From positions 788,214 to 852,213 of the forward strand of contig CAWGMA010000003.1 of the NCBI GenBank assembly GCA_963823555.1: 64,000 bases of DNA, given 5' to 3'. This stretch comes from Candidatus Eiseniibacteriota bacterium. Lineage in GTDB: Bacteria; Eisenbacteria; RBG-16-71-46; CAVPCR01. The first letter of the stretch is position 1. Each line of letters opens with the position of its first letter. The position numbers and the translations under genes are program-made. Of the stretch, positions 1 through 64,000 are shown piece by piece. The notes under the pieces are model-generated. The model saw nothing but the letters and a program-made list of their open reading frames with translations. It was not told the DNA's origin and did no database searches.

Positions 1-495
1 CGATTCGGCCGCCACGAGCAGGAAGAGTGCCGGAGCGCCCCCGAAGACGGTCCCGAGATACGTGGCGCCCAGCTGAGCCACGTCGGCGGGTACGCCGAGG
101 AGGCCGAAGAGAGGCCCGGTCAGCGGGCGGATCGCGAGCGCGAAGAGGAGCCCGAGGCCGAGCGCGGCAAGCACCCCCTGGGCCGCCGCATGCGCGGCGC
201 GCTCCCGGCGGCCCTCGCCCAGGGCGCGCGCCACCTGGGCCACGATGCCGATGCCGACAGCTTCGGCGAGCGAGGTCATGGTCCAGGTGGCGAAGATCGA
301 GGTCACGAGCGCGGCGCTCGCCGCCGCCCCCAGCCGGCCCACCCAGAACAGGTTGATCAAGTGATAGCCGACGTGAACCGCCTCGAGGGCGAGCACCGGC
401 CCGGCGATGCGTAGGATCGCCGGGAGGAGCGGGCCGCGGAGGAGATCGGATCTCCCCGCGCCGGGTGCGGTCACCGCCGGGTCGGGCGTGCTCAA
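1..495 (-). CDS. MATE family efflux transporter (N-terminal part, runs off window start)
   Basis: Not in the ORF track. Manual translation from TTG at 495 (overlapping the M20 stop) gives DLLRGPLLPAILRIAGP...INLFWVGRLGAAASAAL...VAQVARALGEGRRERA, the typical MATE N-terminus; frame is open to base 1. Confidence 0.85.
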   Translation of the reverse strand, partial: MSTPDPAVTAPGAGRSDLLRGPLLPAILRIAGPVLALEAVHVGYHLINLFWVGRLGAAASAALVTSIFATWTMTSLAEAVGIGIVAQVARALGEGRRERAAHAAAQGVLAALGLGLLFALAIRPLTGPLFGLLGVPADVAQLGATYLGTVFGGAPALFLLVAAES

Positions 496-1874
496 GCGCG
501 GGTCGATCCAGCGTAGGCGGCGAAGGTGTGCACGAACGCACGCATTCCCCCGGCTGCCTGTTGCCAGTCGAAGAACTCATCCGGGGCGTGATAGCCGTGC
601 TCGGGAAGGCTCAGCGGCAGGAATGCGATGGGCACCCGGAGCCTGTCGGCCAGGATGCTGACCGCACCGATCGACCCGCCTTCACGCACCGGAACCGGAT
701 CGCGGCCGAAAGCGCGTGCCATCCCGGTCTTCACTGCCGCCGCGGCCGGTCCGTCGAGCCGTCCCGTGTAGGGCGCGAGACGGCCGGTGGCCACCACCTC
801 CACGTCGGGGTTCACCGCGGCCACGAACTCCCGGAGGCGGGCCTCGATCCGCGCCGGGTCCTGCCCGTGGACCAGGCGGAAGCTCACCTTGAGCTCGCCC
901 TCCCGCGGCACGGCGGTCTTGACCCCGGGCCCCACGTAGCCGCCGGCCAGGCCATGGACCTCGAAGGTGGGGCGGGTCCAGAGGCGGAGCATCATCTCGA
1001 GCGGAACTTCCGTCTCGAGCTTGTCCAGGGCATAGGCGCGCTTGAAGTAGTCGACATCGAAGCCGCAGGCCATGAAGCCGGCGATCTCCTCGGCCGTGGG
1101 CGCGATCATGCCCTCATGCCAGAAACGTGACCCGTTGATTGCTGCGACAAGAAGTGAAAGTTCGCGGAGCGGATTCCGGGCCACCCCGCCGGTCATTCCG
1201 GAGTGCGCCTCCTTGGCGGCGGTGTGCAGGCGGAGAATCGCATTGAGCGATCCCCTCAGGCTGTAGGACATGGCGGGCACGGCGGCATTCGGCCACAGGG
1301 AGTCGGAGACGATGACGCAGTCGGCGGCAAATCCCTTCCGCTGCGTCATCCGCGTCACGACCTCGGCGAAGTGCGGGCTCCCGATCTCCTCCTCGGTTTC
1401 CCAGATGAAGCGGACTGCGATCGGAATACCGTGCGTGGCGGCGTAGGCGGCGGCCCGCAACGCGGCGAGCGCCGGGCCCTTGTCGTCGGTGGTCCCGCGG
1501 CCGCAGTAGAGGAAGCGTCGCTCCCGGTGGTCCTCGACCGCGAAGCGGAAGGGCTCGCCGCGGGTCCAGGTGGCGAGATCGGCCGGCTGCACATCGAGAT
1601 GGTTGTAGATGAGGATCGAGGCGCGTGCGTTCTCGGGCACGAACCCGCCGACCACCGCCGGGGTGCCCCCGGTTTCGATCAGCTCGGCCTCGCCGCCGAG
1701 GTCGCGGATCATGTCGCGCGCCGCCTCGGCACCGCGGCGGATGTCGTCCTCGCGGCCGCCCCCGGGACTCACCGTCGGGATCTCGACGAGCGTGCGCAGG
1801 CACCCGCGGAACCAGGGCTCGGAATCGGCCACATGAAGGTCGAGCGCGTGCGGATCGATGGGGGTCTGGGACAT
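492..1874 (-). CDS. M20/M25/M40 family metallo-dipeptidase
   Basis: YNHLDVQP, GRGTTDDKG, EEEIGS, EGGSIG and YHAPDE motifs; start placed at ATG 1874 behind an AAGGAG RBS. Confidence 0.9.
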   Translation of the reverse strand: MSQTPIDPHALDLHVADSEPWFRGCLRTLVEIPTVSPGGGREDDIRRGAEAARDMIRDLGGEAELIETGGTPAVVGGFVPENARASILIYNHLDVQPADLATWTRGEPFRFAVEDHRERRFLYCGRGTTDDKGPALAALRAAAYAATHGIPIAVRFIWETEEEIGSPHFAEVVTRMTQRKGFAADCVIVSDSLWPNAAVPAMSYSLRGSLNAILRLHTAAKEAHSGMTGGVARNPLRELSLLVAAINGSRFWHEGMIAPTAEEIAGFMACGFDVDYFKRAYALDKLETEVPLEMMLRLWTRPTFEVHGLAGGYVGPGVKTAVPREGELKVSFRLVHGQDPARIEARLREFVAAVNPDVEVVATGRLAPYTGRLDGPAAAAVKTGMARAFGRDPVPVREGGSIGAVSILADRLRVPIAFLPLSLPEHGYHAPDEFFDWQQAAGGMRAFVHTFAAYAGSTRA

Positions 1875-1914
1875 GCGTTGGGATCTCCTTGCTGGGTGAT
1901 GTGCCGCCGCGGAG

Positions 1915-1920
1915 TATAAT
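1915..1920 (+). promoter_or_regulatory. Putative sigma70 -10 element (TATAAT)
   Basis: Perfect TATAAT in a very GC-rich divergent intergenic gap, 9 nt before ATG 1930. Confidence 0.45.
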
Positions 1921-1929
1921 CGACCGCCG

Positions 1930-3288
1930 ATGACTCGACGATCGCACATGGGGCGCGGACCGCGGGGAGAGCGACCGGCCGAAGGGCCGCGGATGGTGTT
2001 CGCCGACGCCGCAGGCCGCATCTACGACCATCCCGAGCTCGGGATGGCCGGCGTGGATGGTGGCGAGCCCGCGCCCGTGCCAGCGCCGGACCTCCTGCCG
2101 CTGCCGCGCGGGAGCGATCTCTTCACGCTCCCCGGCCGGAGTCCGATCGGCATCGATCCGGGAACGGGGCGCGCCGTCGAATACACGGGTGACGGAACGG
2201 CCGGACCGATCGATGCCGTCGCCGCTTTCCTCGCCCCCGCGCACACGCTCACCCTGACGCCGGCCTACGCGACCCGGTCCGGCGCTCCAGCGCTACCCCT
2301 CTTCGCCTACTCCGCCGTCGGCTTTCGGGACGGCGAGTTCGTCGCCACCGGGTTCCGCGTCGATCCCGACATCCGCCAGGATCCCTGGCGCTTCGACCCC
2401 AAGCGGCTCGCGAAGCAGGTCGCCGCACGGATGGCGACGGCGGGGGAGAACCAGGTGATCCAGCAGCTCGAGCGCTGTGCTCTCGAGTACAACTGCCGGG
2501 CCGCGCAGAACTACTTCATCGGACGGCACGAGGCACCGCTGCCGACGAGCGTCACCTGCAATTCGCTCTGTGTGGGCTGCATCTCGCTCCAGGCGGACGG
2601 CTCGTTCAAGGCGAGCCATGATCGACTGGGGCGGGCGCCGAGCGCCGAGGACGTGGCCGAGGTCGCGCTGGAGCACATTGCGCGGGTGCCGGAGGCGGTC
2701 GTGAGCTTCGGCCAGGGCTGCGAGGGGGAGCCGCTCCTGAACGCCCAGCTCCTCATCCGGTCGGTCGAGCTCATTCGTGCGGCCACCGACGCCGGCACCA
2801 TCAATCTCAACTCGAACGCCTCGAAGCCGGACGTGGTGGCCGCTCTCGCCGCGACCGGTCTCGACTCGATCCGGGTGAGCCTCAACAGCGCGCGTCCCGA
2901 TGTCTACGCCGCCTATTACCGCCCGCAGAAGTACTCGTTCGCGGATGTCGTGGCGTCGATGCAGGAGATGAAGGAGCGCGGCCGCTATCTCTCGATCAAT
3001 TACCTCGTCTTCCCCGGGGTCACCGACAACGAGGAGGAGCTCTCGGCGCTCGTGGATCTCATCGCCGAGACCGACCTCGACCTGGTGCAGATGCGTAACC
3101 TGAACATCGATCCCGAGGTCTACCAGGCGGCCCTCCCTGCCGGCACCATGCGCCAGGGCTTCGGGCTCAGGCGCGTCATGACGGAGCTCCGCGCCCGCTT
3201 CCCGCAACTCCGTTTCGGTTACTTCAATCCGCCGAAGGAGCGCTACGCCGCCTTCCGCACCGAACCGGCACCGGCTCTGTTCGGCTAG
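1930..3288 (+). CDS. Radical SAM protein, uncharacterised family
   Basis: CNSLCVGC (CxxxCxxC), SFGQGCEGEP, IRVSLNS; start could also be 1948 or 1993. Confidence 0.85.
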   Translation: MTRRSHMGRGPRGERPAEGPRMVFADAAGRIYDHPELGMAGVDGGEPAPVPAPDLLPLPRGSDLFTLPGRSPIGIDPGTGRAVEYTGDGTAGPIDAVAAFLAPAHTLTLTPAYATRSGAPALPLFAYSAVGFRDGEFVATGFRVDPDIRQDPWRFDPKRLAKQVAARMATAGENQVIQQLERCALEYNCRAAQNYFIGRHEAPLPTSVTCNSLCVGCISLQADGSFKASHDRLGRAPSAEDVAEVALEHIARVPEAVVSFGQGCEGEPLLNAQLLIRSVELIRAATDAGTINLNSNASKPDVVAALAATGLDSIRVSLNSARPDVYAAYYRPQKYSFADVVASMQEMKERGRYLSINYLVFPGVTDNEEELSALVDLIAETDLDLVQMRNLNIDPEVYQAALPAGTMRQGFGLRRVMTELRARFPQLRFGYFNPPKERYAAFRTEPAPALFG

Positions 3289-3320
3289 CACCCGGGACTC
3301 GACCGGACTACACTCCGCCC

Positions 3321-4283
3321 ATGGCCACGACCACAGGCACCCGCCGCCGCAAGAAGAAGACCGCCCCCGAATCGGCCGGGCTCGTTCCACTCGAGACGCG
3401 AGCCGATCCGCCGCCGCCGATCAGCGAGCTTGCCGCCCAGGTCGAGGCCGATGGCGGTTGTGTGCATTCGATCTATCGGGATCCCTTCGGGGGACGCTGG
3501 CTCCTTTTCGTCGTGCTCCCTCTCGATCGCGTCATCGCGAGCCCCTTCCAGCGCGATCCATCCGCCACGCATGTCGGGCGATTGCAGGGGGTGATCGAGA
3601 AGATCGGACGTTTCCTCGATCCCATCATCGTGGTCCGCAACCCCGAGGGCAATTACTGGACGCCGAACGGCAACCACCGTCTGGAGGCGCTGCGCGCCCT
3701 CGGTGCCCGCTCGGTGTCCGCGCTCCTTCTCCCCGAGCACGAGATGGTGTACACGATCCTCGCCCTCAACACCGAGAAGGCGCACAACCTGAAGGAGAAG
3801 GCCCTCGAGGTGATTCGCATGGCGCGCGACATCGCCGCGCTGCGGTCGGGCTCGGAGCTCCAGTACGCCTTCGCCTTCGAGGAGCCGGCGTTCCTCACCC
3901 TCGGCATCTGTTACGAGAAGCGGCCGCGATTCGCCGGCGGGGCCTACCACCCGGTGCTGCGCCGGGTGGATGAGTTCCAGGAGGCGGAGCTCCCGGCGGC
4001 GCTCGAGACGCGCACGGGATGGGCGGAGAAGCTGCTCCAGCTCGATGATCGCGTGACCGAGATCGTAGCCGAGCTCAAGGAGCGCGGATTCGTGAGCCCC
4101 TATCTCAAGGCCTTCGTCGTGGCCCGCGTCAATCCCCTCCGCTTCCAGCGCGGCGCCACGGCCGAGCTCGAGCCCACGCTCGAGAAGATGCTGGCCGCGG
4201 CCCAGCGCTTCGACGCCGGCCGGATCCGGGAAAAGGATCTCGCGGGAACCGGTGGCCCGCCGCCGGCGGAGGGCGAGGATTGA
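3321..4283 (+). CDS. ParB N-terminal (ParB/Srx-like) domain protein
   Basis: FQRD...GRFLDPIIVV...WTPNGNHRLEAL resembles the ParB box with a GxHR variant. Confidence 0.75.
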   Translation: MATTTGTRRRKKKTAPESAGLVPLETRADPPPPISELAAQVEADGGCVHSIYRDPFGGRWLLFVVLPLDRVIASPFQRDPSATHVGRLQGVIEKIGRFLDPIIVVRNPEGNYWTPNGNHRLEALRALGARSVSALLLPEHEMVYTILALNTEKAHNLKEKALEVIRMARDIAALRSGSELQYAFAFEEPAFLTLGICYEKRPRFAGGAYHPVLRRVDEFQEAELPAALETRTGWAEKLLQLDDRVTEIVAELKERGFVSPYLKAFVVARVNPLRFQRGATAELEPTLEKMLAAAQRFDAGRIREKDLAGTGGPPPAEGED

Positions 4284-5164
4284 TCACGCTCCTGGTCGCG
4301 GGACTGGTCGCGCTGTTCGCCGGAGCCCCGGTCGATTCGACTTACGTCGCCACGATCCTCGCTGAGCGCACGGAGCGCGAAGCGCGGCTCAGGGCCGACG
4401 ATGGCTGGCTCACCGTCGCCGGTCTCCACTGGTTCATGCCCGGCGAGAACTCCTGCGGCACCGATCGCGGCAACACGATCATCCTGCCCGCCGGCTCGGC
4501 GCCGGCCGCGGTCGGTCGCTTCATCCTCCGCGGGGACTCGGTCGGGGTCGAGGTGCTCCCCGGCGTGCCGGTCACCTGCGACGGGCGGCCGGTGACGCAG
4601 ATGACTCTCCGGAGCGACGAGGAGGGTCGGCCCGACGTGCTGGTCCTCGACCAGCTTCGTCTCTTCGTCATCAGGCGAACCCGGGGGCTGGCCCTGCGCG
4701 TCCGCTATCTCGATGCACCGGCGCGCCGCGAGTTCCAGGGCCTCGACTACTTCGCGGTGGATCCCTCATGGCGGATCGAAGCTCGCTTCGTGCCCTATGA
4801 CCCGCCGCGGCCGATCGTGATTCCGAGCGTGATCGGCACCGTGGACACCGTCCTGGCACCGGGATGCGTCGAGTTCGAACGTGGTGGCGAAACGTACCGC
4901 CTCGATCCGGCGAGCGATTCCACCGCCGACGGACTCTTCTTCATCTTCAAGGACGAGACGAGCGGGGTCGAGACCTATCCCCCGGGACGCTTCCTCTCGA
5001 CCGATCCTCCAGCCGGTGGCACGGTGGTGCTCGATTTCAACCGGGCGGTGAGTCCGCCCTGCGCCTACACCGAATACGCCACCTGCCCCCTGCCGCCGCT
5101 CCAGAATGCCCTCGCGCTCCGTATCCCGGCCGGCGAGAAGCTGACTCCCGGCCACCATCCCTGA
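4280..5164 (+). CDS. DUF1684 domain protein, probably exported
   Basis: GWLTVAGLHW, FKDETSGVETYPPGRFL, LDFNRAVSPPCAYTEYATCPLPP; hydrophobic N-terminus. Confidence 0.85.
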   Translation: MITLLVAGLVALFAGAPVDSTYVATILAERTEREARLRADDGWLTVAGLHWFMPGENSCGTDRGNTIILPAGSAPAAVGRFILRGDSVGVEVLPGVPVTCDGRPVTQMTLRSDEEGRPDVLVLDQLRLFVIRRTRGLALRVRYLDAPARREFQGLDYFAVDPSWRIEARFVPYDPPRPIVIPSVIGTVDTVLAPGCVEFERGGETYRLDPASDSTADGLFFIFKDETSGVETYPPGRFLSTDPPAGGTVVLDFNRAVSPPCAYTEYATCPLPPLQNALALRIPAGEKLTPGHHP

Positions 5165-5168
5165 CCGC

Positions 5169-5197
5169 TTGAGCCGGGACGCCGCCTCGGGTAGCAT
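5169..5197 (+). promoter_or_regulatory. Putative sigma70 promoter TTGAGC-N17-TAGCAT
   Basis: Hexamers with 17-nt spacing upstream of the S8 gene. Confidence 0.35.
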
Positions 5198-5292
5198 CTC
5201 CGGCGGCGCGGATCTACGAGCTCGTTCTGCGCCCTCCTCTCGCCTTGATTCCAGACGAGCCTCGACAACGCACCTACGGCAAGGAGGCCTCG

Positions 5293-8103
5293 ATGCGATC
5301 CCGCACTCGCCTCGCTGCGTTGCTCGTCCTCGGCGGTTGGCTCTCGGTCCCGTGGTTTTCCACCCCGTGGATCGCGGGCCCTGCATCCGCCGCACCGCTC
5401 CCACCCAGCGCCCCGGCTCTGCCGGTCCCCGCGCCGGGTGACGTCCCCGTCACTCCCGAGGGCCAGCTTCCGCTGGTGCTCGAGACCACGGCCGGCGGCG
5501 CCATCGCGCTGGCCGCGCGCGTCCAGGAGCTGGGCGGGCACGTCGAGTACAGCTTCGAGACCATGCCTGCTCTGGCGGTGACCGTCCCCGCCACCCGCGT
5601 GCATGAGCTCCTCGGCGATGCACAGGTTATCGCGGTCGAGCGCCAGAAGTGGATTCACCGGGCGGTCTCGACGGTGGAGCTTCCCGGCATCGGCCGCATC
5701 GAGGACGGCGCGTTCCATGTCGTCGATCTCGCTGCGAAGACGTTCCCCGTTTCTCGCGGAGAGCTCCGCCGCGGCGGCGGCAGCGAGCTGGCGACCTTTC
5801 TGGGGTACGACGCCATGATCGGCGCCACCGAGGTGTGGGAGGACGCGGATTTCGGTGAGGGCGCGATCGTCGTCGTCGTCGATACCGGTGTCTTCCCCGA
5901 CCATCCGCTGATCGCCGGCAGCGTGATCGGCGGCGAGAACCTGGTGCCGGCGGAGGACGAGGAGCGGATCGATCACGACCACGATGGTACGCCGGATGGC
6001 CGCTCCTTCGACTGGAACGCCATCCAGAACCATGACCATGGCACCTTCGTGTCGGGCCTCATCGCCGGTCATGCCGATCTCGTGATGCCGCTCGAGAGCC
6101 AGCTCGCGCAGTCGCTCCTCATCCACAGTCCGGAATCGATCGACTCGGTGGATGTGACCATGGGGCGGGTGAGCCTCATGGGCATGGCGCCGGCTGCCTC
6201 CATCTATGCGATGAAGGTCTTTCCCTACGACGGCGGCAGCGCTCCGGACGCGCGCGTGGCCGCAGCGCTCGATCGCGTGATCGAGATGAAGCGCTCGGGC
6301 GAGCTCGCCGTCGATGTCGTCAACATGAGCCTCGGCGGCCCGACCCTGTGGGATGGCCGGAGCGTCCTCGATCGCATGGTGGACGCCGCAGTGGCCGAGG
6401 GCATCACGGTCGTGGTGGCGGCGGGGAACGAGGGGCCCGCTCTCGTGACCACCGGCAGCCCGGCCAACGCGTTTCGCGCGCTCGCCGTCGGCGGGGCGGT
6501 CGATCCCATCCATACCCGGGTCGGTATCGAGCAGCTCTTCGAGGGGGCGCCGATCGGCGTCGGCCAGCTCATCTACCCCTACGATGCGGTGCAGGTGGCC
6601 AACTTCTCGAGCCGCGGCTTGACCGGCGACGGACGCGTGAAGCCGGACCTTCTCGCCACCGGTCTTCTCAGCTTCTCCTCGGCGCTCTTCGATGTCGATA
6701 TGGACGGGCTCAATGACGTCCCCGGCTATGCCTTCGGCGTCGGCACCTCGTTCGCGACCCCGACCGTGGCCGGAGCGGCGGCACTGCTCGCCGCCTATGG
6801 CCGTTCGATCGGGGGACTCTCGGAGGCGCCGTACCTCGCCAACGTCCTCATGAGCCAGGCGCGACCGATCGCCGACTGGCGGCGCGTGCCGGAGGTCGAG
6901 CAGGGGAAGGGCTTCGTGCGCCTGCCGGAGGCCTTCGCCATGCTCCAGAACGGCCACGGGCAGAACCCGCCGCCGCGCAGCACGCGAAACGACGCGGTCA
7001 CCTACCTCGATGCGGGAGAGCACGGCATCGTCTCCGGACGCACGCGTGCTCTCGGTCCCGGCGAGACCCACACCTTCGTCATCGAGGTGCCGTGGAGCGT
7101 CAAGAGCTTCGACGTGAGCGTTCCCGAGGTCACGCTCGGGAGCGAGCAGAATCCGATCATCGGCGATCACCTCGAAATCCACGTCCACTCGGCGAAGCGC
7201 GGCGGGAACGGCGATTATCTCTTCGTCGATCCCGATGTGTCGCCCTTCGCCGGGTTCACCACGCATCGTCCGGAGTGGGGGCAGATCCGCGTCACCTTCG
7301 CCGGGAGCCTGACCAACTGGGGCCGCGCCGAGGCGCGCTTCACCCTCAAGACCAAGTCTGGATCGACGCCGGGCGTGCTGCGCGCAGAGGCCGCGCTCGG
7401 CAACGAGGGTGTCTGGGAAACCTCGGTCGACGTGCCGGAGGATCTGGCCGGTGTCGAGTTCTGGCTCTCCTGGGATCACGACTGGCGGACGCTTCCCACC
7501 TACGATCTCGATCTCCTGGCCATTGCGCCCGACGGCACCCCGCACCTGGGCGGGCTGTCGCTCAGGAGCCCCGAACACACGATGATCATCCATCCCATGC
7601 CCGGGACCTGGCAGCTTCGCGTCATGGACATGGACACGATCCGGGGATCCGAGTGGTTCCGCGTGCACTGGAAGACCCATCGCTTCTTCGATCCCGATGT
7701 CTACGAGAAGGACGAGGGTGGCGGGGAAGTGGAAGTGGGCGGTCGCGAGGTGGCTGCGGCACCGGTGGATGCCGCCGCGGCCGGGGCGCCTCAGGCCGGG
7801 CTCCTGACCGTGGGGCGGCCGGCCCTGGCCTTTCTCGGCGTGACCCCGAACCCGGCGCGACCGGAGGCCTCGATCCGCTTCGAGATCGGGAACGAGGGCG
7901 GCGGTGAGGTGCGGGTCGTGATCTTCGACTTGAGCGGCCGGCGGGTGCGGACGCTCCTCGAGCGGTCGCTCGAACCGGGCGTGCACACGGCCGAGTGGGA
8001 TGGCCGCGGCGATGACGGCGCCATCGTGGCGAGCGGAGTCTACTTCGCCCGCATCGAGGCGCCGGCGGGGACGGCGACGCGCAAGCTGGTCGTGGCCCGC
8101 TAG
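5293..8103 (+). CDS. Secreted S8 (subtilisin-like) serine peptidase with C-terminal FlgD-Ig/T9SS-like domain
   Basis: Catalytic motifs VVDTG, HDHGT, AAGNEG, GTSFATP; signal peptide; C-terminal TPNP...FDLSGRRVR...WDGR...SGVYF; AAGGAGG RBS before ATG 5293. Confidence 0.92.
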   Translation: MRSRTRLAALLVLGGWLSVPWFSTPWIAGPASAAPLPPSAPALPVPAPGDVPVTPEGQLPLVLETTAGGAIALAARVQELGGHVEYSFETMPALAVTVPATRVHELLGDAQVIAVERQKWIHRAVSTVELPGIGRIEDGAFHVVDLAAKTFPVSRGELRRGGGSELATFLGYDAMIGATEVWEDADFGEGAIVVVVDTGVFPDHPLIAGSVIGGENLVPAEDEERIDHDHDGTPDGRSFDWNAIQNHDHGTFVSGLIAGHADLVMPLESQLAQSLLIHSPESIDSVDVTMGRVSLMGMAPAASIYAMKVFPYDGGSAPDARVAAALDRVIEMKRSGELAVDVVNMSLGGPTLWDGRSVLDRMVDAAVAEGITVVVAAGNEGPALVTTGSPANAFRALAVGGAVDPIHTRVGIEQLFEGAPIGVGQLIYPYDAVQVANFSSRGLTGDGRVKPDLLATGLLSFSSALFDVDMDGLNDVPGYAFGVGTSFATPTVAGAAALLAAYGRSIGGLSEAPYLANVLMSQARPIADWRRVPEVEQGKGFVRLPEAFAMLQNGHGQNPPPRSTRNDAVTYLDAGEHGIVSGRTRALGPGETHTFVIEVPWSVKSFDVSVPEVTLGSEQNPIIGDHLEIHVHSAKRGGNGDYLFVDPDVSPFAGFTTHRPEWGQIRVTFAGSLTNWGRAEARFTLKTKSGSTPGVLRAEAALGNEGVWETSVDVPEDLAGVEFWLSWDHDWRTLPTYDLDLLAIAPDGTPHLGGLSLRSPEHTMIIHPMPGTWQLRVMDMDTIRGSEWFRVHWKTHRFFDPDVYEKDEGGGEVEVGGREVAAAPVDAAAAGAPQAGLLTVGRPALAFLGVTPNPARPEASIRFEIGNEGGGEVRVVIFDLSGRRVRTLLERSLEPGVHTAEWDGRGDDGAIVASGVYFARIEAPAGTATRKLVVAR

Positions 8104-8114
8104 GACGCGAGGAG

Positions 8115-9104
8115 GTGGCGGCGGTGGCTTCCCCCGGATCCCCGGCGATCGAGCTCTCCCGGGCTCGGCTCGACGAGGTGCGCCGCCGCCTCTCCGCTCG
8201 CGTCCATCGCACTCCGGTCATCGGGAGCCGGCTCCTGTCGCAAGCGGCCGGCACCGAGCTCCTGCTCAAGGGTGAGCACCTGCAGCGCGGCGGCGCCTTC
8301 AAGATCCGCGGCGCGCTCAACTTCCTCCTCACCCTCGCCGAGGCGGAGCGCAGCCGCGGAGTGGTCACGGCCTCCTCGGGCAACCACGGGCAGGCGGTCG
8401 CCCTGGCCGCGCGCGAGCTCGGTGTGGCGGCCACGGTCGTCGTGCCCGAGGATATCTCCGGGGTCAAGGCCGGAGCGATCCACGACTACGGGGCCCGGAT
8501 CGAGGTCGCCGGGCGCTCGTCGTCGGCGCGTCTCGAGCGCGCGCGCGAGCTTGCGGCCTCGGGCCTGGTCTTCGTCCCGCCCTACGATCACGAGCGCATC
8601 ATCGAGGGTCAGGCCACGGCGGGCGCCGAGATCGTCGAGGATGCCCCGGGCATCGATGCGGTGGTGGTGCCTGTCGGCGGGGGAGGGCTCATCTCCGGGA
8701 TCGCGCTCGCGGTGAAGCTCCTTTCGCCCGCGGTCCGCGTCATCGGGGTCGAGACCGAGGCGGCGGACGACGCCCACCGGTCCTTCCATTGCGGCCAGCG
8801 CGTGCGCATCGAGCTCCCGGATACGATCGCCGACGGCATGCGCAATCTGGAGGTGGGAGATCTCAATTGGGAGGTGATCCGCACCCGCGTCGATGACATG
8901 GTCACCGTGTCCGAGGACGAGGTTATCGCCGCCATGCGATTGCTCCTGACGCGGGCCAAGGTCGTGGCCGAGCCGACCGGGGCCGTGGCCCCGGCGGCTG
9001 TGCTCGGGGGCAAGGTGCGCGGGGCGCGGGTGGTGGCGGTCGTGAGCGGCGGTAATCTGGACCTGACCTTTCTCGAACGATTGGCCGGCACGGACGGTGG
9101 CTAA
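8115..9104 (+). CDS. PLP-dependent threonine/serine dehydratase family protein
   Basis: GAFKIRGA (PLP lysine), SSGNHGQ, PVGGGGL, AEPTGA, SGGNLD; no C-terminal regulatory domain. Confidence 0.9.
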   Translation: MAAVASPGSPAIELSRARLDEVRRRLSARVHRTPVIGSRLLSQAAGTELLLKGEHLQRGGAFKIRGALNFLLTLAEAERSRGVVTASSGNHGQAVALAARELGVAATVVVPEDISGVKAGAIHDYGARIEVAGRSSSARLERARELAASGLVFVPPYDHERIIEGQATAGAEIVEDAPGIDAVVVPVGGGGLISGIALAVKLLSPAVRVIGVETEAADDAHRSFHCGQRVRIELPDTIADGMRNLEVGDLNWEVIRTRVDDMVTVSEDEVIAAMRLLLTRAKVVAEPTGAVAPAAVLGGKVRGARVVAVVSGGNLDLTFLERLAGTDGG

Positions 9105-9189
9105 GATCCCCCGGCGGCCGCCACACCTGATAGAATCGAATGCGGTAGTTTGCCCGGCCGCGCCGATCCCCTTGAGAAAGGACGCAGCC

Positions 9190-11976
9190 ATGGACGTCCG
9201 CACCCCGCGCCGCCTGCCGCCTCTCCCGCTCGTGACCACCGCCTTCCTGGTCCTCCTCTTCCTCGCTCCCGTTCTCGCGGCCGCCGCCGGCGCGGATGTC
9301 GCCGATCCGTACCGCGAGCTGCGCGTGGAGTGGGCTGATATGGAGGCCCATCGCGCCTCCCCGGCGCTCGCCGGCATCGAGGTCATGCATGTCGAGAAGG
9401 GTGAGTTCGTGAACCTCTTGGCCCGCGCGGCCGAGATCGACCAGCTCCAGTCCGCCGGCATCCCGTTCACCGTCGTGATCGAGGATCTCGAGGCTCACTA
9501 CGTCGCCATGATGAACGACTGGGCAGCCAAGAGCGGCGAGGTCGAGAACTTCGGACCCTTCCATACCTACTCGGAGACCGTGATCGCGCTCGATGATCTG
9601 CACATGATGTATCCGGCGATCACGACCCAGAAGATCTCGCTCGGCACGACCTGGCAGGGGAACACCATCTGGGCGATGAAGATCTCCGACAACCCGACGA
9701 TCGAGGAGCCGGGTGAGCCCGAAGTGCTGTTCGATGGCATGCATCATGCGCGCGAGGTGATGACCGTCGAGATGCTGCTCTCGTTCATGGAACACCTCTG
9801 CGCCAACTACGGGACCGATCCCGAGGTCACCTTTCTCGTCGACAACCGCCAGGTCTGGTTCGTGCCGATCGTGAATCCCGACGGCTATCTCTACAACGAG
9901 CAGACCAACCCCAACGGTGGCGGCATGTGGAGGAAGAACCGCCGCAACGATCTGGGCAGTTGCATCGGGGTCGATCTCAATCGCAACTACGATTACGAGT
10001 GGGTGGGACCCGGATCGAGCACCGATCCTTGCAGCGACACCTATCGCGGACCGGCTCCGGCTTCCGAGTTCGAGATCCAGGCACTCACCACCTTCATGAG
10101 CGATCATGAGTTCGTCACCCACAACTCTTACCACTCGGTCGCCGGTCTCATCCTCTTCCCCTGGGCGTATACCCTGGCGCACACGCCTGATGACGCTCTC
10201 TTCCGCCAGATGGCGAACGAGATGGCGCGGGACTCGAACTACCAGCCCGGGCAGCCGCCCGAGGTGCTCTACTCGGTCAACGGCGGGTCCATGGACTGGG
10301 CCTATGGCGAGCAGACCACCAAGCCCAAGATCTTCTCGTTCACGACGGAGATCAGCGGATCGGGCTTCTGGCCGGATCCGAGCGAGGCCCCGGGGCTCAT
10401 CGCCGAGAACCTGTACTCGAACCTCTATCTGGTGCGCGCGGCCGGCGCCTTCCCCGACCTGGCGGGTTTCTCGGTGACAGGGGGCAACGGCAACGGCCGG
10501 CTCGAGCCGGGCGAGACCGTGAACCTCGTCGTCACGATCAGGAACCAGGGGGTGATCGCCGCCGCCGAGGACGTGGTCGTGCGCTTGCGCTCGCATGACG
10601 CTTACGTCGCCCTGGGCTCCGCGACGAGCGCGCTGGGAACCATCGCTCCCGCGGGAAGCGCTACCAACGCCGGCAATCCGTTCATCGTGAGTGCCGATCC
10701 GTCGACGCCGGCCGGGCACATCGCCGAGTTCACCGTCGAGATCGAGAGCGCCGGGGGAATCGCGCTCGGACGCGACCTCGCGCTCATGATCGGGCAGCCC
10801 GACTACTACTACTTCACCGATTTCGAGCCGGGAGACGGGGGCTGGACCCAGGATCCAGCGCACACGGCGACGACCGGCGCCTTCGTGCGCATCGATCCCA
10901 ACCCCACCACCTTCCAGCCGGGTGACGACACGACACCCGATCCCGGCATCTACGCCTGGATCACGGGGCAGAACACCGATGTCGGCACCGACGACGTGGA
11001 TGGCGGGGTGAGCGCCACGCGCTCGCCGGTCATCGATCTCTCGGCCTATTCGACAGCTCGCCTGGTGCTCAACTACTTCCATGGCCAGCGCGACCAGGGC
11101 GACGACCCCACCGGGGACTACTTCCGCATCCAGCTCTCGAACGACGGTGGTGCAACCTACCCGGTGAATCTCGTCGAGATCGGTGACGTGACGACGACTC
11201 CCCAATGGCGCGAGCTCAGCGTGGACCTGGAAAGCGTGCTGCCGCTCACCGCGATGATGCGCCTACGGGTCCTGGCCGCCGACGGCGCGGTCACGGGTGA
11301 CATCATCGAGGGCGGCATCGACGATGTCGCGATCCTGAGTCCGGGAAGCGGCAACCGGCCGCCCGGCGCGCCCACGCTGGTCTCGCCGCCGAACGGCGCC
11401 GGCGGTCTCCCGGAATCTCCGTTGCTCGTCGTCGCCAACGCGATCGATCCCGAGGGCGACCCGCTCACCTATGGGTTCCGCGTCTATTCGGATCCTCTTC
11501 TCACCGATCTCGTGCGGAGCGTGGACGGCGTGGCAGCGGGCGCGAGCCAGACCTCCTGGTCGGTGTCTCCGCCGCTCCTCGCCGGCACGTACTACTGGCG
11601 GGCCTACGCCGCCGATTCCGAGCTGCGCGGCATGTTCATGCCGGCGGCGAGCTTCATGGTGGGGGCGGTGACAGCGACCGGCGAGGCCGGAGCTCCGTCG
11701 CGTCCCATGCTCTCCGCGCCGGCACCCAACCCGTTCGCTGCGGGGACCGTCGTCACGTACCAGCTCGCACACCCCTCCCGGGTTCGACTCGACCTGTTCG
11801 ATGCCGCTGGACGGCATGTGCGGCGGCTGGTGGACGGGGGCGGTGCTGAGGGGCTCTATCAGGTCTCCTGGGATGGCCGTGACACGCGCGGCAATGCCGT
11901 GGCTCCGGGGATCTACCTCGCCCAGCTCTGGGTGGACGGAGCCGTGGAGACGCAAAAGCTGGTGCGGCTCAAGTAG
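9190..11976 (+). CDS. Secreted M14 zinc carboxypeptidase with accessory domains and C-terminal FlgD-Ig domain
   Basis: HHARE, NPDG, WRKNRR, DLNRNY, YHS and catalytic E in FTTEISG; C-terminal APNPF...WDGRD...GIY. Confidence 0.92.
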   Translation: MDVRTPRRLPPLPLVTTAFLVLLFLAPVLAAAAGADVADPYRELRVEWADMEAHRASPALAGIEVMHVEKGEFVNLLARAAEIDQLQSAGIPFTVVIEDLEAHYVAMMNDWAAKSGEVENFGPFHTYSETVIALDDLHMMYPAITTQKISLGTTWQGNTIWAMKISDNPTIEEPGEPEVLFDGMHHAREVMTVEMLLSFMEHLCANYGTDPEVTFLVDNRQVWFVPIVNPDGYLYNEQTNPNGGGMWRKNRRNDLGSCIGVDLNRNYDYEWVGPGSSTDPCSDTYRGPAPASEFEIQALTTFMSDHEFVTHNSYHSVAGLILFPWAYTLAHTPDDALFRQMANEMARDSNYQPGQPPEVLYSVNGGSMDWAYGEQTTKPKIFSFTTEISGSGFWPDPSEAPGLIAENLYSNLYLVRAAGAFPDLAGFSVTGGNGNGRLEPGETVNLVVTIRNQGVIAAAEDVVVRLRSHDAYVALGSATSALGTIAPAGSATNAGNPFIVSADPSTPAGHIAEFTVEIESAGGIALGRDLALMIGQPDYYYFTDFEPGDGGWTQDPAHTATTGAFVRIDPNPTTFQPGDDTTPDPGIYAWITGQNTDVGTDDVDGGVSATRSPVIDLSAYSTARLVLNYFHGQRDQGDDPTGDYFRIQLSNDGGATYPVNLVEIGDVTTTPQWRELSVDLESVLPLTAMMRLRVLAADGAVTGDIIEGGIDDVAILSPGSGNRPPGAPTLVSPPNGAGGLPESPLLVVANAIDPEGDPLTYGFRVYSDPLLTDLVRSVDGVAAGASQTSWSVSPPLLAGTYYWRAYAADSELRGMFMPAASFMVGAVTATGEAGAPSRPMLSAPAPNPFAAGTVVTYQLAHPSRVRLDLFDAAGRHVRRLVDGGGAEGLYQVSWDGRDTRGNAVAPGIYLAQLWVDGAVETQKLVRLK

Positions 11977-12003
11977 CAGCTGGCGAAAGACGGGAAAAGG
12001 GAC

Positions 12004-12035
12004 GGGGCGCGGGCTTCAAGCCCGCGCCCCTCTTT
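12004..12035. terminator. Intrinsic terminator hairpin, possibly bidirectional
   Basis: GGGGCGCGGGCTT-C-AAGCCCGCGCCCC perfect inverted repeat followed by TCTTT, between convergent genes. Confidence 0.7.
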
Positions 12036-12134
12036 CGTCCGCCTGGCGGAGGTTCGCAACGATCGGCGATGGGGTCGGATGGCGCAGCCGATCGGGGTGT
12101 TTCACCCGGCAGAGCGCCAGGAACGTGCCGGCGT

Positions 12135-12359
12135 CTAGCGCGGAGGAGAGGAGTCGCTCGTCTGCTCCCACCCCAGGCTGTCCTCGAACTCCTGCAACGA
12201 GAACCGGCCGTCGCTGCTCTCGAGGGCCACGCCCGCCAGGTGCAGCGATGCCGCGTTGTTGAGGCTCGGTTCGCGCAGATAGAGCGAGTACGCGTCGAGG
12301 AACGCATCCCACCTCTGCTTGCGCTCGGTGTCGCCGTTCTTGACGGGGGTCTCTAGCAT
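12135..12359 (-). CDS. Small hypothetical protein (74 aa)
   Basis: Strong GAGGAGGT RBS before ATG 12359; composition is protein-like rather than R/P/G-rich shadow ORF. Confidence 0.6.
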   Translation of the reverse strand: MLETPVKNGDTERKQRWDAFLDAYSLYLREPSLNNAASLHLAGVALESSDGRFSLQEFEDSLGWEQTSDSSPPR

Positions 12360-12836
12360 GGAGAACACCTCCTCTCGCCCGCGCACCGGTCGCGACGCGA
12401 CTCGTCGCGGTCCACGCTCAGCTCAGTGCCGATCATCTGGAGCTCGCTCCGGATGCTCTGGCCATGGCCTCTGCGTTCCCCGGAGGGCACTTGCGGCTCT
12501 CTTAATCTGACGCCTCGTTCACCCTTATTTTGCATTCTTCGTACCAATCGGCACGAAATGCGTGATCGAGGGCGCCCAGGACATCTCAAGTCCTTGTCAA
12601 GACAGTCGTTGGCTCATTTCCGGGGGGCGTATCGGAGGTGACGACTCGGATGGAGTCACGATTTTGAAACACTCTTCGGCTGCCGTTTGTTCCACATCGG
12701 TGCGGCGTGGCGGAAGCATCCATCGATCTGCACGCACGCACCGTCGTTGAAGCTTAGCAAGGAGCCCCGGCTCGCGCCAGAGCGTGGCGGCCCGTTCTGA
12801 AGTGGCCGCAAACTCGCTCGCTCGCCCGCTCGGCGA

Positions 12837-13427
12837 TCAATGCTCGTAGCTTCGGGTCAGCGGCTTCGAATCGAGATAGTTGAAGAGGAGGAGGATGACA
12901 CCCAGGCCGCCGAGGATGAGGAGGACGCGACGTGTCAAGCTCCCGGTCTCCAGCACCTCGACCGTGGCGTTCGCCGCGGCGAGAATCTCCCCTCCCTGGC
13001 CCAGGAGCCGAACGACATAGGCGTGGTGGCCGAGCTCCATCGGCTCCTTGAGCGGACCGAGGGAGATCGAACCTTCGGCCGCCGTCTCGCCCTGGGTGAC
13101 GGCGAACGGACCGCCGTGGTCGGCGGCCTCGAAGCTCACCGTGAACTTGTGGGCGACGCTGCGCGCCCGGGCGTCGAGTTGCCACGTGGGTGGCTCGGGG
13201 TGCGCGCGCCCGATGATGACCGGATCCGGTGCCACCGTGAGCTCGACCGGCCCGGGCGTTCCCATCCTCCCCGCGAGACCGATCGTCACCCGGTCCCCGC
13301 TCTGTGCGCGGGCCATGCCGGCCGGCGCCATGGTCACGCCCAGAACCGTCATGAACAAGGCGAGCAGGAGCGATTCGCAAGAGGAATTCCGCGCAGCGCT
13401 TGAACCACGAAGGATGCGAGCGATCAT
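12837..13427 (-). CDS. Hypothetical exported protein with C-terminal membrane anchor
   Basis: Signal-like N-terminal segment (...AGMARAQ), beta-rich middle, C-terminal TM VLLILGGLGVILLLF; start uncertain. Confidence 0.6.
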   Translation of the reverse strand: MIARILRGSSAARNSSCESLLLALFMTVLGVTMAPAGMARAQSGDRVTIGLAGRMGTPGPVELTVAPDPVIIGRAHPEPPTWQLDARARSVAHKFTVSFEAADHGGPFAVTQGETAAEGSISLGPLKEPMELGHHAYVVRLLGQGGEILAAANATVEVLETGSLTRRVLLILGGLGVILLLFNYLDSKPLTRSYEH

Positions 13428-13539
13428 CTTGGCCTCACCGCTTTGGGTCCACTGATTCGCCAGCCGCTCGGGATGGCGATCCGGCCGGTGGATGATAACG
13501 CAAAGCCGACCGCAATCGGAACCGGGGTGCCCGGTCCTC

Positions 13540-14034
13540 TCACTCGCTGAGGACGCGCCTGCCGCCGAGGAAGCGCTCGCGAAAGTAGCCTTCATCGAGT
13601 GCGCTCACCCGGACCTCGTCCCCGCTGCCTGGCGCATGCACGAACTTCCCATCTCCGACATAGACGCCGACATGGGTTGGTTTCTGGCCCCTGGTGCGGA
13701 AGACGAGGATGTCCCCTGGCGCGAGCGCGTCGCGTGTAACCGGGGCTCCCGTGCGTGAGAGATCCTCCGCCGTTCGCGGCAGCGGGTAGCCGCGGTCGAG
13801 GTATACGCGCTGGACGAGCCCCGAGCAATCGATGCCGCGGCGGTCGGTTCCCCCCCGCCGGTAGGGGGTGCCGACATAGCCGAGGGCGTCCTCCGCCACG
13901 CGGGCCGCGGTCCCCGGCGCGGCGATCCACATCTCCGCCGGGGTCGTCGGAACGCCAGGTGGTGGCGGACCTCCGCAGCCGGCGAGCGCGAGCAGGACGG
14001 CGATCGTCGCAGCCAGGCGGAATCGTGCGCGCAT
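13540..14034 (-). CDS. NlpC/P60 (C40) family lipoprotein peptidase
   Basis: Lipobox LAGC; GTPY, DCSG, HVGVY and FVHA catalytic motifs. Confidence 0.92.
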   Translation of the reverse strand: MRARFRLAATIAVLLALAGCGGPPPPGVPTTPAEMWIAAPGTAARVAEDALGYVGTPYRRGGTDRRGIDCSGLVQRVYLDRGYPLPRTAEDLSRTGAPVTRDALAPGDILVFRTRGQKPTHVGVYVGDGKFVHAPGSGDEVRVSALDEGYFRERFLGGRRVLSE

Positions 14035-14083
14035 GCCGGTTCCCGCCAATCGCCCCCGGGCATCCACCGCACCCCCCGGGGGG

Positions 14084-14788
14084 CTATTTCCTGAGCGCCC
14101 GAACCTCATCTCGAAGATCGATGTAGGGTGTCTGGCAGGGGAGCCCTTCCGCGTACGCCACGTGATCGGGATGCGAGGAATCCGCTCCCAGGGCGATCAG
14201 CATCGAGGACACGGTGCCGTAGTGCTCCCCGTGCTTGCAGACGGCATAGCCGTGCGAGCCGTGATCCCGGCAAGTCGTCGCCAGCATCTCGAGCACCTTG
14301 GGCAGCTCGGTGGGCGGCGCGAGATCACCGAGGTCGAGCTCGCCGAGCTCGTGCTCGTTGGTGAGAACATGGGTTCCCGGGCTCAGCGCTCGGGTGGCGA
14401 CCCCATCACCGCCACACAAGATGAACGCATCGCGCTCGTCGGCGATGAGCATATTGAATGGGTTCTGCGGCGCGGAGAAGCCGGTGCGTTCGACACGGGA
14501 TACCGCCGCCCGGGCACTGGGGGCAGCCAGCGCTCCCGTCACCAGGAGCCCGCGCGAGGGTCGCTCCGGGTCCCGGTCCTCTGCCGAGCGATTGGTGATG
14601 CCGGCGAAGATGCCCTTGCGGTTGATCCCGATCCAGGTGCCGCCGGCCCTGCGATCCCGCGGCGCCAGGAAACCCTCGGGCCAGAGCGCCGGGGGATCGC
14701 TCAGCCTCTGTCGAGCCTCATCGCGATTGGCGGCGACGACGATCGGATATCCCGGGATCACCCGGTGATGCAGGATGAGCAGGCACAT
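14084..14788 (-). CDS. NRDE/TANGO2 family protein
   Basis: N-terminal MC, ANRDE, GGTWIG, SRG, YGTVSS. Confidence 0.9.
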   Translation of the reverse strand: MCLLILHHRVIPGYPIVVAANRDEARQRLSDPPALWPEGFLAPRDRRAGGTWIGINRKGIFAGITNRSAEDRDPERPSRGLLVTGALAAPSARAAVSRVERTGFSAPQNPFNMLIADERDAFILCGGDGVATRALSPGTHVLTNEHELGELDLGDLAPPTELPKVLEMLATTCRDHGSHGYAVCKHGEHYGTVSSMLIALGADSSHPDHVAYAEGLPCQTPYIDLRDEVRALRK

Positions 14789-14799
14789 GAACGGTGGCG

Positions 14800-15354
14800 T
14801 CAGAGTTCACATCGTGAATCGAGCCGGCGCTTGCAGGTGAAGGTGACAAGACCGGAGCATCCCCCGTATCCAGTGCACTCGCTGTCGCCCGCGAACTGGA
14901 TATTGACGATGTAATTCACGAAGAAAGCCGTGTCCCCGGATGCCGAGATATCGCCCTCGAAGCGCGTGATGAGCGAGCAGGCTCCGGCATCGTGGCGGTA
15001 TTGCGCCATCACCGTTCCGGACCGGCCGGAGATGCTGGTCCCCGAGAAATCGCCCTCTCCATAGTAGGGTTCGACGAGCGTGAGATGGGTCACCGTGTCG
15101 ACGACGGCGAACAGGCTCTCACCCCCGGCCACGGTGAGAATGTTCATGACGCTGTCGAGCGCCGTGCGGCAAGGGCCGGGGTTCCCGAAGACCTGCGATC
15201 CACTACGGATGTGCCAGCAGCCGGTGAAGGCATCGATGTTGACGGAGTCACCGTCGACCGGGGGGCCGATGGGGTTGCCACCGTCATCGTCATCGCCGCA
15301 GGCGATCCAGATGAGCCCCAGGGCCAGGAGGAAGATGGCGAGCAGTCGTTTCAT
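14800..15354 (-). CDS. Hypothetical lipoprotein
   Basis: MKRLLAIFLLALGLIWIAC-GDDDD lipoprotein signal; beta-rich with paired Cys; the true gene is the 3' part of the 1127-aa track ORF. Confidence 0.7.
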   Translation of the reverse strand: MKRLLAIFLLALGLIWIACGDDDDGGNPIGPPVDGDSVNIDAFTGCWHIRSGSQVFGNPGPCRTALDSVMNILTVAGGESLFAVVDTVTHLTLVEPYYGEGDFSGTSISGRSGTVMAQYRHDAGACSLITRFEGDISASGDTAFFVNYIVNIQFAGDSECTGYGGCSGLVTFTCKRRLDSRCEL

Positions 15355-15651
15355 TGAAATCGTCCGCGGGGGATGGCCAGGAACGACGGGGGTGACGCCG
15401 GCATCATAGCACGGCGGCCGCGGCGAGCGTGTCCGGGCCCTCGCCGCCGGCCATGGCCGCCGGCCCATCGCCGGTTCGCGGGCCAGTTCCCACGCTCTCC
15501 CCCTGCCGCATTCTGCCTGGGCGATGTGTCCCCGGCGGTGGACCGAGGGTTCGGCTGCCGCTATCATGGAGCACCTCGAGAAGCGAGATCGCGGTAGTTC
15601 CCCCGCCCGCGTCTGATTCCACCATTTCTCCAGAGAGGTTCTTCCCCGCCC

Positions 15652-18330
15652 ATGTCCCCAACCATGGAGTGGACCGGCACTCTCGATCGGCTGGTCAAGG
15701 AACCGGCGCTCGATCGGCATCTCCTGGATGCGCTCGATGAGCTGGTCGAGCAGGTGCCCCATGACGAGCTCGATCGGGTCGCGAACGCGGTCGAGGCGCG
15801 TCTTCCCGAACGCGGCATCCATCCCAGCCTGCACTACCTGCTGGCCCGGCTCACGGCGCGGCGCGGCGAACGGGAGGAGACGGCCGCCGGGCTGGAGCGG
15901 CTCCTCGAGCGCATGAATCAGGACGGCGACTTTCCATTGCTGGTCGAGGTCGGCCTCCGTAACGCCGACTGGCTTCCCGGCGACCGCTGGGTTCCGCTCC
16001 TGGTGCGAGCGGCCCGCATCGAGCCGGCGGCTGTCGACGATGGCGTGCTCGATGAGATGGTGGCCCGGTACCCGGAGGATCCGCGGCTGCACTGGATCAT
16101 CGGGTTGCGCGCTCTCGCCGCCCGACCCGGAGATCGCTCCGCCCTCGCCCATCTCGGCCGCGCCCTCACTCATCTCGCTCGTGAAGGCGATCCGGAGGAT
16201 CTCGAGGAAGCGGCGATCCCGATCGTCGACGCGCTCGATGGGGAGCTGGTCGACGATTTCATGCTCATGATCGCCGCGCTCATCGAACGTCATCGCTACG
16301 CCGACGCCCGCACCTACCTCGAGCTGGCACTCGACGCGCTCCTCGAGTCCGGGCAAGCGCAGGCGATCTGGGATCTCTTGAAACCGGCTCTCCTGCGCGG
16401 CGAAGAAAGCGCTGCATTGCGACCCGCTGCGCTCGCCGCCCTCGGTCACCTGCGCCCGGACATCCCGCGCCACGAGAAGGTCATCGCCGTTTCCGGGCTC
16501 GCCGATCGCGATGTATCGTTCGACAAGGCATTCACCCGCTACGCGCTGCTCATGGAGTTCCCACCCGGGGGCTATATCGAGCATGCCAGCTGGGGTGTGG
16601 GCGAGATCCTGGACCACGACGGCGAGAACGTGACCGTGCGTTTCGCGGGGAAGCCGGAGCATGTCTTCAAGCGGACGCTGGCCGAGCGCGCCCTGGAGCG
16701 GCGCGATCGAGACGACCTGCGAGTTCTTCTCGTCTTTGCCTCGGATCGCCTGGCCGCGATGCGCGAGCAGGATCCCGCCGGACTCGTGGCGGCCGCCTTG
16801 CGCTCGACCGGAGGCGAGGCCAAGCCACGCGACGTGAAGCGCCTGCTCTCGCCGGCGGTGATTCCGGCCGAGGGCTGGAGCGAGTGGTGGAAGAAGGCCA
16901 GGAAGATCCTGGAAGACGATGAGCGCATCGATCTCACGCAGAGCTTCCGGGATCTGATCCGGCTCGCCGACCAGCCGGGAGCGGAGAGTGGCGAGGTGCC
17001 GCTCCCCAACCTCGAGGATCGGGGCGATGTGGCGCGCCAGCTCAAGCTGCTCCGCCGTTTTCTCACGCAGCACCCCGACGCCACGGTGCGGGCCGGACGC
17101 GCCCACTCGCGCCGGCTCGAGCGCTGGCTCGAAACGCGCAAGCTCGCCGCCGAGGAGCGCATCCTGATCCTCATGCTCCTGGCTGAATGGGATCGGGAAG
17201 CGGAGGCCCGCCTGCGCGATGGGATCGCCGCGGCGGCGCGCTCGGGCTTCTCTCTTGCCGAGTTTCCCGAGACCAGCGATCAGCAGCGCATGCTCACCCT
17301 CGGTCTCTCCGCCAAGGACTGGCCGGCGGTGGCCATGGCGGCCCTCGACTCGAAGCAGCCCGCGATCCGCGACCGTGCGATCGCTGTGATCGAGGAGCGG
17401 CTGGGTCCGGATGCGGAAGCGCTCTATCGGAGCGTGCTCGAGGCGAGTCCGGCGCGCGGCGATGCCGTCGTGGAGGTGGTGCGCCGCGCCCTCGAGGAGG
17501 AGACCGCCGCCCTCAAGGCGATCCCGGCAGTGAATCTCTTCGTGGCGGCGCTGCGACTGCTCTCGGATCCGGAGCGCGAGACGCTGCGCAAGCAGGCCCA
17601 GGTGTTCCTCGATGGGGAGGGTCCGCTCTTCGCCCGCCTGTCCTCCGAACCGGCGGACAGCCCGGCTGCCGAGCAGGTGGAGCTGTCGCTTCTCAACTTC
17701 CGTGCTTCGGATCAGTACCTGTTCCCGATCCTCGCCTCGCTCGAGCAGATCTGGGGGCCATCGGTGATCGAGGTCATCCATCGCCGGCGCGAGCGCGAGA
17801 GCAAGAAGATCGCGGCCCGCATGGATGACGAGATCGGCGAGCTGCCGGTCGGTCTCATGACTCGAGCGAGCTTCGATGCCCTGCGGACCGAGATGGAGCG
17901 TGTGGACCTCGAGCTGCGCACAACGATCCCGCGGGCGATCCAGAAGGCGCGAGAACTCGGCGACCTGCGCGAGAACGGCGAATACGAATCGGCCAAGCTC
18001 AAGCAGCGGCAGGCCAGCGAGCGGCTCGCCCTCCTGATGCGGCAGATGGCCGACGCCCAGGTGATCGAGGATCTCCCGATCGACGACTCGCGCGTGGTGG
18101 CGGGGACCGAGGTCACGCTCGAGCCGGTGGACGGCGGGCCGAGCCTTTGCTACTGGGTGCTCGGCGATGGGGATTCTCGCCACGGATCGAACGTCATCTC
18201 CTACCGCGCCGATCTGGGACGCGCCCTCTGGCGCCGGCGTCCGGGCGATGAAGTCGATCTGCCGCTTCCCGCTGGGCTCCGGCGGGTCCGTATCGGCAAT
18301 GTGGTCAAACGCTTACCAGCGGCCGGCTGA
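15652..18330 (+). CDS. Large GreA/GreB family transcription elongation factor with ~730-aa N-terminal extension
   Basis: C-terminal ARELGDLRENGEYESAK and ISY...LGRAL...GDEV are GreA signatures; internal HASWGVGEI...VTVRF Tudor-like segment. Confidence 0.85.
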   Translation: MSPTMEWTGTLDRLVKEPALDRHLLDALDELVEQVPHDELDRVANAVEARLPERGIHPSLHYLLARLTARRGEREETAAGLERLLERMNQDGDFPLLVEVGLRNADWLPGDRWVPLLVRAARIEPAAVDDGVLDEMVARYPEDPRLHWIIGLRALAARPGDRSALAHLGRALTHLAREGDPEDLEEAAIPIVDALDGELVDDFMLMIAALIERHRYADARTYLELALDALLESGQAQAIWDLLKPALLRGEESAALRPAALAALGHLRPDIPRHEKVIAVSGLADRDVSFDKAFTRYALLMEFPPGGYIEHASWGVGEILDHDGENVTVRFAGKPEHVFKRTLAERALERRDRDDLRVLLVFASDRLAAMREQDPAGLVAAALRSTGGEAKPRDVKRLLSPAVIPAEGWSEWWKKARKILEDDERIDLTQSFRDLIRLADQPGAESGEVPLPNLEDRGDVARQLKLLRRFLTQHPDATVRAGRAHSRRLERWLETRKLAAEERILILMLLAEWDREAEARLRDGIAAAARSGFSLAEFPETSDQQRMLTLGLSAKDWPAVAMAALDSKQPAIRDRAIAVIEERLGPDAEALYRSVLEASPARGDAVVEVVRRALEEETAALKAIPAVNLFVAALRLLSDPERETLRKQAQVFLDGEGPLFARLSSEPADSPAAEQVELSLLNFRASDQYLFPILASLEQIWGPSVIEVIHRRRERESKKIAARMDDEIGELPVGLMTRASFDALRTEMERVDLELRTTIPRAIQKARELGDLRENGEYESAKLKQRQASERLALLMRQMADAQVIEDLPIDDSRVVAGTEVTLEPVDGGPSLCYWVLGDGDSRHGSNVISYRADLGRALWRRRPGDEVDLPLPAGLRRVRIGNVVKRLPAAG

Positions 18331-18354
18331 CGGCGGAAGGGATGGGTTTTGAGG

Positions 18355-18383
18355 TCGACAGTGGATAACTGATATGCTATCTT
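18355..18383 (+). promoter_or_regulatory. Putative sigma70 promoter TCGACA-N17-TATCTT with extended TG
   Basis: AT-rich patch, 17-nt spacer, TGn directly before the -10. Confidence 0.55.
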
Positions 18384-18454
18384 ATGTTTAGCATTTGGAG
18401 CCCGGCTGTTGCGATCCGCGCCGGCATCTTTGAACCACCAACAGGAGGCGTGCG

Positions 18455-19018
18455 ATGAGGCCGTCCCGGTCCGTAGCATGCGTTTTCATCCTCCTCGCTG
18501 CGCTCGTTCTGACGTTGCCTGTCCATGCCCAGCAGGTCTGCGACGGGGTCGGAGCGACGTGTAACCTCGAGGATCTCGGACAGGGGCAGTACCGGTTCAC
18601 GTTTGTCGTGACCAACGACAGTCCCCAGGGAAACGCCATCTTCAAATGGAACGTGGGTCCGCCCCACATTGCAGCCGAATGGGTGACGGTCTCGTTCAAT
18701 CTGCCAGCCGGTTGGACGGGCAACCATCCCGACCATCATCTGGACTTCCAGACCGGTAACGGCAACGGCACGCCGACGCGCATCTTCAGCCCGGGTGCTG
18801 TTGGCTGTGGAGGCGCCGGGACCCTCACCTTCGAGTGGACCTTCGAGAACGTGGGCGGCCCGATTCCGGACTGCGCCGACTTCGATGATCTGAGCTACAC
18901 GTTCCACATCCAGCCGCTCTCGTCGTGCAACAACGTCGGTATCACCTTCGTCTGCCCGGGGCTGCTCCCCGTCGAGCAGGCGACCTGGGGCTCGATCAAG
19001 AGCGTGTACCGGAACTAG
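18455..19018 (+). CDS. Secreted Cys-containing protein with C-terminal PVEQATWGSIKSVYR tail
   Basis: AGGAGG RBS, signal peptide ending VHA, C-terminal TWGxxKxxY motif. Confidence 0.8.
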   Translation: MRPSRSVACVFILLAALVLTLPVHAQQVCDGVGATCNLEDLGQGQYRFTFVVTNDSPQGNAIFKWNVGPPHIAAEWVTVSFNLPAGWTGNHPDHHLDFQTGNGNGTPTRIFSPGAVGCGGAGTLTFEWTFENVGGPIPDCADFDDLSYTFHIQPLSSCNNVGITFVCPGLLPVEQATWGSIKSVYRN

Positions 19019-19045
19019 CGGTTGCGGTCTATCGGCCGCGGTCGT

Positions 19046-19663
19046 TCAGCCGCGACCGGCCCGGAGCGACCAGCCCAGCAGCAGGAGCCCGATCGCGGCG
19101 ATCCAGCTCCCGGCAACACGCACGGCGATGCGGGTCCAGGCGACCCGGAGCGAGACCACGAGCGCGGCGGTAAGGGACACGACGACGAAGAGCGCGCTCA
19201 CGCTGCCCAGAAGCGCAACCACGCCGACGCGCGCCACCGCATAGGACGACCCGTTCAGGTAGCCATGGACGAGCCCGAGCCCGAGGGCGAGGGCGGCAAC
19301 CCATTCGGGCTCGAGACGGGCGTCCGCGGCCACGAACCCCCCGAGCGCGATGAACGTGATCGTGGTCAGCGCGGGGAGATCGGTCCACGAGGGCAGGGCC
19401 AGGCCCAGGAGGCCGCCCACGAACCATGATGCCGGCAGGAGGAAGAAGGTGAGCCTTCCTGCCCGCACCCCACGGAGTCCGGCCAGCAGCGCGAGAGCGA
19501 GCGCCGACAGGAAGTCCTCGGGCGTTCCCATGAAGTGCGAGATGCCGTCGTAGTAGGGACCGAGGCCGGTGTTCGTGAGGTGGGCCAAGGCCTGTTGCGG
19601 CGAAAGGGCGAGCCCGGCCATGGCCATGATCACGACCAACCGCCGGCTCCGCCGCGCCACCAT
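19046..19663 (-). CDS. HupE/UreJ family membrane protein (divergent paralog)
   Basis: Signal ending ALAH, multiple TM helices, C-terminal RVAGSWIAA; start ATG 19663. Confidence 0.75.
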   Translation of the reverse strand: MVARRSRRLVVIMAMAGLALSPQQALAHLTNTGLGPYYDGISHFMGTPEDFLSALALALLAGLRGVRAGRLTFFLLPASWFVGGLLGLALPSWTDLPALTTITFIALGGFVAADARLEPEWVAALALGLGLVHGYLNGSSYAVARVGVVALLGSVSALFVVVSLTAALVVSLRVAWTRIAVRVAGSWIAAIGLLLLGWSLRAGRG

Positions 19664-19668
19664 TCCTC

Positions 19669-20277
19669 TCACGTGATCGCCCCCCGGAGAAAGATGACCC
19701 CGGCGGTTGCAACGAGCGCGCCGGCGAGGCGCAGCAACAGCCGTCCCCATCTCCAGCGATGGACGACGCCGATCGTGATGCCCAGGGCATGGAGCATCCC
19801 GGTCGCCACCACGAACCCGATGCTGTAGAGAAGCCCGCTCGCTCCCGGCGGCAGCTCGCTGCCATGGGCGTGGCCGTGGAAGATGGCAAAGAAGCCGACC
19901 ATGATCGCCGCCATCCAGAGCGGCGGGTGCGCCTCCAGCATGACGGCCATGCCGAGGAGGATCGCCGAGAGCGCGATGCCGATCTCGACTCCGGGCACGG
20001 CCACGCCGGCGAGTCCGAGCATGCCACCGAAGGCCATGACGATGGGAAACGTCACGGGCAGGATCCACACCGCGGGTGCGCCGAGCTGAGCCCCCCAGAG
20101 ACCTACCGAGATCATCGCCAGCACGTGGTCGAGCCCGGAGACCGGATGGCGGAGTCCGGCGAGGAGACCCTCCGCCCGTCCCTGTCCCACGTGCGCCAGG
20201 GCCGCTACCGGCCAGAGCGCTGCCGCCGCGGCCAAGGCCAGACCCAGCCCCCGTTCCCGGTGTGGCCTGCCTCTCAT
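19669..20277 (-). CDS. HupE/UreJ family Ni/Co transporter-like protein
   Basis: ALAH, HPVSGLDHVLAM, FHGHAHGSE, ATGMLH. Confidence 0.9.
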   Translation of the reverse strand: MRGRPHRERGLGLALAAAAALWPVAALAHVGQGRAEGLLAGLRHPVSGLDHVLAMISVGLWGAQLGAPAVWILPVTFPIVMAFGGMLGLAGVAVPGVEIGIALSAILLGMAVMLEAHPPLWMAAIMVGFFAIFHGHAHGSELPPGASGLLYSIGFVVATGMLHALGITIGVVHRWRWGRLLLRLAGALVATAGVIFLRGAIT

Positions 20278-21284
20278 CGCAGCATCCCCAGGAGGATGAG
20301 CGTGCGTTGGATGGTCCAGTAAGCCCCGAGTGTTCCGACCGCGTATCCGGGCAGCGCGGTCACGAACGAAGGCCAGCGGACTTCGAGGACGCGGAAGGAG
20401 CGCGCCAGGAGGAGGACGGTCAGGACGAAGAAGATCTGCCCGATCTCGACCCCGACATTGAACAGCAGGAGCGCGAGCGGGATCTCGGCCTGGGGAAGGC
20501 CCATGGCCGTGAGTCCGCTGGCGAAGCCGAAGCCATGCAGCAGACCGAAGGCGAAGGCCACGACCCAGGGATGGCGGATCGTGAAGCTCGATTCGCCGCG
20601 CCAGGTGCGCACGATCTCGGGCCCCAGGAAGAGGATGCTCAGGGCGATGGCGGCGTTGAGCGGGGGCAGGGGAGCGCTGGCATAGCCCAGGGTGGCGATC
20701 GCCAGCGTGATGCTGTGAGCGAGGGTGAAGGAGGTGATCGTCTTCACCAGCATCCAGCGGTTGCTGACGATCAGGACCAGGCCGAGCACGAACAAGAGGT
20801 GATCGATGCCGAGCAGGATGTGCTCGATGCCGAGGCGAACGTAGGAGAGGGCGCGCTGGCCGGCGGTGGTGACACCGCCGAGGGTCGCCGCGGGGTTGGT
20901 GGGCCGCAAGAGGTGGCTTTCGAGACGGCCGTCGGCGTGATGGACGCGCACGAGGACATCGGTGACCGTGGCCTCCAGGCCTGCGATGCGGAACGTCTTG
21001 CCGGCGATTCCTCCCTCGCAGGTCAGTGTGCCGCGGACGAGAACCGCTCCCGGGGTCGGCTGCTGTCGATCGGGCGTCGTGAGCTTGCAGCCGTCGGGAA
21101 TCACGGGCGCGATCTGGATCTCGACCTCGCCGCCGGTCGGCTTCTTCCACAGGAAGGAGTACGTGCCGGGTCCCGTTTCGCGCAGTTCGAGGAAGCCCGG
21201 GCGGACTTCGTGCGCGTAGGCCGCGGCAGCGAGGCTCAGGGTCGAGAACAGGGTCAGGATGGTGATCGAGTGACGAGGACTCAT
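20274..21284 (-). CDS. HupE/UreJ_2 family protein with periplasmic N-terminal domain
   Basis: AYAHE, GIEHILLGIDHLLF, FTLAHSITL, FGLLHGFGFA, FNVGVEIGQ. Confidence 0.9.
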   Translation of the reverse strand: MSPRHSITILTLFSTLSLAAAAYAHEVRPGFLELRETGPGTYSFLWKKPTGGEVEIQIAPVIPDGCKLTTPDRQQPTPGAVLVRGTLTCEGGIAGKTFRIAGLEATVTDVLVRVHHADGRLESHLLRPTNPAATLGGVTTAGQRALSYVRLGIEHILLGIDHLLFVLGLVLIVSNRWMLVKTITSFTLAHSITLAIATLGYASAPLPPLNAAIALSILFLGPEIVRTWRGESSFTIRHPWVVAFAFGLLHGFGFASGLTAMGLPQAEIPLALLLFNVGVEIGQIFFVLTVLLLARSFRVLEVRWPSFVTALPGYAVGTLGAYWTIQRTLILLGMLR

Positions 21285-22162
21285 GGCGAAGTGCTGGAGA
21301 GGCCTCTGGTCGAGTCATCCATACCGGCCTTGGGCCTCTCGACGACCACGACGTATTTCTCGAGCAGCCGTTCGTACATGGCGTTGAGCTCCTGTTTCCG
21401 CCTCTCGGCGAGGAACTCCCGCTCGACGGCGGGACGCACGCGGGACAGGTCGGGAAGCGATCCCTCGCTGTGCCGGCGAACGAGCACGAGATGGATGCCG
21501 AAGCCGGATTCGATGGGACCGGTCCACTGCCCGGGCTCGATCGCGAGTAGCCGTTCGGCGAAATCCGGGCCGAAGACCCGGGAAACGTCGCTCACCGGAG
21601 CGAGGGGGAATTCGGGAGGCAGCATGGTCGGGTCGCCGAGCTGGTCGGTCGCCGCGTCAGGACCGGCCGCGGTGACCCGCGCGAGAAGGCGCTCAGCATC
21701 CGCCTCCGTTGCCCCGCCGCGGCGCTCGCGGCTCAGGTAGACCTGCCTGAACTCGATCTGGGGCTCGATCCGAAATGCATCCGCGTGGTTCTCGAGCCAC
21801 GACTCGAGCTCGACGTCGGTGGGCTGAACCGTCTCGACCGCATCCTCGACCAGGAACTCGAGCTTCTGGCGGAGCCGCCGGCGGATGATCGTGTCATCAC
21901 GATCGAGGCCCATGGCCGTGGCCTCACGGACCGCGATTTCCTCACGCACATGGTCGTCGATCAGGCCCTTGATCTCGGCCTCGGTGGGCGGGCGCTGCCA
22001 GGTGCGCATGAAGCCCGCGGTCAGGTGCTCGATCAAGCCGGGAGTCAGGACGATCCGGTTCGACCCCGGACCGGTCCCGCTCCACTGGAAGAGGAGAAAG
22101 AGCGCAGCGCCGAGGGCCAGGAACTGGACAAGCGGTTCATGAAGCAGTCTTGGGGCGCGCAT
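21281..22162 (-). CDS. Parvulin/PpiC-type peptidyl-prolyl isomerase domain protein
   Basis: LLHEPLVQFLALG, GLDRDDTIIRRRL, WTGPIESGFGIHLV; start ATG 22162. Confidence 0.85.
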   Translation of the reverse strand: MRAPRLLHEPLVQFLALGAALFLLFQWSGTGPGSNRIVLTPGLIEHLTAGFMRTWQRPPTEAEIKGLIDDHVREEIAVREATAMGLDRDDTIIRRRLRQKLEFLVEDAVETVQPTDVELESWLENHADAFRIEPQIEFRQVYLSRERRGGATEADAERLLARVTAAGPDAATDQLGDPTMLPPEFPLAPVSDVSRVFGPDFAERLLAIEPGQWTGPIESGFGIHLVLVRRHSEGSLPDLSRVRPAVEREFLAERRKQELNAMYERLLEKYVVVVERPKAGMDDSTRGLSSTSP

Positions 22163-22352
22163 ACGGCAGGGGAGTCTAGCCGACGATCGCAATGCGTGCC
22201 AGCACGCTGGCTGACTTGCTGTTTCACGCGAATGTCCGCCAATTGTCCCAGATCGGCATCGGGCTCCGTGCTAGGCTACCGGCGGGACTTACCCGGACCC
22301 GCTTGCGGTGGCCGCCTTGATGCTATCGGTGTGACTTCGGGGAGGAGAGGTC

Positions 22353-24401
22353 GTGGTGAGCAGTTCGACACATATCGAGCAGGTGGCGGTCATCGGTGCC
22401 GGCAGCATGGGAAGCGGCATTGCCCAGAAGATCGCCACCGAGGGCTACCCTGTCGTCCTGGTTGATGTCGATGAGCGCCAGGTGGCGCGGGGGATGGAGC
22501 GACTCAAGAGCACGCTCGACGAGGGCGTGGCGAGACAGGTCTTCAGCCCGGCCCGAGCCGGAGAGATCCTCTCCCGCATCACGCCGGCGACAACCCTCGA
22601 GGCGGCCAGCCACTCCGATCTCGTCATCGAGGCCGTGTTCGAGGATCTGGTGGTCAAGCGCGATCTCTTCGCGCATCTCGACGGGCTTTGCAAGCCCGAG
22701 ACCATCATGGCCACCAACACCTCCTCCTTCTATGTCGGTGATCTCGCCCGCAGCACCATGCGGCCGGACCGCTTCATCGGGCTCCACTACTTCTACCATC
22801 CGGCGAAGAACCGCCTGGTCGAGGTGATTCCCGGTGAGGACACCGCTCCCGAGGTCTTCGCGCTGGCGTGGCGATTTCAGGAAGTCATCGGCAAGACGCC
22901 GATCCGATCCGCCGATGCGCCCGGATTCATCGTCAACCGCTACTTCGTTCCCTGGCTCAATGAGGCGGTGCGGCTGGTCGAGGAAGGGGCCACTGATATC
23001 CCCACGGTCGAGACCGTGGCCAAGCGGTGCTTCGCGATCGGCATGGGGCCCTTCGAGCTGATGAACGTGACGGGAATTCCCATCGCCTACCACGCGGCGA
23101 CCACGCTCGGCGATGAACTGGGGTCCTTCTATGCACCGGCAGACTTGTTGCGAACTCAGGTCGAGAGCGGAGGGCCGTGGCCTCTCGAAGGGAGGGTCAC
23201 GCCGGGGCGCGAGGCGGCGGTGGCGGATCGGTTGCTGGCGGTGACCTTCCTGGTCGCTGGTGAGCTGATCGACGAAGGCATATGCACGATGGAGGACTGT
23301 GACATCGGGGCGCGGGTGGGGCTGCGCTGGGCCCTGGGGCCGTTCGAGCTCATGAACCGCGAGGGCATCGCCCGCTCCGTGAATCTCGTCTCGCAATATG
23401 CCGCCGCCAATGGTCTCACGGTGCCGCAGGTGCTCTCGGAGCAGAAGCGGCGGGCGGAGCCGTTCCGCCTCGCCACGGTGCGCCGGGAAGTGCGCGATGG
23501 TGTTGCGACCATCACGATCAACCGTCCCGACGCCTTGAACGCCTTGAACGAGGAAGTCGTGGCCCAGCTCGAGGGCGCCGTGCGCGCGGCGATTGACGAT
23601 CGAAACGTGCGCGGGATCGTCATCACTGGGGCTGGCAAGGCGTTCATGGCCGGCGCCGATCTCAAGTTCTTCATCAAGAACATGGAACGGGGAGATCTCG
23701 CGGCGATCCGTCGTTTCACGGAGCGGGCTCAAGCTGTTCTCGCCATGATCGACGAGTCTCCGAAGACCGTCGTCTGCCAGATGAACGGTCTTGCACTGGG
23801 TGGCGGGGTGGAGCTGGCGCTCGCCTGTGACTACATCGTGGCGGCGGATCGCGCCGCCCTCGCCTTTCCTGAGACGGGAATCGGCATCTATCCCGGGCTC
23901 GGAGGGACGCAGCGCACGCGCCAGCGCGTCGGCCGCGAGATCACCAAGTACCTGATCTACAGCGGTGACATGATCGCGGCGCGCGCCGCCGCTGAGCTCG
24001 GTCTCGTCGATGCGACGGTGCCGCCGGCTGACCTCGAGTCGGCCGCTCGCGCGATCGCGCTGAGCAAGCCGCCGGTCAGCGAGCGGCAAGCGATGGCCCC
24101 CACGGAACAGTGGCGAGAAGTCGCTGATTTCTGCGCGAAGGAGCCGGTGGCGTCCATGCTGGCCGGCGCGACAGGTGGAAAGGGCGACGTGCTCGATCGC
24201 TTCCTCCGGCGGATGAAGGGCAAGGCTCCGCTGGCCCTGCGCTTCGCCGAGGAGATCATCGATGGGGGAGTCGATCTGCCCCTCACCGAAGGTCTGGCTC
24301 TCGAGCTCACGCATCTGGAGGACGTCTTCCGGAGCGAGGATGCGCTGGCGGGGATGAGGGCGGTGAGCGGCGGGACGAAGCCGGAGTTCAAGGGACGGTA
24401 G
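22353..24401 (+). CDS. 3-hydroxyacyl-CoA dehydrogenase / enoyl-CoA hydratase fusion (HAD N-terminal, ECH C-terminal)
   Basis: GAGSMGSG, NTSS, GLHYF...LVEV, PGFIVNR, MGPF; NRPDALNAL, AGADL, GGGVEL, FPETG. Confidence 0.92.
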   Translation: MVSSSTHIEQVAVIGAGSMGSGIAQKIATEGYPVVLVDVDERQVARGMERLKSTLDEGVARQVFSPARAGEILSRITPATTLEAASHSDLVIEAVFEDLVVKRDLFAHLDGLCKPETIMATNTSSFYVGDLARSTMRPDRFIGLHYFYHPAKNRLVEVIPGEDTAPEVFALAWRFQEVIGKTPIRSADAPGFIVNRYFVPWLNEAVRLVEEGATDIPTVETVAKRCFAIGMGPFELMNVTGIPIAYHAATTLGDELGSFYAPADLLRTQVESGGPWPLEGRVTPGREAAVADRLLAVTFLVAGELIDEGICTMEDCDIGARVGLRWALGPFELMNREGIARSVNLVSQYAAANGLTVPQVLSEQKRRAEPFRLATVRREVRDGVATITINRPDALNALNEEVVAQLEGAVRAAIDDRNVRGIVITGAGKAFMAGADLKFFIKNMERGDLAAIRRFTERAQAVLAMIDESPKTVVCQMNGLALGGGVELALACDYIVAADRAALAFPETGIGIYPGLGGTQRTRQRVGREITKYLIYSGDMIAARAAAELGLVDATVPPADLESAARAIALSKPPVSERQAMAPTEQWREVADFCAKEPVASMLAGATGGKGDVLDRFLRRMKGKAPLALRFAEEIIDGGVDLPLTEGLALELTHLEDVFRSEDALAGMRAVSGGTKPEFKGR

Positions 24402-24452
24402 GCCCCCGCGGCTCCATCCTTTAGAATGGGAGGGTAGCGTGGGGCTTCGAGT

Positions 24453-24529
24453 CGGGGCGTAGCGCAGCCCGGTAGCGCATCTGCTTTGGGAGCAGAGGGT
24501 CGCCGGTTCAAATCCGGCCGCCCCGACCA
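24453..24529 (+). tRNA. tRNA-Pro(TGG)
   Basis: 77-nt cloverleaf CGGGGCG...CGCCCCG-ACCA; anticodon arm TCTGC-TTTGGGA-GCAGA; T-loop GGTTCAAATCC; encoded CCA; TAGAAT -10 at 24422. Confidence 0.97.
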
Positions 24530-24687
24530 CCTCACAGGTCGAATCCGAGAAACCGGACCCCCACCAGCCGGGTTTTCCCTGGGGAGGCTCGCCGGGACGG
24601 CTCAACCCGGCTCGCGGCCGGCCGATAACCCAGGGGGAGTCTCCAGGGTGGAGGCGCCCAGGTTCCAAGCCTGGGGAGGTGGGTGCC

Positions 24688-25353
24688 ATGGCTCGGATGT
24701 CCAAGATCCCCTTGGCCTTCGGTCTCCTTGCGATCTCGTTCCTGGCCATCGCGGTGCTGCCGTGGGCTGCTCACGCCGGTGAGGTGGTCGGCCGGATCGA
24801 CATTCCCGCGCCGCAGATCAAGGCCAGCCTGGGCACTCCCGGTCTGCTCTCTGCCGGCGACCTCGCGGGCGCGGCGGCGGATCCGGTGCTCATCTATGTG
24901 GCCGAGGCATCGGGGCCGCTCGAGCGCACTCCCACCACCGATGCGCGCCTGCGCATCGCCGGCGGCAAGATCAGCCCGGCGCTGATCGCGCTCGGCCTCG
25001 GCAGCGTTCTCACCATCGAGAATGCCGATGGGCGACCGCACCGGATCGTCGCCCGCAGCGGGCCCCAGCCCTGTGACCTGGGCGATCTCGCTCGCGGCGG
25101 AGTCTGTCGCTTCGAAGCGAAGCAGACCGGAGTGATCCCGATCCGCTGTGGGCTGCACAAGGACCTGTCTGCGGAGATCGTCGTCCTCGCGCACGCCGCC
25201 TTCACGATTGTCGGTGGCGACGGTTCCTATCGTCTTCCGCAGCTCCCGCCGGGTCACGCCACCATCGTCGCCTACAGCCCGCACCTCGGCGAGATCTCGC
25301 GCGAAGTCGAGGTTCCCGAGAGCGGCGAGGTCGAGGTGAGCTTCGCCTTCTAG
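24688..25353 (+). CDS. Exported hypothetical protein with cupredoxin-like and carboxypeptidase-regulatory-like domains
   Basis: Signal ending AHA; N-x-D-x-x-P-H, C-x-x-H and GDGSYRLPQLPPG pattern. Confidence 0.65.
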   Translation: MARMSKIPLAFGLLAISFLAIAVLPWAAHAGEVVGRIDIPAPQIKASLGTPGLLSAGDLAGAAADPVLIYVAEASGPLERTPTTDARLRIAGGKISPALIALGLGSVLTIENADGRPHRIVARSGPQPCDLGDLARGGVCRFEAKQTGVIPIRCGLHKDLSAEIVVLAHAAFTIVGGDGSYRLPQLPPGHATIVAYSPHLGEISREVEVPESGEVEVSFAF

Positions 25354-25502
25354 GATTCGAAGGAGCCCCGCTGGGCCGGGCCGGGCCGGGGATGGCCCGG
25401 GTTCCTGGCGGGTGTAGACTCAAAGGACGAGGAGTTCGCTCAAGGAGGGAGCGGCGCGGTTCCCATCCCCGCCGCACGTGCAGGGCAGCCGGGGGTGAAG
25501 CC

Positions 25503-26237
25503 ATGAGCAGCATTCAGCATATCGTGGATCGACAGCTGCGCCGATGGGAGGCGGAGCGCCTGGCCGCGCTCGAGGCGGTGCGGGGGGGGCGCGCGGCGCC
25601 TCGCGTCGAGCGCGTGCGGCCGACGGTGACGCTGTCTCGCCAGTCCGGGGTGCGAGGCGAGGCCATTGCGCGGGCTCTTGCCGAGCGCCTCGAGTACGGC
25701 GTGTTCGATCAGGAGATCATCGACTACATCGCCAGGAACAATGAAGTGCACCGGCAGATGTTGGAGATGCTGGACGAGCATACGGTATCCAGCATCAAGC
25801 TGTGGGCGGAAGGTATCGTGCGCGGGCAGCATGTCGATCAGACCGATTTCTTGCGCTTCCTGTCGAAGACGGTGCGTGCCATTCATGCCCATGGCGGAGC
25901 GGTGATTCTCGGGCGAGGCGCCAATTTCCTCCTGGCGGATGCCCGGGCCTTCCGCGTCCAGCTGGTGGCACCGCTCGTCGAGCGGATCAAGATCCTCATG
26001 GCCGAGCGAGATCTCGATGCGGAAACGGCTCGGCGCGAGATCATCGCCTCGGATGCGGCTCGCGGTGACTTCATTCGCCGCTTCTACCACGCCGACTGGT
26101 GTGATCCGGCGGCGTACGATCTCACGCTCAACGTGTCCGGGTTCGGGATCGACACAGCGGCCGCCATCATCGAGCAGGCGATGAAGAGCGTGGTGGCCGC
26201 CCGCTGGCCGGATGCGGTCGCTGCCCGCCGCGGCTGA
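25503..26237 (+). CDS. Cytidylate kinase-like family protein
   Basis: TLSRQSG..G..IA..LAERL, VILGRGA, SD..R..F, YDLTLN. Confidence 0.85.
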   Translation: MSSIQHIVDRQLRRWEAERLAALEAVRGGRAAPRVERVRPTVTLSRQSGVRGEAIARALAERLEYGVFDQEIIDYIARNNEVHRQMLEMLDEHTVSSIKLWAEGIVRGQHVDQTDFLRFLSKTVRAIHAHGGAVILGRGANFLLADARAFRVQLVAPLVERIKILMAERDLDAETARREIIASDAARGDFIRRFYHADWCDPAAYDLTLNVSGFGIDTAAAIIEQAMKSVVAARWPDAVAARRG

Positions 26238-26449
26238 TGGTCCGGAGAGCGATACCAGTCTTACGTGTAGTTATTGCCGTCACCTGCCCTGGGCTGTCAA
26301 AGTGATGGGGCCCCAGTCGAAGTTCCGGAGGGTGGGCGACGAGCTCGATCTCTCCTGCCCGAGTGCTTTCCGGACCCCTGCCCGCCTCCAGCGCCGGTCC
26401 ATCGCCCGGGGGGGGTAATCAGGCTCGACGCGTCCCGGAGGAGTTCCCC

Positions 26450-27289
26450 ATGCGTCCGATCTGGAAAGGCTATCTCAAGCTCAGTCTGGTCACGGTCCCG
26501 GTGAAGGTCTATTCAGCGACTTCTTCCCAGAGTCTCTCCTTCAATCAGCTTCATTCGACCTGCAACTCGCGCATCAATTACACGAAGACCTGTCCGATCC
26601 ACGGTCCGGTTCCGAGCGAGGAGATCGTCCGCGGCTACGCCTACGAGAAGGACCGTTACGTGATCATGGACGAGGAGGAGCTGGCGAAGGTCAGGCTCGA
26701 GAGCACCAAGGCGATCTCGATCGTGCGCTTTGTCGATGCGCGCGAGATCGATCCCATCTACTACGGATCGGCCTACTATCTCGAGCCGGACGGACCGATC
26801 GCCCGCGATGCCTACGCCACCCTGCGGGAGGCGATGACGGGCCATGTCGCCATCGCCAAGGTCGTGCTCCGAGGCAAGGAGGATCTGGTGGCCGTGCGCG
26901 CCGCGGACGGCGTGCTGGTGATGAGCGCGCTCTACTATGCCGACGAGGTCCGCGGGATCGAGGAGCTCGAGGAACTCAAGGCGACGGCGAAGCCGGATGG
27001 CGAGGCGATCCAGCTCGCGCGCCAGCTCATCGGCGGCCTGTCCGGTCCTTTCGATCCCGCGCTGTACAAGGACGAGTACCGAGAGCAGTTGCTGGCCATC
27101 ATCCAGGAGAAGATCGAGGGCCGGGAGGCGGTGGCGGCGGAAGCGGGACCGGAGCCTCTGCGCGTCGTCAACCTCATGGAAGCGCTCAAGAAGTCACTGG
27201 CGGCCGGAGCCGAGGCGCCGCCGCGAGTGAAGGCGGCGCCGGCCAAGGAAGTTCCCGACGAGCCGGTGCGCAAGCAGGCGAGTCAGTAG
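26450..27289 (+). CDS. ku: Non-homologous end joining protein Ku
   Basis: MRPIWKG.L.LSLVTVPVK.Y, FNQLH, IVRGY, IDPIYY...YYL.P, YKDEYRE, VVNLMEALKKS; GGAGGAG RBS. Confidence 0.95.
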   Translation: MRPIWKGYLKLSLVTVPVKVYSATSSQSLSFNQLHSTCNSRINYTKTCPIHGPVPSEEIVRGYAYEKDRYVIMDEEELAKVRLESTKAISIVRFVDAREIDPIYYGSAYYLEPDGPIARDAYATLREAMTGHVAIAKVVLRGKEDLVAVRAADGVLVMSALYYADEVRGIEELEELKATAKPDGEAIQLARQLIGGLSGPFDPALYKDEYREQLLAIIQEKIEGREAVAAEAGPEPLRVVNLMEALKKSLAAGAEAPPRVKAAPAKEVPDEPVRKQASQ

Positions 27290-27311
27290 GAATCACCGCG
27301 AAGGAGGGCGC

Positions 27312-28451
27312 GTGGTTCGCGATCAACGGCCGTGCGAAACGGATCAGCCCACGGGAGGCCCGGGTTCGGGGACGCTCGAGAACTGCGTCTTCGTCTTCAC
27401 CGGTCGCCTGCATACGCTGTCGCGGGCATCGGCCGCCCATCTTGTGCGCCAGGCTGGAGGGATCGTCCGCGGCACGGTAACCCGTGACACGGAGTATCTG
27501 GTTGCCGGTGAGGCTCATCACGACGTTGCCGGCCGCGGCGCAGGACGTCCGGCGCCCGCGAGCCGGAAGCTGCTGGCCGCCGAGCGTCTGCGCGCCGCCG
27601 GAGCCGAGATCCAGATTCTGCGAGAGCGGGAGTTCCTGCGCCTGATCGGGACCGAGGCCGTGGCCGAACATGCCGGCCAGCACTACGCGGCCGATGACGT
27701 GCGAGCGCTCTTCGACCTTGGAGCCGAAGAGCTGCGCCAGCTCGAACGCCTGCGACTCGTGCGGCCCGTGCTGCGGACGCATTCCGACCGCTACTACACC
27801 TTCAAGGACCTGCTCGTCTTGAAGCAGGTGCGCGAGGCGCTCGACCACGGGATCAGTCTCGCCCAGGCAGCGCGGCGCATCCGGCTCGAACGCCGCGGCC
27901 AGATGAGCCTCCACTTTGAAACCATCGGGCCGCGCATCATCCCGCTGCGCCAGCCCGGGGAGGAGCACCTGTCCGCGGAGGATTGGTACGAGATCGGCGT
28001 CGAGCGGGACGACGATCCCGAGGATATCCTGCCCGCGATGCAGGCGTACGAGCGCGCGCTCGAGCTCGATCCGCACCATGTCGGTGCCCTCGTCAACCTG
28101 GGGAATGTCCACTACCGCCTCGGGCAGATCGACGAGGCGCGGCGGCTCTACGAACGGGCACTGGCCGTCGATCCGCGGAATCCCAACGTGCACTACAACC
28201 TGGGGAATGTGTACGACGATCTCGAGGAGTTCCGTGTCGCCATTCGCTTCTTCGAATCGGCTCTCCGACTCAATCCCAACAACGCCGATGCCCATTTCAA
28301 CCTCGGACTGGCTCATGATCGCGTCGGCAATGTGGAGAAGGTGCGCCAGCACATGCAGGACTACCTGCGCCTGGCCCCGGAGGGCGAGATGGCGGAGGTG
28401 GCCGCGGAGTACTTGAGTCTCACCGCCTGTGAGGACGGGGCTCCGGCCTAG
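27312..28451 (+). CDS. BRCT + MerR-like HTH + TPR protein
   Basis: VFVFTGRL..LSR..A...VRQAGG.V...VTRDTEYLVAG (LigA-type BRCT); ELRQLERLRLVRP...RYYTFKDL (MerR-like); tandem TPRs (ALVNLGNVH, VHYNLGNVY, AHFNLGL); AAGGAGG RBS. Confidence 0.85.
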   Translation: MVRDQRPCETDQPTGGPGSGTLENCVFVFTGRLHTLSRASAAHLVRQAGGIVRGTVTRDTEYLVAGEAHHDVAGRGAGRPAPASRKLLAAERLRAAGAEIQILREREFLRLIGTEAVAEHAGQHYAADDVRALFDLGAEELRQLERLRLVRPVLRTHSDRYYTFKDLLVLKQVREALDHGISLAQAARRIRLERRGQMSLHFETIGPRIIPLRQPGEEHLSAEDWYEIGVERDDDPEDILPAMQAYERALELDPHHVGALVNLGNVHYRLGQIDEARRLYERALAVDPRNPNVHYNLGNVYDDLEEFRVAIRFFESALRLNPNNADAHFNLGLAHDRVGNVEKVRQHMQDYLRLAPEGEMAEVAAEYLSLTACEDGAPA

Positions 28452-28493
28452 CGCACCGCGGAGTGCTCAAGGGATGCGGAAGGGGGAGAGCGG

Positions 28494-29990
28494 ATGAGGC
28501 GTGCTAGCCACGCGGCGGGCGCCGCCAGCCGCGGGTGTCCAGGCAGGGTCGCCGTCGTCGGCCTGGTCTTCCTTCTCGGCGGGGCCTCCACTCCTGTCAT
28601 GGCCGGTGATGGCGAGGAGGCGCCGGCCGTTCGCGTCAACCGCTATCTGGTCGCGCACGAATTCGATCGCGCCGCCGGAGTCTGCCGCGACCAGGTCCGT
28701 GACGATCGATCGGATCCCGCCCTGCGCGCCTCGTGCGCCCAGACCCTGGTGATGCGCGACCGCGTCTGCCTGCCGGCTCCGCCCGACGCCGAGGCGCTCC
28801 ATGAAAGCGCGGCCGGGACCAGGAACTGCGATGCGAGCTTCCTCTCCCGGGCGGCGCAGGATTCGATCGCGGGTTTGCTGGCGGTCGAGGTCCAGCTGGC
28901 GCCCGACGACATCCAGAGCTATCTGCTTTCCGTCGATCACGAGATCCGCTTCGGGACCCCGGATCGTCTGCGCCTTGCCCTCGCGGGAATGCGACGGTTC
29001 GAGGCCTCGGACATCCATGACGAGCTCCTGGTCCGACTCCAGACGATCCAGAGGCCGGGTATGGCCGCCGTGGCCGCGCGCGCGGCTCTCGAATCGGGAC
29101 CGGACCCGCTCGGCTGTGACGCCGCCCTCAAGATCGCCGGCAGCCTGCTCCAGGCGGGTGACTTCGATCGGGCGCTCGCCGGCCTGGGTCGAGCACCGGC
29201 CGATTCGTCCTGCGTGCGCCAGAGAACCGCTATGGCCGCCTCGATTCTGACGGTCGCCGGAAGGCATCGGGAGCTCTGGGAGCTCACGCGCAGAGCCCCT
29301 TCCGGTATCGCCACCATCGAGTACTACCGCTACGTGTTGCTATCTTCGCTCGCCGCGGCCCATTTCGATTCGTCGCTCGCCCGGAACCGTCTCGACTACG
29401 AGGAGGCGAACCAATCGTCCTATCCGGAGCTGGCGGGCACATTCCTCGACGACTTGCGCGCCCTGCTCGATGAGCCGGCGGCACCCGGCGAGGCCTGGGC
29501 CGAGCTCGCAGAGCGCGATCTCGTTGCCGGCGTTCGCTTCGGCGAAGTGCGCGTCTTGCTCCGCTCCCTGGCCCTCCGCCGCAATCCGCGACTCGGATCC
29601 GTCGCGCTCGATCAGGCGAACGATCTGGCCAGCCGGAGCCAGCTCCGGTCGGCCGGCGAAGTCCTGGAAGATGTTGCCGGTGGCCGGCAACCCGAGCTCG
29701 ATCGGCGCTGGGATCCACGCCGTCCGGAATACCTCCGCCAATCCGCAGTTTACTACTTCAAGGCCGATGACGATATCTCGTGCCGGGAAGTCCTGGATGC
29801 GATCGACGAACCGAACGCGACCGACCGGCTTCTGGCCGGAGCGGCCGCGCTTCGCGCCGAGGACTGGGCGGTGGCCAAGAGCCATCTGGAGCAGGTGAAG
29901 ACCCCCGCGGCGGACGTCGGGCAGGTCGAAACCGCGAACCGTTTGCTGGCGCTGATCCCGGCTCGGGCACATGACGATGCCTCGCCGTGA
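28494..29990 (+). CDS. Hypothetical exported helical (TPR-like) protein
   Basis: Long ORF with signal-like N-terminus; helical Ala/Leu-rich sequence; no family recognised. Confidence 0.6.
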   Translation: MRRASHAAGAASRGCPGRVAVVGLVFLLGGASTPVMAGDGEEAPAVRVNRYLVAHEFDRAAGVCRDQVRDDRSDPALRASCAQTLVMRDRVCLPAPPDAEALHESAAGTRNCDASFLSRAAQDSIAGLLAVEVQLAPDDIQSYLLSVDHEIRFGTPDRLRLALAGMRRFEASDIHDELLVRLQTIQRPGMAAVAARAALESGPDPLGCDAALKIAGSLLQAGDFDRALAGLGRAPADSSCVRQRTAMAASILTVAGRHRELWELTRRAPSGIATIEYYRYVLLSSLAAAHFDSSLARNRLDYEEANQSSYPELAGTFLDDLRALLDEPAAPGEAWAELAERDLVAGVRFGEVRVLLRSLALRRNPRLGSVALDQANDLASRSQLRSAGEVLEDVAGGRQPELDRRWDPRRPEYLRQSAVYYFKADDDISCREVLDAIDEPNATDRLLAGAAALRAEDWAVAKSHLEQVKTPAADVGQVETANRLLALIPARAHDDASP

Positions 29991-30012
29991 GCGCGGGACA
30001 TCGGTGACCGCC

Positions 30013-31899
30013 ATGGGTGCGAGCTGGCTCCTCGCCATGCACACCATGGTCTGCGGGTTGGTGCTCGCCGCTCCGGCCGCGGCGACCGGTGTCGCGGCCG
30101 CCGAGGTTGCTGATGCCACCGCGGATACGACGGGAGTGGCCGCCCTGCTCGCGGCCCATGCCAGGGCGCTGGGTGGGGAAGCGGCGGTCGCTGCGGCTGC
30201 CGGGTGGGAGATCTCGGGAGAGGTTGCAGCCGCGGGCGGGCAGGGTGAGTTCCGCATGATCGTCCTCCGCTCGGCGGCGCATCGCCTCGAACTCGAACTC
30301 GGCGCCATCAACGAGCAGAGCGGGTTCGATGGCAGGGAGGCCTGGGTCCACGACTTGAACGGCGTCACGCGCCATCTCCGGCTCCGGGAGCGGGAGGAGG
30401 CCATCTTGCGTGGCGCGCTCCTGGCCCAGGGATATCTCGGGGTGGCCGGTGGCGCCGATTCCCTCGGCCTCTCCCTCCGCCGCCTCGAGTCCACAGCGAG
30501 CGCAGACGTGCTCGAGCTCGCGCTGGCGAGCCGTGAGGAGGATGCCGGGCCGGGCCTCGAGCTCCATCTCGATCGGTCCACGCATCTCATCACCGCCGCT
30601 GTCTGGCACGATGTCTTCGGCACGGTTCGCACCGAGCTCGGTGATTACCGACCGGTCTCCGGGGTCTTGATCCCGCATCGCATCGATCGCCAGATGCCGG
30701 GTGGTCTCGATGAGCAGTACCGGGTCACCATGGCGCGTGGTGTGAAGGATGCGACGGCATTCCCACCCTCCACGTTCATCGCTCCGCCAACCAGATCCAA
30801 TGTCATCTTCGGCTCGGCTGAAAGGGCCGTGGTGCCGCTGCGCATGGTCGGCCAGCACATTCTCGTCGCCGCGCGGGTCAACGGCCGTGACGCCGGCCTC
30901 TTCTTCCTGGATACGGGTGCCGGTGGCAACTGCGTGAACCTCAGGCTGGCCAGGGAGCTCGAGCTTCCGGTGGTCGGCGACGTGGCGGCGGCGGGGGTCG
31001 GCGGCATCGAGACAAGTGAGTTCCGGCGCGTCCAGTCGCTCGAGCTCGACCATGTGCGCCTGGGTGAGCATGTCCTCGTGGCGCTCGATCTCGAGCCGAT
31101 CGAGGCGATGATGGGAGTCCGGATCGGCGGCATCATCGGTTACGACTTCCTGAGCCAGGTCCTGTTCTCGCTCGACTATGACGAGCGCACGTTCGTCGTG
31201 CGCCCGCGCGAGGCTACGTCTCCCGCAGGTGGCAGAGAAGTACCGCTACTCCTCCTCCGGAACGTGCCGCTCCTCCCGGGAACGGTCGATGATCGCTTCT
31301 CGGGATGGTTCCGTCTCGATACCGGAGCCAGCATGTCCCTGGTCCTGCACCGCTGGTTCGTCGAGGCGCACGACCTCGACGCGGAACCGATGACCGGGGC
31401 CGCCGAGGCGACAGGCGTGGGCGGTACGCAGCGCCTCCAGCTGCGTTCGCTCGACTCCTTCACCTTTGGCGGAGAGCGCTTCACCGATTTCGAGGCGGGC
31501 TTTGCGCTGGCCGAGGAAGGGGCCTTTGCCGACCTGGAGAGCGCGGGCACGATCGGGGGCGAACTCCTGCGGCAGATGGTGATGACGTTCGATTATGGGC
31601 GGGAGCGCGCCTGGCTCGAGCGCCGGCCCGCGTCCGCAGACCGTGGCTTCGGCTTCGGCGCGCGCTTCGACGGCGATCGCCTGGTGGTCACCGAGGTCCG
31701 GGCGGATCGTGCCGCGGCCCGGGCCGGGCTCCATCCCGGGGATCAGATCATCCGCGTCCGCGGCCGCGAGATCGACCGTTCGCTGATGCTCGATCTCGCC
31801 GACATCTTTCGCTTCGCGCCGGATGAGGAAGCGGTCGAGATGGCGGTCGAGCGGAAGGGCGAGTCCCTGACCCTCACCCTCCACCTTCGTTCAGACTAG
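30013..31899 (+). CDS. Exported aspartyl protease with two retropepsin-like domains and a C-terminal PDZ
   Basis: FFLDTGA...GIIG and FRLDTGA...GTIG; C-terminal AARAGLHPGDQI PDZ; start uncertain (29971-30037). Confidence 0.85.
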   Translation: MGASWLLAMHTMVCGLVLAAPAAATGVAAAEVADATADTTGVAALLAAHARALGGEAAVAAAAGWEISGEVAAAGGQGEFRMIVLRSAAHRLELELGAINEQSGFDGREAWVHDLNGVTRHLRLREREEAILRGALLAQGYLGVAGGADSLGLSLRRLESTASADVLELALASREEDAGPGLELHLDRSTHLITAAVWHDVFGTVRTELGDYRPVSGVLIPHRIDRQMPGGLDEQYRVTMARGVKDATAFPPSTFIAPPTRSNVIFGSAERAVVPLRMVGQHILVAARVNGRDAGLFFLDTGAGGNCVNLRLARELELPVVGDVAAAGVGGIETSEFRRVQSLELDHVRLGEHVLVALDLEPIEAMMGVRIGGIIGYDFLSQVLFSLDYDERTFVVRPREATSPAGGREVPLLLLRNVPLLPGTVDDRFSGWFRLDTGASMSLVLHRWFVEAHDLDAEPMTGAAEATGVGGTQRLQLRSLDSFTFGGERFTDFEAGFALAEEGAFADLESAGTIGGELLRQMVMTFDYGRERAWLERRPASADRGFGFGARFDGDRLVVTEVRADRAAARAGLHPGDQIIRVRGREIDRSLMLDLADIFRFAPDEEAVEMAVERKGESLTLTLHLRSD

Positions 31900-31905
31900 C
31901 GATCC

Positions 31906-34758
31906 TCAGCCGGACTCCACCAGGACGCGGCTCGTGTTTCCCTGCTTCGAGACCACGATACGCGCCGGCATCCGCTGCGCGAGCTCGGGGATGTGGGTGA
32001 TGATGCCGACCGTGCGCCCGCGGCCATAGAGCGCTTCGATGGCGCCGGCGACGGCATCGAGATGCTCGGCGTCCAGAGTGCCGAAGCCCTCGTCGAGGAA
32101 CAGGCTCTCGAGCGGAACGGATCCCGAGCCCCCGGCCAGCTCGGTCAGGCGCTCGGCGAAGGCGATGGCGAGCGCGAGCGAGGCGGTGAACGTCTCGCCG
32201 CCGGAGAGCGTGCGCACGGAACGACGTTCATCGGCATTGGCGTGATCGATGATGAAGAAGCGCCGATCCTCGCTCATGAGCGAGAACGTCACATGGGGGA
32301 AGCCCTTCAAGTGGAGATTGGCATCGGCGGCCAGAACCTCGATCGCCTCCTCGTGGAGATAGTTGACGAAGCGGTCGGCTTGCAGATCCCGGGCCAGCTG
32401 GCCGGCGAGCGCGGTTTCCCCCCGCACCGCCTCGAGCTCGGCCTCGATGGCGGCTCGACGCTCGATCGCTCGCTCGATGTCCCCGAGTTCACGGGCGGTG
32501 ATCGCCTTCTTCTCGGCGAGATCGCGTTGCTCGCGGACGGCCGCCGCCCGGCGCTCCTCCACTGCCTGGCGTTCGACCTCGCCGCCCTCCGATTGCGGGA
32601 GCTCGAGGCCTGAAGCCCGGGCATGCGCCACGAGGGTGGCACGCAGAGCCGCTCCGGTCTCCTCGGCGGCAAGCGTCGCCTGCACGGCTTCCTGGCCGCG
32701 CGCCCGGCGCTCTCCGAGCGCCGCCCGGGCGGCGATCTTCTCCGCCTCCTTCGCCGCCAGCTTCTCTTTCACTCCCTCGCGCCTCGAGACCAGGGCGTCG
32801 CGTTTCTTTCGGGCGTTCCGCGCCGCATCGAGGGCGGTGCGCACGGCACGGACGGGATCCTCGGTGGGGCCGGTCGCTGCGGCCAGGCGCTGGTGGAGTT
32901 CCCGGGCGGCGGCCTCGTCCTCCCCGCGCCGGCGCGCACGGTCTTCTGCGGCGCGGGTATCGGCGTCGAGCTCGGCGAGCAGGCGATCGTGCACGTGGCG
33001 GGCGGTCAAGAGATCCTCGGCCCGCTGCCGTGCCGCTGCCGCGGCGTCCCGGGCCGCGGCCTCGAGCACCCCGATATCAGCCAGCGCGCGCTCCAGCTCC
33101 GCGAGCGTCCGGTCGGTGGGCGGGGCGCCCAGGTAGCGCTCGAGCTCGGCCTGAGCGCGGTCTTCCTCATCGCCCAGTCGAGAGATGTCGCGCGTGATCT
33201 CCTTGGCCTTCTTCTCCTCTCCTCCGATCGAGGTTTCGATTCGGGTGGCGTCGCGAGCCGCGGTCGCGGCCTGTTCCCGGGCCAGGGTGAGCGCCGCTTC
33301 GGCGCTCGCCACCGCCGTCGCCGCCGAGGGAACAGCCGGCACGCGAGCCACGGACTGCGCGCAGACGGGGCAGGGTTCACCGGGCTTGAGATGCGCTCTC
33401 AGCTCGTGCGCGGCATGGGCGCGCCGGAGCCGGGCGAGCTCTTCCTCGGCACGTGTCACTTCGGCCTTCGCCGCGATCTCGGCCGCGCGTGCCGTCTCGA
33501 GCCGGGTGCGGAGGTCCTCGAGGCCGGCGCGCGTCGCTTCCAGGAGGCGTTCCCTTTCGCCGCGCTCCGTGGCGAGGCGGCGCCGGCGGCGCTCGGACTC
33601 GAGGTTCTGCACAATCTCAGCCGGCGTTTTGAAACGCGCGGCGATTTCCCCCAGCGCCTCCTGGGCGGTGGCGGCGACCCGGGCGGCTTCCGCGCTCGCA
33701 CTCTCGGCGCGATTCACCGTGGTCGTGGCGGCGTCGATCTTCTGCTCCAGCTCGGCGAGCCTGGCTGCTGCCTTGGTCGCCTCGGCCTCGGCTCGCGCGA
33801 GGGCTGCCGTGATCTCGGCGTAGCGCACGGCGTCCCCCTCGGCTCGCTCGAGGGCAAGGTAGCGCTCCTCGTCATGCGGGATACGAGAGAGTTCGGCATC
33901 GATCTCGCTGAGCGCGCGCGAATCGGTCTCGAGGCCGCGGTCGATCTCGCTGAGCTGAGCCTCCACCTCGCGCTCGGCCGCCGCGTGCTCGGTGGCCGAG
34001 CGGCGCAGGCGATTCACCTCGGTCAGGGCTCGAGCCAGGATCTCGGCCTCCCGCGCCAGCTCGGTCCATTGGCGCTCGGCTTCCTCGCTCGAGCGAGCAA
34101 GCGCTGTGAGCTGGTCGAGCCTGGTCTCGTGCTCGGCGCGGGCTTCGGCGGTGGCGAACGCGAGCTGCTCACGTTCCCCCTCGAGATCTCGCCCCCGCTG
34201 CTCACGCGCCGCGAACCGCGAGCGAGCCAGCTCGCGCATCCGCCCGTAGATCTGCGTGCGCAGGAGCCGGCTCAGGACCTCGGTCGTCTGTGCCGGCTCG
34301 CCCTTCAGGAACTGATCGAACTCTCCCTGGGGCAACACGACGGCGCGGATGAACGATTCGTAGTCGAGCCCGATCAGTCGCTCGACCTCTCGTTCGACCG
34401 CGGCCGCCTTGCCGGCCAGCGCCTGCCAGTCACCACCCTCCTTGCGCTCGAGGGCGGCCTTGGTCAGGACGCTCTTGGTGGTGCGCGAGGAGCTGCGCAC
34501 CGCGCGATAGACGGTTTCGCCGACCGTGAAGTCGAGCCGCACCCGCATCGCCGGCTGCCCGCGCGACACGAGTTGATTGATGTCCCTGTTGAGGCGCGGC
34601 GCGCGGCCGTAGAGGGCATACACCATGGCGTCGAGGAGAGAGGTCTTGCCCGAGCCGGTGGCCCCGGTGATGGCGAAGAGATCGAGCGTGCGGAAATCGA
34701 TCGTGGTACGCGTGCGAAAGCTCGTGAAGCCCTCGAGCTCGAGCTCGAGCGGGCGCAT
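31906..34758 (-). CDS. sbcC: SbcC/Rad50 SMC-like ATPase
   Basis: GATGSGKTS, LPQGEF, coiled coil with CPVC zinc hook, LSGGE, FLDEGFG, ITH. Confidence 0.95.
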   Translation of the reverse strand: MRPLELELEGFTSFRTRTTIDFRTLDLFAITGATGSGKTSLLDAMVYALYGRAPRLNRDINQLVSRGQPAMRVRLDFTVGETVYRAVRSSSRTTKSVLTKAALERKEGGDWQALAGKAAAVEREVERLIGLDYESFIRAVVLPQGEFDQFLKGEPAQTTEVLSRLLRTQIYGRMRELARSRFAAREQRGRDLEGEREQLAFATAEARAEHETRLDQLTALARSSEEAERQWTELAREAEILARALTEVNRLRRSATEHAAAEREVEAQLSEIDRGLETDSRALSEIDAELSRIPHDEERYLALERAEGDAVRYAEITAALARAEAEATKAAARLAELEQKIDAATTTVNRAESASAEAARVAATAQEALGEIAARFKTPAEIVQNLESERRRRRLATERGERERLLEATRAGLEDLRTRLETARAAEIAAKAEVTRAEEELARLRRAHAAHELRAHLKPGEPCPVCAQSVARVPAVPSAATAVASAEAALTLAREQAATAARDATRIETSIGGEEKKAKEITRDISRLGDEEDRAQAELERYLGAPPTDRTLAELERALADIGVLEAAARDAAAAARQRAEDLLTARHVHDRLLAELDADTRAAEDRARRRGEDEAAARELHQRLAAATGPTEDPVRAVRTALDAARNARKKRDALVSRREGVKEKLAAKEAEKIAARAALGERRARGQEAVQATLAAEETGAALRATLVAHARASGLELPQSEGGEVERQAVEERRAAAVREQRDLAEKKAITARELGDIERAIERRAAIEAELEAVRGETALAGQLARDLQADRFVNYLHEEAIEVLAADANLHLKGFPHVTFSLMSEDRRFFIIDHANADERRSVRTLSGGETFTASLALAIAFAERLTELAGGSGSVPLESLFLDEGFGTLDAEHLDAVAGAIEALYGRGRTVGIITHIPELAQRMPARIVVSKQGNTSRVLVESG

Positions 34759-35933
34759 CAGGCCGTCTCCTCGGTGTGGGCTTCGGTCAGGAGCTCGCGA
34801 AAGAGAGCCAGGAGCTCCGGGCCGGGCGGCTTGCCGTAACGCTGCTCGTGATAGCTCTGGAAGAGATCGGCCGGGTCGAGACCGCTGGCCAGGCGCCGGG
34901 GCCGGTCCTCGCGCGCCTCGACGGGCTCGGTTTCGAGCAGGACCTGCACCGCGTTGGGCAGGAGCTTTCGCACCTCGTCGGCGAGCCCGGGCTCGGTGGA
35001 GGCGGCGGGGACCACGACCCGCAGGTAATCGTCTCCGAGCCCGGCGTCCGCGGCGGCGGCCACGAGTTCCGGCAAGGTGCCACGCACCTCGCGGAGGCCG
35101 CGTCCCGCCCGGAGCGGGATGGGTGTGATGCGGGCCGGGGTACGGGGCCCCGTCACCTCGACCAGGACGACGCTCTTCTCCTGCCCCTTCTCGCCGAAGT
35201 CGAGGGCCAGGGGCGATCCGGCGAAGCGCGCCGGGGAGGGGGCGGCCACCGCCTGGGGGCGGTGGATGTGGCCGAGGGCGAGGTAGTGGAGGTTCCTGGG
35301 CAAGAGGGCCGCGGGGATCGCGTAGCTGTCGCCGATGTGGATCGCGCGCTCGCCACCGCCGACCATCGAGCCGTCCACGTGCAGGTGGCCGAGGAGCAGG
35401 CGGATCGGATGGGCGGCCAGAGCCTGGGCGAAGGCATCGAGGATCCTCGCCATGCGCTCCGCATAGCGCACGAAGACGGTGGCGGTCTCCTCCATCAGGG
35501 CGTTGGCCTCCACCATCTTGTGCTCGGGAATGAAGGGCACGGCTCCGATCGCCGCTTTCTCTCCGCGCGGCGATTCGATCACGAAGATCCCGCCGGCGTC
35601 GGGACGGGCGAAATCGCTGCGCACATGGACATCGATCACCTCGAGCAGCGACGAGACCGCCGCCAATTTCCGCTCGTGATCGTGATTTCCAGCGATGACG
35701 ACGGCGGGGATGCGGGCGCGACCCAGATCGCGGAAGAAGTCATAGACGATCTTCTCGGCCTCGGCACCCGGAGCTGCCGATTCGAACACGTCCCCGGTGA
35801 CGAGCAGGCAATCGACGGCCTCGCGCCGGCCGATGGCGAGGATCTCGGCGAGCACCTGCCGGTGCTCGTCGGCGCGGCTCCGGCCGCCGATCGTCTTGCC
35901 CACATGCCAGTCCGAGGTGTGGAGGAAGCGCAT
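34758..35933 (-). CDS. sbcD: SbcD/Mre11 nuclease
   Basis: HTSDWH, GDVF, GNHD, GHLH, LGHIH; stop overlaps the sbcC start. Confidence 0.95.
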   Translation of the reverse strand: MRFLHTSDWHVGKTIGGRSRADEHRQVLAEILAIGRREAVDCLLVTGDVFESAAPGAEAEKIVYDFFRDLGRARIPAVVIAGNHDHERKLAAVSSLLEVIDVHVRSDFARPDAGGIFVIESPRGEKAAIGAVPFIPEHKMVEANALMEETATVFVRYAERMARILDAFAQALAAHPIRLLLGHLHVDGSMVGGGERAIHIGDSYAIPAALLPRNLHYLALGHIHRPQAVAAPSPARFAGSPLALDFGEKGQEKSVVLVEVTGPRTPARITPIPLRAGRGLREVRGTLPELVAAAADAGLGDDYLRVVVPAASTEPGLADEVRKLLPNAVQVLLETEPVEAREDRPRRLASGLDPADLFQSYHEQRYGKPPGPELLALFRELLTEAHTEETA

Positions 35934-35945
35934 GGTTGGATGAAC

Positions 35946-37652
35946 CTAGCGTTCGAGCCGATCGAAGAGGTCGGAGATGGGGGTCGTGACCGCGGCGGGC
36001 GCCGCCTCGTCCGGTCGCGTCGCCCAGGCCGGGAAGGGGAAACGCACGACGAGGGGGATCGGGATTTCGGGCTGGAGGACGATCATCGTGCCCGGTTTCA
36101 AGATCGCCGCTCGCTGCCGGGCCGTGGCCGGAAGGAAGCTGTACTCGTCGCGACCGGCCTCGGCGGCATCGAGCCGGCCGACGACGCGGAGCGCCGAGTT
36201 GACGACCACTCGCCGCTCCACCTCGCTCGCTGTCTGCTGGGCGCCGATCAAGATGATGCCGAGACTGCGCCCGCGCTCGGCGATGTCGAGGATGATCTCC
36301 TTGATCGGACTCCAGCCCTCGCGCGGCGCGAGCTTGTTGAGCTCGTCGAGGAGCACGAAGGAGAAGGGCTCGCGGGCTCCCAGGCTCTCCTTCTCCTCGA
36401 ACATGCGCTTGAGGACGACGCCGACCACGAAGCGCTGGGCGCGCTCGTGCAGGTTGTGAATGTCGATGACGGTGACCTGGGCGCGGCCGAGATCGATGCG
36501 ATGCTCGGTGGTGCGCTCCACTCCTTGCCCGCGGAGCAGGTGCCCGACGCGGCTCGCCGCTGCCTCGAGCCGGCGCACGAAGGCGGAGATGGTGCCGGGG
36601 GCGGTGGCGCCCACCCAGGCGTCGACGCGCGCCTCGCAGAGGTTGCGCACCGCCTCAACCAGCTCGTGGAAGGTGTTGACGCGCTCGTCGCCGATCGCGA
36701 TCCAGGGATCCTCGGCATTGCCGGTGTCGGCGGCCGCCCGCTCGAGCTGCGCCTCGACGCGGTTGATGAGGGACTCGAGGTGTCCGGCCTCGGAGTCGGC
36801 ATCGGCAAAGAGAAAGCGCAGGAAGCGTTCGCGAGCGAACTCGCGTAGCGTCCAGTAGAAGGGAGTGACACCCTCCAGGCGCGACCCCGTGTCGGGGATC
36901 TGCGGCCCGGTGGCCCCGCGGCGCGTGGGAGCGAAGAGGCTCACGCTCTGGAACGGGCCGGCGGGAAGCCCGAGCGCGGAATAGGCATCGCGCGCCGCCG
37001 CGTCGAGCCGAGCGTTCGGGCGGTCGAGAAAGAGGAGATCCTCGCCCTTCACGTTGAAGACGATGGCCCGGGCGTTGGTGGTCGCCGTGCCGAGCACCGG
37101 GGAGTGGAAGAGGTTGTAGAGGAGGAACGTGGCGTAAGTGGTCTTGGTCGCCACGCCCGAGATGCCGGAGATGTTGACGTGAGCGCCGCGGGTGCCGTCG
37201 AGGAAGTCGAGGTTGGCGTAGACCGGCTGGTCGTCGCGGCCGATCCCGAGGGCAAGGCGGCGTGCGGGCGCCATCTTGTCGAAGAAGAGGGCGACATCGC
37301 GCTCCTCGACCGCCAGGAAGACATCCTCGCCCGGGTGGGGCGGGACGAAGATCTCCGGTTCGACGCGGGTGACGGCGACGTGGGCGGCAAGGGACAGCTC
37401 GGCCGGCAGGAGGCCGTCGGTGACCAGGAAGACATCGGAGTCGAACTGCGTCCCCTCGTGTCGGGCGCGGACGAGATCGACCAAGCCGTAGAGATGGATC
37501 ACGGTGCCGTCAGGGAGCGCGGTGCGGACGAGGACCACGTCGTCGAGCTGGAGATAGGCGTCGCGGCGCACGGCCACCCAGAAGCCGAGCGGGGTCGAGT
37601 CCTGGGTGCCGAGGACCTGGCCGACGAGCGGCTTGCGGCTTGCGGCTCTCAT
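35946..37652 (-). CDS. herA: HerA family ATPase/helicase
   Basis: N-terminal HAS-barrel-like region, Walker A variant GISGVATKT, VLLDELNK, RGRSLG, GAQQ. Confidence 0.9.
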   Translation of the reverse strand: MRAASRKPLVGQVLGTQDSTPLGFWVAVRRDAYLQLDDVVLVRTALPDGTVIHLYGLVDLVRARHEGTQFDSDVFLVTDGLLPAELSLAAHVAVTRVEPEIFVPPHPGEDVFLAVEERDVALFFDKMAPARRLALGIGRDDQPVYANLDFLDGTRGAHVNISGISGVATKTTYATFLLYNLFHSPVLGTATTNARAIVFNVKGEDLLFLDRPNARLDAAARDAYSALGLPAGPFQSVSLFAPTRRGATGPQIPDTGSRLEGVTPFYWTLREFARERFLRFLFADADSEAGHLESLINRVEAQLERAAADTGNAEDPWIAIGDERVNTFHELVEAVRNLCEARVDAWVGATAPGTISAFVRRLEAAASRVGHLLRGQGVERTTEHRIDLGRAQVTVIDIHNLHERAQRFVVGVVLKRMFEEKESLGAREPFSFVLLDELNKLAPREGWSPIKEIILDIAERGRSLGIILIGAQQTASEVERRVVVNSALRVVGRLDAAEAGRDEYSFLPATARQRAAILKPGTMIVLQPEIPIPLVVRFPFPAWATRPDEAAPAAVTTPISDLFDRLER

Positions 37653-38647
37653 GGTGTCTCCTGGCGTGAGAGATGAGCGGTGATGGCGCGGTGGATGAGC
37701 GTGCTGTCGCCGAGGCGATGGCGGAGAAGCTTCTCCAGACCACCCAGGGGAACGAGGTTCTGTGGCGAGCGCGAGTCGCGCTCACGCGTCGATGCGCAGC
37801 GGACCAGAGCGGCGGCGGAGCGGTCGGCGATCGCTCGCGCAGCCTCGATCCCGACGTCACTCCCACATTCGAGCCGGGCGATGCCGGCCAGCTCGTGATC
37901 AGCGGGGCCGCCCAGGCCGAGCCGCAGGTACCAGGAGTAGCGCTGGTTCTTGTCGAGTATCGCAAATATCGGCGTGCGCTGGCCGGGGCGGAGCCGGGGC
38001 AGGAGCGCGAGGTCGTCGGGAGCGAGATACGAGCGATGGAGGCTCTTGACGAAGCCGATGAGCGGCGTGCCCGTGCGCGCAAGATAGGCGAGGGGCCCGT
38101 CGGCGACGATGAGGGCTCCCGGCGGCAGGGCAGCCCTTCCGTTGCCCGGGTCAGCGAGTGAGCGCGCCAGATCGTCCTCGGCCCGGCGCATCTCGGTCTG
38201 CAATCCCTGAAGGGGTGCGGTGGGATCGGTATCCGGCACCGCGATCGGAGCGTAGGCAAGGTGGCTCCCGTCTCCCGAGATCGGGACCAGGAGCGGATCG
38301 CGCTCGGTGCCGTCTCCCAGCACGAGCACGCGGCGGGATACGAGCGCGATCATCTCGGGGATGCCGTGGCCCGCGCCGAGCGCACCGACCGCGTAGCTTC
38401 CGAGGAGGCCGTAGACCGGACCCCGGCCATCACGCCTGCCGATGACGCGGGCATCGACCCGTCGCACCCCATCGATGAAGACCAGCGCCGACGGTTCGCC
38501 GGCACAGGCATCGGGGTCGGCAGCGGCCCAACGGGCTGACTCGACGCCGATATCGACCGGAGGCGCAGCCATCGCCTCGTCGATGGCGACGGCCGGACCC
38601 AGATCGCTGGCCCAGGGGTCGAGTTTGAGATCCACGGCCGTTGGCAT
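37649..38647 (-). CDS. nurA: NurA family nuclease
   Basis: FIDGVRR, ADGPL, GFVKS, RSPQNL motifs; stop overlaps the herA start; start placed at ATG 38647. Confidence 0.8.
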   Translation of the reverse strand: MPTAVDLKLDPWASDLGPAVAIDEAMAAPPVDIGVESARWAAADPDACAGEPSALVFIDGVRRVDARVIGRRDGRGPVYGLLGSYAVGALGAGHGIPEMIALVSRRVLVLGDGTERDPLLVPISGDGSHLAYAPIAVPDTDPTAPLQGLQTEMRRAEDDLARSLADPGNGRAALPPGALIVADGPLAYLARTGTPLIGFVKSLHRSYLAPDDLALLPRLRPGQRTPIFAILDKNQRYSWYLRLGLGGPADHELAGIARLECGSDVGIEAARAIADRSAAALVRCASTRERDSRSPQNLVPLGGLEKLLRHRLGDSTLIHRAITAHLSRQETP

Positions 38648-38973
38648 GATGTTGGAGGCTAGCAGATGGCTTGAAACTGACCTAGGATGAGGGCGATGGT
38701 ATCCAAATGGATAGTCGGTTGCCAAGCAGACTTTCAGTGGGTCCCGGCTCTCTGCCGGCCCGGCCCGGAACTAGGTCGAGTGCCCATCGGAACGTCCTTC
38801 TCCTGATCCACGATCCACGCGGCGTGCCCGGAGGCTCGCTCGGCGGTACTTTTCTGGCGCGTCGAGGCAATGGGACCGGGCGACGCGGTGGTTCCGCGCT
38901 CTGGGCCGTCGAGTGGAAGGGACGCTGAGTCCGATCGACGAAGTCACGATTAGTCCACGCGTAGATTCGACCG

Positions 38974-40626
38974 ATGGACATCACGAACGAGTCGACAGAA
39001 CCGCCACGACGGCGGGTGGAAAGAGGCCCAGCCCTTTCGACCATCGCCGTGCTCGGTGCGCTACTTCTTTACGTCATCGGTCGCGTCGTGTCCTCATGGC
39101 GCTACTTTGACCGCCTCCTTGGCGACGATGGTTGGGTTTTTCGCGTGGCCCAGCGAGTTGCCGAAGGAGACCTCCTCTACCGTGACGTTGCGTGGAGCTA
39201 CGGTCCGGTTCCCATCTATGCCCTGGCCGCACTCCTTCGTCTAGTGCCCACGGTCGTGTGGTTCCATCTCGTTGACATCCTGCTCTGCGTACTCGCGATC
39301 GCGGCGGTCCAGTGGTCGGGCCGGATTCTCGTTGGTCGGGGAGTTGCCCTCGCCGTGACGGCATGGGCCGCCGTGCTCGGAAGCTCGGGCGGACTGATCA
39401 GTCACCAGCTCGACGCCTACACGGTCCCCGTGGCCTGGGGTACGGCCGCCTCGTTGGCAACGGTCGCAGCCGCGTGCAGCTGGCTGCACGCGGGTTCGCG
39501 GCGGGCGCTGATCGCCGCCTGTGTGCTCGCCATTCTCGCCGTGCTCTCCAAGCCTGAATATGGACTGGCTGCACTCTGTGTTCTCGCGACTTCGGTCTGG
39601 CTGCGTCGTCCATCGAGACGTTTCATCACGATCGCCTTCGGTCTTGCCGCTGCGTTCATTGTGGTCGTCCTGCTACGGGTGGAGCCGAGCACTATTGCTG
39701 CAGCATGGCGCGGATACACGGGGTACGACCTGATCGCCGTCGGGTCGGTTCCCGTCGTCGCGCGTGAGAGGATGCTCGGCTCCCTCCTGGTGTCGATTGT
39801 CGTGGTCCCGGTTCTCTGGTGGACCTCGAGGCTCCACTCTTTCGTACTGGTGGGCTCCGTCCTCCTTCTCTTTCTACTGATCATGTGGATCAAGGAGGGC
39901 GGCGGGTTCCTGCATGCGACGAGCATCGTCGCAGAAGTCTCCTGGCTTGGCTTCCTTCCGTTGCTTCTCTGGATCGGATGGACAGCTCGCGGAGCCCAGG
40001 TCTCTGCGGGGCTCTGGGTTCTCTGGATCTACTGCATCACCGTCAGCCTCCGTTGGTTCCTGCTCGGCTCGTTCACGCCCGCGGCAGCCGGCCCCATGGG
40101 CCTGCTCATGTGCATGCTCGTGAAGGAGCGCGTCCTGCCCGGACCCACGCCCGCGGGGTGGATCGCGCTCGCGACCTTCCTCTCGTTCTCGTCCGTGGAG
40201 TCCGAGCTGAGTTCCCTGCGAAGGCCGACGTTGCTCGAGGATGTGAAGACCACGCTTGGGACCGTTCGCTTGCCCGCGTCGATCTCCGGAGACATCGAGT
40301 CCATTCGAATCGACCTCGACGCCGCACCACCGGGAGGTCTCTTCGTAGCAGGGGGGGGGCCGGGTTGGTATCTCTTGAGCGATCGCCAGAACCCCACTCG
40401 GTTCGACGTCCTCTTTGCTGGCATCGGCACCACGGAACCCGAGGCCGCACAGATCCTCGATGATCTGCGGGTCAACCCTCCGGCCGTGGTGATCTTCGAG
40501 CGGGATTTCCACGCCACGCAAACCCTGTCACCCGAGAGGATCTGGAATGCCATCGGAGAGTCCGGAGCCGCCCGCGTCGGTTCCTCCGATGGACGCTGGA
40601 CGTTTTGGCACGTCGATCGGCAGTGA
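38974..40626 (+). CDS. Multi-pass membrane protein, possibly GT-C type glycosyltransferase-like
   Basis: About 12 hydrophobic segments; DDG...G.LLYRDV...YGP and K.EYG patterns; soluble C-terminal domain. Confidence 0.65.
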   Translation: MDITNESTEPPRRRVERGPALSTIAVLGALLLYVIGRVVSSWRYFDRLLGDDGWVFRVAQRVAEGDLLYRDVAWSYGPVPIYALAALLRLVPTVVWFHLVDILLCVLAIAAVQWSGRILVGRGVALAVTAWAAVLGSSGGLISHQLDAYTVPVAWGTAASLATVAAACSWLHAGSRRALIAACVLAILAVLSKPEYGLAALCVLATSVWLRRPSRRFITIAFGLAAAFIVVVLLRVEPSTIAAAWRGYTGYDLIAVGSVPVVARERMLGSLLVSIVVVPVLWWTSRLHSFVLVGSVLLLFLLIMWIKEGGGFLHATSIVAEVSWLGFLPLLLWIGWTARGAQVSAGLWVLWIYCITVSLRWFLLGSFTPAAAGPMGLLMCMLVKERVLPGPTPAGWIALATFLSFSSVESELSSLRRPTLLEDVKTTLGTVRLPASISGDIESIRIDLDAAPPGGLFVAGGGPGWYLLSDRQNPTRFDVLFAGIGTTEPEAAQILDDLRVNPPAVVIFERDFHATQTLSPERIWNAIGESGAARVGSSDGRWTFWHVDRQ

Positions 40627-40719
40627 TGCGAGCGCGACTTCGCACGCTCGAGATCGACGACTCCGGCCGGGCGAATCCATCTCTGCCACGGATTCGGCCA
40701 CCGAGGCGGGGCGCGCCGA

Positions 40720-41293
40720 GTGTCTGGTGGACCAGTGCGGCGGGGGCGTTCGGAGCCGTGGATGCGGCTCGGGATCCGGCACGCCGTCGATTGGGGCCAG
40801 CTCACCCCATGCCTCGACGAGCGCGCCACCGGCGTCGGCGCGAGAGGCCGGCCGGTGAAGGAGCCGCGAGGCGGGGGCGGCGTCCTACGACGTGAAGCAG
40901 CACGGCGTTTCCGACGTCGACCTTGGTCCGTCTTTTCTTGGGGGGGACGCTCACCGCCGGCATCAGCGTGCCGAAGGACTGCGCGCTGGACGAGATGGAG
41001 CGGTCATCCCGATCATCTACGTCCGCGCCCGAGGGTGCTTCCACCACTCTCCGCCAGCGTCAACGCAGGCTACAGAAGTGACCACGGCGTTGGCGGTGAG
41101 CGGATGTGGCGTGGACCAGACCCCGTGAAATGTCCTTGTCGAGCTTCCGTCGCCGGATTCTCGAGGGGAGCTCGGCATGATCCGTGCTCCCTTCGTCTGA
41201 TGTAGGACTCTTGCGCAGCGGACGCGAGTGGTAGTCCGTCTGGATGCCGTCGATGATGAAGACATGAGCCGATGCCTACCGCCTGACGCGCTG
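40720..41293 (+). pseudogene. Heavily decayed queC-like (7-cyano-7-deazaguanine synthase) remnant
   Basis: Colinear QueC-like motifs across frames: VSGG, DWGQ, DVDL, GTLTAGISVPKD, IPIIYVRAR, PDSR, IRAPFV*, RCLPPD. Confidence 0.55.
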
Positions 41294-41389
41294 TGAGCGA
41301 GTGGGGGCGCTTGCTCGAGGCGGGGGATGGTTGGCTGGGGCACGTGTTTTCTAGAGAGCGGACGCGACGATATCCTGCCGGCGGACCTC

Positions 41390-41645
41390 GCCACGAACGC
41401 GTTTGCAGGGCGATGACGGAGGCCGGACGAGGGCGAGGTGACCCGGCTCCCCGTGGTGGAACGGCGCAGCGGGGCGATCAGAGGAGAGGATTCGGCGGAT
41501 GGAGGAACGCGTTTGCAGGGGTGGCGTCCAGCCCGCGTAAGAGCGACCGCGTGTGCCTGGGCGGTTGCGGGTCGGGCCACGAACGCGTTTGCAGCGAGGG
41601 GGGGCGGGCATGCGCAGTTAGCATCGCGAACGCGCTTGCGCCAGG
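41390..41645 (+). repeat. Cluster of short direct repeats, core GAACGCGTTTGCAG
   Basis: Exact cores at 41395, 41505 and 41581; degenerate copies at 41545 and 41628. Confidence 0.8.
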
Positions 41646-41770
41646 ATATCTACTTCGACAACAACGTTGCTCTGCGAGCAAACCCTGGCCATGGCAATGT
41701 ACCCCTGCGTGTCGGGAGATCCGGAGCACGAGAGTGCAATCCTGGTTCTCTTTCGAGGGGGCGCGCTCTC

Positions 41771-41826
41771 GGGCCGCGCGTCCCCCGCGGCCGGGCGGAT
41801 ACTGGGGGATTCCGCGGCGGTGCTGG
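41771..41826 (+). repeat. 56-bp imperfect direct repeat of hemG-internal sequence 49132-49187
   Basis: Manual alignment gives 51/56 identity (42/44 over 41783-41826). Confidence 0.85.
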
Positions 41827-41867
41827 CGACGTAGGAGAAATGCACCGAACACGGGCGGCGTACCACA

Positions 41868-42160
41868 TCACCGGACCAGGGTCAGGCGGCGGAGGATCGT
41901 GGTTCCCGCCTTGGGATCGAAGATCAGCGCGAGGGGAACCATCGCGGTGATGCAGCGGGGACAGCGCAGAGCGTCGATGTAACACCCGGAGCAGCAACTG
42001 CGCCCAGGGAAGTGACCGCTGGCGGGGGGGTGTCGGCTCCTCCGCGGGTGCGGTCGCTCTCTTCCCGGACTCGGGTTCGCTGGCCGGCTGACCGCCGGTG
42101 TCGGGCATGGCCCCCCAGCGCCCTCGCCGCCGGGTGCCCCGGCGCGAGCGGTCTCATCCA
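41868..42160 (-). mobile_element. IS91-like transposase C-terminal remnant (frameshifted)
   Basis: PWAQLLLRV / YIDALRCPRC..AM...A.I.DP.....ILRRL, resembling the C-terminal Zn-finger tail of IS91-like transposases; upstream boundary approximate. Confidence 0.65.
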
Positions 42161-42295
42161 AGAACTGACCCACACGCTCGCGGCCTCGCAGCCCCAATCT
42201 CTCCATTCCGCCCAGGTCAGCAGCCAGTCACAACCGCGCTACAGGGTTTTCGGGACAGACAGACGGAGGACGAATGGTCTTGTTCTGAATCTCTG

Positions 42296-42324
42296 TTGCA
42301 GCGCGAGTCTGCACCGCATACAAT
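42296..42324 (+). promoter_or_regulatory. Putative sigma70 promoter TTGCAG-N17-TACAAT
   Basis: Near-consensus hexamers with 17-nt spacer, about 265 nt upstream of ATG 42589. Confidence 0.55.
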
Positions 42325-42588
42325 ACAGCTCATTCCTGAGACCATCCCCCGGTTCGCCGGGTGAAGTTGAGAGTTCCTTCCCTCAACACTGATAGGAGTC
42401 GAGTGAAGAGACTCTGGTTCCGATGCCGAGACTGTTGTCCACTTTTCCTGGGAATTCCGATCTCCCGGAAGAATCCGGCCGCCGCATCTGCGACGAGGTC
42501 GCGAAACAACTCCCTACTCGTTCACGGAGTTCTCCGGAGAACCTGGGATGGTTCAAGTCGAATTGGCGAATACTGGAGGTAACCTGAG

Positions 42589-43845
42589 ATGGCTACGCGC
42601 GGACACGCATCTGTATTTCGAGTAACTTGGCTTGCGCTTGCCCTCGGGTGGGTCTTGCCCGCAGCCAGCATCGAGTTTAGTCAGCCAGAGTTATTCGAGG
42701 CCGACACGCTCGCCGTAATCCCGCCTGGTAGACTGCCGACAAGTCTAGCCATCCCCGGTCCAAATCACGTCGGGTACCCCAAGTCCCTCTACATAACGAC
42801 GCGAGCCGGCACACCGAACACAGGATTGCTCCATGTGCTCGCAGACGGGTCCCTCTCCCAATTCGGAACTGCTACTCATGATGATCTCAGATTGACTTTC
42901 GGTGAGGGCGGGTTTGGGGATCTTCTATACGGCGCGGATGGGTCCTGGCCCCAGAGTCATACGGATGGCGTCTACAAGATTCTGCAGGATGGAACGCCGG
43001 TTCTGTTCAGCTCACTTGGTGGCGACAACCCCGATGTCACGGACATTCTTTTCGGCGCAGGAAGTTCCTTTGGCGACTTCCTCTATGTGGCCTCGTGGAA
43101 TGCAGGGCCGGGGGGTTCCAGCTATGACTATGCCATATCAAGACTCGACACATCAGGTGCCTTTGCAGGGCAGCTCGTCTACAACGCGAGCGGACCCCTT
43201 TTCATGGCTAGGAGCACCGAGCCGTCGTTCGGCGATTTCATCTACTACTCCGTGTACTCGACTGGCATTTTCCGCGTCACCGCCGATGGCACGAACTCGC
43301 TCTTCGCCACGATTCCGACGACCACAGGTGCTCCCCTGGCATTCAGTCTCGGAGGTGCCTTCGGGAACTACCTCTACACGGGCGGCTACCCAGTGCCGGG
43401 GGCCATGTTCCGGGTGGCTCCGGACGGTACGGTGGCGGAATTCGCGACTGATGTGTATGTCTCAGATCTGACGTTCGACCCTTCCTCCACCGACTTGCTC
43501 GTCACGGACTCTCTCCGAGGTCTCGTTCTGCGCATCAAGCCAAGGGAACAAACAGGAGTGTCTGAAGCGTCCCTCGATGGTCCGCCCGCCGTTGATATTG
43601 TCCTATCGTCAGGCAATGTCGTAATGATCAGCGTGAACCTGAAAACCCCTGAGCATCTTCGAATTGGAATCTTCGATTCCAGCGGACGTCGCATTGGGGC
43701 ACTGCCTGATGAAGACGCATCAGTCGGCGACCACACGTATCGGTGGGAGTTCCCTACGGGAGGTCACATGGCTTCCGGAGTCTACTTCGTGAACGTCGCG
43801 ACTTCGGAGTGGAAGATAAGCAGGAAACTCGTGGTCCTTAGGTAG
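42589..43845 (+). CDS. Secreted beta-propeller-like protein with C-terminal FlgD-Ig/T9SS-like domain
   Basis: Signal peptide; repeated FGxxLY...xxDGT blades; C-terminal FDSSGRRI...SGVYF...KLVVLR; visibly lower GC. Confidence 0.8.
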   Translation: MATRGHASVFRVTWLALALGWVLPAASIEFSQPELFEADTLAVIPPGRLPTSLAIPGPNHVGYPKSLYITTRAGTPNTGLLHVLADGSLSQFGTATHDDLRLTFGEGGFGDLLYGADGSWPQSHTDGVYKILQDGTPVLFSSLGGDNPDVTDILFGAGSSFGDFLYVASWNAGPGGSSYDYAISRLDTSGAFAGQLVYNASGPLFMARSTEPSFGDFIYYSVYSTGIFRVTADGTNSLFATIPTTTGAPLAFSLGGAFGNYLYTGGYPVPGAMFRVAPDGTVAEFATDVYVSDLTFDPSSTDLLVTDSLRGLVLRIKPREQTGVSEASLDGPPAVDIVLSSGNVVMISVNLKTPEHLRIGIFDSSGRRIGALPDEDASVGDHTYRWEFPTGGHMASGVYFVNVATSEWKISRKLVVLR

Positions 43846-43909
43846 ATCACGAGGCCTTTCACTTGGCACGGACCCTGTCGGCACGCCTTGGCCTGGCCCG
43901 GGCAGCCGC

Positions 43910-44518
43910 TCACTGGCATGCTGCGGCGCGCTCGCCTGCGGGCTCGGTGCCATCTCGCTCCGTGACCGTGAAGACCTCCCACCCGGAGACCGTGCCCATC
44001 TCTCCCGGGGCGTTGTCCACGATCGAGAGATACCAGTCGCCGCAGGCCTCGAGCCCCGTGAACACGTCGAACGTCGCGGTCTCGCCGCAATCCCGCCATC
44101 CCCGGTCCATGAAGTAGTAGGTGCCGGCGAGCTCGATGGGGCAAGCCCACGACTCGGTGCCCGTGCAGGGTCTCTGCCGCGCCAGGTAGATCTCCACCGG
44201 ACATCCGGCGTCGGGGGTGCCGTCATGATCGGCATCGTACTCGAGCATCATGGTGACGTCCGCCGTGTTGGGATGCGTCAGCGAGATCGCCAGCACGACG
44301 TCTTCGAGTAGGCCCTGACTGCGGGTCGAGAGCGGCCCCAACCTGACGCCTCTGGGGTCGTTGTCGGGAATGGCGACCGGGTGGTCGGAAACAGCCTTCT
44401 CGTGGTCATCCAGGCAAGCCTCGGACGTACGGGACGGATGCATCGCATGAGCCGGGACAGCGGCCAGGGATGCGAGGACCAGAACGACTGTCATGGGGTT
44501 TCGATGCATACAGCGCAT
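43910..44518 (-). CDS. Secreted proprotein convertase P-domain protein
   Basis: IPDND..G, LTHP...DV...L, F.G....GDW.L.I.D...G..G.V.GW; AGGAG RBS. Confidence 0.75.
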   Translation of the reverse strand: MRCMHRNPMTVVLVLASLAAVPAHAMHPSRTSEACLDDHEKAVSDHPVAIPDNDPRGVRLGPLSTRSQGLLEDVVLAISLTHPNTADVTMMLEYDADHDGTPDAGCPVEIYLARQRPCTGTESWACPIELAGTYYFMDRGWRDCGETATFDVFTGLEACGDWYLSIVDNAPGEMGTVSGWEVFTVTERDGTEPAGERAAACQ

Positions 44519-44722
44519 GGCTCCATCTCCTGTCTCAGTTTCTTGTAACACAGTGACTTAGGAAGTCCCCTCACCTTGCCTCCTCATCCTTCATGCGGAG
44601 AATCCTGGTGGGAAGCGCCACGATTGTTATACTGGGCGGGTACTCGGCCAGCGCTCCTTGAAGCGGGCGCTGGCAAGGCGGAGCCCGTTCCTCCGCCGTC
44701 CCGCCGTCCCGGTGTCCCGACC

Positions 44723-45304
44723 ATGGCCAACTCGATGTCCCGCGAGCCGCCTGACATCACGCTTCTCCTGGAAGCGCTGGCTTCCGAGAAGGCAGATCCG
44801 CGCGCATTCGAGCAGCTCTTCGCGCGCGTTCATCGCGAGCTGCGACAGATGGCCGCGGATCTGATGCAGCGCGAGCGGCCGGGACACACGCTGCAGCCGA
44901 CCGCTCTGGTCCACGAAGCCTACATTCGGCTGGTCGACTCGTCGCACGTGAAGTGGGAGAGCCGGGCCCACTTCTTCGGGATCGCGGCGCGCGCCATGCG
45001 TCAGATCCTCGTCGATCACGCGCGAGCCAGAGCGGCCGAGAAGCGGGGTGGTGACTGGCGTCGCATCACTCTCGACGAGCACATCGAAGCGTTTGCCTCG
45101 GCGGAGATCGATCCTTTCGAGCTCGATGACGCCCTGTTGCGCCTCGCCGAACTCGACGAGCGCATGGCCCAGATCGTCGAGCTGCGCTTCTTCGGGGATC
45201 TGACCGAGGAGGAGATCGCCCACTTCCTCGGCGTCTCGCGGCGGACCGTACAACGCGAATGGTGGATGGCCAGGCTGTGGCTGCGACGCGAGCTCGGGGG
45301 CTAG
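44723..45304 (+). CDS. ECF sigma factor of the kinase-associated (ECF43/TIGR02999-like) type
   Basis: HTLQPTALVHEAY, HFF..AARAMRQILVD.AR...A.KRGG, ELRFF..LT.EEIA..LGVS. Confidence 0.9.
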   Translation: MANSMSREPPDITLLLEALASEKADPRAFEQLFARVHRELRQMAADLMQRERPGHTLQPTALVHEAYIRLVDSSHVKWESRAHFFGIAARAMRQILVDHARARAAEKRGGDWRRITLDEHIEAFASAEIDPFELDDALLRLAELDERMAQIVELRFFGDLTEEEIAHFLGVSRRTVQREWWMARLWLRRELGG

Positions 45305-45316
45305 GGGCGGACCGGC

Positions 45317-48300
45317 ATGGACCCGGAGCGTTTCGCGCGCATCAAGCGGCTGTTGCTCGATGCCCAGGAGCTGGGCCCCGCTGAGCGCGCCGCCTTCCTG
45401 GATGAGGCGTGTGCCGGCGATCCGGGGCTCAGGGGCGAGATCGAGTCCATCCTGGCATACGAACACGGCTCCCTTGCCCTGGGCCGCCCGTCGGGGACCC
45501 GCGTTCCACTCCGCGCCGCTCAGGATCCCCCAGCCGCCGGCAGCTCGGACCTCCCGCGGCGGATCCAGCATTACGAGGTGCGGGCGGAGCTCGGGCGCGG
45601 CGGCATGGGAGTGGTCTACCGGGCGTGGGACCCCGATCTCGAGCGCGAGGTCGCACTCAAGGTCCTGCCGGCGCAGTGGGCTGCGCATCCCGACCGGGTG
45701 ACCCGCTTCGCGGCCGAGGCGCGTCTCCTGGCATCGATCAATCACCCCAACATCGCCCGCATTCTCACCATCGAGCAGGATGGCGACATCCCGTTCCTGA
45801 GCATGGAGCTGGTCGCGGGACGGAGCCTCGAGGCGATGATCGCGGAGGGTCCGCTCTCGCTCGAGATTGCGCTGACCATCGCTCGGCAGGTCGCCTCGGC
45901 TCTCGAAGCGGCCCACTCGCGGGGCGTCATTCATCGCGATGTGAAGCCGCTCAACGTGATGGTCACTACCGCCGGGCGCGTGAAGGTGCTCGATTTCGGC
46001 ATTGCCAAGGCGTTGTGGGGCGAGGAGGCATGGGCGCGCTCGGCCCCGGGTGCGGAGGCTCCGGCATGGGATCTGGCGGGACTGGGATCCGGCATCATCG
46101 GCACCCCGGGGTACATGAGCCCCGAGCAGGTAACCGGAGAAGCGGTGAGCGCGCGCACTGATGTCTGGGCCATCGGGTGTCTTCTGTTCGCGTGTCTCGT
46201 TGGCGAACCGCCCTTCGCCGGCGAGTCGGTCTCAGACATCCTGCGGGCGACGGTCGGCGCCGACGCTCCCCTCGATCGGTTGCCGAGATCGACTCCATCA
46301 GAACTCGTCGAGATGATCCGGCGCTGCCTCGAGCGGGATCCCATCCGTCGACCGGGCACTATGTCGGCCGTGCGGCGCGCCGTGATCGAGGCCATGGAGA
46401 GCCTCGAGCTCGACCACCTGGTCGCCGGGGATTCGATCGGTTCGACGCCGACCAACCTGCCGCGCCGGCTCACGACCTTCATCGGGCGCAAGCACGAGAT
46501 CGAGGAGGTCGGCGCTCTCATGGACCGACACCAGCTGGTCACGCTGGTCGGCGTCGGCGGGTGCGGCAAGACCCGGCTCTCGCTCGAAGTCGCCGGGGCG
46601 CACATGAGGGATTACCCCGACGGCGTTTGGCAGGTCGAGCTGGTCGCGCTCAGGGCTCCTTCGTTCGTTTCCCAGGCGGTGATGTCGGCCCTCGGCGTGG
46701 AGCAGCGGTCGGGGAACACAGTCGTCGAGACCGTGGTGGCGCACCTCCGAGACAAGCGCTCGTTGCTCATCCTCGACAACTGCGAGCACGTGCTCGACGG
46801 ATGCATCGCGCTGATCGCGGAAGTGCTGTTGGGGGCACCCCACCTGCGCATCCTCGCCACCAGCCGGGAGCGCCTGGGCTTGGACGGGGAACAGGTCTAC
46901 GCGGTGCCGCCGCTATCGATCGAGAATGCGGATGATGCTGGGCAGGACGCCGGCGGCGATGCGATCGAGCTCTTCCTCGCCCGCGCGCGGAGCGCGAATG
47001 CGTCGTTCCAGGTCGAGGGTCCGAGGCGGGCGCTGGTCGCCAGGATCTGTCGTCGCCTCGATGGCTTGCCCCTGGCACTGGAGCTGGCGGCCGCCCGCAT
47101 CCAGTCGATGTCGCTCGAGGATCTTGCACTCGGCCTCGAGGAAGGGTCCGGCATGCTGGCCGGAGGTGATCGGGCCATCGTTCCCCGGCATCAGACCCTC
47201 AAGCGGGTGATCGACTGGAGCCACGATCATCTGGAGACGAGCGCCCGGCAAGTGCTCCGGCGGATGTCGGTGTTCGCGGGCGGGTGCACGCTCGAAGCTG
47301 CAGAGGCCGTATGTCGGGGAGAGACCGTCGAGGAATGGGAGCTTCTCGACGTCCTCACCACGCTCGTCGACAAGTCGCTCATCGAGCGGGGGATCGAGGA
47401 CGGGGAGAGCGGTGCTCGAGTGCGCTTCCGGATGCTCGAGACGGTGCGCGAATACGCCCGCGAGCGCCTCGCCGAGGCGGGGGAAGTGGCGGCAGTGCAG
47501 GAACGCCATCGCGACCACTTCCTCGCTTTGGCGGAACTGGCAGGAGCAAGGCTGCGGGGAGCGGAGACACAGCGATGGATTAGGCGTCTCGACATCGAGC
47601 AGGCGAACATCATGGCGGCGCTCGAATGGAAGGGCGGAGATGACGGGGGGCAGAAGGCGCTACGTCTCGCGGCTTCGATCTGGCGGTACTGGAATGGGCA
47701 GGGCTACCTGTCCCTGGGGCGGGAAGTTCTCACCGGAGTGTTAGCGCTCGATGCCGGGAAGCACGCGTCGATTCCTCGTGGCGTGGTGCTGCACACGGTC
47801 GGTGCCCTGGCGCTGGCACAGGGTGATCAGGAAGCGGCCCGGAAGTTCTTCGCGGACAGTCTGGCGATGCACCGGCAGCTCGGCGATCGGGCAGGCATGG
47901 CGACCGTGATCGCCAGCGAAGGAAGTCTGGAGCAGCTTCAGGGTGATCTGGTCCGGGCGCGGGCGCTCTTCGAGGAGAGCCTGCGCTTGCGGCGCGAGGT
48001 GGGGGATCGTCAAGGGATCGCGGGGTCGCTCGGCCTACTGGGGAGATTGGCATTCGCTCAAGGGGATTTTGCAGCGGCCGAACGATTCCACGAGGAGAGC
48101 CTGGGGCTGCGCAGGGAGATCGCGGACATCGGCGGAATTGCATCCTCTCTGGGCAACCTGGCGAACGTCAAGTTCGGGCAGGGAAAGTACCAGGAGGGGA
48201 CTGGCTTGCTCGAGGAGAGCCTTGTCATGAGCCGGCAAGTGGGGGATCGGCGTGGGATCGCCGCCCTGCTCAACAACCTGGGCACGCTCAAGTATATGCT

Positions 48301-48706
48301 TGGCGATCTCGAGTCGGCACAGAGGTTCCTCGCTGAGAGCCTCACGCTTCGGCTAGAGCTGGGCGAAAGCGTCGCGGTGGCTCGTTCGATGGTGGCATTC
48401 GGCCAAGTCGCGGCGGCTCATGGCCAGTCGGAGCGCGGCGTGAGGCTCATGGCGGCGGCGGCGGCGGCCATGGAGCGACTGCGCAGCACATGGAGCCCCA
48501 AGGACAAGATCGAGATCGAGGAGACGATCGCGGGGCTCGAGAAGGCGCTCGACCGTGAGGCGTTCGCACGCGAGTGGGAGACGGGGAGCTCGCTCTCCAT
48601 GGATGAGGCGATCGAACTCGCCCTTGAAAACGGAACGCAAGACCCGTTGCGGACCACCGAAACGGGATCACCCGTCCCTCGAGGTAAGCTAGCTCATTGT
48701 CAATAG
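45317..48706 (+). CDS. Ser/Thr protein kinase fused to a STAND/NB-ARC-like ATPase and TPRs
   Basis: LGRGGMGVVY, VALK, HRDVKP, DFG, GTPGYMSPE; GVGGCGKTR, LILDNCEH, GLPLALEL; TPR-like C-terminal repeats. Confidence 0.92.
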   Translation: MDPERFARIKRLLLDAQELGPAERAAFLDEACAGDPGLRGEIESILAYEHGSLALGRPSGTRVPLRAAQDPPAAGSSDLPRRIQHYEVRAELGRGGMGVVYRAWDPDLEREVALKVLPAQWAAHPDRVTRFAAEARLLASINHPNIARILTIEQDGDIPFLSMELVAGRSLEAMIAEGPLSLEIALTIARQVASALEAAHSRGVIHRDVKPLNVMVTTAGRVKVLDFGIAKALWGEEAWARSAPGAEAPAWDLAGLGSGIIGTPGYMSPEQVTGEAVSARTDVWAIGCLLFACLVGEPPFAGESVSDILRATVGADAPLDRLPRSTPSELVEMIRRCLERDPIRRPGTMSAVRRAVIEAMESLELDHLVAGDSIGSTPTNLPRRLTTFIGRKHEIEEVGALMDRHQLVTLVGVGGCGKTRLSLEVAGAHMRDYPDGVWQVELVALRAPSFVSQAVMSALGVEQRSGNTVVETVVAHLRDKRSLLILDNCEHVLDGCIALIAEVLLGAPHLRILATSRERLGLDGEQVYAVPPLSIENADDAGQDAGGDAIELFLARARSANASFQVEGPRRALVARICRRLDGLPLALELAAARIQSMSLEDLALGLEEGSGMLAGGDRAIVPRHQTLKRVIDWSHDHLETSARQVLRRMSVFAGGCTLEAAEAVCRGETVEEWELLDVLTTLVDKSLIERGIEDGESGARVRFRMLETVREYARERLAEAGEVAAVQERHRDHFLALAELAGARLRGAETQRWIRRLDIEQANIMAALEWKGGDDGGQKALRLAASIWRYWNGQGYLSLGREVLTGVLALDAGKHASIPRGVVLHTVGALALAQGDQEAARKFFADSLAMHRQLGDRAGMATVIASEGSLEQLQGDLVRARALFEESLRLRREVGDRQGIAGSLGLLGRLAFAQGDFAAAERFHEESLGLRREIADIGGIASSLGNLANVKFGQGKYQEGTGLLEESLVMSRQVGDRRGIAALLNNLGTLKYMLGDLESAQRFLAESLTLRLELGESVAVARSMVAFGQVAAAHGQSERGVRLMAAAAAAMERLRSTWSPKDKIEIEETIAGLEKALDREAFAREWETGSSLSMDEAIELALENGTQDPLRTTETGSPVPRGKLAHCQ

Positions 48707-48714
48707 ATTATGTG

Positions 48715-48972
48715 ATGGCGACGACGAATCCCGCGCAGAAGTGCAGCGAATACAAGTACGGGTCCTTTGCCGATAGCGGAGGCCGATGTCGTCTCGCCGG
48801 GGCTCAACGAGAATGTCATCCGGCTCATCTGGGCCAGGAAGCACGAGCCCGAGTCTCGCCACCTTCGACAAGCTCGGGATCCCGCTCGCGGAGGAGAAGA
48901 TGCTGAAAGCACGTTGCTCTTGGACCCAGGTCGAAACCGAGTCGGCGATCACCTGGATGTACCCGAGCTGCA
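48715..48972 (+). pseudogene. Collapsed sufB remnant
   Basis: EYKYG / PGLNENVIRLI...K.EPE / TFDKLGIPLAEEKML / SWTQVETESAITWMYPSC are SufB segments joined by frameshifts and large deletions. Confidence 0.85.
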
Positions 48973-48982
48973 CCGATGCGAC

Positions 48983-50402
48983 CTAGTGGCCGCGTGCCGG
49001 GACGGCGACGGACTCGATGATTCGCTCCGCCACCGCGCGCGCATCCTCGATGACGCGATTGACGGCGATGCCGCGATAGCCATAGCCCGCAAGGTGAAGC
49101 CCCGGCATGGCGGCGAGCCGGGCATCGATACGGGCCATGCGTGCCCCGTGGCCGGGCGGATACTGGGGGATACCGCGGCGGTGCTGGATCACACGCACCA
49201 GCTCGGGCTCGGCGGTGATGTCGAGGACCTCTGCGAGCTCGCGCCGCACGATGGCGAGGAGCTCGGCCGGGTCGAGCCGGACCACCTCGGGGTCATGCGC
49301 GCCCCCGATCATGGTGCGCAGGAGCACGCGTCCGGCCGGGGCGCGGAAGCGGAAGATCGAGGAATCCCACAAGCAGCCGAGAAGGCGCAATCCCTCCCCC
49401 CGTGGCACCAGGAAGCCGAAGCCGTCGAGGGGCTCGATCTTCGCCTGGTCGAAGGCGGTGGCGATGACGGCGATCGGGGCGGTCGGGATCGCGGCGAGCT
49501 CGCTGGCGATCTCGCCGTCGAGCGGGCCGAGAAGCTCGGCAGTCACCCAGGGCGGGGTCGCGAGCACGAGCGACCGCGCGGCGATGGTCTCGCCGCCGCT
49601 CGTGCGCACGCGATACCCGCCGCCCGGCAGGCGCTCGATCGACTCGGCCCCCGTCCCGAGCGAGAGTCGCGGGATGGCCGCGGCGAGGGCGGCCGGCAAG
49701 GTCTCCATACCGTCGCGAAAGGAGGTCAGGTTGCCGCCGGGGCCGGCGTCCACCTGCCTGGCGGGACCGCCGGCGGCGCGGGCGCGCCGCGCGGCCCGCA
49801 TCTTGGCGATCATCCCCTTGATCAGGCTCCCGTACTCGGCCTCGAGCTTGGTCAGGAGCGGGAAGGCGCTCGCCACGCTCAGGTTCTTGGTATTGCCCGC
49901 AAATATCCCCGAGACCATGGCGTCGACCAGGATCCGCGCCGCCTCGGGGCCGATCCGCCGCGCGGCAAAATCGTGTACGGTCTCATCGGTGCCCGGGGCC
50001 GGCCGGGCGAAGGGTTCCATGGCCACCCGCAGCCGCCCGCCGATGCGAGAGCATCGAGCTCGTCATGAAGGCGCCGGGGGTGGTGGGCAGGAGGTGGAGC
50101 TCTCCATTGCGGAAGAGGTAGCGCTTGCGCGCCGCCTCGGAGCTCGGCTCGATCTGCGCATCGAGGCCAAGGCGCTCGACCAGCTCGAACGTGAGCGGGG
50201 CGTTGTCGAGGAAGCCGTTCGAAGCCCATTCGATGCGATAACCGGCATCCGCCTCCGAGTAGATGAGACCGCCCGGCCGTTCGCCGGCCTCGATCACCCG
50301 CACTGCCTCGCGATCACCGAGCCGATCGATGAGCTCGTAGGCGACTGCAAGGCCGCCCATGCCGCCGCCCACGACGAGGATGCCGACTTCGTCCTTGCTC
50401 AT
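48983..50402 (-). CDS. hemG: HemY/HemG FAD-dependent (proto/copro)porphyrinogen oxidase, frameshifted near 50045
   Basis: N-part VVGGGMGGL...EAGERPGG (start 50402); C-part GIFAG, GFGFLVP, IPQY, Y.GI.V; one extra base at about 50045 separates LS from IGGRLRVAMEPF. Confidence 0.85.
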
Positions 50403-51441
50403 CCCTGCTCCTTCGAAAGCCACCCCTCGCGGCCGAGACGGTTCTCGACGAGGTTGGCGAGAACATGCGTGAGGTCCATGGCCTCGTTGAACGATTCCAT
50501 CCGCACGTATTCCTGGATACCGAGCTCGCGTGCCTCCTCACCGTAGAGGAGATCGATCTCGTAGAGCGTCTCGATGTGATCGGAGACGAACGACACGGGA
50601 ACGACCACGAGCGCGCGGCGGCCGCGCGCCGCCTCCTCGCGGATCACCTCCTCGGTGGCGGGGCCGATCCACTGGATGGGTCCGGTGCGGCTCTGATAGG
50701 CGAGGCGATGGGGAAGAGAAAGGTCCCCGAGCCGCGCCATGGTGCCCGCGACCGTGGCCTTGATGTGCTCCACGTAGGGATCGCCGCGATCGATGATCTT
50801 CTGCGGCAGTCCATGGGCGCTCCACAGGATGAGCGCTCCGGCGCGACCGCCGGGTGTGAGACGGGCGACGGCGGCGCGGATCCGCGCCGCGAGAGCGTCG
50901 AGATAGGCGGGGTCGTCATACCAGTGCTCGATCACGACGAGCGGCCGCTCGTCTCCGCGGCGCGCCCGCTCCGCGGCGAGCTCCTTCAGGCTCGATCCGG
51001 TGGTGGCGATCGAGTAATGGGGGAAGAGGCTCAGGGCGAGGAGGGCTTCGGCGTCCGCGAGCTCATCGAGCGCCTCCGTGGTGAAGGGGTGCCAGTAGCG
51101 CATGGCGACGGCGACCCGGAAGGATGTTGCGCCGTCGCCATCGTCGGCACTCGCTGCGCCGCGCGCCGCGATCCGCCGCGCGAGTTCCCCCTCGAGGTTC
51201 CTGGCCTGGGCCTCAGTCCACGCGCGGAGCGGCGATCCCCCGCCGATCTGCGCGTAGTAGCCCTTGACCTTCGGCGAGCGCACGGTCGAGATGAGCCATG
51301 CCAGCGGCTTCTGCACCAGAGCCCCCCCGGCACCGGGATGATGTCCGGGTCCGAGAAGAGGTTGCGCAGGAAGGGGGCCACCGCCTCCAGGCGCTCGGGA
51401 CCTCCGAGCTGAAGCAGGATGACACCGATCGTGCGGGGCAT
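50399..51441 (-). CDS. hemH: Ferrochelatase, frameshifted in a G7 run at 51322-51328
   Basis: LLQLGGP...FLRNLFSD in one frame; [35 protein letters not shown] in another; one extra G restores the frame. Confidence 0.88.
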
Positions 51442-51581
51442 GGCTGAGATCTGGTTCCTCATGATGGTCGGGGAGGGCGCTCCGGGGAGGCTCGAGCGGA
51501 AGAGCATAGCCCGGCGCGGGCGCAGGCCGCAACCGGGTGCCTGCCGCAACCGGGCGCGGCCATGATATCCTCGATCGCGAG

Positions 51582-52106
51582 ATGGGGAATCTACGCGACG
51601 AGCTACGGAAGAAGGGTGTCATCAGCGAGAAGCGGGCGCGGGCCGTCATCCACGAGGAGAAGGCGCGGCAGAAGAAGGCCGGCCCCGAGGTCGTGGAGGC
51701 GGAGCGACGCGCCCGTGAGGAAGCCGCGCGGCGCGAGGTGGAGGCGCGGCGCGAGGCCGATCGCCAGCGCGAGGAGGAGCACCGGCGCCAGCGCGAGGAG
51801 GAGCAGAAGGCGGGCCTCATCCCGGGGCTCATCCGCCTCGGGCTCGTGCGCGACGGCGGAGCGGGAAGCCGCCGCTTCTACTTCATCACCCGCGAGAACA
51901 AGGTCTCCTATCTCGAACTCTCGGATCAGGCGCTCCGGAGCGTGGTCGACGGCCGCGCCGCCATCGTCGAGGCGCTAGGTGTAACGCGCCTCGACTTCTG
52001 CGTGGTTGCCAGCGAGCAGGCGGCCGAGATCGCCAAGCACGATCGCGAGGTGGTGCGCTTCTGGAACACGGCGGGACCGCCCGCCCCGCCGCGCCCGCGG
52101 GCCTAG
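51582..52106 (+). CDS. DUF2058-like hypothetical protein
   Basis: [14 protein letters not shown] start, charged coiled coil, C-terminal FYF...G..AIV. Confidence 0.55.
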
Positions 52107-54193
52107 CCCCCGCCGTCGGCGCGCGCCAGCTTCAACCGCCCGCGTTCATCCACGCCGAGGACGCGCACCTCCATCGGGTCCCCCTCACCGATCTCGCCGG
52201 CCCCGGCGAGCTCGGACACGTGCACGAGCCCCTCGATCGATCCCATCACCCGCACGAAGCAGCCGAAGTCCTTGACGCCGGTGACCGTCCCGCGATAGAC
52301 GCGGCCCACCTCGGGCTCACCGCACAGCTCGCGCACCTTGGCGAGCGCAGCCTCGAGCCCGGCGCCACCGGGCGCCGCGATCCGCACCGTGCCCTCGTCA
52401 TCGACGTCGATCTTGGTGCCGGTCTCGGCCTGGAGGTCCTGGATGATCCGCCCGCCGGGGCCGATGAGATCGCGGATCCGGTTGCGCCGGATCTTCTCGA
52501 CCGCGATCCGCGGAGCATACGGTGCCAGCTCGGGGCGCGGGGCGGCGAGGACCTTCGCCATCTCGCCGAGAACGTGGATCCGCCCGGCCCGCGCCTGCTC
52601 GAGGGCCTGCTCGAGCACCACGCGGGGCAGGCTCCCGAGCTTGTTGTCCATCTGCACCGCGGTGATTCCGCGCTCGGTGCCGGCCACCTTGAAGTCCATG
52701 TCGCCGAGGTGATCCTCGTCGCCGAGGATGTCGGAGAGAATGGCGACCTGGTCTCCCTCCATGATGAGTCCCATGGCGACCCCGGCCACCGGACGGACGA
52801 TCGGGACTCCGGCGTCCATGAGGGCGAGCGCGCCCCCGCACACGGTGGCCATCGAAGAAGAACCGTTCGATTCGGAGATCTCGGACTCGATCTTGATCGT
52901 GTAGGGGAAGGCATCGGCGGGGGGCAGCATGGTAGCGAGCGCGCGGTGCGCGAGGTTGCCGTGGCCGATCTCGCGGCGGCCCGGCCCGCGGAGCGGCCGC
53001 ACCTCCCCGACGGAGTAGGGCGGGAAGTTGTAGAAGAGGAGGAAGCGCTCGCTGTGGACGCCGTCGAGGTCTTCCACATCCTGCTCGTCGCCGCCGGTGC
53101 CGAGGGTGCAGGTGACCATGGCCTGGGTCTCGCCGCGCGTGAAGAGGCTCGAGCCATGGGTGCGCGGGAGCCACCCGGTCTCGCCCGAGATCGGGCGGAT
53201 ATCGGCCGGGCCGCGGCCGTCGAGGCGCCGGCCCGCGGAGAGGATCGCCTCGCGGATCACCTCCTTGAGGACATCATCGAAGAGCGTCTCGATCTCCTCC
53301 GCATGGGCTGCGGGTGGAGCTTCGGCGGCGGGCGAGTCAGCTTCTCCTCCGTTGCTGGCGAGCGTCTCGGCGACGACCTCCCGCACCGCGGCGATGCGCT
53401 CCCGGCGGGCACGCTTGTCGGCGATCATGGTTGCCTCACGCAGCGGATCGCGGGAAAGCGCAATAACCTGCGCAACGAGCTCGGGATCCGGCTCGCTCGT
53501 CTCGAGCACCCGCTTCTCGAGCCCGGTGGCGGCACGCATCTCCTCCATGGCCGCGCAGAGAGGGGCCACCGCGTCCTGCGCGAAGAGGAGCGCCTCGATC
53601 ACCTCGGACTCGCTCGCCTCCGCCGCCTGCCCCTCGACCATGACGAGTCCCCCCGGTCCGGCCGAGACCACGAGGTCGAGGCTCGCCCGGGCGCGATCGG
53701 CGGGCCCCGGCATGGCGATGAGCTTGCCGTCGGCGCGCACCACGCGCACCCCGGCCACCGGTCCCGTCCACGGCAGGCTCGAGCGATGGAGCGCCGCGGC
53801 GGCGCCCGAGATCGCGAGCACCTCGGGGTCGGTCTCGGGATCGTAGGAGAGGACGGTCACGAGAACCTGGGTCTCGACCTTGAATTCCTTGTCGAACAGC
53901 GGGCGGATGGTGCGATCGATGAGCCGGCTCGAGAGGATCTCGTGATCCGAGATGCGGCCCTCGCGCTTGCGATAGCCTCCGGGGAAGCGGCCCGCGGCCG
54001 AGTACTTCTCCCGGTACTCGACGGTCAGGGGGAAGAAGCCGAGGCCGCTCCTGGCCGCTTCGGCGGCACTCACCGCAACGAGGAGAACCGTTTCGCCGTC
54101 CTGGACGAGGACGGCGCTTTCCGCTTGCCGGGCGATGCGGCCGGTCTCGAAGCGGATCCGGCGCTGCCCGAGGGATACATCTTGATGCCACAT
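52103..54193 (-). CDS. pnp: Polyribonucleotide nucleotidyltransferase (PNPase)
   Basis: FFPLTVEYRE, RLIDRTIRP, HGSSLFTRGETQ, RREIGHG, SNGSSSMA, EDHLGDMDFKVAG, KH (IGPGG) and S1 domains. Confidence 0.93.
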   Translation of the reverse strand: MWHQDVSLGQRRIRFETGRIARQAESAVLVQDGETVLLVAVSAAEAARSGLGFFPLTVEYREKYSAAGRFPGGYRKREGRISDHEILSSRLIDRTIRPLFDKEFKVETQVLVTVLSYDPETDPEVLAISGAAAALHRSSLPWTGPVAGVRVVRADGKLIAMPGPADRARASLDLVVSAGPGGLVMVEGQAAEASESEVIEALLFAQDAVAPLCAAMEEMRAATGLEKRVLETSEPDPELVAQVIALSRDPLREATMIADKRARRERIAAVREVVAETLASNGGEADSPAAEAPPAAHAEEIETLFDDVLKEVIREAILSAGRRLDGRGPADIRPISGETGWLPRTHGSSLFTRGETQAMVTCTLGTGGDEQDVEDLDGVHSERFLLFYNFPPYSVGEVRPLRGPGRREIGHGNLAHRALATMLPPADAFPYTIKIESEISESNGSSSMATVCGGALALMDAGVPIVRPVAGVAMGLIMEGDQVAILSDILGDEDHLGDMDFKVAGTERGITAVQMDNKLGSLPRVVLEQALEQARAGRIHVLGEMAKVLAAPRPELAPYAPRIAVEKIRRNRIRDLIGPGGRIIQDLQAETGTKIDVDDEGTVRIAAPGGAGLEAALAKVRELCGEPEVGRVYRGTVTGVKDFGCFVRVMGSIEGLVHVSELAGAGEIGEGDPMEVRVLGVDERGRLKLARADGGG

Positions 54194-54340
54194 GGCGACG
54201 ATCTTAGCAGATCGTTCACCCGCTTCGATGCGGACGATGCGCTATCCGGCAGCGCCCCCCCGGGGTCGATTGGGGTTTCGCTGCGGTGATCGGCCATGAT
54301 AGACTGCCGGCTCCGCGACCAAGACCTCGGAGGGCCCCGC

Positions 54341-56074
54341 ATGCGAACCCTGGTCAGAGCCGGCTTTTTTTTCGTCCTCGTTTGCCTCACCATCTGGCCT
54401 GCTGCCGCGTCCGCCCAGTACACCTACGGCGACACGCTGACCACCATCATGCGCCCGATCGTCAACCTTCCGGCCTTCTGTATCGCCGGGGATGTCTTCG
54501 AGGCCTGGGCGCTCGCACCCCAAGCGCAGACCGGGTTCAGCGCCCGCCTCGAGCTCGGCAGCAACACGCACCCGCTTACGCTCGAGTCCGCCGTCTACGA
54601 TGCCTCGCGAGTCCGCTGGGTGCTCGGGTTCCGAGTGCCGGCCGGCGTGCCTGAGGAGCTCTACGATCTCGTGCTCGCCGCGCCCGGGCTCGAGACCGAC
54701 CGGGCGGTGAATGCCGTCCAGGTGATGGATGCCGAGCCCACGGACTACTACTTCGTCCAGGTTTCCGACACGCATCTTGTCACCCATCTCTACTACTACC
54801 AGTCCGGAGCCGAGAGCGACACCTCCGAGGTGGCCGACTTCCGGGCCGTGATCGACGATCTCAACATCATCCAGCCTGCGTTCGTGATCCACACCGGAGA
54901 CCTGATCAACGAGGGGGAGCTCGAGGAGTTCCTGGATCGTTACTACTGGTCCCGCTCCCAGGCTGTCTTCAGCTCGTTCGAGATGCCGCTGTTCCTGGTC
55001 CCGGGAAACCACGATATCGGCGGCTGGGATGCCACGCCGCCGCCTGATGGCACGGCGCGCCGCAACTGGTGGCGCTACTTCGGCTGGCCCTGGCTCAACA
55101 GCCCGCCCGCCGGAGATCCGCTCCGCACCCAGAACTGGAGTTTCACCCTCGGTAACGTCCGCTACTTCGGGCTCGAGGCCTACCTCAACTACGACGGCTG
55201 GCGTTCCGCGATCTACGGCAACCGGAGCTTCCTGCCGGAGCAGATCACATGGCTCACGCAGGGGCTGGCCTCCGTGCCATCCCATCAGGCCCGGGTCGTC
55301 TTCTACCACTACGACTTCTCAGGTCAGATCAACCTCACAGCGGCTGGCATCGACATGGCGCTGTGGGGGCATGATCACGGAGTGCCCGAAGGGAACTGGC
55401 AGACCCCACCCTTCGACCTCGGCCTGCAGCCCGTGTGCGACGGCCGGCGCAACTTCCGCCTCGTGCGCGTCAGCGGGAACACGCTGGCTCCACGGCCTAT
55501 GTTGACCTCGGGGATCTCGACCGACAACCTGCGGCTCACCTACGCCGAGCAAGCGGGAGCGATCACGGCCACGGTCACGAACGCGCTCGCGGAGCCCTTC
55601 GAGCGGGCCGAGGTGCGGTTCCGCGTGCCCGATGACGGCTCGAACTGGGATCTGACGGGGGGTACGCTCCTGCGCGTCATTCCGGACGGCGACGAGCGCG
55701 TGTTCTACGTGCGGCTACCGGTGCCGGCATCTGGCACGGTCTCGGCCACGCTGACACCGGTGGCCAATGGAGTCGCCGACGCTGGAGCGCCGCCAGCGAC
55801 GTTGCGCCTCGGTCCGGCGTTCCCCAATCCCTTCAACCCGGCCACATCGATCCGCGTTGCGCTCCCCACGGCAAGCCAGGCGCGGCTCGATGTCTACGAT
55901 GTGTTCGGCCGACTCGTACGCCGCCTTCATGACGGCCCGCTCGCGGCCGGCGCCACCTCGATCGCCTGGGACGGTCGCAACGACGACGGACGCCCGGTGC
56001 CGTCGGGGACCTACATCGTGCGGGCCACGAGCGCGTTCGGAATCGCCGAGCTGAAGGTCCTGCGCGTCAAGTAG
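54341..56074 (+). CDS. Secreted calcineurin-like metallophosphoesterase with C-terminal FlgD-Ig domain
   Basis: SDTH, TGD, GNHD, GHDH; signal ending ASA; FPNPFNP...WDGRND...GTY. Confidence 0.88.
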   Translation: MRTLVRAGFFFVLVCLTIWPAAASAQYTYGDTLTTIMRPIVNLPAFCIAGDVFEAWALAPQAQTGFSARLELGSNTHPLTLESAVYDASRVRWVLGFRVPAGVPEELYDLVLAAPGLETDRAVNAVQVMDAEPTDYYFVQVSDTHLVTHLYYYQSGAESDTSEVADFRAVIDDLNIIQPAFVIHTGDLINEGELEEFLDRYYWSRSQAVFSSFEMPLFLVPGNHDIGGWDATPPPDGTARRNWWRYFGWPWLNSPPAGDPLRTQNWSFTLGNVRYFGLEAYLNYDGWRSAIYGNRSFLPEQITWLTQGLASVPSHQARVVFYHYDFSGQINLTAAGIDMALWGHDHGVPEGNWQTPPFDLGLQPVCDGRRNFRLVRVSGNTLAPRPMLTSGISTDNLRLTYAEQAGAITATVTNALAEPFERAEVRFRVPDDGSNWDLTGGTLLRVIPDGDERVFYVRLPVPASGTVSATLTPVANGVADAGAPPATLRLGPAFPNPFNPATSIRVALPTASQARLDVYDVFGRLVRRLHDGPLAAGATSIAWDGRNDDGRPVPSGTYIVRATSAFGIAELKVLRVK

Positions 56075-56089
56075 TGACGCTCGCCGAAC

Positions 56090-57481
56090 CTACACCGTGC
56101 GCGAGAACACCGGCTTGTCGCCGCGTTGCTTCTTCAGATAGGCATCGAAGATCATGCAGATGTTGCGGATGAAGAGCTGGCCGAGCGGCGTCACCCGGAG
56201 CTCGCGCGAGCTGCCGTTCGCCTTCTCGAGAAAATCCTCGCTCGCGGGACCGGAGGCGAGCTCGGCGACCTCGGCGGCGAAGTAGTCATCGAAGCGAATG
56301 CCGAATCGCCGCTCGACCTCGTCCTTGTCGAGGACGAAGTTGCACATGAGCTGCGTGATGACATATCGCCGAACGATGTCATCGGCCGAGAGCTCGAAGC
56401 CGCGGTGCACGGGGAAGTCGCCGGCGCTGATCGCCGCGTAGTAGGTCGAGATCTTCTTCTCGTTCTGGCAGAAGGCGCCGCGCACGTCGCCAATGGACGA
56501 GATGCCGACGCCGAGCATGTCGCTCGCCGGCTTCACGGTGTAGCCCATGAAGTTGCGGTGCAACGTGCCCTTGTCGATGGCGAGGGCGAGCTCGTCGTCG
56601 GGAAGCGCGAAGTGATCCATGCCGATCTGCACGTAGCCGGCGGCCCGGAAGCGGTCGATCGCGGTCGCGAAGAGCTCGAGCTTGACCTCGGCCGGGGGGA
56701 GCGTCTCGATCTCGATCCCCTTCTGGTTGCCGCGGATCCACGGCACATGCGCGTAGCTGTAGCAGGCGACCCGATCGGGCCGCATGTCGATGATCGAGTC
56801 GAGGCTCTTGGCGAAGGTCGCCGGCGTCTGCTTCGGCAACCCGTACACCAGATCGACGTTGATCGAATCGAAGCCGGCGCGCCGGCCATATGCGTAGAGG
56901 GCGCGGGTCTCGGCCTCGCCCTGGTTGCGGTTGATCGCTTCCTGCACCTCGGGAGTGAAGTCCTGGACCCCCATCGAGAGCCGGTTGAAGCCGAGCTCGC
57001 GCAGCGCGTCCACTTGCTCGAAGGTGGTGACACGGGGATCCACCTCGATCGCGACTTCGGCGTCGGGATCGATGGTGAAGTGCTCGCGGACCTTGGCCTG
57101 GAGCACGCGCATCTGATCGATCGAGAGATAGGTCGGCGTGCCGCCGCCCCAGTGGTACTGGACCAGGCGCCGGCGGTCGGGAAGGGCCGCTGCCAGCATG
57201 TCGATCTCGGCGAAGAGATAGTCGAGGTAGCTCGCCGCGCGGTCCTTGTGCTTGGTGATGATGACGTGGCAGCCGCAGAAGCTGCAGCGTTCCTCGCAGA
57301 ATGGGATATGGATGTAGAGCGAAAGCGGCTCCCCGGCAGCCGCATTGGCCAGCGCCAGGTGCCGGCGATAGTCCTTCGCGGTGAACTGATCGTGGAACTC
57401 GACCGCCGTCGGATAGGACGTGTAGCGCGGACCGGGGCGGTCGTACTTCTTCAAGAGCTCGGTGGTGACCGGGGCCGACAT
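56090..57481 (-). CDS. hemN: Oxygen-independent coproporphyrinogen III oxidase
   Basis: GPRYTSYP, YIHIPFCEERCSFCGC, GGGTPT, IGMDHFA, RNFMGY. Confidence 0.96.
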   Translation of the reverse strand: MSAPVTTELLKKYDRPGPRYTSYPTAVEFHDQFTAKDYRRHLALANAAAGEPLSLYIHIPFCEERCSFCGCHVIITKHKDRAASYLDYLFAEIDMLAAALPDRRRLVQYHWGGGTPTYLSIDQMRVLQAKVREHFTIDPDAEVAIEVDPRVTTFEQVDALRELGFNRLSMGVQDFTPEVQEAINRNQGEAETRALYAYGRRAGFDSINVDLVYGLPKQTPATFAKSLDSIIDMRPDRVACYSYAHVPWIRGNQKGIEIETLPPAEVKLELFATAIDRFRAAGYVQIGMDHFALPDDELALAIDKGTLHRNFMGYTVKPASDMLGVGISSIGDVRGAFCQNEKKISTYYAAISAGDFPVHRGFELSADDIVRRYVITQLMCNFVLDKDEVERRFGIRFDDYFAAEVAELASGPASEDFLEKANGSSRELRVTPLGQLFIRNICMIFDAYLKKQRGDKPVFSRTV

Positions 57482-57486
57482 GAGGG

Positions 57487-58587
57487 CTACTCCTTACGAG
57501 AAACACCCGTCGCGGGGGCTGCCAGTTCCGCGGGCGGGATGAAGCGGTGCACGACCTCGACCAGGTGCCCCACCTGCTCCGGGGGGGTCGTCAAGTGGAC
57601 GCCGTGGCCCAGGTTGAAGATGTGGCCGAGCCCGCCGCCGCCGGCGAGGATGGTGTCGGCGCGCTCGGCCAGGAGCTCGGGGGGAGCGAGCAGGAGCGAA
57701 GGGTCGAGATTGCCCTGCACCGGGCGCCGCCCGAGGCGGCGGCGGGCGGCGGTCATCTCGACCGTCCAGTCGAGACCGATGACGTCGCTCCCGACCTCGG
57801 CGATCGCCTCCAGCATGCCGCCCGAGTGGCGGGCGAAGTAGACGATGGGGGTCCCCGGAGCGCGCCGGCGCACCGTCTCCACGATCGCGCGCAAATGCGG
57901 GAGGCCGAAGGTTGCGTAGTCGACGGGGTCGAGGAGGCCGGCCCAGGTGTCGAAGAGCTGCACGATGTCGGCGCCGGCCTCGATCTGAGCGACCAGCGAT
58001 CCGGCGACCACCTTGGCCAGGCGCTCGAGCAGATGATGTCCGGCCATTGGGTCGGCATGGAGGAGACGCTTGAGCGCCATGAAATCCTTGCCGCCCCCGC
58101 GGCCCTCGCACATGTACGTGGCGAGCGTCAGCGGCGCGCCGGCGAAGCCATAGACGGCGGTGGAATCGCCCAGAGCGCGCTTGATGCGCAGCACCGATTC
58201 GGCGATGTACTCCAGTCCACCGCCGTTCTCCGGAACGCGCAGGCGCTCGATGTCGGCGCGCGTGCTGAGCGGCGGGTCGAGCACCGGACCGGGATCGAAG
58301 GCCAGGTTCATGCCCATGGCTTCCGCTGGCATCATGATGTCGGAGAACACGATGGCGGCATCGAGCGGAAACCGGCGGAGCGGTTGCAGGGTGAGCTCGC
58401 AGGCGATCTCCGGGGTTTTGACCGCCGTCGCGAAGTCGACCTCGGCGCGCACCTGCCGGTACTCGGGCAAGTAGCGCCCGGCCTGGCGCATGATCCAGAT
58501 CGGCACGCGGTCCACAGGCTCGCCCCGCGCCGCGCGCAGCACGCGCTCGCGCCCGTTCATGGTGTGCGGGACCGCTGGCGCTGTCAT
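57487..58587 (-). CDS. hemE: Uroporphyrinogen decarboxylase
   Basis: WIMRQAGRYLPEY, FSDI, GFAGAP, QLFDTW, QGNLDP, NLGHG. Confidence 0.96.
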   Translation of the reverse strand: MTAPAVPHTMNGRERVLRAARGEPVDRVPIWIMRQAGRYLPEYRQVRAEVDFATAVKTPEIACELTLQPLRRFPLDAAIVFSDIMMPAEAMGMNLAFDPGPVLDPPLSTRADIERLRVPENGGGLEYIAESVLRIKRALGDSTAVYGFAGAPLTLATYMCEGRGGGKDFMALKRLLHADPMAGHHLLERLAKVVAGSLVAQIEAGADIVQLFDTWAGLLDPVDYATFGLPHLRAIVETVRRRAPGTPIVYFARHSGGMLEAIAEVGSDVIGLDWTVEMTAARRRLGRRPVQGNLDPSLLLAPPELLAERADTILAGGGGLGHIFNLGHGVHLTTPPEQVGHLVEVVHRFIPPAELAAPATGVSRKE

Positions 58588-59912
58588 GACCCCTCCACGC
58601 CGAGCGCGGCGCGCGCGGCGGCGCTCGTCCGCTCCAGGTCTTCCATCGTGTGCGCGGCGGAGAGAAAAGCAGCCTCGAACTGCGATGGCGCCAGATAGAT
58701 ACCCCGGTTCAGCATGGCATGGAAATACGAGGCGTAGCGCTCGCGATCAGCACTCGCCGCCGAGTTCCAGTCGGTGACCCGGCCCGCGGTGAAGTAGAGA
58801 CAGAGGAGCGAACCCACACGATTCACCGCGCCTTCGACCCCCGCCGCGGCGAGAGCCTCCCGCATGCCCTGGGCGAGCTTGTCGCCGAGGGTGTCGAGGC
58901 GGGCGTAGAGAGCGGGATCGGCGGCGAGCAGGCGCAGTTGCGCGAGCCCGGCGGCGGTGGCGAGCGGATTCCCCGACAGCGTCCCGGCCTGGTAGACGGG
59001 TCCTTCGGGCGCCATCTGGGCCATGAGGTCGGCCCGCCCGCCGTAGGCGCCGAGCGGGAGTCCACCGCCCAGGATCTTACCGAAGGTCGAGAGATCGGGT
59101 CGGATGCCGTAGAGCTCCTGCGCGCCGCCAAGCCCCAGGCGGAAGCCCGTGATGACCTCGTCGAAGATGAGGAGGGCACCCTCGCGCGCCGTCAGCTGGC
59201 GGAGCCCGGCGAGGAACCCCGGCGCCGGGGCGACCACGCCGAGGTTGGCGGCCACGGGCTCGACGATCACCGCCGCGACCTGTCCGGGATTGGCGGCGAG
59301 GAGCGATTCGACCGATCCCAGATCATTGTAGGTCGCGTTCAGCGTGTCGGCGGCCGTGCCCGCCGTGACGCCCGGAGAGGACGGTGCGCCGAAGGTGGCG
59401 GCGCCCGAGCCGGCCTTGATCAGGAACGAATCACCGTGACCGTGATAGCAGCCCTCGAACTTGATGATCTTGGGGCGACCGGTGGCGGCCCGCGCCAGGC
59501 GCACGGCCGACATCGTGGCCTCGGTGCCCGAGCTCACGAGCCGTACCTTCTCCACCGAGGGTACGCAGCACGAGATGAGCTCGGCCAGCTCGACCTCGCG
59601 CTCGGTGGGCGCGCCGAAGCTCATGCCGTCGCCGGCCGCCTCGCGCACGGCCCGGACCACCTCGGGGTGGGCGTGACCCAGGATCATCGGGCCCCACGAG
59701 CCGAGGTAGTCGATGTACTCGTTGCCCTCGGCGTCCCACAAGCGCGCGCCCCGGGCGCGCGCGATGAAGGGCGGCGTTCCACCCACCGCGCCGAAGGCGC
59801 GCACCGGCGAGTTGACCCCACCTGGAATCACGCGCTTGGCGCGCGTCATCAGATCTTCGCTTCGGGGCAGCGGTCGCCCGGCCGGCGCTGCCGTGTTCGT
59901 CGTTGCCTTCAC
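58584..59912 (-). CDS. hemL: Glutamate-1-semialdehyde 2,1-aminomutase
   Basis: PGGVNSPVRAF, SGTEATMSA, GCYHGH, FDEVITGFR, GKILGGG, QAGTLSGNP. Confidence 0.96.
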   Translation of the reverse strand: MKATTNTAAPAGRPLPRSEDLMTRAKRVIPGGVNSPVRAFGAVGGTPPFIARARGARLWDAEGNEYIDYLGSWGPMILGHAHPEVVRAVREAAGDGMSFGAPTEREVELAELISCCVPSVEKVRLVSSGTEATMSAVRLARAATGRPKIIKFEGCYHGHGDSFLIKAGSGAATFGAPSSPGVTAGTAADTLNATYNDLGSVESLLAANPGQVAAVIVEPVAANLGVVAPAPGFLAGLRQLTAREGALLIFDEVITGFRLGLGGAQELYGIRPDLSTFGKILGGGLPLGAYGGRADLMAQMAPEGPVYQAGTLSGNPLATAAGLAQLRLLAADPALYARLDTLGDKLAQGMREALAAAGVEGAVNRVGSLLCLYFTAGRVTDWNSAASADRERYASYFHAMLNRGIYLAPSQFEAAFLSAAHTMEDLERTSAAARAALGVEGS

Positions 59913-59924
59913 TCCTTCACTCCT

Positions 59925-60980
59925 TCAGCGCGCCTTCGCTTCGCCCTGGGCGAGCGCGCGCGCGATCCTGCGGGCCGCATAGGTGATCACGATGTCGGCG
60001 CCGGCGCGGTGGATGGCGAGCACGCTCTCGCGCTCGATGGCCTCGCCGTCGATCCAGCCGTTGGCGGCGGCGGCCTGGATCATGGCGAACTCACCCGATA
60101 CCTGATAGGCCGCAACCGGTACGCCGAAGGTCGTCTTCACCCGGTGGATGATGTCGAGGCAGGGGAGGGCCGGCTTGACCATGACGAGATCCGCCCCCTC
60201 CTCGAGATCGAGGGCCACCTCGCGCAGCGCCTCGTCGGCGTTTGCCGCATCCATCTGGTAGGCGCGCCGGTCGCCGAAGCGCGGCGCCGATTCCGCCGCC
60301 TCGCGGAACGGTCCGTAGAAGGCCGAGGCGTACTTGGCGGCGTAGGAGACGATCACCGTGTCCGGGAGGTGGGCCGCATCCAGCGCATGGCGGATGGCTC
60401 CGACGCGTCCGTCCATCATATCGCTCGGGGCCACGATATCGGCGCCGGCCCGGGCATAGGCGAGAGCGGCGGCGGCGAGCAGCGGCAGCGTGGCGTCGTT
60501 GTCCACCGTATCCCCGGAGAGCACGCCGCAATGACCGTGATCGGTGTACTCGCAGAGACAGACATCGGCCCATACGAGGAGGTCGGGCAGCGCCTCCTTG
60601 AGCGCCTTGATGGCGCGCGGGACAATGCCGTTCGGTGCGTAGCCCTCGGTGCCCCGCGCATCCTTGTGTTCCGGGATGCCGAACAGGATGACGGCGGGTA
60701 CGCCGTCATCGTGAGCGGCGCGCGCCTCGGCGACCAGGCGGTCGATCGAGAGCTGGGAGCAGCCGGGCATGGCGGCGATCGGCTTCTCGACATCATTCCC
60801 CGGACAGACGAAGAGCGGGTACACGAGCCCTTCGCGGCGGATCGCCGTCTCCCGCACCATGGCACGGAGCTGGGGTGTGCGGCGGAGGCGGCGCGGGCGC
60901 ACGGTGGGGAAGCTCGTCGCCGTGGTGGGTACGTCCGCCGGAGCGGGTGGTTGATGAGTCGCTACCATCTTCGTCGTCAT
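59925..60980 (-). CDS. hemB: Porphobilinogen synthase (Zn-type)
   Basis: RPRRLR, DVCLCEYTDHGHCG, SDMMDGR, YGPFREA, MVKPA, YQVSGE. Confidence 0.96.
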   Translation of the reverse strand: MTTKMVATHQPPAPADVPTTATSFPTVRPRRLRRTPQLRAMVRETAIRREGLVYPLFVCPGNDVEKPIAAMPGCSQLSIDRLVAEARAAHDDGVPAVILFGIPEHKDARGTEGYAPNGIVPRAIKALKEALPDLLVWADVCLCEYTDHGHCGVLSGDTVDNDATLPLLAAAALAYARAGADIVAPSDMMDGRVGAIRHALDAAHLPDTVIVSYAAKYASAFYGPFREAAESAPRFGDRRAYQMDAANADEALREVALDLEEGADLVMVKPALPCLDIIHRVKTTFGVPVAAYQVSGEFAMIQAAAANGWIDGEAIERESVLAIHRAGADIVITYAARRIARALAQGEAKAR

Positions 60981-61828
60981 GACACACCTGTCCGGGGATT
61001 GGAGTTTTCGCCGGCCACGAGCGCGGTCCGGAGCGCGGCGAGGATTCCGGCCGGATCGGGATATTCCGCCGTCGAGTCGGCGGGGCGGCCGAGCTCGGCG
61101 AGCCGGGCCGATGTTACCGGTCCGATCGCCACGAGCCGGACGTCCCGGGTGAGCCGGGCGAAGAGCTCGCCTGCGGCGGACGCGAGGGCATCCGCACTGG
61201 ACGGGCTCGTGAGTACGATGGCGTCGAGCTCGCCGCGCTCGATGGCGCGGAGGAGCGCTCGGGCTGAGCTCGCATCGGATCGGGTCGAGTAGGCTTCGAC
61301 CTCATCGACCCGGGCGCCTGCGGTGGTGAGCCCATCGGGCACCGCACGCCGGGCCAGGTTCGATCGCGGGAAGAGCACGCGGGCGCCATGGAGCCGCGTA
61401 CTTTCACGGGCGGCGAGCTCGGCGGCGAGACCCGCGCCATCCTCCCGCTGCGGCACGAAGGCGACGGGAATCGAGCGTTCGGCCAGCGCCCGTGCCGTGG
61501 CGCCGCCGACCGCTGCCACGGCGACGGCCGCCGGCCATGGCGCGGCACCGCGCGCTAGGGCCAGCGCCTCCGCGGCATGAGCGCTGGTTACCACCACCCA
61601 CGAGTAGCGTTCGATTTCGGCCGCCGCCGCCGCGAGCGGAGCCGGATCGCCAGGCGGTTCGATCCGGATCAACGGGATCGCCGTCACCCGCACGCCGAGT
61701 GGAGCGAGGAGCATGGCCAGCGGCTCGGCTTCAGCAGGGGAACGGGAAACGGCGATACGTCTCCCGCGGAGGCCGGATGGGCTCGCCCTGTCTGCATGCT
61801 GTGGTGTTGGCTCCACTCTCGCTCTCAA
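60977..61828 (-). CDS. hemD: Uroporphyrinogen-III synthase
   Basis: TSAHA, AVGGATA, EAYST, TSPSSA, IGPVT; position in the hem operon. Confidence 0.9.
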   Translation of the reverse strand: MRARVEPTPQHADRASPSGLRGRRIAVSRSPAEAEPLAMLLAPLGVRVTAIPLIRIEPPGDPAPLAAAAAEIERYSWVVVTSAHAAEALALARGAAPWPAAVAVAAVGGATARALAERSIPVAFVPQREDGAGLAAELAARESTRLHGARVLFPRSNLARRAVPDGLTTAGARVDEVEAYSTRSDASSARALLRAIERGELDAIVLTSPSSADALASAAGELFARLTRDVRLVAIGPVTSARLAELGRPADSTAEYPDPAGILAALRTALVAGENSNPRTGVS

Positions 61829-61840
61829 TGGCTGTCTCGA

Positions 61841-62782
61841 TCAGGGCGCGATCACGATGCGCCCGACCACCGACTGCTCGCCGGTGGTGAGCTTGAGGAA
61901 ATAGGCACCGGCGCTCACGCGGGTTCCCGAGGCGTCCCGCCCATCCCAGGGAAACGTGACCGGACCGGCGGGGACATGGCCGGCATAGATCTCGCGCACG
62001 ATCCTTCCCGTTGCCGATACCACGCGCAGTCGGACATCCGACGGGCGAGCCAGCTCGGCTGCAATCGATGTCATGCCGGCCGCTGGGTTGGGGAACGCGG
62101 CCAGTCGGATCGTCTCCACCGGCGGAGCCGGCAGGTCGACGACGGCGTTGGCGTTGTTGCTGAGGAAGATGCCGTCGAGTCCGAACTGGCCCACGATCGG
62201 ATCGGCGAGCTGGGAGTACGGGGTCGTGTCGTGCCGCCAGTGCAGGCGATCGGCGGCGGAGAGCGCCAGCGTGTACGGCCCGCCGGGGAAGCTCCTGATC
62301 TGGGTGAAGTTGGTCGAATCGGTCAGATCGACCTCGAACGCCGCCCAGCTGCCCTCGGGAGGGGCGAATCCCTGGTTGTAGAGCCAGAAGTTCCCGGCGT
62401 TGCCGATGACCAGGTGGATCTCCAGGTTCTCATCGGTGTCGACGTCGCTGAGCCAGAACACGACGCGCGTGACGCCGGCGGCAAGGTAGTCGCCGCCGTA
62501 ATCCGGGCCTGCGTTGTAGCAGGCCAGGGGGCCGGCCAGTGGCTCGCGCGCGACCCGGAGGTAGCCGTCTCCGTCGCCATCGCGGCCGCCGGTTCCAGGG
62601 TTCGAGAGCAGGGCGCCGCCGGCGAACCCGGCGGTGCCGCCGATCGCGGGGAACTCCTCGGTGAAACCGAGCGTCGGCCCGGCGAGGGCAGCGCTGGAGA
62701 AAGCAAGGGCCAGGGCGCCGGCGGCGATCCCTGCCAGCAGGTTCTTCCGTATCAAGAGCTTGGGGGTTCGGGACTGGATCAT
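61841..62782 (-). CDS. Secreted protein with C-terminal FlgD-Ig domain, lying between hemC and hemD
   Basis: GAGGAG RBS, signal ending ALA, FPNP...WDGRD...AGAYF. Confidence 0.8.
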   Translation of the reverse strand: MIQSRTPKLLIRKNLLAGIAAGALALAFSSAALAGPTLGFTEEFPAIGGTAGFAGGALLSNPGTGGRDGDGDGYLRVAREPLAGPLACYNAGPDYGGDYLAAGVTRVVFWLSDVDTDENLEIHLVIGNAGNFWLYNQGFAPPEGSWAAFEVDLTDSTNFTQIRSFPGGPYTLALSAADRLHWRHDTTPYSQLADPIVGQFGLDGIFLSNNANAVVDLPAPPVETIRLAAFPNPAAGMTSIAAELARPSDVRLRVVSATGRIVREIYAGHVPAGPVTFPWDGRDASGTRVSAGAYFLKLTTGEQSVVGRIVIAP

Positions 62783-62878
62783 GGTGATGTCTCCTCGTTG
62801 GGGGGTGAGGCCAGGCAAGCACCCTATCTTATCACCCCTGCTCCGCTGGCCGGCGCCGCACCGGGGCGCCCCGTTCCG

Positions 62879-63850
62879 CTAGGACGCGGGCGACCGGGCG
62901 CCGGATCGGAAGGCGGCCTCGACCTCCTTGAGGACCAGGTCGGCCCCGCGCCCGAGCAGGGTCTCGGCGAGCCCGACTCCCACCGCTTCGGGATCGGACG
63001 CGGGCCCAGCGGCTCGATCGCGGAAGACCCGCGTGCCGTCGAGCGCGCATACGACCGCGTCCAGGTGGAGCGTCGTGCCATCGAGGCGACCCAGTGCCCC
63101 GGCCGGCACCTGGCAGCCCCCGCGCAGGCGGCGCAGGAAGGCGCGCTCGGCGCGCACGGCGAGGCGCGTGGGTTCGTGCTCGAGCGGTGCGAGGAGAGCG
63201 CCCAGCGCGTCATCGCCGGAGCGACCCTCGATGGCGAGGGCGCCCTGGCCGACCGCGGGGACGATGACCTTGGACCCGAGCACCTCGGTCACCCGATCCG
63301 CGAAGCCGAGCCGCTCGAGTCCGGCCCGCGCGAGCACGATGGCCGTGATGCCGCCTTCTCCCCGCGTGAGCTTCTCGAGGCGAGTGGGCACGTTTCCTCT
63401 CAGGTTATCGAAGGCCAAGTCACCCCGCACCGCGAGAAGTTGCGCCCTTCGGCGAATGCTCGAAGTTCCGACCAGTGCCCCGTGCGGCAGGGCGGCGAAA
63501 TCCGATCCGTCACGGCTCAGGAAGGCATCGCGCGGGTCGGCACGCTCGGGGATGGCGAGGAGATCGAGCCCGGCCGGGAGCGTCGTCTCCATGTCCTTCA
63601 GGCTGTGCACCGCGATGTCGGCGCCATCCTCGAGGAGGACCCGTTCCAGCTCGCGGGTGAAGAGCCCGCGCTCGCCGATGGCTGAGAGGGCGCGGTCGCG
63701 CACCTCATCGCCCTTGGTCGAGACCTCGATGATCTCGATCTCGAGCCCGGGGTGCGCCGCCTCGAGCCGGCCGGCGACATGGTCGGTCTGCCAGCGCGCA
63801 AGTCGGCTCTTGCGGGTGGCGATGCGGATCCGCAGCGGATTACTGCCCAT
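62879..63850 (-). CDS. hemC: Hydroxymethylbilane synthase (porphobilinogen deaminase)
   Basis: IATRKS.LA..Q, T.GD, VHSLKD, GTSS.RR, RGNV.TR, PAVGQGAL, GGCQVP; the frame stays open upstream to the window end. Confidence 0.95.
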   Translation of the reverse strand: MGSNPLRIRIATRKSRLARWQTDHVAGRLEAAHPGLEIEIIEVSTKGDEVRDRALSAIGERGLFTRELERVLLEDGADIAVHSLKDMETTLPAGLDLLAIPERADPRDAFLSRDGSDFAALPHGALVGTSSIRRRAQLLAVRGDLAFDNLRGNVPTRLEKLTRGEGGITAIVLARAGLERLGFADRVTEVLGSKVIVPAVGQGALAIEGRSGDDALGALLAPLEHEPTRLAVRAERAFLRRLRGGCQVPAGALGRLDGTTLHLDAVVCALDGTRVFRDRAAGPASDPEAVGVGLAETLLGRGADLVLKEVEAAFRSGARSPAS

Positions 63851-64000
63851 TCCAGGAGTCCCCGGGCCCCGGCCCGCACTCGTCCGCATCGGTCCTGGGG
63901 CGACGTGACGCCCGCCCTCCTCGTCATCGAGGCCATCGAGCGCGAACAGCTCGCGCGTGGCGGCAAGCAAGGCGACCGGATTGCCGGCCTCGGGCGCGGG
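63851..64000 (-). CDS. Possible C-terminal tail of glutamyl-tRNA reductase (HemA), in frame with hemC; partial
   Basis: ALLAATRELFALD resembles the HemA C-terminal RELFxL motif, at the usual position upstream of hemC. Confidence 0.4.

Follow-up and report, generated by a model that had tools for sequence, protein, structure and literature searches.

The window analyzed here (the whole 64-kb stretch of DNA) carries a ku gene that is followed, after a gap of 22 nt, by a co-oriented gene with its own ribosome-binding site (Table 1). A genome-wide profile search returned one Ku match in the source genome (G000, 92.5% complete), and the downstream gene is likewise present there in a single copy. 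No sigma-70-like promoter was found at positions 26100-28700, and the one terminator-like site in that interval is at chance level; the arrangement of the two genes is operon-like. A previous reading of the same DNA from sequence alone had described this arrangement, with the AAGGAGG site and a product made up of a BRCT domain, a MerR-like helix-turn-helix, and a TPR array, and the open reading frame, Pfam matches, and structural model bear that description out.

Table 1. Positions of the genes and domains at the ku locus of the window
Feature	Position	Strand	Basis
ku ribosome-binding site GGAGGAG	26437..26443	+	sequence
ku, 279 aa	26450..27289	+	PF02735 E 1.8e-46; TIGR02772 293.3 bits vs cut-off 150
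Ku C-terminus: conserved NLMEALKKSL helix, then 29-aa weakly basic tail	27170..27286	+	sequence
Ribosome-binding site AAGGAGG in the 22-nt gap after ku	27301..27307	+	sequence
BRCT-MerR-TPR gene, 379 aa, GTG start	27312..28451	+	ORF and domain profiles
LigA/RFC1-type BRCT, residues about 22-113, with T30, G31, R38, K86	27375..27650	+	Pfam, PDB sequence matches, model, conservation
MerR-type winged helix-turn-helix, residues 124-196, of apparent CvkR/McdR descent, degenerate recognition helix	27681..27899	+	
QMSLHF, residues 197-202, apparent GQ-strand remnant of a CvkR-type dimerization domain, low-confidence linker	27900..27917	+	
Four TPRs and capping helix, residues 222-373, acidic, conserved Asn and Asp/Glu at groove positions	27975..28430	+	

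The Ku protein keeps the conserved C-terminal helix, which we take to be the segment that recruits LigD in other Ku proteins. The extended basic C-terminal tail present in many bacterial Ku proteins is absent. As the earlier reading had noted, the tail is short and weakly basic: its 29 residues include 5 K/R and 4 D/E, compared with at least 8 K/R in 73 of the 77 Ku tails examined. The three closest tails (those of G000, L068, and L247) are all weakly basic and that of L248 is intermediate, so the BRCT domain of the neighboring protein may compensate for the tail in this lineage only. The idea that a gained BRCT generally stands in for the tail of Ku was rejected because the tails of the BRCT-bearing relatives G021, G051, G099, and G083 remain basic.

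The 379-aa protein is likely a non-catalytic BRCT-wHTH-TPR protein. Its BRCT domain scores just above the Pfam cut-off (PF00533, 22.1 versus 21.3 bits), MerR_1 reaches 31.6 bits against a cut-off of 21.6, and TPR matches begin at residue 237. An AlphaFold2 model built from a 44-row alignment (mean pLDDT 87, pTM 0.49) consists of three confident domains with flexible links (BRCT, residues 26-112; winged helix, 124-196; TPR, 222-373), and pLDDT falls below 50 in the linker at residues 198-201 and 204-208. The nearest named relatives belong to Candidatus Eisenbacteria/Eiseniibacteriota (L068, with 72% identity, and P0024), and in close kin, neighbors unrelated to repair travel along with the gene. 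Searches of the open-access literature gave no description of a (BRCT)-MerR-TPR gene, and a term search of two NHEJ papers (PMC6379672 and bioRxiv 10.1101/2023.09.30.560322) found no mention of TPRs. A profile search of 1.84 billion representatives returned mostly generic long TPR proteins.

Both fold searches with the model returned matches to the TPR part only, which superposes on consensus and OGT TPRs with an rmsd of about 2 Å. This part is acidic (14 K/R versus 31 D/E). Four residues that we assign to the TPR groove from the TPR consensus are conserved over 181 members, in copies linked and unlinked to ku alike (N262, 97-99%; N296, 96-97%; D/E303, 100%; D326, 96-98%). The predicted ligand of this groove is an extended basic peptide. 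The Ku tail would be the obvious candidate, and conservation of the groove in unlinked copies leaves other candidates possible.

The best PDB sequence matches of the BRCT domain are the RFC1 BRCT (E = 1.3e-5) and then the BRCTs of DNA ligases, and PRK06195 matches residues 20-112 (E = 2.9e-13). T30, G31, R38, and K86 align with the same residues of the LigA BRCT of G000 and are widely kept among 52 members (T/S30 in 41, G31 in 52, R38 in 50, and K86 in 39). The T/S-G, R, and K residues are presumably those of the phosphate pocket. The RFC1 BRCT is reported to prefer 5'-phosphate DNA ends (PMC9293009).

LigD and the linkage of the family to ku

The sequence-only reading had found no ligD in the window, and this holds: LigD-family matches in a genome-wide profile search fall on contigs C4 and C2 only. 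Its further proposal, that Ku is paired here with the new protein instead of LigD, did not survive. Contig C4 carries, at about 441.5-444.3 kb, a 925-aa LigD frame in PE-LIG-POL order that exceeds the cut-offs of PF13298 (LigD_N), PF01068 (ATP-dependent ligase), and TIGR02778 (ligD_pol). It has phosphoesterase, ligase, and polymerase motifs, and contains QKH...HYDFRLE, ELKHDG (ligase), EGIVSK, WIKVK, and DLD (polymerase), which we take to be LigD catalytic motifs; one more such pattern is unmatched. This gene rules out a LigD-free NHEJ module for G000. A second ATP-dependent ligase is encoded on C2. Of 5 other family-bearing genomes examined, 4 have LigD polymerase-domain matches, the close relatives G276 and G137 among them. 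Among the best-scoring 30 ku loci of the same phylum, all 30 have a divergent ligD upstream of ku and a co-oriented family gene downstream of it (with MerR and TPR matches in 28; one ends at a contig end and one has a TPR match only). In G000, L068, L247, and L248, the family gene adjoins ku although ligD sits elsewhere. Given that ligD flanks ku and the family gene in relatives, and that LigD is encoded in the genomes, the gene accompanies Ku and LigD rather than replacing LigD.

The linkage was counted in four phylum samples totaling 524 genomes, which were searched for Ku and for the (BRCT)-MerR-GQxxLxF-TPR family and whose match coordinates were compared. With the caveat that kin are not independent and many genomes are incomplete, 177 of the 193 ku-positive genomes have a family match, which directly follows ku in 91 and lacks direct adjacency in 86; 62 ku-negative genomes have one as well, TPR-less paralogs included. 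Co-presence is near perfect in the phylum of the window (151 genomes: both genes in 49, ku only in 7, family only in 1, neither in 94). In 43 of these 49 co-occurrences, the family gene follows the Ku core on the same strand at a distance of no more than 1.5 kb (in one, G051, with a ligase gene in between); 4 more lie within 10 kb, and 2 are on separate contigs. The family appears in 1 of the 95 ku-negative genomes of this phylum, G137, where the sequence is cut at a contig end and LigD is present. In the phylum of a Polyangiaceae genome (121 genomes), all 18 ku-positive genomes have the family, 7 of them with adjacency, and 33 have the family only; in that of a Bryobacteraceae genome (151 genomes), the family is found in 49 of 58 ku-positive genomes, with 28 adjacent (including the unpublished genome G302), 9 ku only, and 15 family only; and in that of G277 (101 genomes), it is found in 61 of 61, with 13 adjacent and 13 family only.

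Cut-offs for the family were chosen after viewing the tables. They were set at E up to 1.2e-36 in the phylum of the window (34 genomes with weaker TPR-type matches dropped), 4.8e-16 in the Polyangiaceae-phylum sample (10 genomes dropped), and 1.6e-12 in the Bryobacteraceae-phylum sample (8 dropped, including the ku-adjacent G411). The MerR-region profile also picks up TPR-less paralogs (none of 10 suspected ones examined had an in-frame TPR), so the family-only counts are inflated and some of the unlinked co-occurrences may be paralogs.

Named genomes tell more of the unlinked copies. Of 80 loci from a scan of named genomes, mostly from Vicinamibacterales, Bryobacteraceae, and Polyangiaceae, 2 have ku within the flanks (up to 6 kb, some shorter at contig ends). 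The Vicinamibacterales copies adjoin genes for a glucokinase and a DEAD-box helicase (names assigned from motifs), and the Bryobacteraceae and Polyangiaceae copies are unlinked. ku is present elsewhere in all 5 of the genomes with such unlinked copies that were tested, and several genomes carry two copies, one adjacent to ku and one unlinked. Of the 5 loci returned from metagenomes, those of the close relatives L247 and L248 contain no ligD, and ku immediately precedes the family gene in both. In the cultured betaproteobacterium Variovorax sp. WDL1, ku overlaps the family gene by 4 nt; plasmid searches returned Variovorax WDL1 and stand-alone BRCT matches only. Ku and partner identities are correlated (Spearman 0.79, 62 pairs), a correlation confounded by shared ancestry that we do not use as support.

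In a 111-row tree, most ku-adjacent members fall into one 50-row clade that lacks the BRCT and spans several phyla. The window protein belongs to a separate 27-row clade of short forms, mostly BRCT-bearing and mostly unlinked to ku. For a 50-row set, a tree that keeps its 25 ku-adjacent rows in a single clade is rejected (AU p 2.75e-75; 4 state changes), and ku-adjacency turns up, with order and orientation fixed, in four or more distinct regions of the family tree. Because the ku-adjacent members do not form one clade, adjacency was either ancestral and repeatedly lost or else regained; the tree is unrooted and fits both histories. The BRCT, absent from the main ku-linked clade, was ruled out as a conserved family core and is an add-on of some lineages. 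The neighborhood counts thus uphold a conserved linkage across the four sampled phyla, though large lineages are unlinked. Of the interpretation first offered, one part, a conserved and little-described partner or regulator of Ku, stands on this linkage and its recurrence in the tree, and another, a LigD-free, non-canonical module, falls with the LigD found in G000, G276, and G137.

Origin of the MerR module and its linker motif

Judged by profile alignment, the MerR module has its origin in CvkR/McdR-type repressors. When the long forms and TPR-less paralogs are combined in one profile, its alignment with CvkR (7xn2) spans positions 3-128 and takes in the GQ strand (E = 5.1e-13), and other MerR structures match that profile over the winged helix only; the best PDB matches of the winged helix in the 379-aa protein itself are TnrA/GlnR. 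CvkR is described as a repressor with 33% identity to McdR that dimerizes through three strands and a helix (residues 81-132); R19, R20, Q23, and Y24 of its helix 2 are proposed DNA contacts, and binding was lost in a mutant with six altered residues, the first three of these contacts among them (PMC9938897). McdR is reported to regulate division and DNA-repair genes (PMC9040748).

The CvkR contact residues R19, R20, Q23, and Y24 are kept in 8, 11, 8, and 10 of the 12 TPR-less paralogs, respectively. The corresponding residues of the 379-aa protein are A138, E139, R142, and Q143, and those of 79 ku-adjacent long forms are mostly E/P, A/S, R, and A/S, with Arg at the R20 position in 9 of 79 versus 11 of 12 paralogs. 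Within the winged helix, conservation is seen at R142, G148, P152, and F164; orthologs differ in their recognition helix, and the net charge of residues 124-180 in the 379-aa protein is 0. The beta-rich dimerization domain, present by sequence in long-form relatives, is deleted here except for the GQ strand. A simple enrichment scan upstream of 67 linked ku genes gave promoter-like words only and no shared palindrome; the best spaced palindromes with a clear excess occur in 8-13 of the 67 regions. The lost contact residues and the lack of a shared palindrome in this simple scan weaken the case for sequence-specific regulation by the family, which is still conceivable because other MerR proteins use other residues. 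It appears that a MerR-type repressor was reworked into an adaptor through loss of the recognition residues, addition of TPRs, deletion of the dimerization domain, and gain of a BRCT.

The 379-aa protein retains GQMSLHF after the loss of most of the dimerization domain. Nearly all unlinked short forms (52 of 54) match the pattern Q[LM]x[LMF]x[LF], compared with 29 of 142 long forms, 1 of 12 TPR-less paralogs, and 8 of 79 members of the main ku-linked clade; its chance rate is 0.019 per 379 aa in long frames of G000. A hydrophobic residue occupies position +2 in 132 of 142 long forms versus 1 of 57 short forms. The strict hexamer occurs in one of three ku-adjacent short forms (QMSLHF here); L068 has QMTIHF, and L242, which is placed separately in the tree, has the pentamer QLSLF. 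QMSLHF fits hexamer clamp-binding motifs as published (bioRxiv 10.64898/2026.05.27.728225). Because the G and Q come from a structural strand and most short forms belong to one clade, a role in self-dimerization is as likely. The invariant Q was discarded as proof of clamp binding, being invariant in TPR-less paralogs as well.

A candidate accessory factor of Ku/LigD end joining

Our preferred reading, to which we give about an even chance, is that the product of this gene is a non-catalytic accessory adaptor in Ku/LigD end joining, with LigD encoded elsewhere and not replaced. The BRCT-MerR-TPR protein would be co-expressed with Ku, and its acidic, Asn-lined TPR groove would bind a repair partner through an extended basic peptide, the Lys/Arg-bearing Ku tail being the likeliest, a step weakened for this copy by the weakly basic tail. 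The degenerate winged helix may bind DNA without sequence specificity, or may bind protein. The BRCT added in this lineage would grip 5'-phosphorylated ends or nicks and could offset the weakly basic Ku tail; this grip would be lineage-specific, since the BRCT is absent from the large ku-adjacent clade, and the idea of tail compensation is not general, since BRCT-bearing relatives have basic Ku tails. Ku-loaded ends could thereby be held or handed over to LigD. In favor of this reading are the linkage and co-occurrence with ku, the persistence of the gene beside ku where ligD sits elsewhere, the conserved residues of the TPR groove and the BRCT, and the loss of the CvkR-type Arg from most ku-adjacent long forms. 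A more elaborate version, a three-protein end joining in which the repressor-derived adaptor binds Ku via its TPRs and the BRCT short forms both grip 5'-phosphate ends and dock the beta clamp via the repurposed dimerization strand, strikes us as improbable; if true, it would couple Ku/LigD repair to replication-derived breaks. Several observations count against the adaptor reading. Just 2 of the 80 loci from named genomes have ku in their flanks, the window protein's own short-form clade is mostly unlinked, 86 of the 177 co-occurrences are non-adjacent, and 62 ku-negative genomes have a family match. A dedicated regulator would also give the same operon linkage, and the module, by its sequence, descends from proven repressors.

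Such a regulator, the main rival, is a possible explanation, if not a probable one: a CvkR/McdR-type protein with a TPR sensor would control ku together with the ligD promoter, which is often divergent from it, and might sense Ku itself or a different protein of the damage response. The long-form profile covers both the winged helix and the dimerization domain of CvkR, GQ strand included; CvkR acts as a repressor (PMC9938897) and McdR on DNA-repair genes (PMC9040748); ligD and ku diverge in 30 of 30 loci; the four winged-helix residues are conserved; and copies far from ku or in ku-negative genomes would fit a wider regulon. This sits poorly with the replaced contact residues here and in most of the 79 ku-adjacent long forms, the variable recognition helix, the scan result, and the loss of most of the dimerization domain from the 379-aa protein. 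An unlikely alternative makes the protein a general DNA-damage adaptor that docks the beta sliding clamp via QxxLxF and brings TPR-bound partners to nicks, gaps, and collapsed forks, with ku a client or a co-regulated neighbor. It draws on the presence of the hexamer in this protein and in nearly all unlinked short forms as against its rarer occurrence in long forms and TPR-less paralogs, its rarity by chance, the QLSLF of the separately placed short form L242, agreement with the published motifs (bioRxiv 10.64898/2026.05.27.728225), and a linker of low confidence in the model. Yet the GQ strand is inherited, invariant in TPR-less paralogs, and aligned with the dimerization region of CvkR, so that it may still self-dimerize, and the short forms are mostly one clade, with the strict hexamer scarce both in ku-adjacent short forms and in the main ku-linked clade.

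It seems quite unlikely that the gene is functionally unconnected with end joining and merely inherited beside ku. Whole lineages do keep it away from ku, as beside glucokinase in Vicinamibacterales, and repair-unrelated neighbors also travel with it in close kin; but all four phylum samples and a betaproteobacterium show adjacency, in a fixed order and orientation and spread over no fewer than four parts of the tree, and co-presence with ku is near perfect in the phylum of the window. We regard as highly improbable that the protein substitutes for LigD by bringing a different ligase, LigA for example, to ends bound by Ku. The distance of ligD from ku here, the resemblance of the BRCT to that of LigA, and the second ATP-dependent ligase on C2 would suit such a role, against which stand the full LigD with its catalytic motifs in G000, the polymerase-domain matches in 4 of 5 family-bearing genomes, the ligD that flanks ku in 30 of 30 relatives' loci bearing the gene, and the Ku C-terminal helix that has been kept.

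The published account of bacterial NHEJ has two components, Ku and LigD (PMC6379672). A third gene after ku across several abundant, mostly uncultured phyla and in the cultured Variovorax is a candidate accessory factor or dedicated regulator, and if it boosts Ku/LigD, NHEJ-based genome editing might gain from it. To the sequence-only reading, the present analysis adds the refutation of its LigD-free module for G000, counts in which large lineages prove to be unlinked, the descent of the MerR module from CvkR/McdR-type repressors together with its loss of recognition residues, and the motif shift in short forms.

Comparison with known systems

The locus resembles two-component NHEJ (a Ku homodimer and a PE-LIG-POL LigD) in its single ku with the C-terminal helix, the full LigD in the genome, and the divergent ligD-ku pair in relatives; it differs in the third, co-oriented gene after ku, the location of ligD on another contig, and the weakly basic Ku tail. 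With CvkR (Alr3614, PDB 7xn2) and mycobacterial McdR (Rv1830), the family shares the winged helix and, in long forms, the dimerization domain ending in the GQ strand. Unlike them, it has a C-terminal TPR array and a degenerate recognition helix, with no operator found in the upstream scan, and the 379-aa protein has lost most of the dimerization domain and gained a BRCT.

The individual parts have their own counterparts. The TPR array is like consensus and OGT arrays in its four repeats with a cap and in the conserved Asn and Asp/Glu at groove positions, but it has no catalytic domain. The BRCT finds its best sequence matches in RFC1 and LigA, with the T-G, R, and K pocket residues kept, but it is fused to a wHTH-TPR protein rather than to an enzyme or clamp loader, and its DNA binding is predicted from sequence. 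QMSLHF fits the pattern of hexamer clamp motifs such as Hda QLSLPL, Pol IV QLVLGL, and Pol III alpha QVELEF and lies, in the model, in a low-confidence linker; it differs from them in descending from a structural strand of the CvkR fold, and its clamp binding is putative.

A second break-repair module near ku

The four-gene string on the minus strand constitutes a second break-repair module, NurA/HerA-like plus SbcD/SbcC, 3.5 kb from the ku operon. Its last two genes were assigned by Pfam to SbcD/Mre11 and SbcC/Rad50. The first two ORFs resemble, by their motifs, NurA (358 aa) and HerA (568 aa), names that we use as putative; the 568-aa ORF matched no Pfam or NCBIfam family. Elsewhere in the genome that the window comes from, contig C2 encodes, at about 436 to 438 kb (loci L001 and L007), a second ATP-dependent DNA ligase, a stand-alone enzyme some 540 aa long.

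Features of the window (aa, amino acids)
Feature	Position	Strand	Assignment or placement
892-aa protein	15652-18330	+	GreA/GreB domain (Pfam)
Cytidylate-kinase-like gene	about 25500-26237	+	PF13189; 5' of ku
498-aa ORF	28494-29990	+	3' of the BRCT-MerR-TPR gene
358-aa ORF, 568-aa ORF, SbcD/Mre11, SbcC/Rad50	31906-38725	-	Four-gene string

Flanking genes and the start of ku

The neighbors of the ku operon recur to differing extents in the six close relatives' loci tested: the cytidylate-kinase-like gene is retained 5' of ku in two, and a homolog of the 498-aa ORF lies 3' of the BRCT-MerR-TPR gene in four. This ORF scored above no family cut-off in the Pfam scan; its product may be exported, as its N-terminal stretch is hydrophobic. 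In the 892-aa protein, the GreA/GreB domain is confined to the C terminus, and the long N-terminal part has no Pfam family assignment.

At many loci (e.g., L020, L049, L054, L155, L199, and L202), the ku ATG follows a TAnnnT-like element at a distance of a few bases and is preceded by no ribosome-binding site; together, these two features suggest that ku transcripts are leaderless there.

Arrangements in relatives and TPR-less paralogs

Three loci (L149, L151, and L152, from genomes G021, G099, and G051) have an operon in which ku is accompanied by a ligase domain encoded on its own and by a BRCT-MerR-TPR gene of the long form (470 to 510 aa). Two others (L153 in G003 and L154 in G091) carry ku genes in tandem pairs, and the family gene was not found in the stretch read around them. 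In the cultured Variovorax sp. WDL1 (L272, NZ_LR594690.1), a possible test host, ku (WP_068674332.1) and the MerR-GQ-TPR gene (WP_068674336.1) overlap by 4 nt.

The myxobacterial and acidobacterial samples contain MerR proteins (L226 to L235 and L245) that lack TPRs. The five of these scanned matched no NCBIfam family above its cut-off; the proteins resemble the repressors CvkR and McdR, with the RRQLQYW-type helix intact.
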